Source of the DNA: Lama glama
Taxonomy: Eukaryota
DNA: 64,000 bases
Reading direction: 5' to 3'
NCBI GenBank assembly: GCA_028534125.1
Contig: CM052816.1
Span: 4,590,001 to 4,654,000 of the forward strand
Below, one piece after another: positions 1 through 64,000 of the stretch. Position 1 is the stretch's first letter. Each line of letters begins with the position of its first letter. Position numbers and translations under genes: made by a program. The notes beneath the pieces are model-generated. The model saw nothing but the letters and a program-made list of their open reading frames with translations, ran no database searches and had not been told where the DNA came from.

Positions 1-1650
1 CACACCATGTATAAAAAGTAATTCAAAATGAATTCTATACCTAAATATAATATTAAAAATTCAACTTCTAGAATAAAATTTAGGTAAAAACTGTTTGTGA
101 CCTTGGGTGAGGCAAAGATTTTTAGTTATGGCATTAAAAGCAGGATGTAAAAACAAACAAATTGATCAATTTAATGTAATCAAATTAAAAAAACCACTGC
201 TAGTCAAATGTGATGAAAAGATAAAAAACAGACTGGGAAAAAATATTTTGAAATCATATATCTGATAAAGGACTTACATGTAGAAAATAAAAAAGCTCTC
301 AAAGGCAGTAGTATGAAAATTAGCCAATTAAAATTGGTAAAGGATCTGAATGGATATTTTATTAAAGAAGATGTATGAATGGCAATAAGCACATAAAAAG
401 ATTCTCAATATTATTAGTTATTAAGGAAGTGCAAGTTAAAACCCCCAATAAAATACCACCATAAACCTACCTGAATGGCCAAAGTTAACAATGGATCATA
501 CTGAGTGCCGGTGAGCACGTGGAGGAACTAGAACTCTTACACACTGCTGCTCACAATGTAAAATGGTACAATTGCTTTGGAACACAATTAGGCAGTTTCT
601 TAAAAATTTAAATATACACCTACACTATATTAGTTCATTACGGTTGCCATAACAAAGTACCACAAATTGAGTGTCTTAAACAGAGATTCAATGTCTCATG
701 ACATGATTCTGAATAGAAGTTCAAGATCAAGGTGGTGGCAGTGCTGGTCCTTCTGAGTGCTGTGAGAAAAAATCTGTTCCAGGTGTCTCCCTAGATTCTG
801 GTGGTTGTTGGCAGTCTTTGGCATTCCTTGGCTTGCAGAAGCATCACCTCATCTCTGCTTTCTCATTATATGGCATATTTCCTGTGTGTGTGTTTTCATG
901 TCCAAACTTTCCCTTTCTGTAAGGACACCAGCTATATTGGATGAAGGCTCCCTTAATGACCTCATTTTACCTTAATGACCTCTATAAAGACTCTGTCTCC
1001 AGATAAGGTCACATTACTGGGGTTTAGAACCCCAACATATCTTTTTCAGGGTACAAAATTCAACCCTTATCACACACCATATGATCTGGCCATTCCATTT
1101 CTAGGTATTTATCCAAAAGACATGAAAACATATGTATATATGTTCACAGATGCTTTATTCATAAAACCCCCAAACTAGAAACAGACAAAATCTCAATCAA
1201 CAAATGGATGGCCAAATTGTGGTATATCTCTACAATAAATCAATACCTAGCAATAAAATAAATTAACTGTGGAACTACACAATTATACAGATTAGTCTCA
1301 AAATAATTATGCTGCATGATGTAAGTCAGACAAAGAGGAACACATCTTTTGTGATTCCATTTATATAAACTCAAGAAAATGTGTAATAATTTATAGTGAC
1401 AGGAAGCAGATTGTCGTTGCCTAGTGATGCAGAAGGGGTCAGGGAAAGCTGAGAGGGAGAGATTTTAAAGGGAAAAGGAGACTTTCAGGGGTGACATATT
1501 TGTTCATTAACTTGATTGTGATGATAGTGTCAGTTTTATATGTGTGTATATATATGTGTGTGTGTGTGTCAAAACTTATCAAATTGTACACTTCATATAT
1601 GTGGAGATTATTATATGTCAATTATATCTCAGCAAAGCTACTTTTAAAAA
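1..1650 (+). mobile_element. Old L1M-type fragment (ORF2 3' end and 3'UTR), interrupted by an MLT1 LTR
   Basis: Degenerate L1 motifs (GGGAAAAAATATTTTGAAATCATATATCTGATAAAGG; CCATTCCATTTCTAGGTATTTATCCAA; GATTCCATTTATATAAAC). Confidence 0.85.
626..1072 (-). mobile_element. MaLR solo LTR (MLT1C-like) nested in L1
   Basis: GCCATAACAAAGTACCACAAA..TCAAGATCAAGG..GGACACCAG..ATTCAACCC motifs, with an approximate 5-bp TSD TACAC/CACAC. Confidence 0.85.
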
Positions 1651-1780
1651 ACAGCTTGTGCATGAGCAGGGCACCTGGTAATGTAAACAATAAGAGGGTG
1701 ACATACTTAACTAATGATGACTGTATAAGGCTGTTGAGACATCTTTGAGAAATGTCACTCCACCATTTAAAGATAGGATA

Positions 1781-2157
1781 CTTTTGTGGGCTTTTTAACA
1801 ATGGCCATTCTGACTGGTGTGAGGTGATACTTCATTGCAGTTCTGATTTCCATTACTGTGATAATTAGCAATATTAAACATTTTTTCATGTGCCATTTGG
1901 CCAACTGTATGCCTCCACTGGAGAATTGCTCATTTAGGTCTCACCAGACATGGATACATTGTAACTGACTATACTTCAATTAAAAAAAAAAAGGAATGAG
2001 TGTGTATATGTCCATGTATGACTGAAAAATTGTACTGAACACTGGAATTTGACACAACACTGTAAAATGATTATGAATCAATAAAAATGTAAAAAAAAAA
2101 AACAAAGAGTGAAATGAAAGCGCAAGAAATTTTTTTAATAAAAAATTTTAAAAATAA
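1781..2157. mobile_element. Composite L1 insertion: inverted ORF2 piece (1781-1942, minus) joined to plus-strand L1 3' ends with A-tails
   Basis: Minus-strand ATGGCCATTCTGACTGGTGTGAGGTGATAC, then plus-strand ..GACTATACTTCAATTAAAAA and a second L1 tail. A 13-bp TSD TAAAGATAGGATA lies at 1768-1780 and 2158-2170. Confidence 0.8.
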
Positions 2158-2201
2158 TAAAGATAGGATATTAGTGTTTCCACAGTAGATACAGCTTTAG
2201 A

Positions 2202-3056
2202 ACACCAGTCAGAATGGCCATCGTTCAAAAATCCACAAATGACAAATGCTGGAGAGGCTGTGGAGAAAGCGGAACCCTCCTACACTGCTGGTGGGAATGC
2301 AGTTTGGTGCAGCCACTGTGGAAAACAGTATGGAGATTCCTCAAAAGACTAGGAATAGACTTACTGAATGACCCAGGAATCCCACTCTTGAGCATATATC
2401 CAGAAGGAATCCTACTTCAGAATGACACCTGCACCCCAATGTTCATAGCAGCACTATTTACAATAGCCAAGACATGGAGACAGCCTAAATGTCCATCAAT
2501 GGATGACTGCATAAAGAAGATGTGGTATATTTATACAATGGAATACTACTACTCAGCCATAAAAACCAACAACATAACGCCATCTGCAGCAACATGGATG
2601 TCCCTGGAGAATGTCATTCTAAGTGAAGTCAGCCAGAAAGAGAAAGAAAAATACCATATGAGATCGTTCATATGTGGAATTAAAAAAAAAAAACAACCAA
2701 AACCAAAACCAAAACCAAAAACAAAGCATAAATACAAAACAGAAACAGATTCATAGACATAGAATACAAACTTGTGGTTGCCGAGGGGGTGGAGGGTGGG
2801 AATGGATAGACAGGATTTCAAAATTGTAGAATAGATAAACAGATTACACTGTATACCATAGGGAAATATATACAAGATATTATGGTAGCTCACAGAGCAA
2901 AAAATGTGACAATGAATATATATATATATATATATATTCATTCATGAATATATATATATATATATGTTCATGTATAACTGAAAAGTTGTGCACTACACTG
3001 GAATTTGACACAACATTGTAAAATGATTATAAATCAATAAAAAATGTTTAACAAAA
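2202..3056 (+). mobile_element. 5'-truncated camelid-type L1 (ORF2 C-terminal Cys-rich region plus 3'UTR)
   Basis: ORF 2214-2756 translates as the L1 ORF2p C-terminus ([47 protein letters not shown]). It is followed by the 3'UTR, AATAAA and an A-tail. Confidence 0.95.
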
Positions 3057-4029
3057 AAGAAATTTTTTAAAAAAAAATTTTAAAAATAATAAAGATAGAA
3101 TATTGGTGTTTCCACAGTAGATATACAGTCTTAGAACACCATCTAAGATGGCATAAAAGGAAATGTTACCATCTAAAAGAGGTATGGTGCTTTAGGTTGG
3201 AGGAAGGATATCTACAAACCCTGACCATTGCACATAATTGAAGTGGAAATGCAGGATGCTGTAGAAAGAGGAAGGGCTCTAGGGCTGATGTGTCACACCA
3301 ATGTCAAATCAGCTCATGCATTGAACACAGACATACTGAGCTCAAACAAGTGCCTCAAGCTTTGGATGTAGTGATGAACTGATGTGCTCCCTGTCCAAAA
3401 AGAGCCCCTAGTCTGGTGGGAAAAGGGCAGAGACTGCACGTTCTCAAATTCCCAGAACACTATTTGCTTGGGGCCCCATGAGTGTGCATGCTAATGCTAG
3501 GGGAGCCCAAAGGAGGGAGAGGATGGGTCTGTCATTCCTAGCCAATTCTCTCCCACTCAGTAGAACATAAACCCATCACAAAGATATAAATTGCCAGGCT
3601 AGATCAGACTTAGACCTCCCAGGTCAACATTTCTTTTATATGACAGTAATTTGTACCAAGGGGTATGGGGAAGAAACACAATTATCTTCCTTGGTGCTAG
3701 TGTGAAAGTTTGGGACTATTCCCAGGGTCCTTATAGTCTGTGTCTGAAAATTTAAATTTAGCTAAGTTATTTCAAGTCTAGAATACAGGGTGAGAAAGTA
3801 TATAACTAGAGTCTATAGAATCAACAGTGGTCTCAATGAGATTAATTTGAACTTGATATATCAATTCAGTGAAATCTATCAGTCAAACCAATGTGTGACA
3901 ACTTGCAGGAATAGCGACCAATTGATTTTCTATCATTTTCTTTCTGTAATTGGTTGCTCCTTGATGCAATGGAGTGGACGAAGAATCTGGATATTTAATC
4001 AAAATGCCTAAGAGGCAGCAAGAAGTGAA

Positions 4030-4830
4030 TGAAGGACAAACACTGGTATCAGAAACTCCCCCATCTAGCTGGGTGACATTGAATAAGTTTAATGAACCTC
4101 TAAGAAACTGAACTCCCGCCCTGAGAAAATGGTGGGTAGTAAGAATATCTACATTGAAGAGTTGATCTGAGGCTTTAATGAACCCGGTGTGTGTGGTCCC
4201 TGGTTCACGGTAATGAAGAAGAGGAGGAGGAAGAAGGAGAAGAAAGGAGGAGGAGGAAGAGAGGAGGAGGAGGGCCTCCACTGGCAGAACCTGTAGCTCT
4301 TCTTGAGCTTTATTCATTTACTACATAAGATGGCAATAATGAGAGCTGCCCCTATGTAACCCAACAAATTAATTCAAGAAGTAGCTACACTTGACAGGTG
4401 TGTGCCAGGCACTGAGGATATAGAGATGAACAAAACAGGATTCTTGCCCTCAAGGAGTTTCAGTCTAGCAAGGAAGACAGACAAGCAAAGAGACAATGGT
4501 AATACAGGTTAAAGGATCCATAATAGGTAACGCACAGGCTGGGTGCGGATGCCCGCAGAGGGGACTCCTTACCTAGGAGGGATCAGGACAGGCTTCTTGA
4601 ATGGGAGTTAGCCACTAACGAGTTTTTGGCAGAGGGAATACATATCCAAAGGCTGAAAGGCAAGAAACAGTCGGTGATTTAGCAAATAATTGTTTAGTTT
4701 GGTGAGAAGGAAGAGTTCAAGGAAGAGAGAGATGAAAGAAATTCTGAGAAGGTCAATAGAGGCCAGATCAGATAAGCCTCTTAAACCATATGACAGAGTC
4801 TGGCCACTATCTTGAAGTATCCTGAATACA
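4030..4830. mobile_element. MIR fragment, (GGA/GAA)n purine tract (~4217-4272) and L2 fragment
   Basis: MIR core TAGCTGGGTGACATTGAATAAGT; L2 motif TGTGCCAGGCACTGAGGATATAGAGATGAAC..CCCTCAAGGAG. Confidence 0.65.
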
Positions 4831-4960
4831 AGCAGATGTTAGAAACAATGTTAAAATCTAAGCGAAAGTACTCTTTAATTATAAAGTTCTTTTCAAATGG
4901 TGTCACTATCATCAGGTACACAAGGATTCATTCAGGGTGAGCTGTTATGCACAAGGTTGC

Positions 4961-5318
4961 TGCTACGAACTATAGGTTTGTGTTCCCCAAAATTCCAGTG
5001 TTGAAAACCTAACCTCCAGTGTGATGGTATTTGGAGGTGAGGGCATTGGGAGGTGTTTTAAGTCATGAGGATGGAGCCCTCATATGGGATTGGGGCCCTT
5101 ATAAAACAGACCTCAGAGAGCTCCCTTGCCTCTCCTACCATGTGAGAACACACAGAAGATGCCACCTCATCAAGAAACAAGCTCTCACCAGACATCAAAC
5201 CTGCTGGCGCCTTGATCTTGGGTTTCCCAGCCCCCAGAATCGTGAGAAATAAATTTGTTGTTTATAAGCCAACCCAGTCAATAGGGTTCTATTACAGCAG
5301 CCTGAACAGACTAGGATT
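4961..5318 (+). mobile_element. MaLR solo LTR (MLT1A-like)
   Basis: TGTGATGGTATTTGGAGGTG..CATGAGGATGGAGCCCTCAT..CTTGATCTTGGGTTTCCCAGCC..GTGAGAAATAAAT..CAGCAGCCTGAACAGACTA. Confidence 0.88.
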
Positions 5319-7304
5319 GTAGCTCATCTCATTTTTCCCACCTTCCTAACACCAACACAGCCACACACACACAAAGAAAAAAATAATAACCTGTCATACA
5401 ATTGCTTGCAATTTTAAGTATGAAGTCTTATGCCTGCTCGTTGCTGCATGAAGCTCAGGAGGCTGATGAAATTAACTACCACAACTTTGTGTCAAGAGCT
5501 GCTGTCCTTGATTCTACTCCTCCTAATTTCATGTCATCAGAAGTCAAGAGCTCCCAGAAAGGCTGGTCTCCTGTCTCCAGTTTTGCTTTTCCTGGCAGAG
5601 AAGTAGGGTTACCCAGAGCACTGAATGTGTTTAAGGGATGGAAAGAAGACGAATTCTTCTAACAGAGACCATACTGCTTGCCCTCAGATGCATCTCTAGT
5701 GGGTAGGTGGGTCAAATCCCTCAAAACTCCATGAGGAAATGGAATCATTGAAGATCTTAGATGAAAATTAACGGTGCCAATTTTTAAAAAATACAAGCCT
5801 ACCCTTAGGACTTTTGTTGTCAAACATTCATAAATGTGGCTGTCAGATGGGTACACAGCCTCAAAGCCTTAGAGTGGTGCCAACTAGTGGTTTATACTGT
5901 TGCTAACATATAACAAAAGGCTCAGACATTTACTTAAACAGTAAAAATGGGGAATGTGGGGAGGTGCCAGAAATGTAAATTTGGAAGAAATCCATGGCAG
6001 AAGAAGGAAGTCTTCGATGCACGCCAGGGGTGAAGTGTACGTGCACCATTTTAAATTGTTCTTTGGGGTGAAAATTGAAACTTCTGCACCTGAGCCCTTT
6101 CAGAAGAACTGCTCAGAGGGAAGCTATAAAGTGTCCCCACATATAAGAAAATAAAATATGTTCCCATAAGCTCCCAAAAGGAAATTATTACAAGATGATC
6201 AGCCCATTATGTGAGCTCACACCTGGGCTTTCTATTCTGGAGAGAGGAAGAGTAGAAGAACTTGCCTAGTTAATCTTGGGAGAGAGACTGATTTTGTCTT
6301 CTGGAATCTATTTTCTTATAAGTTAGTTCTCATAGTTTAAAAAAATCACCGTTATTTAGCTGGTTTATTTGAAAACGCCCATCTTCCTGGAGTTCCTAAA
6401 GCTATATGATAATATAAATTAGTAATAACTTTTATGAATTTATTGAAATAAATTTATTAGTTTTTAGAATCACTGTAATAATTATTAGCTAACTGTTAGT
6501 CAATAGTATAATTAGAACTTATTATAACCAATTTATTGAAATTAATTATACTGGGTAGCTATAAACAAGACAAGCAAATAATGAATCTGAGACCATAAAA
6601 ACCAAACTGAAATATATTACATTAGACTCTGGAGCTATAGTACATATCCACAGGAACACAAGTCTAAGAAAACTAGCTTTAAATACATAAATTCTTATAG
6701 AAAACTCTGCTTCCAGTTCAACAGAGCAGTCTTAGGAAATGTAGTGATCAACTGTTGTAAGAGAAATCTCTCTGCCAAAGATTCTAGCATAATCAGCGTT
6801 AATTCCAAGAAACTGATCAAATACTTTGGCATTATTTCAAATTATTGAGTTTCTGCCTCAGAAACCTTAACTGCTGATTAATAAATCCTTTTTATAGAAA
6901 GTTTTCCGAAGTATAAAGACATTCACTGGTTTATATAAAGCTAGGTGGAAAGACCTATTCAATGCACAATTTTTCTCACATTGGTCACCTATGCCCAAGC
7001 TGAACAAATCTGTAAGAGGAGAGAATGAATACACTTATTCTAATAATTTAGGGAAAGGACCACCAAATATTCAGAAAAATGCAATATTGGAATAGCTACT
7101 TCAGAGAGAATCCTGGAAGATAATAATCAAAGATGGTATACAAATTCCAACTGCCAAAATAAAATTGATTGCACAAGTTCCCTATGTCTGAATATGACTT
7201 AAACAAAGATTGTTTTAATTATGTTAACTAAGTAGAAATATTAAAGATCTTTCTTCTATAGATAAATTTCAGTAACATTTTCTAAAATAAAAAAAGCAGT
7301 GCCA

Positions 7305-7658
7305 GTAAGCCAGAAAGAGAAACAAAAATACCATATGAGATCACTCATATGCGGAATGTAAAAAGAAAAAAAAAAAGAACATAAATACAAAACAGAAACA
7401 GACTCATAGACACAGAATACAAACTTGTGGTTGCCAAGGGAGCAGGGGGTGGGAAGGGACAGACTGGGATTTCAAAATGTAGAATAGATAAACAAGATTA
7501 TACTGTATAGCACAGGGAAATATATACAATGTCTTGTGGTAGCTCACAGAGAAAAAAAAATGAGACAATGAATATATGTACGTTCATGTATAACTGAAAA
7601 ATTGTGCTCTACACTGGAATTTGACACAACATTGTAAACTGACTATAACTCAATTAAA
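7305..7658 (+). mobile_element. Young 5'-truncated camelid-type L1 3' end
   Basis: Similar to the L1 3'UTR at 2630-3050. Perfect 16-bp TSD AAAAAAAGCAGTGCCA at 7289-7304 and 7659-7674. Confidence 0.93.
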
Positions 7659-9599
7659 AAAAAAAGCAGTGCCAACTTAAAAAAAAAAACTGCACTATGC
7701 TTAAACACACAGTTTGTTCAAGTGGTCAAGTTGGAGCAACAGTGAGTTTCTATTCTTTACCGAGCAAATGATAAGTCCCGAACTAAATGCTGCAAAAAAA
7801 CAAACTTGCAGGATGTGAATGCTGTCCTTAAGATTTCCATCTCTCTGGTGAAATAAGATTTTGAATATAACACCTAAAAGAAATTAATATAGCCTATCAC
7901 ATAATGAGGTGCAAAATTTTCAGCAATAGTAAATTTACTCCGCATTTGTTGAATGTTTATATGTCAAGCACTACATGAGGCACTGAGTATATGCAATGAA
8001 TTATACTTAATCCCTGCCCTCAAGAAACTCACAGGAAGAAATACCATCTTCCAAATTGTATTCCATGGACAGTGAAACTTCTCAAACCTCTGTGACCACG
8101 GAACACTCTTTTCCAGAGTCTGAAGAGTATTCTTCAGAGCAACGTGGGAAATGCTGGTTTCAATCCATGAGTGGTATACAAATGTGAGTAAGAAAATTCT
8201 GCCTAGGTTACAGTTTCAGAAATCTTTATGGATAATATGAATTTTAATCAAAGCACTGGACGATGGCTAAGCCCTGGACTGGTAGGTAGATTTAAAGTAA
8301 GGAGAGCTCATAACTAGACACATGTAAAAGGTACATGGTAGATAAGAGTTAAAATGACTGGACCACCTGGACCACAGGCCCTTAAGCAGAATAATGGGAA
8401 ATAAAATTTGATAGGTGAGTTGAGACCAAGAGTGAAGGATCTAAAAACCCAAATTTAAAATTCCATTCTTGATTAAGAAAGTGACATGAAAAAAGCCCTA
8501 TTTTTAAGGAGCAACCTAGCCATGATATTTTAGTGTATTCTGCATGTAAAGAAAAATCTAGAAAATACCCAGAAGGTAACAGGACTCAAACCCTCCCTGA
8601 AAAGTGGATCGACATGATTGCAATGACAAAAGTTTGAAAAATGATGTTTTACATAAGAAAACATACTAATATCAGATAGAAACAAGGCAAAAGACATAGA
8701 AAACTTTAATTTTCTTTTCACTAGCAGAAGCAGTCCGGGGCATTAGGAAGGAAACTATCAATTATAAGAGCCAGAAAGCACTGGAATTCAAACTTTGAAT
8801 CCACCACTGAAGGCAACATGATATAGCTACAAAACTTGAGCTGCAAACTTGGATTGAGTGGGTTCAACCCCATGGCTGTCATTTACTTCTGTCTAAAATA
8901 GTTGTTTTGGTTACATACACTCACTCACATTCAAGAAGCCTCTACAATGCTTTAAGAAATTCTATAGCTTTATCTTTTATACTTTATTTAGCCTCTCAAC
9001 AAATATTTTCTAAGTATTGATTCTCTATCAAGGACTGAGCTAGTCACTGGAATTTCAGCATTGAGCAAGACAGACAAGGCTGCTGCCCCTGAGAAGCCCA
9101 TACACCTACACAAAAAACATTATTATTAACGTACAGAAAAGAATCCATCCCTCGCACCACTTTCATACAGCAGCTCACCATGATAGATCTAATGTCTTCA
9201 ATGATGTGCTGCAGAGATGTCAGGAATGAGAAGGATGCATTAATTTACTGTAGATAATAACCAGACTTTGAGAAGAAAGTATGAAACCATCAATCTGTAT
9301 TTAAGCCAGCAACTGACTCTTGTTGCTACTCAGGACGTGATGATCATCAGCAGCACTTAGAAACAGAACGTCAGAGTTAGAAAGGCTCAGAAAGATCAAA
9401 TCATTCTACCTCGCATTTTTACCAACACAGGAACTAAAACCACAAGGGGAGAAATGCTGTTTCCAAGGCTCAAAAGCTACTCAGAGGCAGAAAAGGGACC
9501 AGAACCAAGCTGCCCTTTACATCAGTCCTCTGCTCTTTCTAGCACACTACAAAGGACACCATTGTTTAGAGCAACGAAAAAGTTGAAAGGTTTTATAGC

Positions 9600-10130
9600 A
9601 CACCTATGATATTCATCTGCAACACCTCTCATTTGGAGAACTACCCTCCCCTTTCTCTGTCTTCTTGCTCAGCTCACGTGGTTTGGCTGAGACTCATCCA
9701 GACCCTCCAGCCTCCTGAGTCTCAGGGGACGTCACATGACGCAGCCCTTGCGTCTTCTCCAGACACACTGATTGCTTCAGGGATGGGTACCTGCCCCAAG
9801 CTAGGGCAGGTGATGTCCTTCCCAGGATGTTTGCCAGATTACCAGGAAAGGTATTTCTCTTTTTCTAGAATCATAGACCATATGGATTCTGAAAGTCTGG
9901 AACTCTTGAGCCATGTTCTCTGCCACATGGATAGAACCTGTTAGGGAAAAAAGCAAGTAAAGCAGAACCAAGAAATGAAAAGATCAAGCAAGAAATGTCA
10001 CGACTAAGCCACTTGGATCCAACTTGGCCTACAATTAGACTTCCCCCAGACTTTTCTGTAAAATGAGCCAATCAATTCTTTTTCTCAACCTAGTTTAAAA
10101 TTTTCCCTTGTAACTTTTTTTAAAAGTCCC
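9600..10130 (+). mobile_element. Old MaLR LTR (MLT1J/K-like)
   Basis: CTGATTGCTTCAGGGATGGG..CCCAAGCTAGGGC..TGAGCCAATCAATTC motifs. The subfamily is uncertain. Confidence 0.55.
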
Positions 10131-10309
10131 TAAAAATACACATACTAAATGAACATTTACTTTTAGAATATACCTAATACTATCCTTTCCAACTTGAAAT
10201 GTCTTTGTAGCATCAGCAACAAAAAAATCCATAAATTTGATGGCCACACCAAGATTTCTAAGAGGAAATGTTAAGGATGACTTATTAAATTATTGAAGAA
10301 ATTTTGGAG

Positions 10310-11300
10310 GAAGGCAGAACAGTATGGTAGGTAAGATCATGGCTTTGAAAACATACAGACTTGGGCTTTATGTCAAATACTGGCTCTGCCAGTTACTGGC
10401 TGTGTGATCTTAGGCATGTTGCTCAGTCTCTCTGTTTCCCTTCTCATGAGGCCTAAATAAGATCATGTACATGAAGTGCCTTACACAATGCCAACTACAC
10501 AGTAATCACTAAACAAATAGTAACTATTACTGTTGATATTATAATTATTTATTATTTTTAGTGCTAGTAATGGTGGTAGGTACTAACTGCAATTACTGTG
10601 CTAAACATTCAGGATGCAAAATGGAATATGGTACAAATCTTGCCCTTGGAGTTGCAGACAACAACCATTCAGAATTTTGATAGGTGTCAAACAAAGGATA
10701 CCAGACACAAACACTCTGGAGTCCAGGGATGAGAGAGAGAACCATGAACGTGAATGGTTGGGGAAGATTCTACTGCCTGAAAACTACTGTAAGTAAAATG
10801 TATAAAATATAAGTTAATGTATTACTGTTCCTATCTCTGTCAGCAAACATTCATGGAAGCAAATTTTAAAATATGGGCTGTAACCAAAGGATAAATGCTG
10901 GAGAGGGTGTGAAGAAAAGGGAACCCTCCTACACTGCTGGTGGGAATGTAGTTTGGTGTAGTCATTACGGAGAACAGTTGGGAGATTCCTCAAAAGACTA
11001 AAAATAGACTTACCAAATGATCCAGCAATCCCACTCCTGGGCATATATCCTAAGGAAACTGTAATTCAAAAAGATATATGCACCTCAATATCCACAGCAG
11101 CACTATATGCAATAGCCAAGACGTGGAAGAACCTAAGTGATAAGCCAGACAAATTCCCCATTTTACAGATGGAGAAACTGAAACCCCTTTAGAGAAGAAG
11201 CTTGCCCAGGTCGCACAACGAGCCACTGGAAAATTGGGGGTGAGAAAGCTGTTTGAAGCTTCGGAAGCCTGAGGCTTCTGTTTCCATTCCAAAAGGAGTA
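10310..11300. mobile_element. MIR (10310-10550), L1 ORF2 fragment (~10891-11136, plus) and a second MIR piece
   Basis: MIR core TGGCTCTGCCAGTTACTGGCTGTGTGATCTTAGGCA; L1 ATAAATGCTGGAGAGGGTGTGAAGAAAAGGGAACCCTCCTACACTG; MIR CCCCATTTTACAGATGGAGAAACTGA. Confidence 0.8.
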
Positions 11301-12639
11301 GCTAACCCATTTCTGTACATAATTTACCACAGAGTAAGCCCCATCTCAATTCCTGTCAGTTTTAGGACTGTATCATCTCTGTCACTGTCATTAGTTAATT
11401 CCTTAAACTGACCTCAGTTCAACATCTTCACTGTAGTCATTTATTTTTAAAGCTTCAATGGGCAGTTTGTTGAAAGACATATCATTTTTCTCATGATAGT
11501 ATCACTCTTGATCTAAACTGTTTTCCACATAAGCGGGAGCAGGAACAGGAAGTGGAGTTCTTCTCTTGTTTTGATATTGAGCTCGCTTCCTTTGGTGGGC
11601 TCTGCTCCAGGCAGAGGAGTCCAGCCCCCTTGGACCTAATATTGCTAGTCCCGCTGCCTACACAGCTCCATGGACTTGAAACAGAATTTCTAGTAGTAGG
11701 TTAGCATCTCTGCCTAGGGGACAGCCATGTTCTGATTTAACTCAGCTCTTTCCTGATGTTTAAAACCCTTTAGCTCTAAAATTTCAAATGCTTATGCCAC
11801 TTTTCCCCATAGTTTTTATAGAAGACTAAACATGCAATATCCATTACTTTCCGCCCTCTCAACCAGTGATAATATAGTCCAACACATCAAGGTTGGAATG
11901 TTTTTCAAGACATCCCCTATCCCTGATCCAATCCCACTGCACATTTATAAAAATCTGTTCTAGAAAATCAAACTGGATTTGAATTTATTCTATGAAACGT
12001 CTGAGATTCTCCATTCTCACTGACAAATCACAGGAAATTCTACATTTTTCCCGCTCTTTGATAGCCCCATGGCTCTCTGTTGCTCTGTCACCAGCTGGAT
12101 TATGGTCCACTAATAGTGGTGGGTTCCAAAGAGACAGAAGGCTGTCTTCTACCCATTTTTTATTTTGATGACAAAGAATCACCCCACAAGCCTTGTTAAA
12201 ACCTCATTTAATCTAGAAAAAATAGAGACACTGAGATACTTAAGCAGGAACATGATAATATCACCATCCATCAAAGCTGAAATCATGGAGTGAAAGGAGG
12301 CCTGGAAAGCCTGTCCTGGGAGGCATATGACCACCCCAGAATGAATCAACAAGAGCTTTTAGCATTAGCTGCCGCATCATTTAACCCTCATTTTTATCAG
12401 AAATTTAAAACCTTGCCTATGGATTCTGAAACCTTAGTTAGAAAAATCTTGTCTGCAGTCAAACCACCAGGAAAAATAAAGTAATAGGACAATAACTCAT
12501 GCATGGCTCTTGGAGATCACCTGCTGCAACTTTAAAAATGTGTAAACTAAAACCTGGAGTGAAGAAGTGACCAAGGCTCTTCCTAACTCTTTCTAAATGG
12601 CCTAAATGTCATCTGAAATGTGATTTGCTGGTACTCATT

Positions 12640-13130
12640 ATTCTAGTCTTGGCTCTGTTGCTTATTAGCTACACAATACTAGACGATTTACTGACCCTCT
12701 CTAAGCCTCAGTTTCCTCATCTGTAAAATGGGGTTAATAATAGCACCTACCTTATAATGTTGTTAGAAGGATTAAATGAGATATGTACAGGAAGTGACAA
12801 TTGCACAGTAAATATCTAAGTGACAAGCATCACTACTACTATTTATGATTGCAATTTTAGTATGATGCACCTAGGGAGAAATATCAACCCACACTCTACT
12901 CCTTAAGCCTCTGTGTCTCAGTCTCTCTCCCTGTCTCTCTTTCACGGATGTGTTCTGCAAGCACAGAATGTGGAGTGAGGAATCTGGATATCAGTCTCTA
13001 CCTTGCCATACTCTATGTTGGGTGACCTTGGACAAGTCAATTTACCAATCTAGGCCTCAGTTTCCTCATTCATAAGATAGGGAAATGGGATCAGGTGATA
13101 GCTATGATCCTAAACATCTCTACTATTAAA
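12640..13130 (+). mobile_element. Two MIR SINE fragments
   Basis: CTCTCTAAGCCTCAGTTTCCTCATCTGTAAAATGGGG and GTGACCTTGGACAAGTCA..GCCTCAGTTTCCTCAT cores. Confidence 0.85.
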
Positions 13131-14304
13131 TACCTTCTAGAATCTAGACCATTCAGTGGCTGCCCAGGCCATTGCCCTGATTTCCAGTCAATGGGAAAAG
13201 CTCCCAGTGATACTCAGCCCCACAGATGGTATCTCTCAGGGACTGGGAGAAGGTGGAGCTCTAAGCTCAGCTCCCCATCCCAAGATTACATCCTAGGGTT
13301 TACTCTGAAAACCACCCAACAACTTCCCATGGATGATAAAGAACCCACCTGTCTCAAGAAAGGCCCCACCTCTCTCCTCCGCCAGGCTGCTATGGACCTT
13401 CAGTTTTCCATTACTCTCCCCAACACGACGGCAGCTTCTGTCCTACCTTCAGGGAACCTCAGTCCTTGAGGAGGGGGCAATACTGCTGAAGAGGCCCACT
13501 CCAGTCAGAACATTTTCACTTTTAAAGGCCTTTGTTTTCAATAAATGAATGCCACAAAAGAGACAGAAGTTTAGGAATAAAGTTTAGAGGAGCCAGCTCT
13601 ATAAATTGGTTTCTGAAGCCCTACTAAATTTTATTTTTTGAAAGTGTATGGAGAGTTTCTTATAAGCCATGTATTGTTCTAAGAGCTTCACCTAGATTAT
13701 CTCATTGAATCTTCCCCCACAACCTTAGGGGGTAGGTATTTTGTTATCACTGTGTTTTAAACAAGGAAACTGAGGCTCGACCCTATGGTGATCAAGTCTG
13801 TACGTTTCCAACAAAAATTATCCCCTTGGTCACTGAAACTAAGATTTAATCTGCTAGTCATATGTACCTTGCATGGTTCTAACATAGATTTTTTTCCCTG
13901 TATTTCAGCTAGTGTTTGCTTACTGTTGTGGGTTTTAATTGAGCCTTCTTCATGTCTGTGTGGCAGAGGCATAAAATCATTAAGTACTATTGAAAACTCT
14001 CAACAGGAATATTGATTTTTCCTACAGTTCCTCCCTGACATGGTTATTACTGACAATTTAGACTTATGCATGTTAAAATAAATTGACCTGGCATGTGCTG
14101 CTAAATACAATCTGAGTGGTCTTTAGTTGCCCAATTTTATATCCTCAAATGAAATGATACAGTTAGGGGGTAAGAAACAGGGAAATATTTGTCATTCTAG
14201 CCAACAACTTGAGACTATATGAATACAAAGGTTCTCTCTCCCTTTTTTTCCTTGAACTCCTTTTTAAAAATAAATTACCCTCTAAATTTAAGTGCTTTGG
14301 CTTC

Positions 14305-14341
14305 TGTATTAGTCAGGTTTTCCATAAAAATGGAACCAACA

Positions 14342-14421
<80 letters not shown>

Positions 14422-14769
14422 TTATATATATATATATAAATGTTTTCAGTCTGAGTCCAAAGGCCTGAGAACCAGGAATGAGGATGGTGTAAGTCCCAGT
14501 TCAAGGGTAAGAGAAGACCAATGTCCCAACTTATGTGGTCATTAAGAGTGAGCAAATTCTCCTTCCTCCACCTTTTTGCTCTTTTCCACCCTCAACAAAT
14601 TAGACACGGCCCACCTGCACCAGGGAGGGCAATTGGCTTTACACAGTCTACTGATTCAAATGCTAATCTCACCCAGAAATACCCTCACAGATACACCCAG
14701 AAATAATGTTTAACCAACTATCTGGGCACCCTGTGGTCCAGTTAAGTTGACAAATAAAATTAACCATCA
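14305..14769. mobile_element. ERVL solo LTR (MLT2-like)
   Basis: Ends TGTATTAGTCAGG and AAATTAACCATCA; internal CTACTGATTCAAATGCTAATCTCACCCAGAAATACCCTCACAGATACACCCAGAAATAATG. Confidence 0.85.
14342..14438. repeat. Compound (TG)n(TA)n microsatellite
   Basis: Directly visible; an uninterrupted TG run spans roughly 14359-14416. Confidence 0.97.
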
Positions 14770-15719
14770 GAGTCTCACTGTTTCTCCAGGTTAAATGTCA
14801 CCATATAGAAGTCAAATTATACATTAGGAAGGGGTTTAAAAAAAACTGGAATGTTTTCTCTTTAGTATCATTCAGGAAAAATTGATTATCTTTTGGATCA
14901 CAGAAAATTCCATACTTTTATCTTTCTTCTAGTCATCTGTAAAACTCCTAAAGGCCAGATATCACATTATACCAATTTGTATTCCCCTCAAGACTTATAC
15001 TGGTTCTTAGAACACAGGGGACACCATAAAACAGATGCAGGAAAATATGCCATCATTGAACACTTGAAAGGAATTATGAGATCTACTCATTCACACTGAA
15101 ATGTAACTCATAAGCAAAAGCACCTTTGAGTAGAAGACCCACTATGTGCAATTTGGTATTTAATGGCTAAATGATAAGGGAATGAGGATCCCCTTTCCAA
15201 AGTTATTCACACAGATCACTAGCTGCAACCAAATTTATAGCAACTGTGGCCAACATCTTAATTTTTCTCTTGCTAAGTCACTATGGAGTTGAATTTTAGC
15301 AACTTAATCCACCCTGCTTAAACTAATTCTTCATTAAAGCATAACTTTCTCCCATAGGGAAAGTTTTAAATCCAGCAGATATAAGCATGAACACCTCTGG
15401 TTTGTTTTAATTATTTTTCTTAAATGAGAAGCTAAGCGCATTTTACCAAGGATTAAATCACCCCCAGTCTCCCAAGTTTGGTATTCTCAAACTAAATTCA
15501 TGGTTTCATTTTGTAATTCTTTTGCAACTGGGGAAAATCATTTCATGTTGTTATGAGTAAAGTATTTAAATGACCCAGGAAGATGGCAAAAGGCTTAGGT
15601 AAGTCCATACCTCCTTACATTTCTGCTAAACTCAATGTAAATATTCTAAAAGGCTGTGAATTATATTTCTCCTTACATTTCTTAATAGGCTTTCAAATGA
15701 GTAACAGCTTATTTTTTAA

Positions 15720-16820
15720 AGTTAAAACTCTTTCAAAAGGATGTGAAAAGAAGCCACAGACTGGGAGAAAATACTTGTAAAGATATTTCTGATAAAAGGT
15801 TATTAACCAAGATATACAAAGAACTATCAAAACAACAATAAGAAAATGAACTTGATTTTAAAATGGGCCAAAGATCTGAAAAGACACTTCATCAAGGAAG
15901 ATATACAGATGGCAAACAGGCATATAAAAAGGCGGACAGCATCATCTATCGTTAAAGAAATGGCCCAAACCCAAAGCACTGACGACACCAAATGTTGGCT
16001 GGGATGTGAAGCCACAGGAACTCTCACTCATTGGTGATGGGAATGCAGAACGGCACAGCCACTCTGAAAGACAGTTTGGCAGTTTCTTGCAAAACTAAAC
16101 ACATTCTTACCATATGGTTCAACAATTGTGTTTCTTGGTATCTACCCAAATGAGCTGAAAACTTATGTCTACACAAAAACCTGCACATGATGTTTATGGC
16201 AGATTTACTTATAATTGCTGAGACTTGGAAGCAACCAACATGTTCTTTAGTAGGTGTCTGGATAAATAAGCTGTGGTACATTCAGACAATGGAATATTCA
16301 GTGCTAAAAAGAAATGAGCTACCAAGCCACAAAAAGACATGGAGGAATGTTAATGCATATTACTCAGTAAAATTAGATAATCAGAAAAAACTACACATTG
16401 AATGATTCTAACTATATAACATTCTGAAAAGGCAAATCTATGGGAGTAGTAAAAAGATCGGGGATTGCCAGGAGTTGGGGGGAGGGGGATGAATAAAGAG
16501 GTAGAGAACAGAGGATTGTCAGGGCAGAGAAACTACTCTGTATGTTACTATAACGGTGGATATATGCTTTTATACATTTGTCAAGACCCATAGAAGGTAC
16601 AACACCAAGAGTGAACCCTAACGTAAACTAGGGACTTTGGGTGATAAAGATGTATCATTGCAGTTTCATTGATTGTAACAAATGCAGCACTCTGGTGGGG
16701 GATGCTACTGGGGAGGAGGCTGTGGATCAGCGGGGCAGGGTATATATGGGAACTCTGCACATTCTTAACTTTGCTGCAACCCTAAAAGTGTTCTAAAATG
16801 TAAAATCTAACTTAAAAGAA
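15720..16820 (+). mobile_element. Old L1 3' end (L1MC1-like)
   Basis: ORF2-end motifs (KWAKDLKRHF.KEDIQMANRH) and 3'UTR GTGAACCCTAACGTAAACTAGGGACTTTGGGTGATAA. Confidence 0.88.
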
Positions 16821-17384
16821 AAGCTGACACACTCACTAACTCACAGAAACCACTCTTAACAATGTATCCAAGTCCCTCTATTTTTTTTTAAATATAATTG
16901 CTTATTCTTAATCACCAAAACATTTTACAAAATTTATCACCCCTTTGGAAGAATCTTTAAAGATGGATTTTTTTTTAAGTGTCTACTCTTTGACCCAGTA
17001 ATTCGAGCTGAAGGAAACAACCCCAAAGAAATGTTTTTACACATGCACAAAAAATGTACACAAGGGTATCCACCACAACACTGTTCACAGTGTAAAAAAT
17101 TGAAAACAAGCAAAATGTCCATCAATGTCTATCAAAGAACATATGGATGATGGACATATGTTACATCAATACTATGAAATAACGTGAATGTGGAATGACA
17201 TGGCAACATATTCAAGGCATACGGTGTGCCACAAGAAAGTTACAAAATAATACATGTACTATAGCCGCATATTGGTGAGGAATCCCATGAACTAAGCAAA
17301 TCTATGTAGTTTGATAGTTACCCATAATTATAAATGAATTGAGAAAGTTTTAGATGAATAAACCCCAAACTGATACTAGGGTTT

Positions 17385-17667
17385 CTTTCTTTTTTTTTAA
17401 TTGAAGTATAGTCAGTTTACAATGCTGTGTCAGTTTCTGGTGTACAGCGTAATGTTTCAGTCATACATACATATACATACATTCCTTTTCCTATTCTTTT
17501 CCATTACAGGTTACTACAAGATATTGAATATAGTTCCCTGTGCTATACAGTATAAATTTGTTGGTTATCTATTTTATACACAATAATATTAGCAAATTTC
17601 AAATTCACAATTTATCCCTTCCCACCACCTTTCCCCCTTGGCTGATCATTACAGACTCACAGACATA
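17385..17667 (-). mobile_element. Camelid-type L1 3' end with a short inverted 5' piece, inserted in an older L1 (~16950-17800)
   Basis: TTTTTTTTAATTGAAGTATAGTCAGTTTACAATG is the reverse of the L1 tail. It ends in plus-strand ACAGACTCACAGACATAG. Confidence 0.8.
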
Positions 17668-17925
17668 GGCTGTTTTTTTTTAACCTCTGACAAGAGGAAT
17701 AAACTTAGGAGGAAGGTAGACCAGTGTAGACGTTTATTTTATCCTCATTATTAGTGTTTTTTATAATAAGATATTCATGTACTACTAATACCATTAAAAA
17801 TAAATTTTAAATTCATTGTGCTTTATAGTTCAACTTGCTTTGCTAGGAATAGTTTAAAATCTTTAATGCTGAATGTAGCCCTAGGATTCTGAATGAGGTG
17901 ATACCAGATCTGAACTATAACTTTA

Positions 17926-17968
17926 TTTTTTCCTAGCTTTATTGAGGTATAATTGACAAAAACTACAT

Positions 17969-18003
<35 letters not shown>

Positions 18004-18420
18004 AAGTACACAACACAGTGTTTTGATAAACTTAACATTATGAAATGATTACCACAATAAAGCTAATTAACATACTCACCATCTCAGATAGTTATCATTT
18101 TGTGTGTATGGTGTGTGTGTGTGTGTATGTGTGCAAAGAGAACATGTCAGACATACTCTCGTAGCAGTTTTCAAGCATATGCTGGGATATTATTAACTAG
18201 AGTCGCCATGCTGTATGTTAGATATCCAGAACTTACTCATCTTACATAACTAAAACTGTGCACCCTTTGACCAACATCTCCTCATTTCCCCCACCCCACA
18301 GCAACCACTATTCCACTTGGCTTCTATGAGTCCAACTTTTTTAGATTCCACACTTAAGTGATGTTATGCAGTATTTGTATTTCTGTGTCTAGCTAATTGC
18401 ACGTAGCATAATGTCCTCTA
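17926..18420 (-). mobile_element. L1 3'UTR (L1MA-like) with internal CA/TG microsatellites
   Basis: CTTTATTGAGGTATAATTGACAAA..CCCTTTGACCAACATCTC. A perfect 15-bp TSD TGAACTATAACTTTA lies at 17911-17925 and 18421-18435. Confidence 0.9.
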
Positions 18421-19371
18421 TGAACTATAACTTTAAAGCAGCATCAGAAAGATGGAAAAACTGGGTTGGGAGGAAAGCACTCTTATTAAAACACTAAAAA
18501 ATTTAATAACCACTATGGGAGCACTGACCTCTAATACAGCATATGTCTCATTTATTGAATTATTCCCACTTTTACATGTGTGGTCAAGCATGGAAGTTTG
18601 CTTTTAATTTACTTTGCAAGAACTTCTCCATATCCTTCTCCCCAAACTACACAGTGCATTATTAAAGCAATAAAGTAAATCAGGTTTCACATATTCAGCA
18701 TCTTAGGCACACCTAAAGAGCCGATCCAACAAGAAAGATCTTGAGAAATGGTGGCAAGAGAAATAGAGTCTGCATACCCCCGAGACTCAATTTATGCATC
18801 CAACCCAAAAAAGCAATCCTTTTCTTCAAAGCTCAGAAACAAGGTTTGGAGTGCATTTCCCATTAAACTTCTGAAATACCACATCAACCATGTTAGAACA
18901 CAGACACTCTATTGTGTGTGTGTTTTTTAAACAGTGTGAAAGATTTCAGCACGATTTGATGGGTACCTGCTTTGAGACTTCAGCTAGTGCTATTAGAATG
19001 TTTGTAGGCAGACGATAGAGGGGTAAGGGCAACTTCTTGGAACCATGCTGTCTAATTATTGTCTGGTCACCAATCTAGATTAAATGGCATAGACAGAATT
19101 GGAACAGGCTTTGAATATAACTGGAGTCCATCCTAGGCTCACCTCTTCAGATGCTTACATGAGAGCATGCACAGTATCATCTATACTAATTCACTTTGTA
19201 TCAGTTCAGCGTAGGTACCCAAAGAGTCAGGTGCATCTAGGGCATGAGCTTTGAAGGATCCAGTCAAATAATGTCCCACTCATTTGATGGCCTTTCACCC
19301 TTTAGAAAAAATAAGTTTGATGTACTTGGACAAAATCAAACTTCAGAAGATTCTTCATTTTCTGTACAAAG

Positions 19372-19590
19372 TAGTGGTTCACAGGGGTGTTTTGTCCCTC
19401 ATCCCCAGGGAACATACAACAATGTCTACAGACACTTTTAATTGTCACAGCTGAGGGAGGAAAAAGCTGCTGGTGTCTAGTGGACAGAGACCAGAGATTT
19501 TGCCAAACATCCCACAACACACAACACAGTTCCCTACGACAAAGAATTACGTCGTCCAAAATGTCAACAGTGCCAAGGTTCAGAAACATT
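19372..19590. mobile_element. hAT DNA transposon (MER20-like)
   Basis: CAATGTCTACAGACACTTTTAATTGTCACA..AAAATGTCAACAGTGCCAAGGTTCAGAAAC. Confidence 0.75.
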
Positions 19591-19619
19591 ATTCCAAGTT
19601 AACATTTTTGTAATTTTTC

Positions 19620-21545
19620 CTTCCACTGCACAAGTAAACTTCTTCAAAGCACTGCCCATGGTAGCCTTTGCCTCTTCACCTCCCACTAACACCACATCCC
19701 ACCCCAATTTGGACCCAGCTCCCCTCATTCCAACAAAACAATTGTCACTGAAGTCACCAGTGAACTCCTATCACCCAATCCAATGAATACGTCTCATCCT
19801 GTTTGATCTCTTGATGAAAGATTCTCTCCTCTTGCTTCCAGAACACTACATTCTCCTAGTTTTCCCCCTTTCTTTCTTCCTTGTCTCATTAGTAAGTTTA
19901 TCATCTTTATACCACCATTATGTGTTAGAATTCCATGATTCAGTGTCAGACCCTGTCTTTACTCTAACTTTTCTCAAGGAAACTAACAGGGTTAGTATCC
20001 TGTTGCTACTGTAATCGCCACAAACTTGGTGGTTTAAAACAGCACAAGTTTATTATCCTGTAGTTCTGGAGATCAGAATTTCAAAGTGGGTCTCACTGGA
20101 CTAAAATCAACATCTTAGCAGAGCTACATTCTTTTCTGAAGACTCAAGGGGAAAATCTGTTTCCTTGCCTTTTCCAGCTTCAAGAACGGCTCTTATTCCT
20201 TGACAAGAGGCTCCTTCCACTTTACAAGCCAACAATGACAGGCCAAGGCTTTCCCCCATCGCGTTCCTCTGACACTGACTCTTCTACTGCTCTCTTCCAC
20301 ATTTAAGGACCCTTGAGATTACACTGAGACAACCTAGACAATCCAGGATACTCTCCATCGCACAGTCAGCTGAATAACAACCTTAATTCCATCTGCAATC
20401 TTGATTCCCCTCTGCCATGTAAGATAACATATTCCCAGGTTGTGGGAATTTTGACCTGGACATCTTTGAGAGGCCACTGTTCTGTCTAGCACAGTAACTT
20501 ACTTTCCATTACCACTCATTTGTACACAGATGACTCCCAATTTTATATTTTGTATCTCTAACCTAGACTTCCCTTCTAAACTCTAGATCCAAACACTCAA
20601 GTGTTCAAGCGAAAACTCCAGTCCCAAACCACACTCATGACCTCCCTCCCCAAACATGGTCCTTTGCTCGTATCCCCAGGTTCAGTGAATGGCGTCAGCA
20701 GTCACTGAGTTACACAGGCCAGAAACTTGGGTGCTGGCCATCTTTTACACCTCCATTTTCTTTACTTCCATTTTCAATCTACTACCAAGTTCTGTTACTT
20801 CCTAATTATCTCATGAATTCATCTACTTCTTACCATCTCCACTCATCTCCCCAGCTACTCTAATTCAAGAGATCTTTAATGTATAAGAGCTCCTGGAAGA
20901 CCCTCATAAGCAGTCGATCTTTAACTCCTGTGACCCCTCCAGTCCCCATTCTTCATAGGGCAGAATTGTCTTTTTGGAACTCGAATCTGATCAAGTCGTC
21001 CTCCTGCTTAAATTCTGTAACAGCTTCCCATTTTTCTAGGGGCAAAAACAAAACACCTGAACACGGCATACAAGGTTGTGCCACAGTGTCCCTCTCCAGC
21101 CTCACACAGTGACAGCCCATGTTGCTCTTCTCCCAGCCCAAGGAAGCACCCACCTCTTTCACCGCCCAGGACCTTGGCACACTCTACTCTCTTCCTGGGA
21201 TGTTTCTTCCATTTCTTTCTTGCTGTATTTAACTTCTAATCGCCCTCAACACAACTTAACTGTCACACCTCCTCGGGGAAGCTTCCCCGATTTACCTTAC
21301 TCAATCCTTAAAGCACCATGCCTCTCTCTTTTGTAGCACTCAGCATCGTTGCAATTTTAGATTTTTTAGTGAGATTGCTTAATTAATAGTTCTCTCCCAC
21401 ATTTCACTGCATGCCCTATGAGATCAGGACAGTGTCTGTGCTCATGACTGAATCCCTAGTGCCTAGCCCAGGTCTCGGCACAATGTTGGCACACAGTAAC
21501 TATTTATTAAATGGATAAATAAATAATTGAATCAATGAATAAGAT
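19620..21545 (+). mobile_element. Long L2 fragment interrupted by an MLT1D-like LTR (~19988-20493, minus)
   Basis: L2 motifs (GTCACCAGTGAACTCC; CAGATGACTCCCAA; CCCTAGTGCCTAGCCCAGG..TGAATCAATGAAT tail). The LTR reads CCACAAACTTGGTGGTTTAAAAC..GAGGCCACTGTTCTGTCTAGCACA. Confidence 0.8.
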
Positions 21546-23229
21546 CCCTGTTGCTATGCACAGTCACAGCAATGATCAGCTAGTCATCTTGCTGTTTGTT
21601 TATTCAACAATGTTTTACTGAATGTACCTTTGTTTCAAATATCAGTAAGCTATCCTATTTTATTTTATTTGCTAGTGAGAATCTCCAATGGTATGAACAC
21701 AAGCCTAACAATTATACTGTAAAATCAAGAGGAAAGAAAAATGCTCTTCTGGCATCCCTTGATTTCTCCTCTACTTATCATTTTCTTCCTCTGAGACACC
21801 TTTGGACCACTCTGCAGGGATGTGGCTTGACTCTCTGTCCTCAGCATCACTGGCAACAATTCTCAAAGCTGCCAATGGCAGCTGTGGACACTCACTGGAA
21901 ATGACAGCAGACTTCAACATGGCATTGACTTGCATGAAATTCTTCTAATGCTTAAGGAGTTTGGTCATGTGTCAGAGCTGCTCACGTTAAATGATCTATT
22001 AGGTGCCATGATCTCCAGAAAGGTCATCTGTCACACTGCAGGCCAGAAGTGTCACTTCTGTTTAATGTGATATGAAGCCAAACTCCCAAACTAACTAGAG
22101 AGAAATTGGCATATGTCACTGCTGACTGATCAGAAACAGAGACTCTCAGTTCACACCCACGATTGTACAATGAAAGTTCCCCACTTCAACCAGTGCATCA
22201 GCTAAACATTTAACAGTTAAAGAGCCTAGGACTTAATGGCCATTGAATTTTAACAGCTACAGTATTATGAGCCTAAAGTAATCCTAAATGCATATAAAGT
22301 AACACCTATAATGAATATTGTTATGACTAAGATGGTAACTTTGGGGACGAGTAAGTGAAAACATTAAACTGAATTTAACCAAACAAGAAAGATTCCAACT
22401 GAGAAAAAGTCCAGTAACTCATTTTCAGTTACGCCAAGGTCATATTTGTGGGGATCTGGGGTGATTCCTAGGTTGGTTGAAGATAACACCATGCATGGCA
22501 GGATCGAGTTTGAAAGAAAAATTGTAGCATCAATTAAGCTGAAATTAAGCTGAGCGAAGTGTCCCTGAAGATGGAGTATGCAGACTCTTCAGGAGTACCC
22601 GCACACAGTTATCACTAGGCTAGCCAGCAATGCCAACTATGAGAATTAATTATAAGGGAAAGTAATGCAACTCAAATATCTGTGCTAAGAAGTGTGCCCA
22701 TGCACTGTATCTGACGTACTTCTGATGTCACAAGGGGTATCAGCTGCGTTCACTCTGAACCTCTGTCCCAAGATATTTAAAAGAAAAGAGAGAGTGTGCA
22801 CTTCAGGCTAACATTTCATCATTCATTTGTATCATCTGTATGTGTTTCCCATTTTGTGCATTTTCCTTTGCTTCAGCCCAACTAATTTTACCAATAGTCT
22901 GGAAGGCTGTTAAGACGCTTTACACAGCTGAGATATACGTTGGGTCCCCTAGAGAACTCACAAGTGTATAAAAATTTTTAAATAGACTGGAGTCATGCAG
23001 GGACTCAAATCCTCTTCCCCTTTAGACAAGAACTTGGAAACACAAAGCAGTTGAGCTATCCTCCAAAACACACAGTTGCGGCTTGGGCATGCCAGGACTG
23101 CTGTCTCCACGCTTAAAAGTTCTCTGTTTTTTCCAACACATCATGACGCCTCCCACAGCACAAAATTCTTTCAGACATGATTAGTCTTCATAGTCTTTTG
23201 CTCACACAGCATGACTACCTCCTTATACT

Positions 23230-25020
23230 TAAAAGGGACATTAAGAGACCCTAAGAATGCAAACCACACACACAAAAAAACTGATAAATTGGTAACACTA
23301 TAATCTAGAGGTCTGGCACCAAAAACAATACCGTAAACAAAATAAAAGACAACGTACAGATGAGAAGATGTTAGCACTGGACATAACTAAAAAGAACTAG
23401 TCTCCAGAAGGTATAAAGAGCTCCTATAACTCAAAAAGAAAGTGACAACAGAAAAAAAAATAGACGAAGTATGAAGAAGCAATTCACAGACCAAGAAAGC
23501 CAAACAGACAATTGATGAATAGAAAGATGCTCAACCACAGTGGAAACTGGGAAGATGTAAATTAAAACAACAATGAGATGGCATCAAATCGACAGCAAAA
23601 GCCTGACAATACCAAGTACTGGTAATGCTGCAGAGCTGTGGGGCCTGTCATATCCTGCTGATAAGAGTTTAAACTGGTACAATGACTCTGGACAATCCCT
23701 GACAATATCTGGTCAAGCTGAAAATGCTCATATCCTACAAGCCAGCAACTTCCTCCTCAATCAGTGTTTCTCAACAAGAAGAGTAGTTTACCCACCCAAA
23801 GGACAACTGGCAATGTCTGGAGACATTTTTCATTATCACGTCTGGGGCTGCAAAGGCAAGGCAGGAGCAGGAAAGGGATTCTACCGCAATCTAGTGAGCA
23901 CGGGCTAGAGACAGCGCTAAACATCCTACAAAGCACAGCTTACCCCTATGCCCCGAGAATTACCTGGCTCACAGTGTCAGCAGTGCTGAGGCTGGGAAAC
24001 TGTAGTGGTTTGAATGGTGGTCCCCAAAAGATTTGTCTACCTGGAATATGTGAATGTGATCCAGGAAGCGTCTTTGCATATGAAATTAATTTAAGGATCT
24101 AAAAATGAGAGCTTGGATTATCGAGTTGAGCCCCAAATCCAATAGCAAGCATCTTTATTGGAAGAGAAGACACAGAAGATGGAAGAGGAGAGACACCGAA
24201 GAGATGCCCATGTGAAGACAGAGCAGAGAATGGAGTGAGCAGCCACCGGCCGAATGCCAACAGGCAACAGAACCTGGCAGAGACAAGAAAGGGAATCTTC
24301 CCTGGAGCTTCTGGAGGAAGTGACTGATTTGGGGTTTCTGCCCTGCAAAAATATAAAAGGAAAAAAATCTGTTGTTTTAAGCCGCCCAGTTTGTAGCAAT
24401 CTGTTGTGGTAGCCTGAAGATTAGACATGCACTTAGGAGAAATATTTACACATGGATGGGAGAGAAAAGTACAAGGTTGTAACTGAAGTTCCTTAGAGCA
24501 AAAAAAAAATTTGAAACCACCTAAATTTTTAACAAGGAAAATTGAAAAATGTATTGACGTATATTCACTTAGTGCTCTATAGTGGTAAAAAAAAATCAAC
24601 AAATTAGAGCTTCATGTATCACCATGTATTAATTTCCAAATATAATATTGAGAGAATAAAAGCCAGCTCAGAAAGATGTACACGGTATGATAATATTTAT
24701 ATGAAGTTTTTAAATCTACAAAGTAATATTCTTTAATATTTATGGCTACCTAAATCTGTGGCAAAAGTATAATACTGTGGGTGATAAACACTGATCTCAC
24801 AGTAGTAATTACTCCTGTTACAAATATGGAGGAAAAAAGATGGGGCATACAGGGAACTCCTATTTGCATCTGAAATATTTAATGTCTTTACTTAAAGAGA
24901 TCTGATAAAGTTTTGGCATGATATTAAGATTTGATAAAGCTAGGTTTTGGCATTTTGTAATAGTATTCATTCTTGTCTATTTTAAATCATTTATGATAAA
25001 GTTAATTAGTCAATGTTTTT
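23230..25020 (+). mobile_element. Old L1M/L1ME fragment with nested MER20-like (23762-24000) and MLT1C-like LTR (24001-24427)
   Basis: L1 motifs (ATTAAAACAACAATGAGATGGCATC); CAGTGTTTCTCAAC..GCAATGTCTGGAGACATTTTT; TGTAGTGGTTTGAATGGTGGTCCCCAAAAG. Confidence 0.75.
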
Positions 25021-25710
25021 AAGACATGGAAACGTATTTCATGTAAAATAAACCAGAGTGATGTTCACAGGTGTCGGGGGAGTAATGAAGGGAGAGTGAA
25101 ATGATAAGGAAGCAGGATACAGGAACGGCAATCGATTCACCTCCAAGCAGGAGCCCTAACGAGCTGGGTGATCACAACACACATGCTCCCCATTTTAATG
25201 CTTTCTTCAGGGATTCTCCCTCCTTCTCTCTCCACCTGTCTCTCTTCTAGTTCGTTATTTGATTTCAGTTGAGAACATCCTCCCTAGTTTTTCCTTTTTA
25301 ACTCCGGCTCAAAATTGACTTTGTGATCGTTGTAAACGAGAGGGGGAAATGAGGATGGAGAGACTTCAATCTCTTGTTTTGATCATCAACAGCCAAGCTG
25401 GAGATCCGCATCAGTGAGTTATACTGTGCTCACCAAACTTCTCAGATCTGAAGGAATTGCAGCCATGATATTTTCCAAGGAACCTCTGAGCATAATAACA
25501 AAACTGCCTCATCAGTGCTTCTGGGTCCTGGCTCTGGCATTCCTCTAGGAAGGCAAGACCAGCCGAGCAAAAAACATGAATTTTCTGTGCCTTGTGACTA
25601 TGTTCAAAGTCCAACCCCAGTTTGTGATTATGAACTTAGTCAAAGTACACCAAAAGAAGAGTTAGGGATGGTATCTGAGAGGAGAAAAAAAATAATTAAA
25701 AAAAAAACTA

Positions 25711-26203
25711 CGCTTCTTGGGAAAACCAGACAGTTGCATGTAAATCAGTGAAGTTAGAACACTCCCTCACCCCATACACAGAAATAAACTCAAAATGGCT
25801 TAAAGGGCTAAGACACATTCTAAATGAAGCCAGAAAAAGAAAGAAAAATAGCATATCACTTATTTGTGAGATCTAAAAAAAAAAAAAAGACAAAATTATT
25901 TACAAAACAGAAACAGACTCACAGACGTGGAGAACAAACCTATGGTTACCAGGGAAGGGGGTGGGAAGGGATAAATTGGGAGATCGAGATTTACAGATAC
26001 TAACCGATACTAACTACTATATAGATAAACAACAAGTTCATACTGTATAGCACAGTATATAGTCAATATCTTGCAGTAACTTATGGTGAAAAAGAACGTG
26101 AAAAAGAATATACGTGTTTATGTATGACTGAAGCACTATGCTGCACACCAGAAATTGACACAACATTGTAAACTGACTATATTTCAATTGAAAAAAAAAA
26201 AAA
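25711..26203 (+). mobile_element. Camelid-type L1 3' fragment with an internal deletion
   Basis: ORF2 piece GAAGTTAGAACACTCCCTCACCCCATACACAGAAATAAACTCAAAATGGC is joined at ~25817 to ATTCTAAATGAAGCCAGAAA, followed by the 3'UTR and A-tail. Confidence 0.85.
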
Positions 26204-26809
26204 CCATTCTCCTGGTATATGGGAAGACAAGCAGTTCGGAGATGTTTTGAGGAAGCGAAATATCTTGACTGCCTAACAGCCTAAAATGCCTTTCATGTAG
26301 TCTCTTATGACAAAGACTGGATTTTGACAACTAAATAATTGGGTTGAAATAATTAGGAAGAGAGCACTATAACATCTGTTCTTTAGGCCAAAAAAAAACT
26401 GTTATAAAACCAACCCCTTCACTCATGAGTTTACTTGACCAGGCGCTTCCAAACGTGGGTTGGAATCACAGTACTATTTTAAGGGGAAAAAAAAAAAACC
26501 ACCCTGTATTTCCTTCTTGCAGCTCATTATCTTTCTTTGTCCACTGCGTATAATCTGCTCCAAGACTTCAAATTAGGAACTTATTCATAGCATTATTTTT
26601 GCTAACCTTAATATTAACCCCAAAGCTTCTAGACAAGAGCTACCTTCAGGCTTTACATGAAATTTGTTCATTTGCCAAGATATACTCACCAAACTAGAAA
26701 AGAAATATTTATTTATGCAATTATCAGTTTACTGTAATCCCATCTAGCTTGACAAGAAGCACTGTGTATATTAGTGCCTTATCACAGAGGTTGCCCCAAA
26801 GTAAGTGCT

Positions 26810-27180
26810 TATAATAGACTGAATTCTGTTCCCCCAAATTTGTATGTTGAAACTAACTTCCAATGTGACTATATTTGGAGATAGGGCCTTTAAGGAGGTA
26901 ATTAAGGTTAAAAGAAGTCATAAGGGTAGACTCTGATCCAGTAAAACAGGTGTCCTCCAAAGATAAGGAATAGATACCAGAGTCCACAGTCTCTCCACGG
27001 GTACACAGAATAGAGGTCACGTAAGCACAGAGCAAGAAGGCAGCTGTCTGTACATCAGGAAGAGGTAACTACCAGAAAACAACCCTGATGGCACCATGAT
27101 CTCGGGATTCTAGTCTCCAAAATCATGAGAAAATAAATTTCTGTTGTTTAAGACAAACTGTGGTAGTCTGAGCTAATACA
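26810..27180 (+). mobile_element. MaLR solo LTR (MLT1B-like)
   Basis: AATGTGACTATATTTGGAGATAGGGCCTTTAAGGAGGTAATTAAGG..GAGAAAATAAATTTCTGTTGTTTAAG..GCTAATACA. Confidence 0.85.
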
Positions 27181-29919
27181 TTTCTCAGTAAACTCCCGTG
27201 AAATCAATGGTGTTGTGTTGATAGTGATTATTGTAATACATTACAGGCTGATAGAACATAAATGCTAAGTGTGCAAAGGTGTAAGCTATAGAAACAATTT
27301 AAAATAACTCAGATTGAGTTTTTCCTAAATAACACGAAAGTAATTCTTATCCACAGATCAAAGACATTGAAATTACATCTCACAAGAATAGATGCAGAAA
27401 AACATTTCATTCTTGATTGGGTTATTTTATTTTTTTAAAGTAAGTGGAAGTATTAATTTCAATTTTTAAAACCTACTTGACCTTCCTAATCCATTGTGGT
27501 AATTTCCATGATTACTAAATAACAATTCAAAATGTTCATACAATCCAACAAATGTTAAGTAATTCTATGTCCAAAGCACCTTGATTGCTTGAGGTCTTTA
27601 TTCACTTGAACCTGGGATTGAAGAGGGAATAATTAACATTTCTTTAGGACATAAGAAATTTCTTCTTACCAAAATACATACATATTCCCCACCCCACCTT
27701 TGTCAGTATTACAGTTCTCTTATCTCCTCCACAGTGCTCTAATCACTTGCTTCATCATGCTATCACAATTAGAAATTATAGATTTATTTGTGTATTTTTT
27801 AAATCTGACTCTCTCACTAAACAGTAAGCTCCATGAGGAAGGAAATTATGTCCAATTTTCTCCTAGTGCAGTATTCTCTGTACCAAGCACCACAACTACC
27901 ATATAATAGGCACTTAAGAAATATTTGTTGAATAAATAAACGTATTTTAGAGGAATAATTAAACTTTTACCTCTTTCATTGAACTCCAAGGCAAGATTAC
28001 CCTTGCCATCATTTTAATATCCAAAAGCAACCCAACTAAGTCAGCTACTTCCAAAAGATCATTTGGAATTATTTGCACAGCCTCAGAGTTCTCCACCATG
28101 ACCACAGGAAACACAGAAACATACTCTCTTGCCTGAGATAAATGAATCCATCAAAGAAAATACATGCTGCCAATGACTTCCAAACACTCTGCTGGGTGAC
28201 TGGCAAGAGAGAGGATAAACCGGCCTTGCCAAGTGGACTAGTCACTCTCTCCGAATCGGCACTCATCATGGTTGACTTAGCACCCAGGAACTGTTCTCCA
28301 AAAGCCCAGGAAACAAGTACACTTGCCTGATGAATGTGAATGTGTTTGCTTCTGCAGTTCACTCTGACCCACAGTGACTGATGTGTGGCGCTATGGGTCA
28401 TAATGATAAAACCACGAAATCTAATCACTGGTACCTATAATGAGCTCCCCCTGGCTAAGCCCCCTGAAACTGTATCTGAGCAAAGATCTTTCTAACACGC
28501 TCAGGTGACTTAGGTCATTATCCAATCATTTATATTTTTGGAAAGGCCTTTGAGCAATAAGCTCAGAGTGTTTCACAGTCTTTAAAAATCAGGTCTGTAA
28601 GAAAACACACTGTGGAAAAGCAAAAGTCCATGACATAAATCTTAATGTTGGTTTAAAGCTTAATAACTGTACATTCTCATCATCTAGTCGTTTACTGTGT
28701 GTGTACAGGGAAGTGCATTATACTCAGTGGACCTACTAACCAATAAGGAATAAATTGGGGAGGCGCATTAAGCCTTTTAGACCATTAGGGTCTCATTTAG
28801 TTCACTGGAGAAGGTCATTTACTTATGACAAAGAGCCAAGGTTCCTCTCAGAGATGAGCTGTTTAATCCCAGCTCACCCACATGCTCCTGCCCAAAGTGC
28901 ATTTTCCTCGTTTAATTTCCTCTGTAGATTTTCTTTTATTTGTCCTATTTTATTTCTCCCATTTATAGTCACGTTGTCTAATTTAAACTTAATTAAAACT
29001 TTCAATTAGGAAAAAAAAAAAGGATAGTTTGGAGACCTCCCAAGAAACACTGCATTAATAGAAACTACTTAATAAGCAAACTATCTCACTGCACAGACTA
29101 GATCCAAAGCTAGGGCTTCAAAGATCCAACATTTTTTCTTCCCCAAAGTCTGGCTCATGTTGGCCAGGGATGACTAAATGTCCCAGAGCTACAGAGTCCG
29201 AAGTCTAAGATCACCATCTCTGGCTTGAGGTACACAATACAGGAGAGTATTGTGTTCGTCTGACGACTGTGACTGATTCAGGAGTGAACCATGATCTAAA
29301 TGAGAACAAAGAAAGCCAAACAACTGAAAGGACGAATTATTGGGGAAGATGCACTATCGTCTCTGTGCTTTTCAAGCTGGTAAGATGTAATTTTGGAACT
29401 TCTAGAAGGCTAGGAAGCCAACAAAGAGGTAGGCAGAGCCTAAAAATCAAGCAACAAATTATTGGAAATGTGATTTAAACACTTGATCCAGCTGTGCTTG
29501 AAGCAAGCCCTACTACTGCATTTTCCAGGTACACAGACACCCCTCCCAAAAAAAGCCTCTCCCCATTTTTTCCCCTTAGACCTCAGATCTACTGAATCAC
29601 AATCTACATTTCAACAAGATCCTTCAATGATCTGTATGCCCTTTAAAGTATTAGGAGCGCTAGCTTTAGCCATTTTGAAAAGCTGCATTTCTTTTACCTG
29701 CATTGAAATACTTTAGAGGTAGGTTCAGTTTTTATCCCTGTTTTGATGAAACTTCTCTAAGACATAGAGAAGTTCAGTTGTTCAAGATGATGCAGATAGT
29801 AAACAGTGGAAGTGGGCTCAAAACTCAGCCGGCCTGTCTCCAAAGCACCTGTCCTTAACTACCGGCCTGTACCACCAGAACTCTGCTACACTTTGATTGA
29901 CTCTGAGTGACTCTGTTAC

Positions 29920-30222
29920 TCCAGTGAATCTGATGGTGGAGGTCAGCAAGCTGGAGATCCAAGGAAGAGATGCAGTTCAAGTCCAAAGGCTGTCTGTTGA
30001 CAGAATTCCATTTTGCTCCAAGATAAAGCCCACCCACATTATGAAGAGTAATCTGTTACTCAAAGTCCACCAATTTAAATGTTAAGCTCATCCAAAAACA
30101 AATAAACAAACAAATAATAATAATTTAAAAAAAAAAACTCCTCCAAAGAAACAAATAAAATATTGTTTGACCAGATATCTGGACACCGTGGCCAAGCCAA
30201 ACTGACACATAAAATTATCACT
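29920..30222. mobile_element. Partial MLT2-like ERVL LTR
   Basis: GCTGGAGATCCAAGGAAGAGATGCAGTTCAAGTCCAAAGGC..GCCAAGCCAAACTGACACATAAAATTATCACT. Confidence 0.7.
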
Positions 30223-30378
30223 CCATTTTATGGATTGATGGAGGCAATATTTTTGCCTCCTTATGTGAAACCTAGTAGATTCAGTCATCTAAGGAAAGTG
30301 CAGGAATAGGTTCATCCTAAAGATTAGCAGCTACCTCTCTTGTCCTGGCATAAGGCCATGCTCCAAGGAATTTTTTAT

Positions 30379-30704
30379 CCTTTTTTTTAATTGAAGTATA
30401 GTCAGTTACAATGTGTCAGTTTCTAGTGTATAGCATAATGTCCCAGTCATGCAAATATATGTATATATGTAACACATATATTTTCATTTTCATATTCTTT
30501 TTCATTAAAGATATATTTACACAATGGAATACTACTCAGCGATAAAAAAGAATAAACTAATGCCATTTGCAGCAACGTGGATGGACCTGGAGATCATCAT
30601 TCTAAGTGAAGTAAGCCAGAAAGAGAAAGAAAAACACCATATGTCACTCATACGTGGAATCTAAAAAAAGAAAAAAAAAAGAAAAGAAAAGAATAAAGAG
30701 GACA
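30379..30704 (-). mobile_element. 5'-inverted camelid-type L1 insertion
   Basis: Minus-strand tail TTTTTTTTAATTGAAGTATAGTCAG (to ~30510) abuts plus-strand CACAATGGAATACTACTCAGC. A degenerate TSD reads CCAAGGAATTTTTTAT (30363) and CCAAGTAATTTTATAT (30705). Confidence 0.85.
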
Positions 30705-31999
30705 CCAAGTAATTTTATATGCCCCACAGGTTGGCCTAGAAACTCATCAGAGGCCAGTATGGCCACAGCTGCTCCTGCTCTGGGGTTTCCCAGCTGGTGG
30801 CATCAAGGTTCTCACCCATACATTTACTAAAAAGGCCACTGGTCATCAGAAACATGAAGGGCAGCCTGAGAGGACATGGATGGCCAGGTGAGATTTGGGC
30901 CCTAGTTTTCTGTCCTAAAGGAATGTAAATACCCTAAAAACAAAAGAAATGGACTTACACAGAGTACCTTATCAGAAACACCGATCTCTTCCTGATTTGA
31001 CTTCTTTTTTTAAAGTCATTGTTTGATTTGTGGTTTGGATGTCACATATTTCAAAGAAATATTTGGGTTTCTCTGGGTCACACTTTAGCTTGTTACCTTG
31101 ATTAAATGCAAGTGGATCTGTCTTCATGCTTTTAAAATAAAAATCCACCATATTCTTCCTTATTTTCACATTCTCCTTTAAGCTTTTTCTATTTTTCTTT
31201 CTACATTGTTTTTCTCCATATTTACCCTAACAGTTGTTGTATTTTCCAAACAGACACACCCTGGGAAACCCACAGGTTACCACATCCATTAAATTCTCTG
31301 TGTTGAAGGCACCCTGACTTACTGGGACAATGGTCCCTCCTGAACTATCATGTCCATCTGCTGTTCTAAGAGAAGTGATGGGGTTTCAGACCCACTGTCT
31401 CTGATACAGAACACAGCTCAGACAGCAACATGCCAGAAGGGCACAGTGTTATGTATGATTCTGTCTTCTAGGTCCTTGGATACTGTTCAGTCATATCTCA
31501 TAGGCGCTGCAGGCCTGACCTCTGTCAGGAACCAGGGGGGCTGCTAAGCTCCCTGGAGGATACCCTGAGTGCATGGTAGACAGGTCATGGTCAAGATCAA
31601 GTAATACCAAGTGGACAGTAAGTCTACATCTTTACAAGGTGGCCCAAGTCCTTCCTTTCACAGATTCAAAGTGGAGTCCAGTTGTGAATATCTTCTCCCA
31701 ATGAGAAGGATCAAGTAGAAACTCTAGATGAGGAGCTATCCTAGGGGTAAAAAATGTGGAAGTGGTAAGGGGACTACATTAGGAGGTAGAGGGTGTGGGG
31801 GTGGGAGAGGATGCAGGGAGTATTTTACTGCAAGGTTAATGGTAGGATCCATATTAATCTCCTTGGACTCAGAACGTTTGCACTAAGGAGAAAGGGGGTC
31901 TATTTCACCTCCAGACTCACCTAGAATATTCCTGGAATGCAGAGAGGCAACTGAGTTTCTCTGCCTTTCCACCTCTCAGTGTATCACCAGGATACAGTT

Positions 32000-32600
32000 C
32001 TCAAGAAGTGACTTTAAACAACCTAAAATGAAAATCTTACCAAGTCATTCCCCTGCCTTAACTCCCCAACGATTTCTAACTGCCCTTACGATGAACAATA
32101 AAATAGTAACAGTAAGGCTGGCATTGTTTGCTATGTGCCAGGCACTGGCCTAAACTCTTTACCTTCTCTTGCCGTTCTCTGTTACCTCGTACTCCTCCTG
32201 GAATCCATGCTGAACTTCTCCAATTCTCAAAATGCCTGTCTCCCCTCCTCTCCCGGCCTTTCAATGTGTTGTTTCTTTTGCAAACATTCTTTCCCAACTG
32301 TGGTCTTGGCCAAGTCCTCTCCTCCTCAGATCAGCTTAGATAGCATGTCCACAGGGAAGCATCTCTATTACCCCCTCCAAAATAACTTCCCCTTCTTATC
32401 CGCTTCTGAGGGACTCTCATTTCCTGTTTTGTAATACTTATCACACATACAATTTCCTGTTCAATGTCTGCTTCCCCACCTGATTACAAGTCCTACAAGG
32501 GCAGAATGACATTTGTTTTTTCCATCAGTGTACCCCCTAGTACATCACCCACTGTTTCGCACATGTATATCCTTAGTAATGTTTGATGAATGAATGCAAG
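32000..32600 (+). mobile_element. L2 3' fragment
   Basis: GTCATTCCCCTGCTTAAC..TGTCTGCTTCCCCACC..AAGGGCAGAATG..GTTTGATGAATGAATG tail. Confidence 0.7.
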
Positions 32601-33589
32601 AAAACATTCCCCTCATGACATAGGATACAACAGAATTTCTGACATCTTCCCAGTCTGTACCTCAAAATTTGGGGGACCTTTTGTAGGCTTCCCCCAAGAG
32701 GAAGTTTCTTTGCCTGTGATACCAATTGTTAATCATCAAGTGAGCAAACTGAATGCACTTCCCACTGTGCCTCAGGCAGTAACACCTTCCCTCACCAAGG
32801 ACTTGGACTCAAGCCTCCAACACTATGCTCCCCAGGAACAGTCTTTAAGAAGGCTCCTCATATGTCTACAAGGTCATAAAACTCAACTTGTCAAAAGCCC
32901 CAGTGCTGCTTAATAGCATGTGAGATACATCTCAGGGCAATACTACCAGCATGGCAACCTGGGAAGGAAATTTTTATTGAGGATGGACCTACTATGTGCC
33001 CATATCATGAATCATAATGATGATGATGGTAAAGATGATAAGAATGGCATCACAATTATTTCTTGAGTGCCAGCTCATTAACCCTAGGACGATACTGCTC
33101 TGATGTTACAGAGAGGGAAAATGAGACTCAGACCGTGCCCAAGTTCACTCAGAAAATAAGAGCAGAGGTGGGAATTTAACCCAGTGCGTCAGTGTGGTTC
33201 TACATGTGGCCAGAGAATCACAGACATCAGAAGTACCTGTGTTTATTTAAAACGTGGGTTTCTGATGTATACTCCCCAGAGACTGGAATTTGAACCTTTC
33301 AGGTTGGGGGTCCATTAAACTCCCCCTTAACGCACCTTAAAGTTTGGAAGGTGTCACACTAAAGTGCAGTCTTTCCACAAACTGTCTCAAATCCACTGCT
33401 CAGTTTGCTCAGCTGTCTCTGCTTACCATGTCTGTAAAGTGGATCCTAGACTCTGAAAGGGATGACCTCCCCTCATTTTAGCTCCTAGAACCCAGCTGTA
33501 TCTTGGGTTGGTCTGATAAGGAAAAGGAACTGAGAAGAATAAAACAAATGGAGGGTTGTTCACATACATGTGTGTGAATGTTTGTTTAT

Positions 33590-35355
33590 TTTTAGCTAAA
33601 TATCTTCTTTATTAGCTCCTTACTTTGACAATAATTATAGATTCACAGCAAGTTGCTAAAAAAAACTGTACAGGAAGAATCAGTGCACCTTTAACACAGT
33701 ATCCCCCAGTGCTATCATTGCTTATATCAATATCAGGAAATTGACTTTATTCAGACACATGAACTCGTGTGTGTGCACGCGCGTGTGCGCGTGTGTTGGG
33801 TCTGTGCAATTTTGTCACACGTGTAGCTGCCTATAACTACCAGTAAAATCAAGATATAATCACCCCACAGCTCCTAAGTGCTACCCCTTTGTAACCACAC
33901 CCCCTCCCATCCCTCACTCCTGGCAAGCATTAATCTTTTCTCTATAATTGCTATTTTAACAATATTATATAAACGGAATCATGGCTTTTTTCACTCAGTG
34001 TAATTCCTCTGAGGTTCATCCAAGGCATGTTGAGTTGTTGATGTATATATATATATATATATATCAATAGTTGATTTCTTTTTATTTCTTAGTAGTATTT
34101 TCTAGTATGGATAAAACAGTTTATTCAACTATTCAGTCACTGAAAGACATTTGGGTAATTTTCAGTTGGCTGAATAAAGCTGCTGTGAGCATTCATGTAC
34201 AAATTTTCTTGTAAACATAGTTTTAATTTCTCTAGGATAAATGTTCACAAGTGTAATTGCTGAATCATATGGTAAGTCCATTTTTAGTTGTAAAGGAAAC
34301 TGCCAAACTATTTTCTAGACGGATGGTACCATTTTACATTCCCATCAGCAATGTATGAGTAATCCAGCTTCTCTGCCTCCCTGCCAGTATTCACACTATT
34401 CAGTGTTATCACAATCGTGTCATCTGCAAAAAGAGACAGTTTTATTTCTTTCTTTCCAATCTATATGCCTTTTTTTTTTTTTTGCCTTATTTCACCGGGT
34501 AGAACTTCCAGTACTGCATTCAAGCAATCCACAGGAAAGTAAGGAAAGAGAAACAGAGGAACAAGAAAGAGAAAACAAATAAAAAACAAATAAAGTGACA
34601 CACCTAAGCCCTAACATACCAATAATTACTTTAACTGTAAATGGTTTATATACAGTAATTAAAAGACAGAGATTGACAGAATGGACAAAAAATCATGACC
34701 CAATTATGCTGTCTACAGGAAACTCACTTCACACATAACAACAAATGTAGGTTGAAAGCAACAGGATTAGGAAAAGATATATTACGCAAATATTGATTTG
34801 ATTTTTTTTTTTTTACAAAAGCAGGAATGGCTATATTACTATAAGACAAAGTAGACCTCACAGCTCAGAAAATTACAAGATATACAGAGGACATTACATA
34901 ATGACTAAAAGGTCGATCCAATAAGGAGACATAGCAATACTAAAGGTGGACCTATCAAACAGCAGAGCTGTAAAAATGTGAAGCAAAAACTGATAGAGCT
35001 TAAAGGAGAAACAGGCAAATTTGTCGTTGTTGTTGGAGACTTCTCTAACCTACTCTCAGCAACTAAAGGAACTATTAGTCAGAGAACCAGTAAGAAAGTA
35101 AAATTCAATAACACCATTACCAACAGAATCTAATCAACAAATACAGACTATTCCTCCCAACAATAGAATATATACACCCTTTTGAGTGCTCATGGAACAT
35201 TCTCCAAGATAGACCATATCCCAGGCCATAAAACAAATCTTAAATTTAAAATAATTAAAATCACGCTGAGTTATGTTTTTTAGTCAAAATGGAGTCAAAC
35301 TAGAAATCAACAACAGAAAGACAACAGAAAAGTCTTCAAACACAAGAAAATTGCG
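33590..35355. mobile_element. Old L1: minus-strand 3' region (~33590-34515) abutting a plus-strand ORF2 endonuclease region (~34520-35355)
   Basis: GGAAACTGCCAAACT..TACCATTTTACATTCCCATCAGCAATGTATGAG on minus; CAATAATTACTTTAACTGTAAATGG..CATGGAACATTCTCCAAGATAGACCATAT on plus. Confidence 0.85.
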
Positions 35356-36329
35356 GATCTTTGTAAACCTCCCCTAAGGCTCTCTTCTCTCATATCACCT
35401 CAGCATACTGTTGATAACAAAAAAAAAAAAATTGTCCTGTCTATCATTTATCCATGTATTTGTCTTCCAAGATGTGAGGAAAAGAAATAAGATAAATAAA
35501 AGTACAGAAAAGTGAAATTACATCTCCAACCAGAAAAATTTCTTCTTACCCTCTCATCATATGGAAAGTAGAGGCCACTAATGGACCCCTAGAACTCTAG
35601 CCTCTGCCTGAGCTCTGCCTGCAGACTCGTAAGTAGTGTAGGATTTTCAGCTTATTCAGCTGAGATTTTAGGCATCAAAGGTAAGCCTGCCCTTCTCCTT
35701 AGCTGCCTGCTTCTTCCTGATGACATACAACCTGAAGGTACATAAGCAAGGGAGGAATGGGTCCACTGGGCAGTTGTGTGATGATCTGCAATCAGGTGTA
35801 ATTCCAGCAGAAAATTGCATTCTGCCCTTTTTCAGAGTCGAGGAGTAACGCATGAATCCAGCAGAAATGGTTCACTCTTGCCCCTTGAATGACTGGGCCT
35901 GGTTAGTCAAGGCTTCAATCTGTTCTATTCAAAGAAAAAGGCCTCTGAGTGACTTTAATCGAAATGCTGATGGACAGAAAAAGAGCCCAGACAGCCATGC
36001 CCTTTTCACTTGGGCCTCAGAGCTGAAGCAGAGAAGCCACAGAAAACAAGACTGTGGTGTTCACAGAGGTGACACTGACAACTGCAGAGCAGGGTTGGGT
36101 GGTAGGGGGGTGAATTGTTCCTTCCTGCCTGAACTGAAAAGGTCTAGAGGCAAAGAAAATACATTGCACTCAGAAAGTGGAGAGCTTCCATTCTGCTTTC
36201 AAACACAGATGGTGCCTCTAACCTTGGCTTCTTTCGTCAGGCTTTATGTCCCATTGGCTCCCGGGTGGAAAACAGCTACCTGGTTCGAGCTAATGGTTAT
36301 GTTTTGATGGAAAAATAAGTGCTTTTCTG

Positions 36330-36860
36330 CTGTTTAAACCCCTTCAATGACTCTCTAATATCCTCGGAATAAAGTTGAAATTCCTTACTGTGGCTTGTGG
36401 GCAATCCCTCATGAATTGCCCCATCTAGTGTGCACCCTTCGCATCCTCTCTCCCCAAACTTCCCCTTTGTTCTATACTCAGGATGAGCCTCCGTCAGGTC
36501 CTCTGCTACATCAAGTTCTTCCTCACCCTGAGCCTTTGAATACTCTGCTGTCTCTACATAGCACCTACTTCAGCCTCTACACTTGGCTAACTCTTACTCA
36601 TATTCTGGATCTGATTTAAATGTCACTTCTTTCCTGGATCCCACCTACACCACTTGGAGAAATATGTAGCATGTGCACTGACCCTGCTTTAGCCCTTACC
36701 CATTTTGTGGTTGTGCTTGCTTAATAGCATCTCTCCGTGCTAGACCGGGAACTCCATGTAGACAGGAACCACGTTTAGCTTACCCATCATTTATCCTCCT
36801 CTCCTATGGTGCCTCATACATTATAGGCACTCAGTAATTACTTGTTGAATAAACAAATTC
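36330..36860 (+). mobile_element. L2 3' fragment
   Basis: TTTAAACCCCTTCAATGACTC..CTAGACCGGGAACTCCATG..TAGGCACTCAGTAATTACTTGTTGAATAAA. Confidence 0.72.
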
Positions 36861-37646
36861 ATAATCAAAAGAAGAAAAGCAAAGAGGTCCTATTTTCTGG
36901 TGTTAAAGTTGCCTCCTCTATGAACACAAGGCCCACTCAAAGGTGCTATTATTAGGCATTAATCATCAGGGCATGGCTTCTGGTTCCCAACTATGAATTC
37001 ACATGAGAAGCATCTGTAGAAGGTTTTTGAGGTACCAGTCTTTCCACATACTGACTCAGCGCCCTTCAACAAACATCTGATGAGTTAGTACATAAACAAG
37101 CATCAGAGAAGGATATTGTTCTCATCCAAAAACCACCTGCAGCCTCCTCACTGCTTATGACTTCACTGCCCAACAATGACTCTTCCCTGCCTTTCCATTT
37201 ATTTTGATAAGAAATGGAAAAATAACTGAAATATGAGACGAAGGTTCTGGATTTTAAAAACAACTTCGTAAAAAGCAACAACTTAGTCTGCTTGAACCTC
37301 AGTTTCTTCACCAAAGGAAGGTGTCAGGCCCTGCTCTGCACACCTCAAGATAAATGAGTGTATGTAGAAAAGCTTCTGTAAGACATAAAGCCCAACAGAA
37401 GGTAAGCCATTCCTTAACGCCAAAACTCAAACTCAAGTTCACAAATCCGTGTTCTTCCATTTCCTCTGTATCAGCCCAGTAGAGAGTTAGGGAAAAGTCT
37501 GGACGTGAACACGACTCAAAAGGAACAGATCAAAGACTATTTCATAAAACGGATGCTTAAAATTCCACCCAGAACGCATCATGTTCTGAGAGGTTCCTGC
37601 CCTGGCTCTCTCCTCTGATACCCATGCTGCTTCCAGTGCTCAGCAG

Positions 37647-37871
37647 CAGTGACTGGCAGACTTCTTCCAGTAGAAGGTCAGATGATACATGCTTTAGATT
37701 TTGAGGGCCACGCAATCTCTGTCACAACCACTCAACTCGGCCGCTGCAGTGGGAAGGCAGCATAGATGAAAATGTAAGCACACAACTTTGGCTGTGCTCA
37801 TACAAAACCTTATTTACAAAAACAGGCTGTGAACCACACGACTTCTGTGAGCCAAAACTTGCTGAACCCTG
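37647..37871. mobile_element. hAT DNA transposon (MER58A-like)
   Basis: TCTCTGTCACAACCACTCAACTC..GCAGCATAGA..CCTTATTTACAAAAACAGG..TTGCTGAACCCTG. Confidence 0.75.
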
Positions 37872-40800
37872 TTCTAGAGAGACCCTGAAGAGCAAACTCT
37901 CTTACAGGTGGATTTCCTGGAAAGCAGACTCTGAGATAGAAATTAGCACATAAGAGGTTTAGGAAGATAAGTTCTTGGGGTCAACACCGTTGGAAGGGCA
38001 GGTAGCAAGACTGGGCAAGGCAGGAAGCTGAGCTGTGATGCAGCCCCATTAAAAGTCTCAGTCAATGACTCTTCAGAGTTGTACCAGACTATGAGTAGGG
38101 GGCCAAGCCTTTATACCCCTGCCAACTGGTCATTGGAGAGAGTCCATCCCGAGAAAGGGACATGATCTTGGGCAAGGAGGAGCTCTTCAACTGGGGCAAC
38201 TCCTGTAGCAACTGGCAGCTTGCAGAGATCCCAATAGCTGGAATGGATGCTCTTCAGAAAGCACCCTATCATCCATCTCCCTCGGGATTTTGCTCTCTTT
38301 TCATAAAGCAACAGTTTGTTTCAGGTCAATGTTTCAACTACATGAAATACTTATCTTAAGAGTTTCTAACATCACCACAGCCAGATTTAGAAAATCCTAG
38401 CATCTCAGCATATTCCCCAAATCTCTCTCTAAAGGAACATAGAGAAAAGTCAGATCATTCTGGTTCACTGCTTTTCTTATGTTCCTTCCAAACTCCAATC
38501 TCTGGTGGACAACAGTAGAAATATGGGTAGGGGTCATAAAGGAGTCATGCTCAAAGTTTATTTAAGCCATTACTTAAAGTCTACCCCAAAGAGGGCAAGT
38601 TTTTGGTGACCAAGTTATATTACTGTGAGCTCTACTGGTAACAAGTCTGGCTCTCAAATGCTACTTCATAGATGGAGGGCAGGGAAAAATCCCAGGAAAG
38701 GAAAGGCACTGCAGGATGTCCTCCAATATTAAAACAAGAAATGTGCTTTAGTGGATTTAGTGTATTCAGTCATATCCAAAGTTTTCCATTATAAAAAGAA
38801 CTGAGATACATGAAGTTGAGAGCCAGGCTAGGTTATTTCTAGGAAGTTTTCCAACTGAGAGTGTAAGATTCCAAGGGACCCAATCGGGTCTTCAGCTTTT
38901 TACAAACTTCAGTTTCACTAACTGCACACACTTTAAAGAACTACATTGAAGCTGACCTTTGTCAATAAGCCAGTGCACAACCCGCAGTCAAAATGCATTG
39001 AGTGGTTTCATAGCAATAGCTGGGGCTGATTGGCAGAGTGAGCTACAGGATATATCCTATGCCCCTCAAGAAATCAATCCAGGGGTGAAGACAGCCTCAG
39101 GGTTTTGAGGGTGGTTCTTAGCAGGATGGGACTAGAATGCCTGGATTTTCTGGTGGAAAGAAGAGAGAGCTGGATTTGCACAGCCCGGGGCCTGAGACTT
39201 TCCTTGTGGGCTTTACTTTCCCAGTGACAAAATGAAGGAAAGGATCCAAAGGAACTTCAGGCTTCCTCTGAGCTCCAACATTCCATAACTAAAATGTAAA
39301 CTAGGTCCAGTAATTTGCCTGCCATCTGTGCCCCCCACAGAATTAAACCAAAGAGAAACTATCAAAGAAATGTCCAAGCAAACATGTAATTTGTCTTTGG
39401 ATAGACAGCAAGCTACTACTGAGAGGACAATGTTTTCCTCAAGTGGCTCTCCAAGAGAGTCAGAATTTCACCTCATTAAGACTTTGGGTCAGACACAGAC
39501 AGGAGAGAAGCTATTCCTCATTAACACAAGCTGTGGCATTCTTCACAAAAGACCTTGAAAAGAATACAGACCCCAAGCTCTACGGAAAGTTTATCATCTT
39601 ATCTAGTGTTAAATCAACTGAGTAAAGTCTGTGGTCTGGAAAAAGTCTACATTAGCATGCAGATAAAGATGGAATCAAAACTATTTACAGATAAACTAAG
39701 TCAGAAAATCTGCAATGGTCAAAGAGACACAATACTTTTAAGTCACTTAAGCCTAGCACCAAACTGGCCAAATGCTACTAGCCAACGTCTAGAAACTCAT
39801 TACCTACTGCTTCTAATAATGTAGTTGGCTCTTCTGGCCCCTGAGGTTTCTAACTGAGCATCAGTTTGCATTTCAACTACTGAGACACTGAGACATCTGC
39901 AGGTGTATCAGAAGAAAGAAACCTTGATAGATTGTGCAGATGAGCTGCACTTCTTCATGTTAGGGTCCACAAGGGAATCATCTGTCCTGTGTACCAGTGT
40001 TGCCTAGGATCATCTTACCACCTCTTACATGCAAAAATAAAAATCACCTGAGAAATCAGATATGTTGAAAAAGAAAAAGAGAAAGGATGAGGGGGAAAAG
40101 TAGCAGAACACAGCCAGGATGCACATTACAGCTGTCTGTTTACTTTAATTGAATGGGTTGTGTCTTCAGGCAATCTCATTATTCTCCCTGGAGCAGGAGT
40201 GCTGAATGAAGGCACAAACCTCATTAACCTTTGAATGTAAGAATCAATAATCTGCAATAAATCTAAGCTAATTTGCTGCCAATAAATCTCCCAGAATGCT
40301 GTGTTTTGTAGCTGGGGACATTGGAGAGTATGGTAAGTTCTGTGTCTACATCAAGATGGCATCTGGGGCTTACTTTGTTGGTTTTTAAGACCTTCTAACG
40401 TAAAACAATTTATTGACATTTACACAGAACGCAGTTTTCCAGTGGGCTTAATTATCTGTTTTTTCAGTTGAGAACACAATGGGACCTTTTCTCTTTCTAT
40501 GACTGTTTCTAATAAATGACATGGATAAAGAGAAACAGGCAGGTGTCCACCTGGCAGTTCTTTCTCATATCACTGCCCTGAAAAGTAGGAACAGAGCCCA
40601 TACCGAGAAACTGGGAAGAGGTTCCTTGAGCCTACAACTGGCTTTACTCTGTGACTAGCACATAGTAGGTACCTAAAAAATATTTGTTGAAAGAATAAAT
40701 GATAGCCATGACCTTTGAGAGTCAACTTTTGCTTGCTAAATATATATATATATATTCACTATATATATGTGTCATATATACAGATGTATATGAATACATA

Positions 40801-41789
40801 TGTATATATGTACACACATACATATATAAAATGTCTGAGCAAGAGTGGGATACTTGTAAAAAAGTATCTTGTAAAAAAAAAAGAAATGGAACAATAAAGT
40901 ATTTACTAGTATTTACTAGTTTACTAGTTACAGAGAAGTGATTGAGAAACAGGATGACAAGAAAACAAAAAGGACCATGAGTCGATGCTACAATGAAAAC
41001 TCCAAGAAAGCAGCCTCTCTGTGGTGTTCACCACTAAGTCATAGCGCCTGAAACAGTGCCTGGGATAAAGCAAGTACCTGACAGGGGTTTGACGGCTGAA
41101 TGGACGGACGCATGCATGAACGCATGGATGGGTGGGTAAACAGCTGAGGAGGTACTTTCTATGATTAGGAGAAGCAGGAGAGCAGCTGTGAGCTTTCTGC
41201 GAATGGTCTCCATGGAGAGCAGAGCTCTGTAGACTAAAGCAACATCCCGCCCCTGAGCACACATACAAGGGACCAGCTTCCCTTTCCCTAATCAAGGGAA
41301 GCAGAAAAGGTGAAAGGTGTGGAGCAGCTTCACATTTGCACCACATGTCAAATGGGGGTGACAGTTACAGCACCTTTGTCATGGGAGTGTTCAGAACAGA
41401 GCCAGGCCCCAGGTAAGTGCACGCTAAGACTTACTGTTACTATTCCTGTATCAAAGGGATCGAGGGTAATCTTGGAAAAAGAGACATCGCCTTGCCTTCT
41501 TGGCGCTTAAAAATAGCAGGAAAAGCAGGCAGTAAGCACAATCTCTCAACAACGTATTAACTAAATTCAAGTGTGAGAGGGCTGACAGCGAGAACTGCCG
41601 GGGGTCATCAGCATGCACGAGACCATGGTCCCCGCAAGGATCCGTCAGAACTGCGCTACCCAAGGCAGGACGTGTTTGGCAAACATCAGGGGGTGTGTCT
41701 GCAGCCGATGCCAACTGACAGGGGCTTGACTTCAAGAATATACCACCGGCCCCTTCAACTAAATAACACACAAAAAACCAAACAACCCA

Positions 41790-42610
41790 GTCGAAAAACC
41801 GGCAGACGTTGTTTCTCAGGGGGCGTCGGCGGGCGCTGTCTCAGCGGTGTCCCCCACGCCTTTCCCAGCGTCTCCATGAGGAACCAACCGCCAGAGCCGA
41901 GGCGCGGCGTCGAGCCGAGCTGGTCTGAGGAAATGGCCGCCGCCGGGCGTTAGCTCACCCGCGCGCGCTCGCGGCCCCGCGCCGACCCCCCAGAGCCATG
42001 AGTTACGGTCGCCCGCCCCCCGACGCGGAGGGCATGACCTCCCTCAAGGTGGGCAACCTGACCTACCGCACCTCGCCCGACACCCTGAGGCGCGTGTTCC
42101 AGAGGCACGGGTGCATCGGCGACGTGTACATCCCGCGGGGACGCCACACCAGGGAGTCCCGGGGCTCCGCCTTCGTCCGCTTCCACGACCAGCACGACGC
42201 CGAGGACGCCATGGACGGGGCCGTGCCGGACGGCCGCGAGCTGCGAGTGCAGATGGCGCGCTGCGGCCGCCGCCGCCAGGGACGCCCGCCCCGCCGGCAC
42301 GGGGGCGGCGGCCACGCACGTCGGAGCCGCAGCCCCGGGCGGCGGCGTCGCAGCCGGTCCCGCTTCCGGTCCCGGTCCCGGTCCCGGTCCCGGAGTCGAT
42401 CCCGCTACAGCCGCTCCAAGTCCCGCTCTGGCACTCGCTCAAGATGGCGATCACCCTCCAAGTTCAGATCCGCGCGATGGTGCAAGTCCAAGTCCAAGTC
42501 CAAGTCCTCCTCAGTCTCCCGATCTCGCTCGCGGTCCAGGTCCAGGTCTGGGTCCAGGAGTCCTCCACCCGTGTCCAGGAGGGAATCCAAGTCCAGGTCG
42601 CCTTCCAAGA
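41790..42610. promoter_or_regulatory. CpG island carried by the SRSF2 retrocopy
   Basis: Very GC-rich and CpG-dense ~800-bp stretch (e.g. GCGCGCGCTCGCGGCCCCGCGCCG) in an otherwise CpG-poor, AT-rich window. Confidence 0.85.
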
Positions 42611-43744
42611 GTCGCCAAGTCTCCTGAAGAGGAAGGATTGGTGTCCTCTTAAGCAAATGATGTGTTGTCCCCAAGCAACATGAAGGAAGACTTGGGGGGA
42701 AAGGACCAAGTACTCAGTCCGTCGAAGAGTCCTTGGAACAAGCAACTGGCTATTGAAAAGGTTATTTTGTAACATTTTGTCTAACTTTTTACTTGTTTTA
42801 AGCTTTGCCTCAGGTGGCAAGCTCATTTTATGTGCCATTTTGTTGCTGTTATTCAAATTTCTTGTAATTTAGTGAGGTGAACGACTTCAGATTTCATTAC
42901 TGGCTTGGATATTTGAGGTAAAATTTCCTTTTTGTTTATATAGTGCTGACTTTTTTTTTTGTTTGAAATTAAACAGATTGGTAATCTAATTTGTGGCCTC
43001 CTGACTTTTAAGGAAACGTGTGCAGCCATTACACACAGCCTAAAGCTGTCAAGAGGTGGACTCAACATTGCCTTCATACCTTAAAATTAAAAACGTACAA
43101 AAGTTGGTGTAAATTTGTTTGTATATGTTATTTACCTTCAGGTCTAAATGGCAAACTGAACCCAAATTTGTATAAAGACTGCAGGTGAAAAGAGTTGTTT
43201 TTTTTTTTTTCCTTAAAGGATTGTTCACCAAACACAATTCTAATCTCTTCTGTTATGTATCTTTGTGCACTAGATGCAGTTGGGTAGCAGTTGAGTAATG
43301 CTGGTTAGCTGTTAAGGTGGCGTGTCGCAGTGCAGAGTGCTTGACTGTTTCCTGTTTTCTCCTGATCGCTCCTGTGTAAAGATGCCTTGTCGTGCAGAAA
43401 CAAATGGCTGTCCAGTTTATTAAAATGCCTTACAACTGCACTTCCCGTCACCCGGGCCTGGCATATGAATAACGGAACATACAGTGAGCACATCTAGCGA
43501 TGATAAATACACCTTTTTTTTTCTTCCTCTTCCCCCTCCCCCAAATGGTAAATTTGAACATCTTCATGTATGAACTTAAAATATGGAAAATGTTAAGGAA
43601 GCAAACAAATGGTTTTGTAACTTTGTAAGTACTGATAACATGATGCATTTTTTTTCCTCATGAATATTCTGTACTCTAACCATTGTTTCTGTAGTTTAAT
43701 TAAAACGTAATCTTGGTGTTAGCTTTTCTCAGAAAAAAAAAAAA
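41808..43744 (+). pseudogene. SRSF2: Full-length processed copy (retrocopy, possible retrogene) of SRSF2/SC35 mRNA
   Basis: Begins GTTGTTTCTCAGG (matches the recalled SRSF2 5'UTR start). The intronless ORF reads [41 protein letters not shown] followed by an RS domain. Parental exon junctions are fused at 42332/42333 and 42659/42660. A ~1.1-kb SRSF2-like 3'UTR follows, then ATTAAA at 43699-43704 and poly(A) at 43733-43744. The TSD is AAAAA[C/T]CGGCAGAC at 41794-41807 and 43740-43753. Confidence 0.97.
41998..42627 (+). CDS. SRSF2: Open reading frame of the SRSF2 retrocopy: 209 aa, diverged RRM plus RS domain, C-terminus frameshifted; expression unknown
   Basis: ORF track. Start context is GAGCCATGA and there are no internal stops. 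A 2-nt loss near 42613-42616 replaces PPKSPEEEGAVSS with RQVS-stop. The ancestral TAA is still visible at 42650-42652. Confidence 0.45.
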
Positions 43745-46700
43745 TCGGCAGACCTAAACACACATTCCCTCAAAGAAGACATACAGAAGCCCAATAGGCA
43801 CATGAAAACATGCTCAACACTGCTAACTATCAGAGAAACGCAAATCAAAATTACAGTGAGATATCACCTCACACTGGTCAGAATGGCCATCGTTAAAAAG
43901 TCCACAAACAATAAACGCCGGAGAGGGTGTGGAGAAAAAGGAACCCTTCTACACTGTTGATGGGAATGCAAATTGGTTCAGCCAGAATAGAAAACAGTAT
44001 GGAGATTCCTTAAAAAACTATAAATAGAGTTACCATATGATCCAGCAATCCCACTCCTAGGCATATATCCAGAGAACAATTCAAAAAGTTACATGCACCC
44101 CAATGTTCATAGCAGCACTATTTCCAAAGCCAAGACATGGAAGCAACCTAAATGTCCATGGACAGATGACAGGATAAAGATGTGGTAAAATTATACAATG
44201 GAATTCTACTCGGTCATAAAAAATAATAATGCCATTTACAGCAACATGGATCGACCTAGAGATTCTCATACTAAGTGAAGTCAGTCAGACAAAGACAAAT
44301 ATCATATGATATCACTTATATGTGGAATCTGAAAAAGCAAGACAAATGAACTTATTTCCAAAACAGAAAGAGATTCACAGACATAGAAAACAAACTTACG
44401 GTTACCAAAAGGGAGAGGGGTGGGAAAAGATAAATAGAGAGTTCGGAATTAGCAGATACAAACTACTATATACAGAACAGATAAACAGCAAGATCTTACT
44501 GTATAGCATAGGGAACTATACTCAACAGCTTGTAATAACCTATAATGAAAAAGAATATATATAAATGTATAACTGAATCACTATGTTGTACACCAGCAAC
44601 TAATACAAGATTGTAAATCAACTATACGTCAATTAAAAACCAACCAACCAAAAAAAAAAAAAATGGGGTAACAAGGAGACTCCCAGATTCCGGGAGTCTT
44701 AATTTCAAGATTCCAAGGCAGGTTCTTCCCCTTCCTGAATTGCAGTTGCCCCACCTCGAAAAGAGGGGGCATGGCTGAGATGATTCCACAGGCCCTGCCA
44801 GCAGAGGCAGAACAGTGGGACACCCCAGGGGGAAGCTTTGCAGAGACGAGTGCACAAGAGCCGGGCTGTGAAAGCCAGGGGCTCCAGCCAGGAAGGGAGG
44901 AGAAAAGAAAGCAGGGCACCAGGGGTCAAAACCAATTTTCCTCTTGCCAAAGTTCATCTTGGCCCTGCAGATATAAGGCTTTGGTCGAAGGCATTCTTCT
45001 CAGAAATTGTGCTCCTAAGAAAGAGTGACGGTAAAAAAAAATACAGCCACGTGATACATGGGGGATATGACACCTGGCTTACTGTTCCGGTCTATGGACA
45101 CAGAGAAGTGCTGGTTCTCACGTTGCCATACGTAATGGCAAATCAGGTGAGAAACAAAGGGAGGGAAAGGAGAGGGGAAGTGAGAAGGAGGTCCAAAGAT
45201 GGGGTGGGGATAAGAGAGGAGGAAGAAAATACAAGGAGGTGAATCAACTGAAAGTTGGAGGGTTGCCATCAGAACACGGAGTTTCCAATTCCAAAGCTCA
45301 CTCACCGCTGCTCTTTCTCTCCCCATCTCTCCACCTGCTCAACTTAGACTCCATTTTAACTACATTAAAGGACCTTTCAGTGCCTTCCTCTCTCCTCGTG
45401 TATTTCCTGAGTAGCAATAGTAGATGAATGACAAGAACTACCAACCTACTCCCAAGGTAAAGACGAAACTGCTTTTATGTGAGTGAGAACAATGTTTAGA
45501 TTGACCTGTCTGCCTACGTGAACTCTTTTCTGTTATAAACATCACCTCGAGCCGGAAAGAGAAAACAAAGGGTAGAAAGATGAACTGTTAAGAGCCCACT
45601 TCATTTTGCAGATGGAGAGAAAGGGGCCCCAAAAGAGTGGTGACTGGAACAGGGTCGCTGAGCAAGGAGGTGGCAGGGCTGAGAACCGTGTACAAGTCCC
45701 CTGTCAACTAATCCTAGTGAGACAGGCACAAGGACACAAGGGAATGTTTTGGATTTTAACAATTACATACACACTGCAATAGGTATTAGTAAAATCCGCA
45801 TGTGGCATCCATGATGTGGGGGGCATCACAGCTTAGAGTGAAGCTAAATTACCTATCTCTGTTTAAAATATGAATCAATTTAAGGCACAATACTGGGTAT
45901 AATGGAACCCTTGATATGGGTAACCAATAGCTCCTGACCAGATCTCAGACTGTTGCCAGAGACTATGCTTTTGGTCCTTCAGTAAGAAAAAATAAAATAA
46001 AAATGACAACAAAATCCATCCAGCTTGCAAACCTCCAAGCATCCTCTGAAAAGTCAAACAGCTCACCTTGCGGTGTCTCCTGCCCTTCCCCGAGTGAGCC
46101 CGGGAAATGAGAGTCGGGTGTTCAAAGGAGTCAGGCAAGCATAATATTATATATACACTCCACATCCATCTCCTGAATGAAAACTCATTGTTCCTGTGTA
46201 ACCAAAAGTAAATATTTACCGTGAGCCAGGAAAGGTAGGGAATGATCAGCATTCGGGCCATCAATCACTGTGAGCCTTGCTCCTGTTTTAACAACCCTTG
46301 TACGGGAGGGCAGGCAAGGACGGCAAAGACTGGCCGGGAGATAAGAGTTTGTCAGAGGCATCAAATCGCTCGAAGCAGAGGAATATAGGGTGAGTTGTTC
46401 ATGCATGTAGGCTGTGAAGGGCTCTGAAGATGTTTTTACAAAGTTAAGGCAGGAAGGCAGAATGGTTAGCAACGGCCTCTGTAGCTGGACCACCAGCTCC
46501 TTGGCTGACCAGCTGTGGGAGCTTGGGCACAGCGATTCCAGCTTCACCTGGGAAGTGGGGAGGGCATACAAGATCCACTCTTTAGGGCTGCTGTGAGGAT
46601 TAAATGAGTCAATACCGGCAAAGCATTTTTTAACAGTAGTGGGAACATAGAAAGTGCTCAATAAGGATCGTACTGGGGTCAGAAGACAGAAGCCTCCCTT

Positions 46701-49129
46701 GGCTGCAAGAAGATGGCTCAGGGGTGGTACCCAGTTTGTTGGCCGGCCGTGGTGCACTCAGCTGCCCAGGAATTCAATCAGCTGATTTAGAATATGCGTA
46801 ACTGTCCAAATTCACACAGCCAGGAAGAGGCAGAGCTGGGATGTCAGCCAAAGTGGTCTGGTTCCAGAGTCCATGGCCTTAATCTTTATTCCTCTCTTAA
46901 GAAATCACATACATTTTTTTTAATTCTTTATTTCCCAGCTAGTCACCTTGCTCTCTTCCAGGTATAGGAACAGATTGATTCTCCATGGGAAAGGCATTGC
47001 TCAGGTGAAAACAGAAGCACCAAACAAGGGGTAGGACACTTGAGTTGTAGTCCCAAGTGGGACGGTCAGAGGAATGGAAACGATTCATCCTGGACAGGGA
47101 AATGTTTCAGCAGAGGATAAATCTGTGTGTGCTGAGGAGAGCTGGAATGAAGCAGGAAGTTCAGCCCATTTTCCGCAGACCAAGACAGAGACCTAATTCC
47201 CCTGAGTAAGAAGCTATGATGAGAGAGATTCCAGCCCAGTGTAAGAAAGAGCATTCTGGGAGATACACCACCAGATATTCCAGCCAAGAACCTAAATTCA
47301 ATTAGCCCAACACAGCCCCACCTCTTACTGCTGGACAAATTATAGAACCCCTTTAATTAAGCCTCCAGCTCTTTACTACTGAAGAGGGCATAGCAGTATC
47401 CACCTTGTAAGACCAAGGTAAGATTTGAATGAGATAAAGCACGTAAAATGTTAGCATAGCGCCTGGCTTTTCTAAGCCCTCAGTGCATGTCGCCTGTAAA
47501 CTGGCCTGGAATGTGAATGAACATAAATATTGCTCTGAGTACAGATAACTATTTCTTTATATTTTCTTCTTCTCTAGAGACTTTAAAGTGTTTGGGGAAG
47601 ACCCTTCGTTCATCCTTCCATCCTGAGCACTGACTGACATGAAACTCTGAGGACAGAGCATGAACAGGTGTGGAACAGTCCACGTCCATCCCAGTGAAGG
47701 AGGCAAGCATGAAGAAACGGTCACTCAACTAGTTATTTAATGGTAATTATCGCATGTGCCATGTGGGTTAAGTCTAGAGCTGTCACTACAACATTCAACA
47801 AAGAGACTGATCTAGACTTAGGGAGACCACAGGGACCTCCAGGGAAGGGAGACTGGGGCTGAGTTATCTCAATGTGACTGATTTGTGGCCAAAGGCCCAT
47901 GTGAGACCATAGAAGGTAGTTATCAGTCTCCTATGACCAGGGACAGCTTCATGAACTATGACATTGGAAGGAGGATTCCCCGGGGAAGAAAAAGGAAAAC
48001 AATTTTTGTGGTGTAGGACTTTATAAAGACTTGGAGAAAATCTCAGAACAGGGATTCAGATAATACTACTTTTGTTATAAGTAAAAAGCTATTAGTAAAA
48101 ATTATAGGTAAAGTCTATTGTTTAAAGATTTTCACTGCAGTATCATTTCTCAAAGAAAACTGGAAATACTCATAACAAATAACTGTCCAAGAATTGTCCA
48201 ATTGGTCAATTGAGGAATTTGAAACTAAATAAAGTCCAACAGAACTTACTACATGGTACTACAAGTATACTAAATATTATATTCTTCAAGAGCCTGTAAT
48301 AACATGGAGAATATTACTTAAAATACTAAAGAAAAATAGGCAGACCCCAAAAATCAGTTTTAGTGTGAGCACAACCATATCATTTAAACCTCCAAAAGCT
48401 ATACTTTTGGAGGTGATGGATAATAGGTTTACAGCATATTTTGGTGAAGGTTTCACAGATATATACTTATCTCCAAACTCATCAGGTTGTATACGTTAAA
48501 TATTGCAGTTTTTATGTCAATCATACCTCAATGAAGTTTCTTTCAAAATGCAACTGACTATAACTCAATAAAGTAAAATTATAAAAAAAAAGCAACTAAA
48601 AAATACAGAAATGGAAAGCCTATTACCAAGGGTAGCATATGATAATCATTAAAAAGAGGTAAGAAGAAGTGACACATGCTATTTTAAAGGTGGTTATAAA
48701 GCGCAGTTTGAGGACCAGGTCCCTTAGAGAAGTACCGTGCTACAATGCGAATACACTCAGGGTGGGCATGTGGGGGTAGAGGGGCAGGAGAAGTAACACA
48801 TCCAACGTTTTGAAGCATAATGTCTTTAATAAACTGGGGACATCTTGTTCAACAGAGTGTACACCACAGAAAGAATGAAATTGAACCCAACAATCACCTG
48901 CCATGCACAGGACACAGGACAGGTACGTTTAGATGAGAAGAATGTAACGTGATGCTGTCAACGGAGGAAGGGCAGGTGGGGACTCCCCTAGTGGCAATGT
49001 AAACACAATAAGCCCTTAGGGAAACACAGAGCAGCCTAACAAGAAAGAGTTGACAGGAAGGTTGCCTTAGCCCTGCTTCAGAGCTTGGAGGTGATGATTT
49101 AATACTATATCTCAAATTATACCCCAAAT

Positions 49130-49990
49130 ACTGGATCAGGTATTTCTTGAGCTCCAGAGCCCATACATTTAAGTGCTTTCTGGACATTTCCCCTTATATG
49201 TCCCATGAAGACCTCAGACTCAACATGTCCCAAGTAGAACTTTTCTTCCAACCCAATCTCTGCCTCCATCCTCTCCATCAACTCTGGGTCCCTTTCAGTG
49301 AAACTCATCACCATTCATTCAGTCACCCAACCCAGAAACCTAGAAGCGGTCTTCCACTGCCCCCTCTCTCTCATGCCTCACCTCCCATAAATTTAAAGTC
49401 CTGCCTATTCGTCTTTTATCCCTTTCTCTCCACCTCCATCACTACCACCTTAGCTCCAGACACTTCGGCTCAGATCTTGTCAGTGGTGGGCACCTGATAA
49501 GACTCCAAGGGTCCCATAAATTTTCCACAGAAAAGCCAAAATAATATTCCTACAATACAAATCTCATTGTACCACTCTTTGTTCCTGCTGGGCTCCGACT
49601 GTGCTCAAGATAATGGGCCAAAACCATGGTTCACAAGGAATTCATGAATCCTTCCTGCATCTCTGCCTCATTTCAAAGTCTCCCATCCCCTTAAGTTTTC
49701 AGCCACCCTGGGCATTTTTCAGATTCTTAAACACACTGAGCTCTCTCACACCTCAGGGTCTTTGCATATGCAGTTTCCTCTGCCTGGAAACTTTTTTTGC
49801 ATACTTGGATAGGCAAGAATACCTCTGAAGGAAACCTTTCTCTGACCTCAGAAACCAGGTTAAGACTTCCTTAACACGTACTCCCACAGCATCCCTCTTG
49901 ACTGCAAGTGCACATTTAACTGTTTCCCCAACAGGCTATAAACTGAGTGCTCTGTTTATCACTGTATTTGAATGAATAAACAAATAAAAA
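49130..49990 (+). mobile_element. L2 fragment
   Basis: TGAGCTCCAGAGCCCATA..CCTCAGACTCAACATGTCC..CCTCAGGGTCTTTGCATATGCAGTTTCCTCTGCCTGGAA..TGAATGAATAAA. Confidence 0.82.
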
Positions 49991-52900
49991 CTGTTGGATG
50001 CCACAGGGTATAGGAGGAAGACCATCTACCCACCATCCTACTAAATCCTTTGTGAGACTGAAGCTGACATTTCCTTTTTGTTCCCTGTGCAGTTGGCCTC
50101 ATCTGGCTTCTCATTAATGGCTCTCCCATCATTTCACTAATTTCTTATCACCTCCACTTTACAATTTAGAGACTAAGTAATCAAGCTCAAAGCTTCCTGG
50201 GGCAGCTCATCCTTCAGAAAATTACCACAGTCTAATCCAACATTGAGCCCTCATCTTCATCCTCTAGTCTCTACCTGGTAGGGACTTTACTGGATGAATT
50301 ATACCACATTAATGGATTGAAATCTTTTCCTTTACTCTCAGGTGATTAAACTCCCAAGCCTGAGCACAAAAGCTTTATCAGAAAAGCAGCATCTCAGGAG
50401 AACTTTTCTTCAGCCAGACAGAATAGCAAAGCATATTCTCCTGAAAAAAAAAGCTATACTGCCAACTGAGCTTGACTTCTGGATTTGGGGAGCACTATAA
50501 TGTCACACCAGCTACACAGTGGCCATGTAAAGGCTGGCTTGGAAGGACTCTGGATAGATGAGAACCTCTCCAGGCGCGATCCACAGACCATCTACAGTGA
50601 CATGAAAACCGAAACTGAGAGTAAGCCCTTAGAAACATTTATAGCAAGTTAACATTGCTGAAATTTTTTTATTGTATTTTACCAAAGCATTAGCCTGTAA
50701 CAATTAGAAATTAATTAAAAAAAAAAACTGGTCCTTCACTACAGGTAGTTTGGGAAGCACTAGTCTAGACAAGTCCAAGAATGAATTCACCAGGAATGTC
50801 TCCCATCAGTTCTCCTCCCATCCTCTTCATGACTCTGTGTTCCACATTAGTTGTGCCCATCAACAACAGCAGCCAATAACAACCATACTGAGCAAATTTG
50901 GGATAATTCAAAGAATAAAAATATTGATGGCAAAAGAATAAGCAGTCTCTTTCACAGACAGTTGTTCATTATCCAAGGCTGCTCTACCTGATGATCTAAT
51001 GTCATGTAGTGATGGCCAGGATAGTTAATAGCAATGAAGCACCACTGTGTGCCAGGCCCTTGAAGTGATTCATGTGCATTATTTAATCCTCAGAATTCCC
51101 TGGAGTACGTATTATTGTAATCATTTTAAGGATAAGAAACTCGGACTAGATAGCTCAATTAAATTGCCCAAGGTCACACATCTAGCAATTGGTGACATCT
51201 AGATTGGAGATTTAATCCCAAATCTTTAATAAGAGTCCAGTCCCTGAGTCCTTAACCCTAAAACTGTACTGCCCCTCTCCCATGGGTATGCCTTGTTGTA
51301 GTTCCTTTCATTGCCATCTGTCTAATTGCCCTTTATCTTTCAAAACAAACACCCCAAAGCAACTGAAGTCTAGACCAACAGAAAGAACACTGAACTTGGG
51401 GTCAGCACACTTGGACACCAGGCCTCTATCTATTACTAAATAACTGCATGATATTAAATAATCTTTATCATGTATGACACAGAGGTAACCATGTTGGTAC
51501 CATCTACCTACTTCACAGAGTTTTTAACAGGTTGAAATGAGATTATAAATGGGACAATTCTTTGGAAACTCTCAAAAGATTTTGTCCTGTAGATATCACC
51601 ACTGTTACTAATTTGGGAAACCTAGATTTGACTACATTTATCCCAGAGACGATTCAGCATACTACATTATGACAGTCTTCTTGTAAACTAGTAAACTGGA
51701 CTATTTAAATTAACAGTTCCAACCAATTGCCTTTATCAGCTCAGATTCATGAAGTGATGTTTTAAGAGGCATAAAAAATATATTCCCTGCCCTCAAGGAG
51801 CTAATTGCCTTGTCCAAACAATACTACTTACATACACTGAAAACATACTCGACAGTAAAACGAGGTCGTTTGTGCAAATGACCAAGGATTGAATGACATG
51901 GTACAGACTCAAATGGAAAAAAAATATCACCCAAAGCTGGAATGATGAGGAAGAGCTTCAAGAGAGAGCAAGCTCTGAGCTTGGATAGAATCCTATCCTA
52001 ACTGAATGCTGGCAGAGAACTCAGAAATCAGCTGCCACCTTTTGCAGGTAGAGAAAGGGAAGTCCAGGCAGAGAAAATGACTTGCCCACGATCTCAGAGC
52101 GTGCCGGTGAAGGTCAGGCGGGACCATGTGATCACACGCGTTCTCTTCACCAACTCTGTGTTTCTCTTTTTCAAGGGAGATATGTTTACCCACAGCAATG
52201 AGGTCCCAATGTCGGGACTTTCAGCAGGCTGAAAGATCTGTGGATACATTTCTGGATAAAGAAAAGGCGGCTGGCTTACTTAGTAAGCATCTTCTCCTTC
52301 TATGCCAGAAGCCAGCCACCAGCCCTACCTAAAGAGTTAAACTAGGTAGGAATAAGAATAAGAATTCAAACTTGAAATGCCCTACCTGCTGAAACTCTCT
52401 CTCTCAGACAAACTGTATCCCTTGGGAGTCTGTGGAGGCACAAAATGTCTCCAGGGCATCCTGACAAAGAACACATGACAGCCATGTACAATTTGCAGCT
52501 GCTCCAAACAGCATTCCGCCCTCACCCACCCACCTCCAAGACTTAAAGAGCAACTCACTGAAAAAAGAGGCTTTCAGGACAATTCTCTGAACTCTCTGAA
52601 TCGGGACATGAGGCCACACTTGCAAAAAGAAACTGGAGAAGTGTGGTCAAAACAAGGGCAGAGGGGCTACAGGCACCTGGAGGTACCACCAGAGGTTCAG
52701 AACGTGCTTCTCAAGGTGAAGCTGAGGCTACTGCAAGGCAGGCCTGAGAGTGCAGAGAGGCAGAGATGGGATATGCTTCGAGCCCCAACACGTCAAGTCT
52801 CCATGTTCTCTTTCCAACCTTCGAACAGGTTAGAAATGGGGAAATAAATGGCTCTAGGATACCATCCAGCCAGACAGTGAATCCTTGCCCATAGAACGCC

Positions 52901-53701
52901 CCCTGTTCTTCTGCCCAGGACATTGGCAGGCAGGACAGATTCTACAGAGAATGCACTCACCTCTCCAGGGTGATCTGGCCAAATGGGTAAAGGGCTGTTG
53001 ACCAGTCAGAAGCCTGGCTTCTGCTGGGCCTTCATCATATCAGGTGTCTGCTGCTTATAAATATGTTCCCTCCAGATATAGCCAAGAGTGACAGTCACGC
53101 TGTGATCGTGCTTGTCCCAAATTGCAATACTGCTATATCCAAATATGTCACGCAAGGAGAGAAATAAAAGAATGTAATCATTTTCCAGGGCTTCTGGCCA
53201 CTGCAGCAAATCTGTGCCTAGTGGTGACTGAAAATTTCTCTTTATTCATTTCTCAATGAAAATGCAAAAAAACAAAAAACAAAAAAACCCACACCAAAAA
53301 AACAAACAAAAACTTAAGATGAAGATACAGTTAGACACCTCAGTGTTTGGTAGCTCATGTCTAGATGGTTGAAAGTTTTGTCAACTAAGTTCAGAGGGTC
53401 CAAAATGGCATTCCTGACATCAGTGTCATTTCTTCTGGTTGCACAGTGTTAGGCGTACCACTTTGCTGGCCCTCCACTACTATCACCTTGGATCTAGACC
53501 TTATTTCTGACCTTGGTCCTAAAGGATTAAGTCAGGGAAGTCAATTATATTCCCTTCCTCGTGAAAATTCCCATCATTGGGTAATAACTTCCTTGAGTAT
53601 GCAGACACCCTGAAATATCCAGTTTCAACAGGAAAGAGTATTGTGATCGATTAGTGATGGTTCCCACTGTGGTGGAGGGTACAGGGATGAAGATATGCAT
53701 G

Positions 53702-54267
53702 CGTAGGGAAGGGGAAAAAACCTTTCTCCCCTTACCCACCTTACGTTTTCTGGCTGGGGTCCCACAAGTTAAACTGACAAACGAGAGACGGATAAACAAA
53801 AGGAAAGCCAACAGAAGGTTATTAACATGCGCATCATGCTTGCACTGGTGAGCACCCAGTGATGAATAACTCAAAGTGGTAGGTAGAGCTTAGATAGCTT
53901 CTTAAAAACAATAATAAAGATGTGACAAGACAAAGAAAAGAAATCTGAGCTTCTAAGGGTGGCAAATTGTGGGAAGGCAAATAAATGGGGAAAACTAATG
54001 ACAGCTTAGGGGCTAGTTTTAGCAAAGTTTGTCCTACACATACCTCTGGTGCTGTCTCTGGGCTGATAAGGGGCTAGAGTTGTCTCCAGTGATTAACTTC
54101 TGTCCTTCCTGGTAGAGAGGGGAGGGAGGACACCTTTACAAATTTATGTTCTGCTTTTAGGCAAATGCAAGGGGAGGGCAAAAAGCTTTTCTTATATCTG
54201 TTTCTTTCCAACTGCCTTCATCTCAAAATAATCCTTATGCCAAAATGACATATTCCGCCACTTTTCA
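53702..54267 (-). mobile_element. ERV1 solo LTR (MER34A-like)
   Basis: The reverse strand reads TGAAAAGTGGCGGAATATGTCATTTTGGCATAAGGATTATTTTGAGATGAAGGCAG, matching the recalled MER34-type start. A 4-bp TSD CATG lies at 53698-53701 and 54268-54271. Confidence 0.75.
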
Positions 54268-54455
54268 CATGATATACATCCTCCAGCCTGTGATGAACAC
54301 CTTCTCTTGTCTTTTACGCTCACTCTCAGAGCAAGGTCACTGTAACAATAAGCTTCTAGAACAACTGTTTTCAGTACAATAGGGGCATAGTACATAGGTG
54401 TAAATATGAGTAATATGACTGAACAGATCCACTAGCTGTCGTTCAGTAAATTCTT

Positions 54456-54581
54456 TTTTTTTTTTTTGGTGGGGGAGGTAATAAGGTTTATTTATCTATT
54501 CTTAGAGGAGGTAATGGGCATTGAACCAAGGACCTCATGCATACTAAGCATGCGCTCTACCACTGAGCTATACTCTCCCCC
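54456..54581 (-). mobile_element. tRNA-derived SINE of camelid type
   Basis: The reverse strand reads GGGGGAGAGTATAGCTCAGTGGTAGAGCGCATGCTTAGTATGCATGAGGTCCTTGGTTCAATGCCC..TAAATAAACCTTATTACCTCCCCCACC-poly(A), with Pol III A and B boxes. A 12-bp TSD CAGTAAATTCTT lies at 54444-54455 and 54582-54593. Confidence 0.92.
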
Positions 54582-57500
54582 CAGTAAATTCTTAATAAAC
54601 ACTTGAATGAATGAATAAGAGAAAGAAAGAAAATGTGTATGAACCACATATGGGTCATCAGTCATGAACAAGGAGGAAAGATAGTACTCTAGTATTTTAG
54701 AACAGGCTCGCTTGATGAGCCCGTGGCACTTCTGTCCAGTTCCTGGGTCCTGCCCCTCGTTTCCCAGATGCTTTTCTCCCTCGCTGCCTGTGAATGGTAT
54801 TAGCAGAGGTGATATTAGCAGATTTCTTTCTCTGGCATTTCCTTGTAAACTTTGCCTTCTCACTTTCTCAGTGAGGATGCTTTGACTCCAAAATAACAGA
54901 AAACCCTAAGTAGCCCAGATTAAACAATATTTTGTTTTCTCATCTCATATTAATATTTATTGTAATAAGAAGTCTGCAGTTAGGATGCTCCAGAGTCGAT
55001 TATCCGAGTGGCTTATCAGCATCACTAAGGAACCAAACTCTTTCCATCCTCAGTAAGGAAACATTATTCAGAACCCGCCAGCAGATGTCCTTTTGTGTCT
55101 CATTGGCTGGGATTGCTTCCCCTGTTTACACTTAAACCAGTCACTTGCAAAGGGATTGGGGCCATGACTGGCTTGGATGTGGGTTAGGCTCTGAGTCGCT
55201 GTAGGGCTCAGGCAGATGCCCTCCAAAAACACTGGGACTCTTCCAGCAAAGGAGGATGGGAAATGGCTGCTGGGTGGGCAGCGCCCTGCAAACATCAGAG
55301 GCATTCGTTGCTACAGAGGAGGGAAGACAGCACAGAAAAATGCTCTCCTCCTTTGGTTCTTAGATCTTAAAAGCCTAGGCTGGTTACGTACAAAATATTT
55401 AGAAGAATGAGATACATAAGAGCAAAAGCTTTCCTACATCCAGAGGCTAGACAATGATTACCTGAGTCAAGTGAAGAGGGGAATGATAAAGAGAAGCCAA
55501 GGGAATTTAGATCTGAGGTCTCCCAGAGCCCCCCCCCCCCAATCTACCTCTTCTCCCACCCTCTGCTTCAGCCCAAGTAGAGCCTCAGCAGGAAGGACCA
55601 CAGGACACAGGAGAGGAGTGGGGGTTGAGGAACATGGAAGCAAAGTGTTCCACAGCTCCCAGGGGTGTAGAACTTCCCTCCCATCCCAGTCAACACTCAA
55701 AGGCCACAGGAACATGGGCCAGTGAGTCTGTAACCCTGAAGAAGCTTTGTGGTTGGAACAAAGGAGGAACTCATGATCAGAAGATCCACAAGGCATCTCA
55801 GCAGTGCCTACGTGATGATGATGCAGCTCCAGTGCCTTAAGAAATGGGGTTTCACCTGAGACAACCCAGCCAGGTAAGAAGTGAATGGGTTTTTGTTCAG
55901 ATCTCAGTTGGTTAGAGTGCCACGAATTTGCAGACAAGTCATAATGCGCTTCTGGAGCATTTCCAGAATGCTAACATAGCTTGCAATTTCAAGATTTGTT
56001 CTACAACCAGAACCTCAGGTTCAGTGTGCCAGGAGGCACACTGACGTGCTGTCCTGTGCACATGCTACCCTGTACTTCCTGCTGGGGGAAGCTGCTGCTC
56101 CCAGTCTGGGTGACTACACTTCAAAGTGTGGGGGAAAAAGACCACAACAAACTTTTCATGCTGATAAAAGTTAAAGTTGCAGAGAAAGAAAATAATGTGA
56201 ACTCCTGCTGCTCTTGAATTAATTAGAAATGAATTTTAGAAAAGAAAAATAGAACATCTTGTTCTGTGCAGTTGCTAAAAAGTTCTCCTTTTCATTTAAA
56301 AGGTTAGGCAAAGCCATTACATGCTCTTACATTACTTTTTTTGAAAGAGCACACTGTTCCTTCAAACTTGCAGAGACATCATTTCACATGTTTCCAGGCT
56401 GGACCAAGGCTGTGTGTGTCTCTTTGCATCATTATCCTTGATAAATCTTCATGTTGTTATCATTGTGTGGAAAGCCATATTCCAAGACCAGTGTTTGGGG
56501 TTCTTTAGCTTTTGATTCGGCTTCTTAGCAAAATGATTTGATGTTTAGTATTTATCTCTCCTAGCCTTCATTTAGGAAGCAATTATCCTACCACTGGGAG
56601 CTTTAAAGTGGAATCTTATGTTATATAAATTTCCTGCAATAACTGCACCAACCCCAATTCTAATAGGATCAGGGCTACAAATTTTAGTTTTTAAAGAAGA
56701 AATTGCTAATCATTCCAAAATTTAAAATAGAACTATAGCAAGAAAAGTTAAAAAAAAAACACTTAAACTGCTATAATTTTAAGAAATATTCTATGGTCTA
56801 AAATTGATATTCTTAAAGCCATCAACCACATGACTGATCTTATGTCATCATGATTATAAAAATAGTGATAACTCGGTCTTACCTTGTTAAAAAATAATAG
56901 AACAACAACAAAAAACCTCTTCTTCCTCCTCCCATAGAGAATCATGTGTTTTAAAAGGAAGAAATAAAAACTATGAGAGTTATAGTTTTATACAAAGGCA
57001 CAGAGGACTCTGGGTTCATGAAGAACATTCTGCAAAGCTGGTGTATATGTCCATGCACCAGGAAGACAGTGTTCTGCAGCATCCTCAGAAAAATAACAGT
57101 TACAGTTCTAGACAGTCAGGTTCACAGGAAGATAATCCTGAACTTGGGGGCTGGGGGGACTCCAAGAAGATAATGGTAACAGAGTAACTAGGAGTAAGAC
57201 AAAGGGAGTGTACATTTATAGAGATAAAGAGGGCAGCCATGGAAAAAGATGTAGGGACAGCAGCAGAGAGTATCAGAAATAGTGGTTCAAAGATAAGCAA
57301 GTCAGAGAATATTACCCAGGAAAGTAGAAGCAGAGTTCAAAGCCAAGTAGCACTGCTTGACAGGACAGGACGCAAGAACTGGACAGTCTTAATACATTGA
57401 AAGAAAGTGGAGATACCAGAGGCATAGAATTATGCCTTCTCATGGTGAAGGAGGTAGCTTTAATGGCAAATCATTCTGGACCAAAAACCAGAAGGTGGAC

Positions 57501-59339
57501 TCTGAGAACTGTACTCATTTGTCCACCTGGACAATCCATCCCATATTTTCAACCTGTGAAAGTTCTATCTATCCACTGAAGCTTCCACCCACTCTCAAAG
57601 TCCTTCCAGATCCCACCAGTCAGATCGATCCCACCACTGTTCACACTGCGTGTCCCTAGGACTGCAGTCTGCCCCGTGTTACTGTCAGCTCTGCACCGCT
57701 CACTCACTCACATTTCTCTTTCCAGTTTTCTTCCATGCAGCAGTGGCAACCCTCAGGCAAGTTTCAAGGGAAAGTTCACACAAATTGGTTTTTCATGCTG
57801 GCTGCAGCCCTCTCAGTGGGAAAGAGGACAAGGAGGGTCCATATCCAATATTCTGTTGAAAATGAGACTTTCCCCTTTATCCAAAACTCAATCCCTGACC
57901 TAAATCACCTTCTCAGTTACCATACTTTCAGACTCTGTAAGAACACTGTGTATGGATAATAATAACAACACACATGTATCTTTCTTCATCCTTCATCAGA
58001 ACACCTCTGAAGGGCATTCAACTAATCCCAGAGAACAATTACCAGCACCTAGCCCTAAAATCCCAAATATATCCCTGAAGGCTTAAATGTCCTTTCCAAT
58101 CCACAGTTTCAGGAATACTCTGAGCTGACATCTCTCTAGGTTAGAGAAAAATAAGCAAGCCAACCTCACTGCCTCCACCAACTTAAAAATTTGCATGGCA
58201 TTACCATAATACGTTATGGGTTTGTTTTACAATGATTACTTCTGACAGGGTCCCCAGTCTAAACTGAGTATCTGTGGCATGAAGAAGCCTTCACCTTCAA
58301 GAAGAGTTTTGTTCATACCATGCCTCTTAAAACATAAATCAATATGCACATTTTAACCTCAAACAAGATCATGAGGAAAAATCAGTTTTCATTTCTAAGA
58401 GATACACAAGGAATCATACATGTCTCTCATGGGGCATTTTAGGTGGATACTATGCACTTCCTTGATATAATTAGGCCATCCATTATATGTCTCAAGTTCT
58501 GTCCTCTGGTATCTAGGCTCTTTAATGTCATCAGTATAACTTCTAAAACTAATAACATTTTTCTTATCATATTAAATGTGTCATACTATTGTTGACATTT
58601 TAGAAAAGACTCCCCGAGAAAAAAGAAGAAAATAAAAATCACCGATACTCTTACCACACTGAGATCTTCATCCTATTGTTTAGATCTTCTCACTGGTTAT
58701 TTTTCAAGAATTTTTAGACAGGGAAATTTTGGTAATCCCATTCAAGTTACATTTTTAAGCTACTGGAATCAGTGTGGTTGACCTGGCTTGCTAATATTAC
58801 TCTGAAGGTTCAACATCATGATTATTCTCGTATGATTTATAATAAAGTCTCTCTGGACAAGATTTCAGTTTATTGTTATTATTTCATGTTCATGAGGTAG
58901 TTACCAACCAAATCAATCGTGTGTTCACAACACATACATTCTGATTAATTCACTGACAGCACCAGACGGGGAGTTTAGGAGCTGAGAACCCTTATCCCAG
59001 CTCCTTGATTATTTGCCTGAGTGATTGGGGCAGGTCGCTTCTCACACCAGCACCATTCCTTTCATGCTGAATCTCAGTTTCTTCATCTATAAATTAAAGG
59101 GGTTGGATTAAATTGTCTGAGTAACTTTTAGTTTTCTTGGTCTGAAGTTCAATTGCCCACTGGGCCAAGTAACAGCTGGCTGAAAGATCCAATTGTTAAG
59201 AATGATTCTGGGCAAGGCCATGACCATTAACAGGGTAAAATGGAGGAGCCATACTCATCAATAAGAGTCATTCCCTTCAGAATCAGAGAAGAAGAAAAAA
59301 AAAAACAAATCCTCTGTTTAAAACTGTTCTGGCCAAAAG

Positions 59340-62300
59340 CTTAAAAAATCAATCAATCAATCAATCAATAAGCAAGCAAGCATATACCATAAAGTGTGAA
59401 ATAAACAATAAAACATAATCAAACATAATTTTAGAGGGTGAAAAGTATGTAAGTACCATAAAGCAGGATAAAGGAATAGAAAGTAATAAATTGTTAATGA
59501 TTTAATTGGCCACTAACAACACCTGAAAGAACCAACTATAAGATTTAAGAATGAAGTTTAGCAAATTTTATGGATACTAGATAAATATTTAAAATTAACA
59601 GTGTTAATAGAAACTTTAATAAAAGTTAATAGGCTTTTTTACTAGCCTTCCATTTATAAGAGCAATAAAATAAACTATTAACTACTTATGAATAATCATA
59701 ATGAGAAAAAATAGGGCATACTGAAAATAGGTAGTAAAAAAATACCATAAAGTATTGAAAAAAGAGATGGATCATTCAATGGTAAGCAGCTTTGAAATTT
59801 AGGAAGACATCAGTTCATGGCAAATGCCAAATTAAATTCGAGACATATTAAAATGAAACAAAATATTTATCATCTAGAAAAAATGCAGGTATTTATCAAC
59901 TATATGAAAAGAAACGTGACTTTCTAAACAAATTCAATGTATGAAATCAAAAAAGGAAATATCAGTAGACTTCACAACCATAAATATTAAATTTCTGTAT
60001 TATGTACATCAAAATTAAAAGGCTGAAAATTCCACTTCTAGCCAAAATGAGGTAACAAGGACCAGATTTCCCTCTTCCATCCTACACAACTAGAAAACCA
60101 AACCCAACATATGAAACAACAATTTTCAGACACTGAACAACAGGCAGGGGAGGACTGTGATGTCTGAGATAACCAACAAGGTGAGCACTACAACTAGAAG
60201 CTTACTGCCTAGAAGCAACTTCCAAGCTACAGTAGAGGGTAGAGGAAGAAAACTTAAGAGTATGGTGGTTTCACTCAGTTAGGAGATGGAGATCAGACTT
60301 AAAATTCAGTGGTTAGTAACATAAAACTCATAGTGTTATCCAATTAAAACTTATCAAGCATGCAAACATATTCCTTATCCAGGAGAACAATCAAAGAAAC
60401 AGATTCAGAAATGACAGAGACAATGGATCTAGCTAATAAGGAGAATAAAATAGCTACACTAAATGTTGTACATATTCCAGAAGGAAGCTAAACACTTGAG
60501 CATACTGAAGAGAGAAAAGAAAGATACAAAAAACAAACAGACAAAACAAAACAAAACCAAACCAAGAAACCAGGATTAACAGCAAATTAGACACAGTAGA
60601 AAACCAGTTGAATTTTAAGATGTAGCCATAAAAGAGCTACCCAAAATGCAACACAGATTAACATTAGTAAAGTACTGGGGAAAACAAAATGTCAACTTTG
60701 AATTCTTTACCAAATGAAGATTTCTTTTTAAAATAAAGATTAAATAAAGACTTAGTCAGATAGATACAAGACAGCTGAGAGAATTCATAACCAGGAAACC
60801 CACATTACAAGAAATAAGATTTTTCTGACATTAGAAATTCAATCAAATCCGTTCACCATATTAACAATCTTAAAAAGAAAAATGGATGCAGAAAAGGCAA
60901 AGTTTAACACCCATAAATAATATTTCTAAAAGTCTCTCATAAAACTAGGGATTCCCCCAACCTTTCTCAACAACCAGAAATATATCTGACAGACAGTAAT
61001 TGATTTCATTGGTTTTCTCTCTGTTTCTATTTTTTATCTCATTCATTTCTTCTCTGCTCTTCATTATTTTCTTTCCTCTGCTTACTTGGGATTTTAGTTG
61101 ATCTTCTTTATCTAGTTAGGTAGGAATTGAGTAATTAATTCAAGACCTCTTTTCATTTCCAATAAAACTGTTTAAGGCAATAAACTTCTAAGTATGCTTC
61201 AAGTAGCATCTTACACACTTTTTCAGTAAAAAACTTTCTCATTTCCCTGTAGATTTCTTTTCTGACCCATGAGTTATTTAGAGGTATGTTTCATTGTTTC
61301 CAAATATTTGGGAATTTTCCAGATATCTTTCTATCGCTGGTTTCTAATTTAATTATCCTGCATTAAAGAACACACTTTGTACAATTTTCATCATTTTAAA
61401 TGGATTAAGACTTGTTTAGTATTCCAGAATAGGGTCTAATTTGCTAAGTGTTCTCTCTATGCCCTAGGGAAAAAATGTGTATCTTGTTTCTGGGTGAAGT
61501 ACTCTATCGTTATCAATTGGATCAAGATGGTTGAGAGAGTTAAGTACAGTCTTACTGATTTCTGTTTATTTGTTCTATGAAGTATTAAGAAAGTATTTAA
61601 ATCTCAAATTATAATTGTGTAGTTGTCTGTTGCTTTTTGCAGTCTTAATAGTTGTTTCATGTATTTTTTAGTTCTGTTATTAGGTGTATAAACATTTAGA
61701 ATGTTATGTCTTCTTGATTAATTGACCCTCTTATCATTATGAAAGTATATTCTTTATCACTGGTAATATTCTTTGCTCTGAATTCTACTTTATCTGGTAT
61801 TAACTTACATACTCCAGCTTTCTTTTGAATGGTGTAGAAGAGCATATCCTTTTTTTAAAAAAATGTTTTTCACTTTTAACCTACTCTTGATTTTATTTTT
61901 CAAGTAGGTTTCTTATAAGCAGCATATAATTAAGTCTTGTTTTTTAATTCAATCTATTTTTGCCCTTTAATGGGGATTTTTAGACCACTTACATTTGATG
62001 TGATATTTTTAGACAGTAGATTTTTTTCTGTTTGTACCATCTGTTCTTTGTAGTGTTTGTCCATCACTTTGGGATCACCATTTTTCATTGTCCTGTTTTC
62101 ATGTCTGATATCCTGAAAAACCACTGTTTTGTATATTTGTTTATTTTTTGTTTATTTCAGGTAGAAGGATGAGTCTAGTCTCTGTCACTCTGTGTTGCCC
62201 CAGAAGTGGAAGTCCCTGGCAACTACTTAGTATACAAAAACTGTTGTTATATAAAAGCTGGAAAAAACATCAATGCCTATTAACAATGAACAGATAAACT

Positions 62301-63350
62301 GTGGTATGGCAATGCAATCAGCAATAAAAAGAACACGCTTCTGCTATATACAAAAATACACATGAAAGCACCATGCTAACAAGACCCAAAACTACTTAAT
62401 ATAGGATTCCATTTATACAAATTCTAGAAAAGGAAAAATAAAATGACAAAGAAGAGCAGTGGTTGTCAGATATCAGAGGCAGAGGAAATGGACTGACAAC
62501 AAAGGGATACAGGACAACCTTTAGGGTGAGGAAAATGTTCTATATCTTGATTGCAGGGTGGTCACATGACTCAATGCATTTGTTAAAACTCATTACATAT
62601 ACACTTAAAATTATTGATTATTATTTTAGGTAAATTATACTTCAACAAAGCTGATTTTTAAAGCTGTTTTAAAGGCCAATAAAAATGATGGCAGAGAAAA
62701 AGGAGATTTTTCCATAAATGTGATAACAATAAAAAAAATTTTAGGATACAAAGGATCACATCAATCCATCAGAAAAACACTAACATTCTATAGAAAAGGG
62801 GCTAGATAAGTAAACAGAAAGCTCACGGGAGAGGCAGGATGCAAAATACTCACTGCTATTGAGGGAGAAAGGAACCAAATATTATCAAACCCTACTGGTG
62901 GAAATATGACTTGGCACAACTTCCTAGAAAGCAATTTGGGTATCTGGAGAAGTCTTAAATTATTCCTACTTTGGGGCCTAGTACACCCATATCCAGGACT
63001 CTCTGAAATTTTCAGAGGCATAAACATATACTTGGAAAAATGGATGTTCTCAACACAATTAATTGTTAGAACCAAAAGTAGCATGAAAAACATTTGGTAT
63101 TTCATGTTAGGAAGTATGATTACATTAATACCTTATAATTCGTCTCTTTCATGGTATTTTCATGATCATCAAAAATTACATTTTCAAAGAACTGCAGTGA
63201 TATGAAAATGGTCTTGATATATTAAAAGAATAACAAATAGGATACAAAGGTATTTGATTTCATTTCTATCATTTGTAATAAAATAAACATTGTGTGTGTG
63301 TGTGCACACATTTGAAAGGCTGTAAGGAAATACACCACAAGATTAACAGT
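59340..63350. mobile_element. Cluster of ancient, fragmented L1 pieces in both orientations (5'/ORF1 ~60020-60960 plus; ORF2 EN ~60990-62200 minus; 3' ends ~62220-63350 plus)
   Basis: Degenerate L1 motifs (TTTCCAAATATTTGGGAATTTTCCAGATATC; GATTCCATTTATACAAATTCTAGAAAAGG; GGATGCAGAAAAGGCA). Boundaries are approximate. Confidence 0.75.
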
Positions 63351-64000
63351 GTTATTTCCAGGTTGTAGAATTGTTGGTCTTTTTTTTTTCTTCTTATATC
63401 CTTTTCTGAGTTTTTACACCTTCCACACTGATATTGCATTTCTTATGAAAGAAAAATAAGATATATATATATATATATAAACTTTCAAGTATTGTTAATC
63501 TCAAATAAGAAGTAGAAAATTAGTCTGAGTTTGTTATTTTAAGGGAGTAAGTGAGAACATGTTCCCATCACCCTCCATAGGAATAAGTAGCACTCTTTTT
63601 AATGTATATTAACTTTTCACAAACCACTGTCATTACATACAGAACAGATTGTGGGGTCAATGCTCTTTCAAAAATTTTTTTGACATCTTTCACTAAAATT
63701 TGCTGATTCACAACTATATAAAGACACAATGTTAGACATCAGGAATCTAGAATCTACAAGCCAAAATCCCTTCCCTCAAGGAATCCACAGTCTTTTGAGC
63801 TAGACTGTGGACTTCCAGCTGGAAATTTGGGCAGGCTATTAGTGGACCACAGCTGCTCTGAGATTACACAGGAAGAAAGAAAAAGAATGCATCCTTTTAC
63901 TTATTCACTGATTCATTCAAGATATATTTATTGAAACTACTAGTTTCAAACACTGTTTATGTTCCTGGTTTTACAGTAGTTAACAAAGAAGTTGTAATTC

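What the first reader, a model, noticed from the sequence alone, without database searches (positions are those of the whole stretch)
41000..43930. SRSF2 retrocopy sits at the centre of an A/T->G/C substitution peak: candidate retrocopy-seeded recombination/gBGC hotspot
Seen: relative to the recalled, near-invariant mammalian SRSF2 protein, 13 amino-acid changes in residues 1-123 are weak->strong. These are V10A, D19G, K36R, Y37H, Y50H, K52R, F57S, K65Q, L80P, Y92C, Y110H, Y115H and R123G. Only 4 are strong->weak (R39C, V40I, R66H, R103Q, all at CpG), although the sequence was already GC-rich. The bias extends beyond the retrocopy. The two TSD copies differ by T->C in the upstream one. The host L1 reads ATAAACGCCGGAGAG (43911) where the L1 copies at 10891 and 2243 have AAATGCTGGAGAG. 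The L2 tail at ~41090-41137 reads GGAC/GCAT/GGGT instead of (GAAT)n. Established: processed pseudogenes normally lose CpG and GC, gBGC at recombination hotspots produces kb-scale W->S peaks, and PRDM9-independent hotspots form at unmethylated CpG islands. Inference: the retrocopy imported a CpG island that stayed hypomethylated in the germline and attracted recombination, remodelling itself and its flanks.
Basis: partly seen in the sequence, partly recalled or inferred. Interest (0 to 1): 0.8.

Follow-up and report, generated by a model that had tools for sequence, protein, structure and literature searches.

The report
GC-gaining SRSF2 retrocopy CpG island
A dead, intronless copy of the splicing-factor gene SRSF2 has kept its CpG island and, with the DNA next to it, has gained G/C bases far faster than it lost them, which is the footprint expected of recombination-driven GC-biased gene conversion at an unmethylated island.

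Summary
Window 41808-43734 is a full-length processed SRSF2 retrocopy with 14-bp target-site duplications, inserted in a 5'-truncated L1. I polarised it against the genome's own SRSF2 gene.

- **GC-rich 5' part (41808-42660):** 41 of 268 A/T sites changed to G/C, but only 19 of 567 G/C sites changed to A/T. Equilibrium GC (GC*) is 0.87 with CpG sites masked. CpG density is kept (106 CpGs against 115 in the parent).
- **AT-rich 3'UTR:** 24/680 against 10/380.
- **L1 flank just upstream (about 97 bp):** 12/60 W>S. None of 29 other L1 copies reaches 12 (mean 3.1, maximum 7).
- **Downstream L1:** a weak excess in the first 220 bp, and background beyond 43956.
- **Control:** an older SRSF2 retrocopy elsewhere in the genome shows the normal opposite pattern.

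The best explanation is GC-biased gene conversion at a germline-hypomethylated, retrocopy-derived CpG island. This kind of PRDM9-independent hotspot is already described in most placental mammals.

"Seeded by the retrocopy" has only weak support (upstream against downstream L1 flank, p=0.055). S>W changes are not depressed, so simple constant gBGC does not fit. This is an instructive instance of a known process.

The parts
41045..41115 (+). L2-like 3' tail inside the upstream GC shoulder. It is GC-enriched relative to a sister tail at 40641-40711.
   Evidence: Local alignment score 46 against a shuffle maximum of 40 (0/500 reach it). 18 sites are W in the far copy and S in this copy, against 3 the reverse. 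Not polarised.
41000..41712 (.). Upstream shoulder of single-copy DNA with raised GC and CpG.
   Evidence: GC 0.51 and CpG o/e 0.43. This compares with 0.357 and 0.13 for 40000-40999, and 0.397 and 0.22 for the whole window. No other copy was found in the genome search. It is not detectably L1. Substitutions could not be polarised.
41551..42600 (.). The only CpG-island-like stretch in the 64-kb window. It begins about 250 bp upstream of the retrocopy.
   Evidence: All 17 of the 200-bp windows with GC>=0.55 and CpG o/e>=0.6 lie between 41551 and 42600.
41713..41807 (+). 5' piece of the host L1 (a 5'-truncated L1 3' end), including the upstream TSD at 41794-41807.
   Evidence: Aligned to 29 spanning L1 copies. 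W>S 12/60, S>W 2/31. Controls average 3.1 W>S with a maximum of 7, and 0/29 reach 12. L1 start taken.
41808..41997 (+). Retrocopy 5'UTR, starting at the parental transcription start.
   Evidence: Alignment to parental exon 1. W>S 13/58, S>W 6/132.
41998..42627 (+). Retrocopy ORF of 209 aa (parent 221 aa). It has 30 changed residues, four in-frame indels and a 2-bp deletion that shifts the frame near the C-terminus.
   Evidence: Exon 1 part: W>S 18/96, S>W 6/238. Exon 2 part: W>S 10/97, S>W 5/181.
42628..43734 (+). Retrocopy 3'UTR, with the 3'UTR intron spliced out. It shows a mild W>S bias.
   Evidence: For 42661-43734: W>S 24/680, S>W 10/380, GC* 0.57-0.59. Polarised with the older copy C37: 17 W>S against 5 S>W.
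43733..43753 (+). Poly(A) remnant (43733-43744) overlapping the downstream TSD (43740-43753).
   Evidence: Read from the sequence and the alignment end.
43754..44660 (+). 3' piece of the host L1. There is a weak W>S excess in the first ~220 bp and background beyond.
   Evidence: 43756-43975: W>S 11/122, S>W 7/80. Controls average 5.4 W>S and 2/29 reach 11. 43956-44650 is the same as 26 control copies.

Best explanation
A full-length SRSF2 mRNA, from the isoform with the 3'UTR intron removed, was reverse-transcribed into an L1 fragment. It carried in about 850 bp of the parental CpG island.

The copy decayed as a gene. RNP-1 residue F57 became S, there are 30 residue changes, and the C-terminus is frameshifted. 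Its CpGs, however, stayed unmethylated in the germline.

An unmethylated, promoter-like island can serve as a PRDM9-independent site for meiotic double-strand breaks. Repair of the resulting heteroduplexes favours G/C alleles (GC-biased gene conversion).

Over the copy's lifetime (about 4% divergence in its 3'UTR) this fixed A/T>G/C changes 4-6 times faster across roughly 41700-42400. The effect spilled into the upstream L1, and probably a further ~700 bp upstream. It tailed off through the 3'UTR to background about 200 bp into the downstream L1.

Shown here: the anatomy, the polarised substitution bias, its spatial profile, and CpG retention.

Inferred: hypomethylation, recombination, gBGC as the cause, and the retrocopy as the trigger.
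For: 1. Polarised bias. Island W>S 41/268 against S>W 19/567. GC* is 0.87 (95% CI 0.76-0.97) with CpG masked over 41808-42400. The comparison values are 0.59 in the 3'UTR, about 0.32 in the L1 controls (0.047 and 0.100 per site) and 0.25-0.40 in the older C37 retrocopy.
2. The changes are derived in the retrocopy. The parent protein matches solved SRSF2 wherever compared over residues 1-96. Where C37 is informative and agrees with the parent, the counts are 22 W>S against 9 S>W in the island and 17 against 5 in the UTR.
3. The pattern looks like a fixation bias. Both strands and both substitution classes are hit, and isolated changes show it as well, 24:4.
4. It is not confined to the retro-transcribed DNA. 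The upstream L1 has 12/60 W>S and 0/29 controls reach that (binomial p=5e-5 against the control rate).
5. It is localised. W>S per W site is 0.20-0.24 for 41808-42407, 0.07 for 42408-42607 and about 0.035 in the UTR. The L1 beyond 43956 is at the control level.
6. CpGs are kept. There are 106 CpGs (o/e 1.01) against 115 (1.10) in the parent, while the C37 copy fell to 47 (0.76).
7. Sequence context alone gives less. In C37 the ratio of W>S per site between the GC-rich part and the UTR is 1.56; here it is 4.33.
8. Literature.
- GC* peaks at hypomethylated, PRDM9-independent hotspots occur in most of 52 placental mammals, are sharpest within about +/-200 bp, and are absent in human and mouse, where such sites do not recombine (PMC11161765, abstract and Results read).
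- In humans, mutation around transcription starts gives a net loss of G/C (PMC13712754, abstract and section 6, part 1 of 2).
Against: - Non-CpG S>W is not reduced in the island (9/357 against 7/358 in the UTR). Constant gBGC strong enough for the W>S excess (B about 4.3) predicts a ratio of 0.06 against the observed 1.29. The fit needs either a roughly 2-3-fold higher mutation input or episodic activity. S<>S changes are 15/567 against 3/380, p=0.05.
- About 11 of the 78 island differences have the C37 state equal to the retrocopy state. These may be changes on the parental lineage.
- There is no direct evidence for recombination, methylation state or allele-frequency skew.
- The upstream shoulder 41000-41712 could not be polarised, so a GC-rich neighbourhood that predates the insertion is not excluded.
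- The older SRSF2 retrocopy on C37 lost GC, so importing this island is not sufficient by itself.
- A PRDM9-like locus is present (an open SSXRD exon and an open zinc-finger exon). CGI hotspots are therefore not the only option in this species.
Confidence: 0.55

Rival explanations
1. The gBGC is real, but the hotspot predates the retrocopy. The mRNA copy landed in or beside an existing recombination-active, GC-rising patch (41000-41800) and was remodelled like any other DNA there. The retrocopy is a passenger, not the seed.
For: - The GC and CpG shoulder reaches about 800 bp upstream of the insertion.
- The L2-like tail at 41045-41115 is already GC-enriched (18 against 3).
- The W>S domain is roughly symmetric about the retrocopy's 5' end rather than about the island's middle.
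- The downstream L1 flank also shows a small excess (11/122; 2/29 controls reach it).
Against: - Before the insertion the two L1 flanks were contiguous, so they should carry equal pre-insertion excess. The upstream piece has 12/60 and the downstream piece 11/122 (p=0.055).
- The excess in the upstream flank (about 15 points over controls) matches the excess accumulated by the retrocopy island since insertion.
- The only CpG-island-like stretch in 64 kb coincides with the retrocopy.
Confidence: 0.17
2. This is a mutational bias, not a fixation bias. Unmethylated, very GC-rich or germline-transcribed DNA here has a raised A/T>G/C mutation rate, from repair or transcription-associated synthesis, that does not depend on meiotic recombination.
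For: - S>W is not depressed as gBGC predicts.
- S<>S changes are about 3-fold higher in the island (15/567 against 3/380, p=0.05), which suggests a raised mutation input.
- The older C37 copy also shows a 1.56-fold higher W>S rate in its GC-rich part.
- Substitutions are clustered. For example, there are 6 within about 17 bp at codons 35-40, and 6 within about 12 bp in the upstream L1.
Against: - In humans, mutation at transcription starts and CpG islands gives a net G/C loss (PMC13712754, section 6, part 1 of 2).
- GC* is not raised at hypomethylated default-hotspot loci in human and mouse (PMC11161765 Results).
- All four W>S classes are raised on both strands, which no single known polymerase or editing signature gives.
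- The context effect measured in C37 is too small (1.56 against 4.33).
Confidence: 0.15
3. Selection is responsible. The copy is, or was, a working intronless gene or regulatory island, and higher 5' GC content was favoured, for example for nuclear export of an intronless mRNA.
For: - A 209-aa ORF is open.
- There are fewer nonsynonymous codons than random placement of the same spectrum gives (28 against 35.4, P=0.009).
- Retrogenes are reported to have higher 5' GC than their parents, which has been read as selection for export (background passage of PMC11323403).
Against: - The bias extends into L1 DNA upstream of the transcribed copy.
- Residues that match solved SRSF2 in the parent are altered, including F57S and D19G. 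Their assignment to the RNP-1 and RNP-2 motifs is recalled. The C-terminus is frameshifted.
- An open frame is expected by chance in 51% of simulations.
- Synonymous changes on the parental lineage can explain the nonsynonymous deficit.
- No near-identical annotated protein was listed (best identity 80% among the 120 listed of 592 hits).
Confidence: 0.06
4. It is an artefact, from mis-polarisation (the parent changed, or the source was a different allele or paralogue), misalignment in the RS repeats, or assembly error.
For: - 11 of the 78 island differences have the outgroup state equal to the retrocopy.
- Hexamer repeats expanded at 42354-42393 and 42483-42507, and these make some columns ambiguous.
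Against: - The non-repetitive 5'UTR plus exon 1 alone gives 31 W>S against 12 S>W (p=8e-16).
- The parent protein matches solved SRSF2 wherever compared.
- The L1 flank result does not depend on the parent gene.
- 14 DNA runs from 7 coded studies hold 0.74-0.82 of the stretch's sampled words.
Confidence: 0.03

Closest known systems
PRDM9-independent ('default') recombination hotspots at germline-hypomethylated CpG islands, with gBGC (GC*) peaks. Sources: Joseph et al. 2024, PMC11161765 (abstract and Results read). Dog studies PMC3861134 and PMC4350167 (search listing only).
   Same: There is a sharp kb-scale peak of equilibrium GC centred on a CpG-rich stretch that appears to be unmethylated, decaying into the flanks. 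A PRDM9-like gene is present in the same genome.
   Different: - Those hotspots are mostly ancient promoters shared between species. Here the island arrived by retrotransposition.
- Their signal is an average over thousands of loci. This is a single locus with no recombination or methylation data.
- S>W is not depressed here.
Processed pseudogenes used as neutral probes of GC-content evolution, and their usual decay.
   Same: This is an intronless, polyadenylated, TSD-flanked copy that can be compared with a conserved parent to read off substitution rates.
   Different: The usual outcome is loss of CpG and GC. The same genome's older SRSF2 copy on C37 shows this (S>W 0.25-0.32 per site, CpG 115 to 47). 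This copy went from GC 0.685 to 0.702 and kept its CpGs.
SRSF8 / SRp46, the primate SRSF2-derived functional retrogene (PDB 2DNM 'SRp46 splicing factor' was hit; its history is recalled).
   Same: It is an SRSF2 retrocopy with an open RRM-plus-RS reading frame.
   Different: Here F57 and D19 (RNP-motif residues by recall) are altered and the C-terminus is frameshifted. No expression or orthologue evidence was obtained, so this copy most likely does not function as a protein.
Episodes of gBGC that drive amino-acid change, such as mouse Fxy in the pseudoautosomal region, and biased clustered substitutions in accelerated regions (recalled). Rodent episodes: PMC12290510 (search listing only).
   Same: There are clustered W>S substitutions, many of them nonsynonymous, in an otherwise conserved protein sequence.
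   Different: Those cases hit functional genes. Here the target is an apparently unconstrained copy, so the pattern can be read without selection confounding it.

Membership tests
Processed (L1-mediated) retrocopy of SRSF2 | Collinear with the spliced parental mRNA and lacking introns. | tested here: met
   Three parental exons on C24 join without introns in the window.
Processed (L1-mediated) retrocopy of SRSF2 | A 3' poly(A) tract and flanking target-site duplications. | tested here: met
   A-run at 43733-43744. The 14-bp TSDs at 41794-41807 and 43740-43753 are 13/14 identical, and the host L1 continues across them.
Processed (L1-mediated) retrocopy of SRSF2 | Loss of coding function (pseudogene). 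| tested here: inconclusive
   F57S, D19G, 30 changed codons and a 2-bp frameshift near the C-terminus. A 209-aa ORF remains, and nonsynonymous changes are somewhat fewer than simulated (28 against 35.4).
GC-biased gene conversion tract or hotspot | A polarised excess of W>S over S>W substitutions relative to background. | tested here: met
   Island 41/268 against 19/567, with GC* 0.87. L1 controls about 0.32 and C37 0.25-0.40.
GC-biased gene conversion tract or hotspot | The bias does not depend on strand, on transition or transversion class, or on functional category, and it extends into adjacent unrelated DNA. | tested here: met
   A>G 10, T>C 18, A>C 8, T>G 5. Upstream L1 12/60, with 0/29 controls reaching it.
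GC-biased gene conversion tract or hotspot | kb-scale localisation with decay to background. | tested here: met
   W>S per W site is 0.20-0.24 (41808-42407), then 0.07, then about 0.035 in the UTR. L1 beyond 43956 equals the controls.
GC-biased gene conversion tract or hotspot | A matching reduction of S>W fixation. | tested here: not met
   Non-CpG S>W is 9/357 in the island against 7/358 in the UTR. Constant gBGC predicts a ratio of 0.06 and the observed ratio is 1.29.
GC-biased gene conversion tract or hotspot | Raised recombination and a skew of derived G/C alleles to high frequency. | not testable with these tools
No recombination map is available.
PRDM9-independent CpG-island hotspot | Germline hypomethylation of the island. 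| tested here: inconclusive
   The evidence is indirect. There were 10 CpG transitions at 210 CpG-site positions, CpG o/e is 1.01, and 12 W>S changes lie in a CpG context in either sequence. No methylome is available.
PRDM9-independent CpG-island hotspot | DSB, DMC1 or H3K4me3 signal at the island in meiotic cells. | not testable with these tools
   No such data can be reached from here.
PRDM9-independent CpG-island hotspot | The species uses default hotspots (PRDM9 absent, or coexisting with default hotspots). | tested here: inconclusive
   A PRDM9-like locus has an open SSXRD exon (66.6 bits) and an open 251-aa terminal exon with zf-C2H2_5 plus C2H2 fingers. The KRAB and SET exons and the full finger array were not examined.

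The most novel reading that the evidence does not exclude
A retrotransposed mRNA created a new PRDM9-independent recombination hotspot by importing an unmethylated CpG island into AT-rich L1 DNA. gBGC from that hotspot is now enlarging the island outward: CpG-island criteria are already met about 250 bp into the flank, and GC is raised for about 750 bp. If so, retrocopies of CpG-island genes are natural insertion experiments. They would show that hypomethylation alone is enough to found a hotspot, and that CpG islands can grow by gBGC.
Probability: 0.35. Interest if true: 0.65.

Novelty: new member of a known kind. Interest (0 to 1): 0.45.

Why it matters
A conserved parent gene gives an unusually clean ancestral state, so this locus shows base by base what happens to an imported CpG island. 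It kept its CpGs and gained GC instead of decaying, and it changed its neighbours too.

If the cause is recombination at the island, the locus is a dated natural experiment. It would bear on whether a new hypomethylated region is enough to found a PRDM9-independent hotspot, and on how far gBGC spreads from one. Published work infers this only from genome-wide averages.

The locus is also a warning for annotation. An open 209-aa SRSF2-like frame with many radical changes here reflects GC-biased drift, not adaptation.

My literature searches listed no paper that links retrocopies to hotspot birth. In one search the word 'retrocopy' occurred 0 times in all 15 listed papers.

Tried and rejected
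- **Read laying.** This leaves no polymorphism, cross-species or expression evidence.
- **Sequencing-run search.** The different coded organisms (A-E at 0.74-0.82, I at 0.38) could not be compared.
- **Orthologous proteins.** None of the 120 listed hits (of 592) exceeds 80% identity, and that identity is over less than half of the query (the RRM end). Only 8000 candidates were scored, so this is weak evidence of absence.
- **L1 further upstream.** 41000-41690 scores 13 against the L1 majority, while shuffles give 11.5 +/- 1.3. It is not detectably L1, so it was dropped from the polarised counts.
- **First L1 control set.** Many of the 26 copies are truncated at the insertion point, which inflated the control rates upstream. 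I replaced it with 29 spanning copies. L025 and L038 (duplicates) and L023 (contains N) were dropped.
- **Fuzzy motif search for L2 tails.** The search timed out. blastn-short then found no usable further tails in the window.
- **RNA editing or reverse-transcriptase error.** Rejected, because both strands and the flanking L1 are affected.
- **Earlier notes of this scan.** None exist for this genome.
- **PRDM9 status.** Only part of the locus was fetched, because 10 kb was returned where 20 kb was asked for. The question is left open.
- **Literature on PRDM9 in camels.** Nothing useful was listed.

Full report
**What is there.**
Window 41808-43734 is a full-length processed copy of SRSF2 on the + strand.
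- A search of the window's own genome found the parent on contig C24 in three pieces. These match retrocopy positions 9-558 (81% identity), 529-860 (86%) and 867-1935 (95%).
- The pieces are parental exon 1, exon 2 and a third exon wholly in the 3'UTR, with GT-AG borders. The copy therefore derives from the isoform with the 3'UTR intron removed.
- It starts at the parental transcription start, about 30 bp after a TATAAA box in the parent, and ends in an A-run (43733-43744).
- It is flanked by 14-bp target-site duplications at 41794-41807 and 43740-43753. They differ at one base.
- The host is a 5'-truncated L1 3' end, made of 41713-41807 plus 43754 to about 44660.
- The DNA upstream of 41713 is not detectably L1. 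The genome search found no other copy of it.

**Check of the observation.**
- The ORF 41998-42627 encodes 209 aa against 221 in the parent.
Four further changes in residues 1-123 were missed (E35Q, D48G, P105R, G116A).
- The parent's residues 1-96 match the solved SRSF2 RRM (2LEA) wherever I compared the printed alignment by eye, so these changes are derived in the retrocopy.
- In the GC-rich 5' part (41808-42660; 835 aligned sites) there are 41 W>S changes at 268 W sites, 19 S>W at 567 S sites (10 of them CpG transitions at 210 CpG-site positions), 15 S<>S and 3 W<>W.
- In the 3'UTR (1060 sites) there are 24/680 W>S and 10/380 S>W.
- W>S per site is 4.3-fold higher in the island than in the UTR (odds ratio 4.9, p=1.5e-9). 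S>W per site does not differ (p=0.57).
- With CpG contexts masked, GC* is 0.87 (95% CI 0.76-0.97) for 41808-42400 and 0.59 (0.39-0.83) for the UTR.
- The bias is not carried by a few complex events. Among substitutions more than 3 bp from any other change or gap, the island has 24 W>S against 4 S>W and the UTR has 18 against 5.

**Controls.**
1. An older SRSF2 retrocopy on C37 (69% identical) shows the ordinary fate. S>W is 0.25 (GC-rich part) and 0.32 (UTR) per site, against W>S of 0.17 and 0.11. CpGs fell from 115 to 47.
2. Using C37 as an outgroup, the differences where C37 agrees with the parent are 22 W>S against 9 S>W in the island and 17 against 5 in the UTR. In 11 of the 78 island differences C37 agrees with the retrocopy instead, so those may be parental-lineage changes.
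3. A short third fragment on C17 is unremarkable (15 W>S, 10 S>W in 315 bp).
4. The island is the only CpG-island-like stretch in the 64-kb window. All 17 qualifying 200-bp windows lie in 41551-42600.

**Flanks.**
I aligned the host L1 to L1 copies from the same genome and scored each copy against the majority of the others.
- *First control set.* This had 26 copies. Three of 29 were dropped: two duplicates and one with N. It showed that the host L1 beyond 43956 is like the controls (for example, 43956-44155 has 3 W>S and 4 S>W). Many of these controls were truncated at the insertion point, however.
- *Second control set.* I built a set of 29 copies that span the insertion point.
- *Upstream L1 piece* (about 97 bp touching the retrocopy's 5' end): 12 W>S at 60 W sites and 2 S>W at 31 S sites. 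Controls average 3.1 W>S with a maximum of 7, and none of 29 reaches 12. The binomial p against the pooled control rate of 0.052 is 5e-5.
- *First 220 bp of the downstream piece:* 11/122 W>S against a control mean of 5.4. Two of 29 controls reach 11, and three of the 11 host states are shared by 7-9 other copies. This excess is weak.
- *Coordinates.* Upstream coordinates printed are about one base low after a dropped insertion. Checked against the ruler, the TSD change is at 41799.
- *Further upstream.* 41000-41712 has GC 0.51 and CpG o/e 0.43, against 0.36 and 0.13 in the kb before it.
- *L2-like tails.* The tail at 41045-41115 aligns significantly with a sister tail at 40641-40711 (0 of 500 shuffles reach its score). 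The two differ at 18 sites that are W in the far copy and S in the near one, against 3 the reverse. This fits a W>S domain reaching about 750 bp upstream. It is unpolarised, and the AT-rich ancestral form of the L2 tail is only recalled.

**Mechanism.**
- *Signature of gBGC.* The pattern has several features of GC-biased gene conversion. All four W>S classes are raised on both strands (A>G 10, T>C 18, A>C 8, T>G 5). It disregards coding constraint, extends into unrelated flanking DNA, and is confined to 1-2 kb.
- *CpG retention.* This points to germline hypomethylation since the insertion.
- *Published support for hotspots at such islands.* Joseph et al. (PMC11161765; abstract and Results read) report that hypomethylated CpG-island-like loci act as PRDM9-independent hotspots with GC* peaks in most of 52 placental mammals, including species with intact PRDM9. 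The peak is sharpest within about 200 bp. Human and mouse, where such sites do not recombine, show no GC* peak.
- *Published evidence against a mutational cause.* Qiu et al. (PMC13712754; abstract and section 6, part 1 of 2) find that mutation around human transcription starts gives a net G/C loss. Together these argue against an intrinsic W>S mutational bias of unmethylated islands.
- *Context effect.* The effect measured in the C37 copy (1.56-fold) is also too small to explain 4.33-fold.

**What does not fit.**
- Non-CpG S>W is not lower in the island (9/357) than in the UTR (7/358).
- A constant gBGC that gives the W>S excess (B about 4.3 relative to the UTR) predicts an S>W ratio of 0.06, and 1.29 is seen.
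- A raised mutation input of about 2-3-fold would reconcile the two. S<>S changes are 15/567 against 3/380 (p=0.05), though some of them lie in expanded hexamer repeats at 42354-42393 and 42483-42507. Episodic hotspot activity would also reconcile them.
- The explanation therefore needs either mutagenic recombination or an on-off history. Neither was shown.

**Was the hotspot seeded by the retrocopy?**
- Before the insertion the two L1 pieces were contiguous, so any earlier hotspot should have marked both equally.
- The upstream piece, adjacent to the island, has 12/60 W>S. The downstream piece, now about 1.1 kb from the island, has 11/122 (Fisher p=0.055).
- The excess in the upstream piece over controls (about 15 points) equals the excess the retrocopy island accumulated since its insertion.
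- The host L1 is about 10.5% diverged from the majority (98/929 scored sites), against 4.0% for the retrocopy 3'UTR. There was therefore ample earlier time.
- This favours activity mainly after the insertion, but only weakly.
- The C37 copy shows that importing this island is not sufficient.

**Is it a gene?**
- The copy carries F57S and D19G (RNP-motif residues by recall), 30 changed codons, and a 2-bp deletion that replaces the C-terminus.
- An uninterrupted frame is expected in 51% of simulations with the observed spectrum.
- Nonsynonymous codons are fewer than simulated (28 against 35.4, P=0.009). Synonymous changes on the parental lineage can account for this.
- No near-identical annotated protein was listed.
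- I read it as a pseudogene. Past function is not excluded.

**PRDM9.**
The genome has a PRDM9-like locus with an open SSXRD exon and an open 251-aa zinc-finger exon. Completeness was not determined, so the species may use both hotspot types.

**Not obtained.**
This leaves no polymorphism, cross-species or expression data.
- Fourteen DNA runs from seven coded studies hold 0.74-0.82 of the stretch's sampled words, which argues that the sequence is not an assembly artefact.

**Verdict.**
The gBGC-at-a-CpG-island reading is the best available and matches a known, widespread process. The claim that the retrocopy founded the hotspot is plausible but unproven.

Noticed in passing
window 42652-42662; parent L007 (minus strand) exon 2/3 junction: The retrocopy lacks a roughly 1-kb intron that lies wholly in the parental 3'UTR. 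It was therefore made from the 3'UTR-spliced SRSF2 isoform. By recall, that isoform is the autoregulated, decay-targeted one.
   Followed up: partly
G000:C37:22370190-22371846 (L008) and G000:C17:32638590-32638909 (L009): There are two more SRSF2-derived copies in the genome. One is an old, near full-length retrocopy (69% identical, GC and CpG decayed). The other is a 0.3-kb 3'UTR fragment (about 90%).
   Followed up: partly
window 42354-42393 and 42483-42507: Hexamer arrays (CCGGTC x6.7 and CAAGTC x4.2) in the RS-domain region are expanded by 6 and 12 bp relative to the parent. All four indels upstream of the frameshift are multiples of three.
   Followed up: partly
window 40740-40929: A (TA)n-rich microsatellite and short AT-rich tandem repeats sit exactly where the upstream GC shoulder ends (GC 0.26 here against 0.52 from 41000).
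   Followed up: no
window 44700-44899: A short GC-rich patch (GC 0.53-0.63) with low CpG (o/e 0.14-0.22) lies just past the 3' end of the host L1. Its nature was not examined.
   Followed up: no
L090:725-1702 (-), i.e. G000:C35 about 26874700-26875700: Retroviral gag-like open frames (Gag_p30, Gag_MA) lie downstream of the PRDM9-like zinc-finger exon, about 12-25 kb from the contig end. Only noted.
   Followed up: no
L090:9048-9800 (-): The terminal exon of the PRDM9-like gene is open for 251 aa, but Pfam finds only about three C2H2 fingers. The array may be short or collapsed in the assembly.
   Followed up: no
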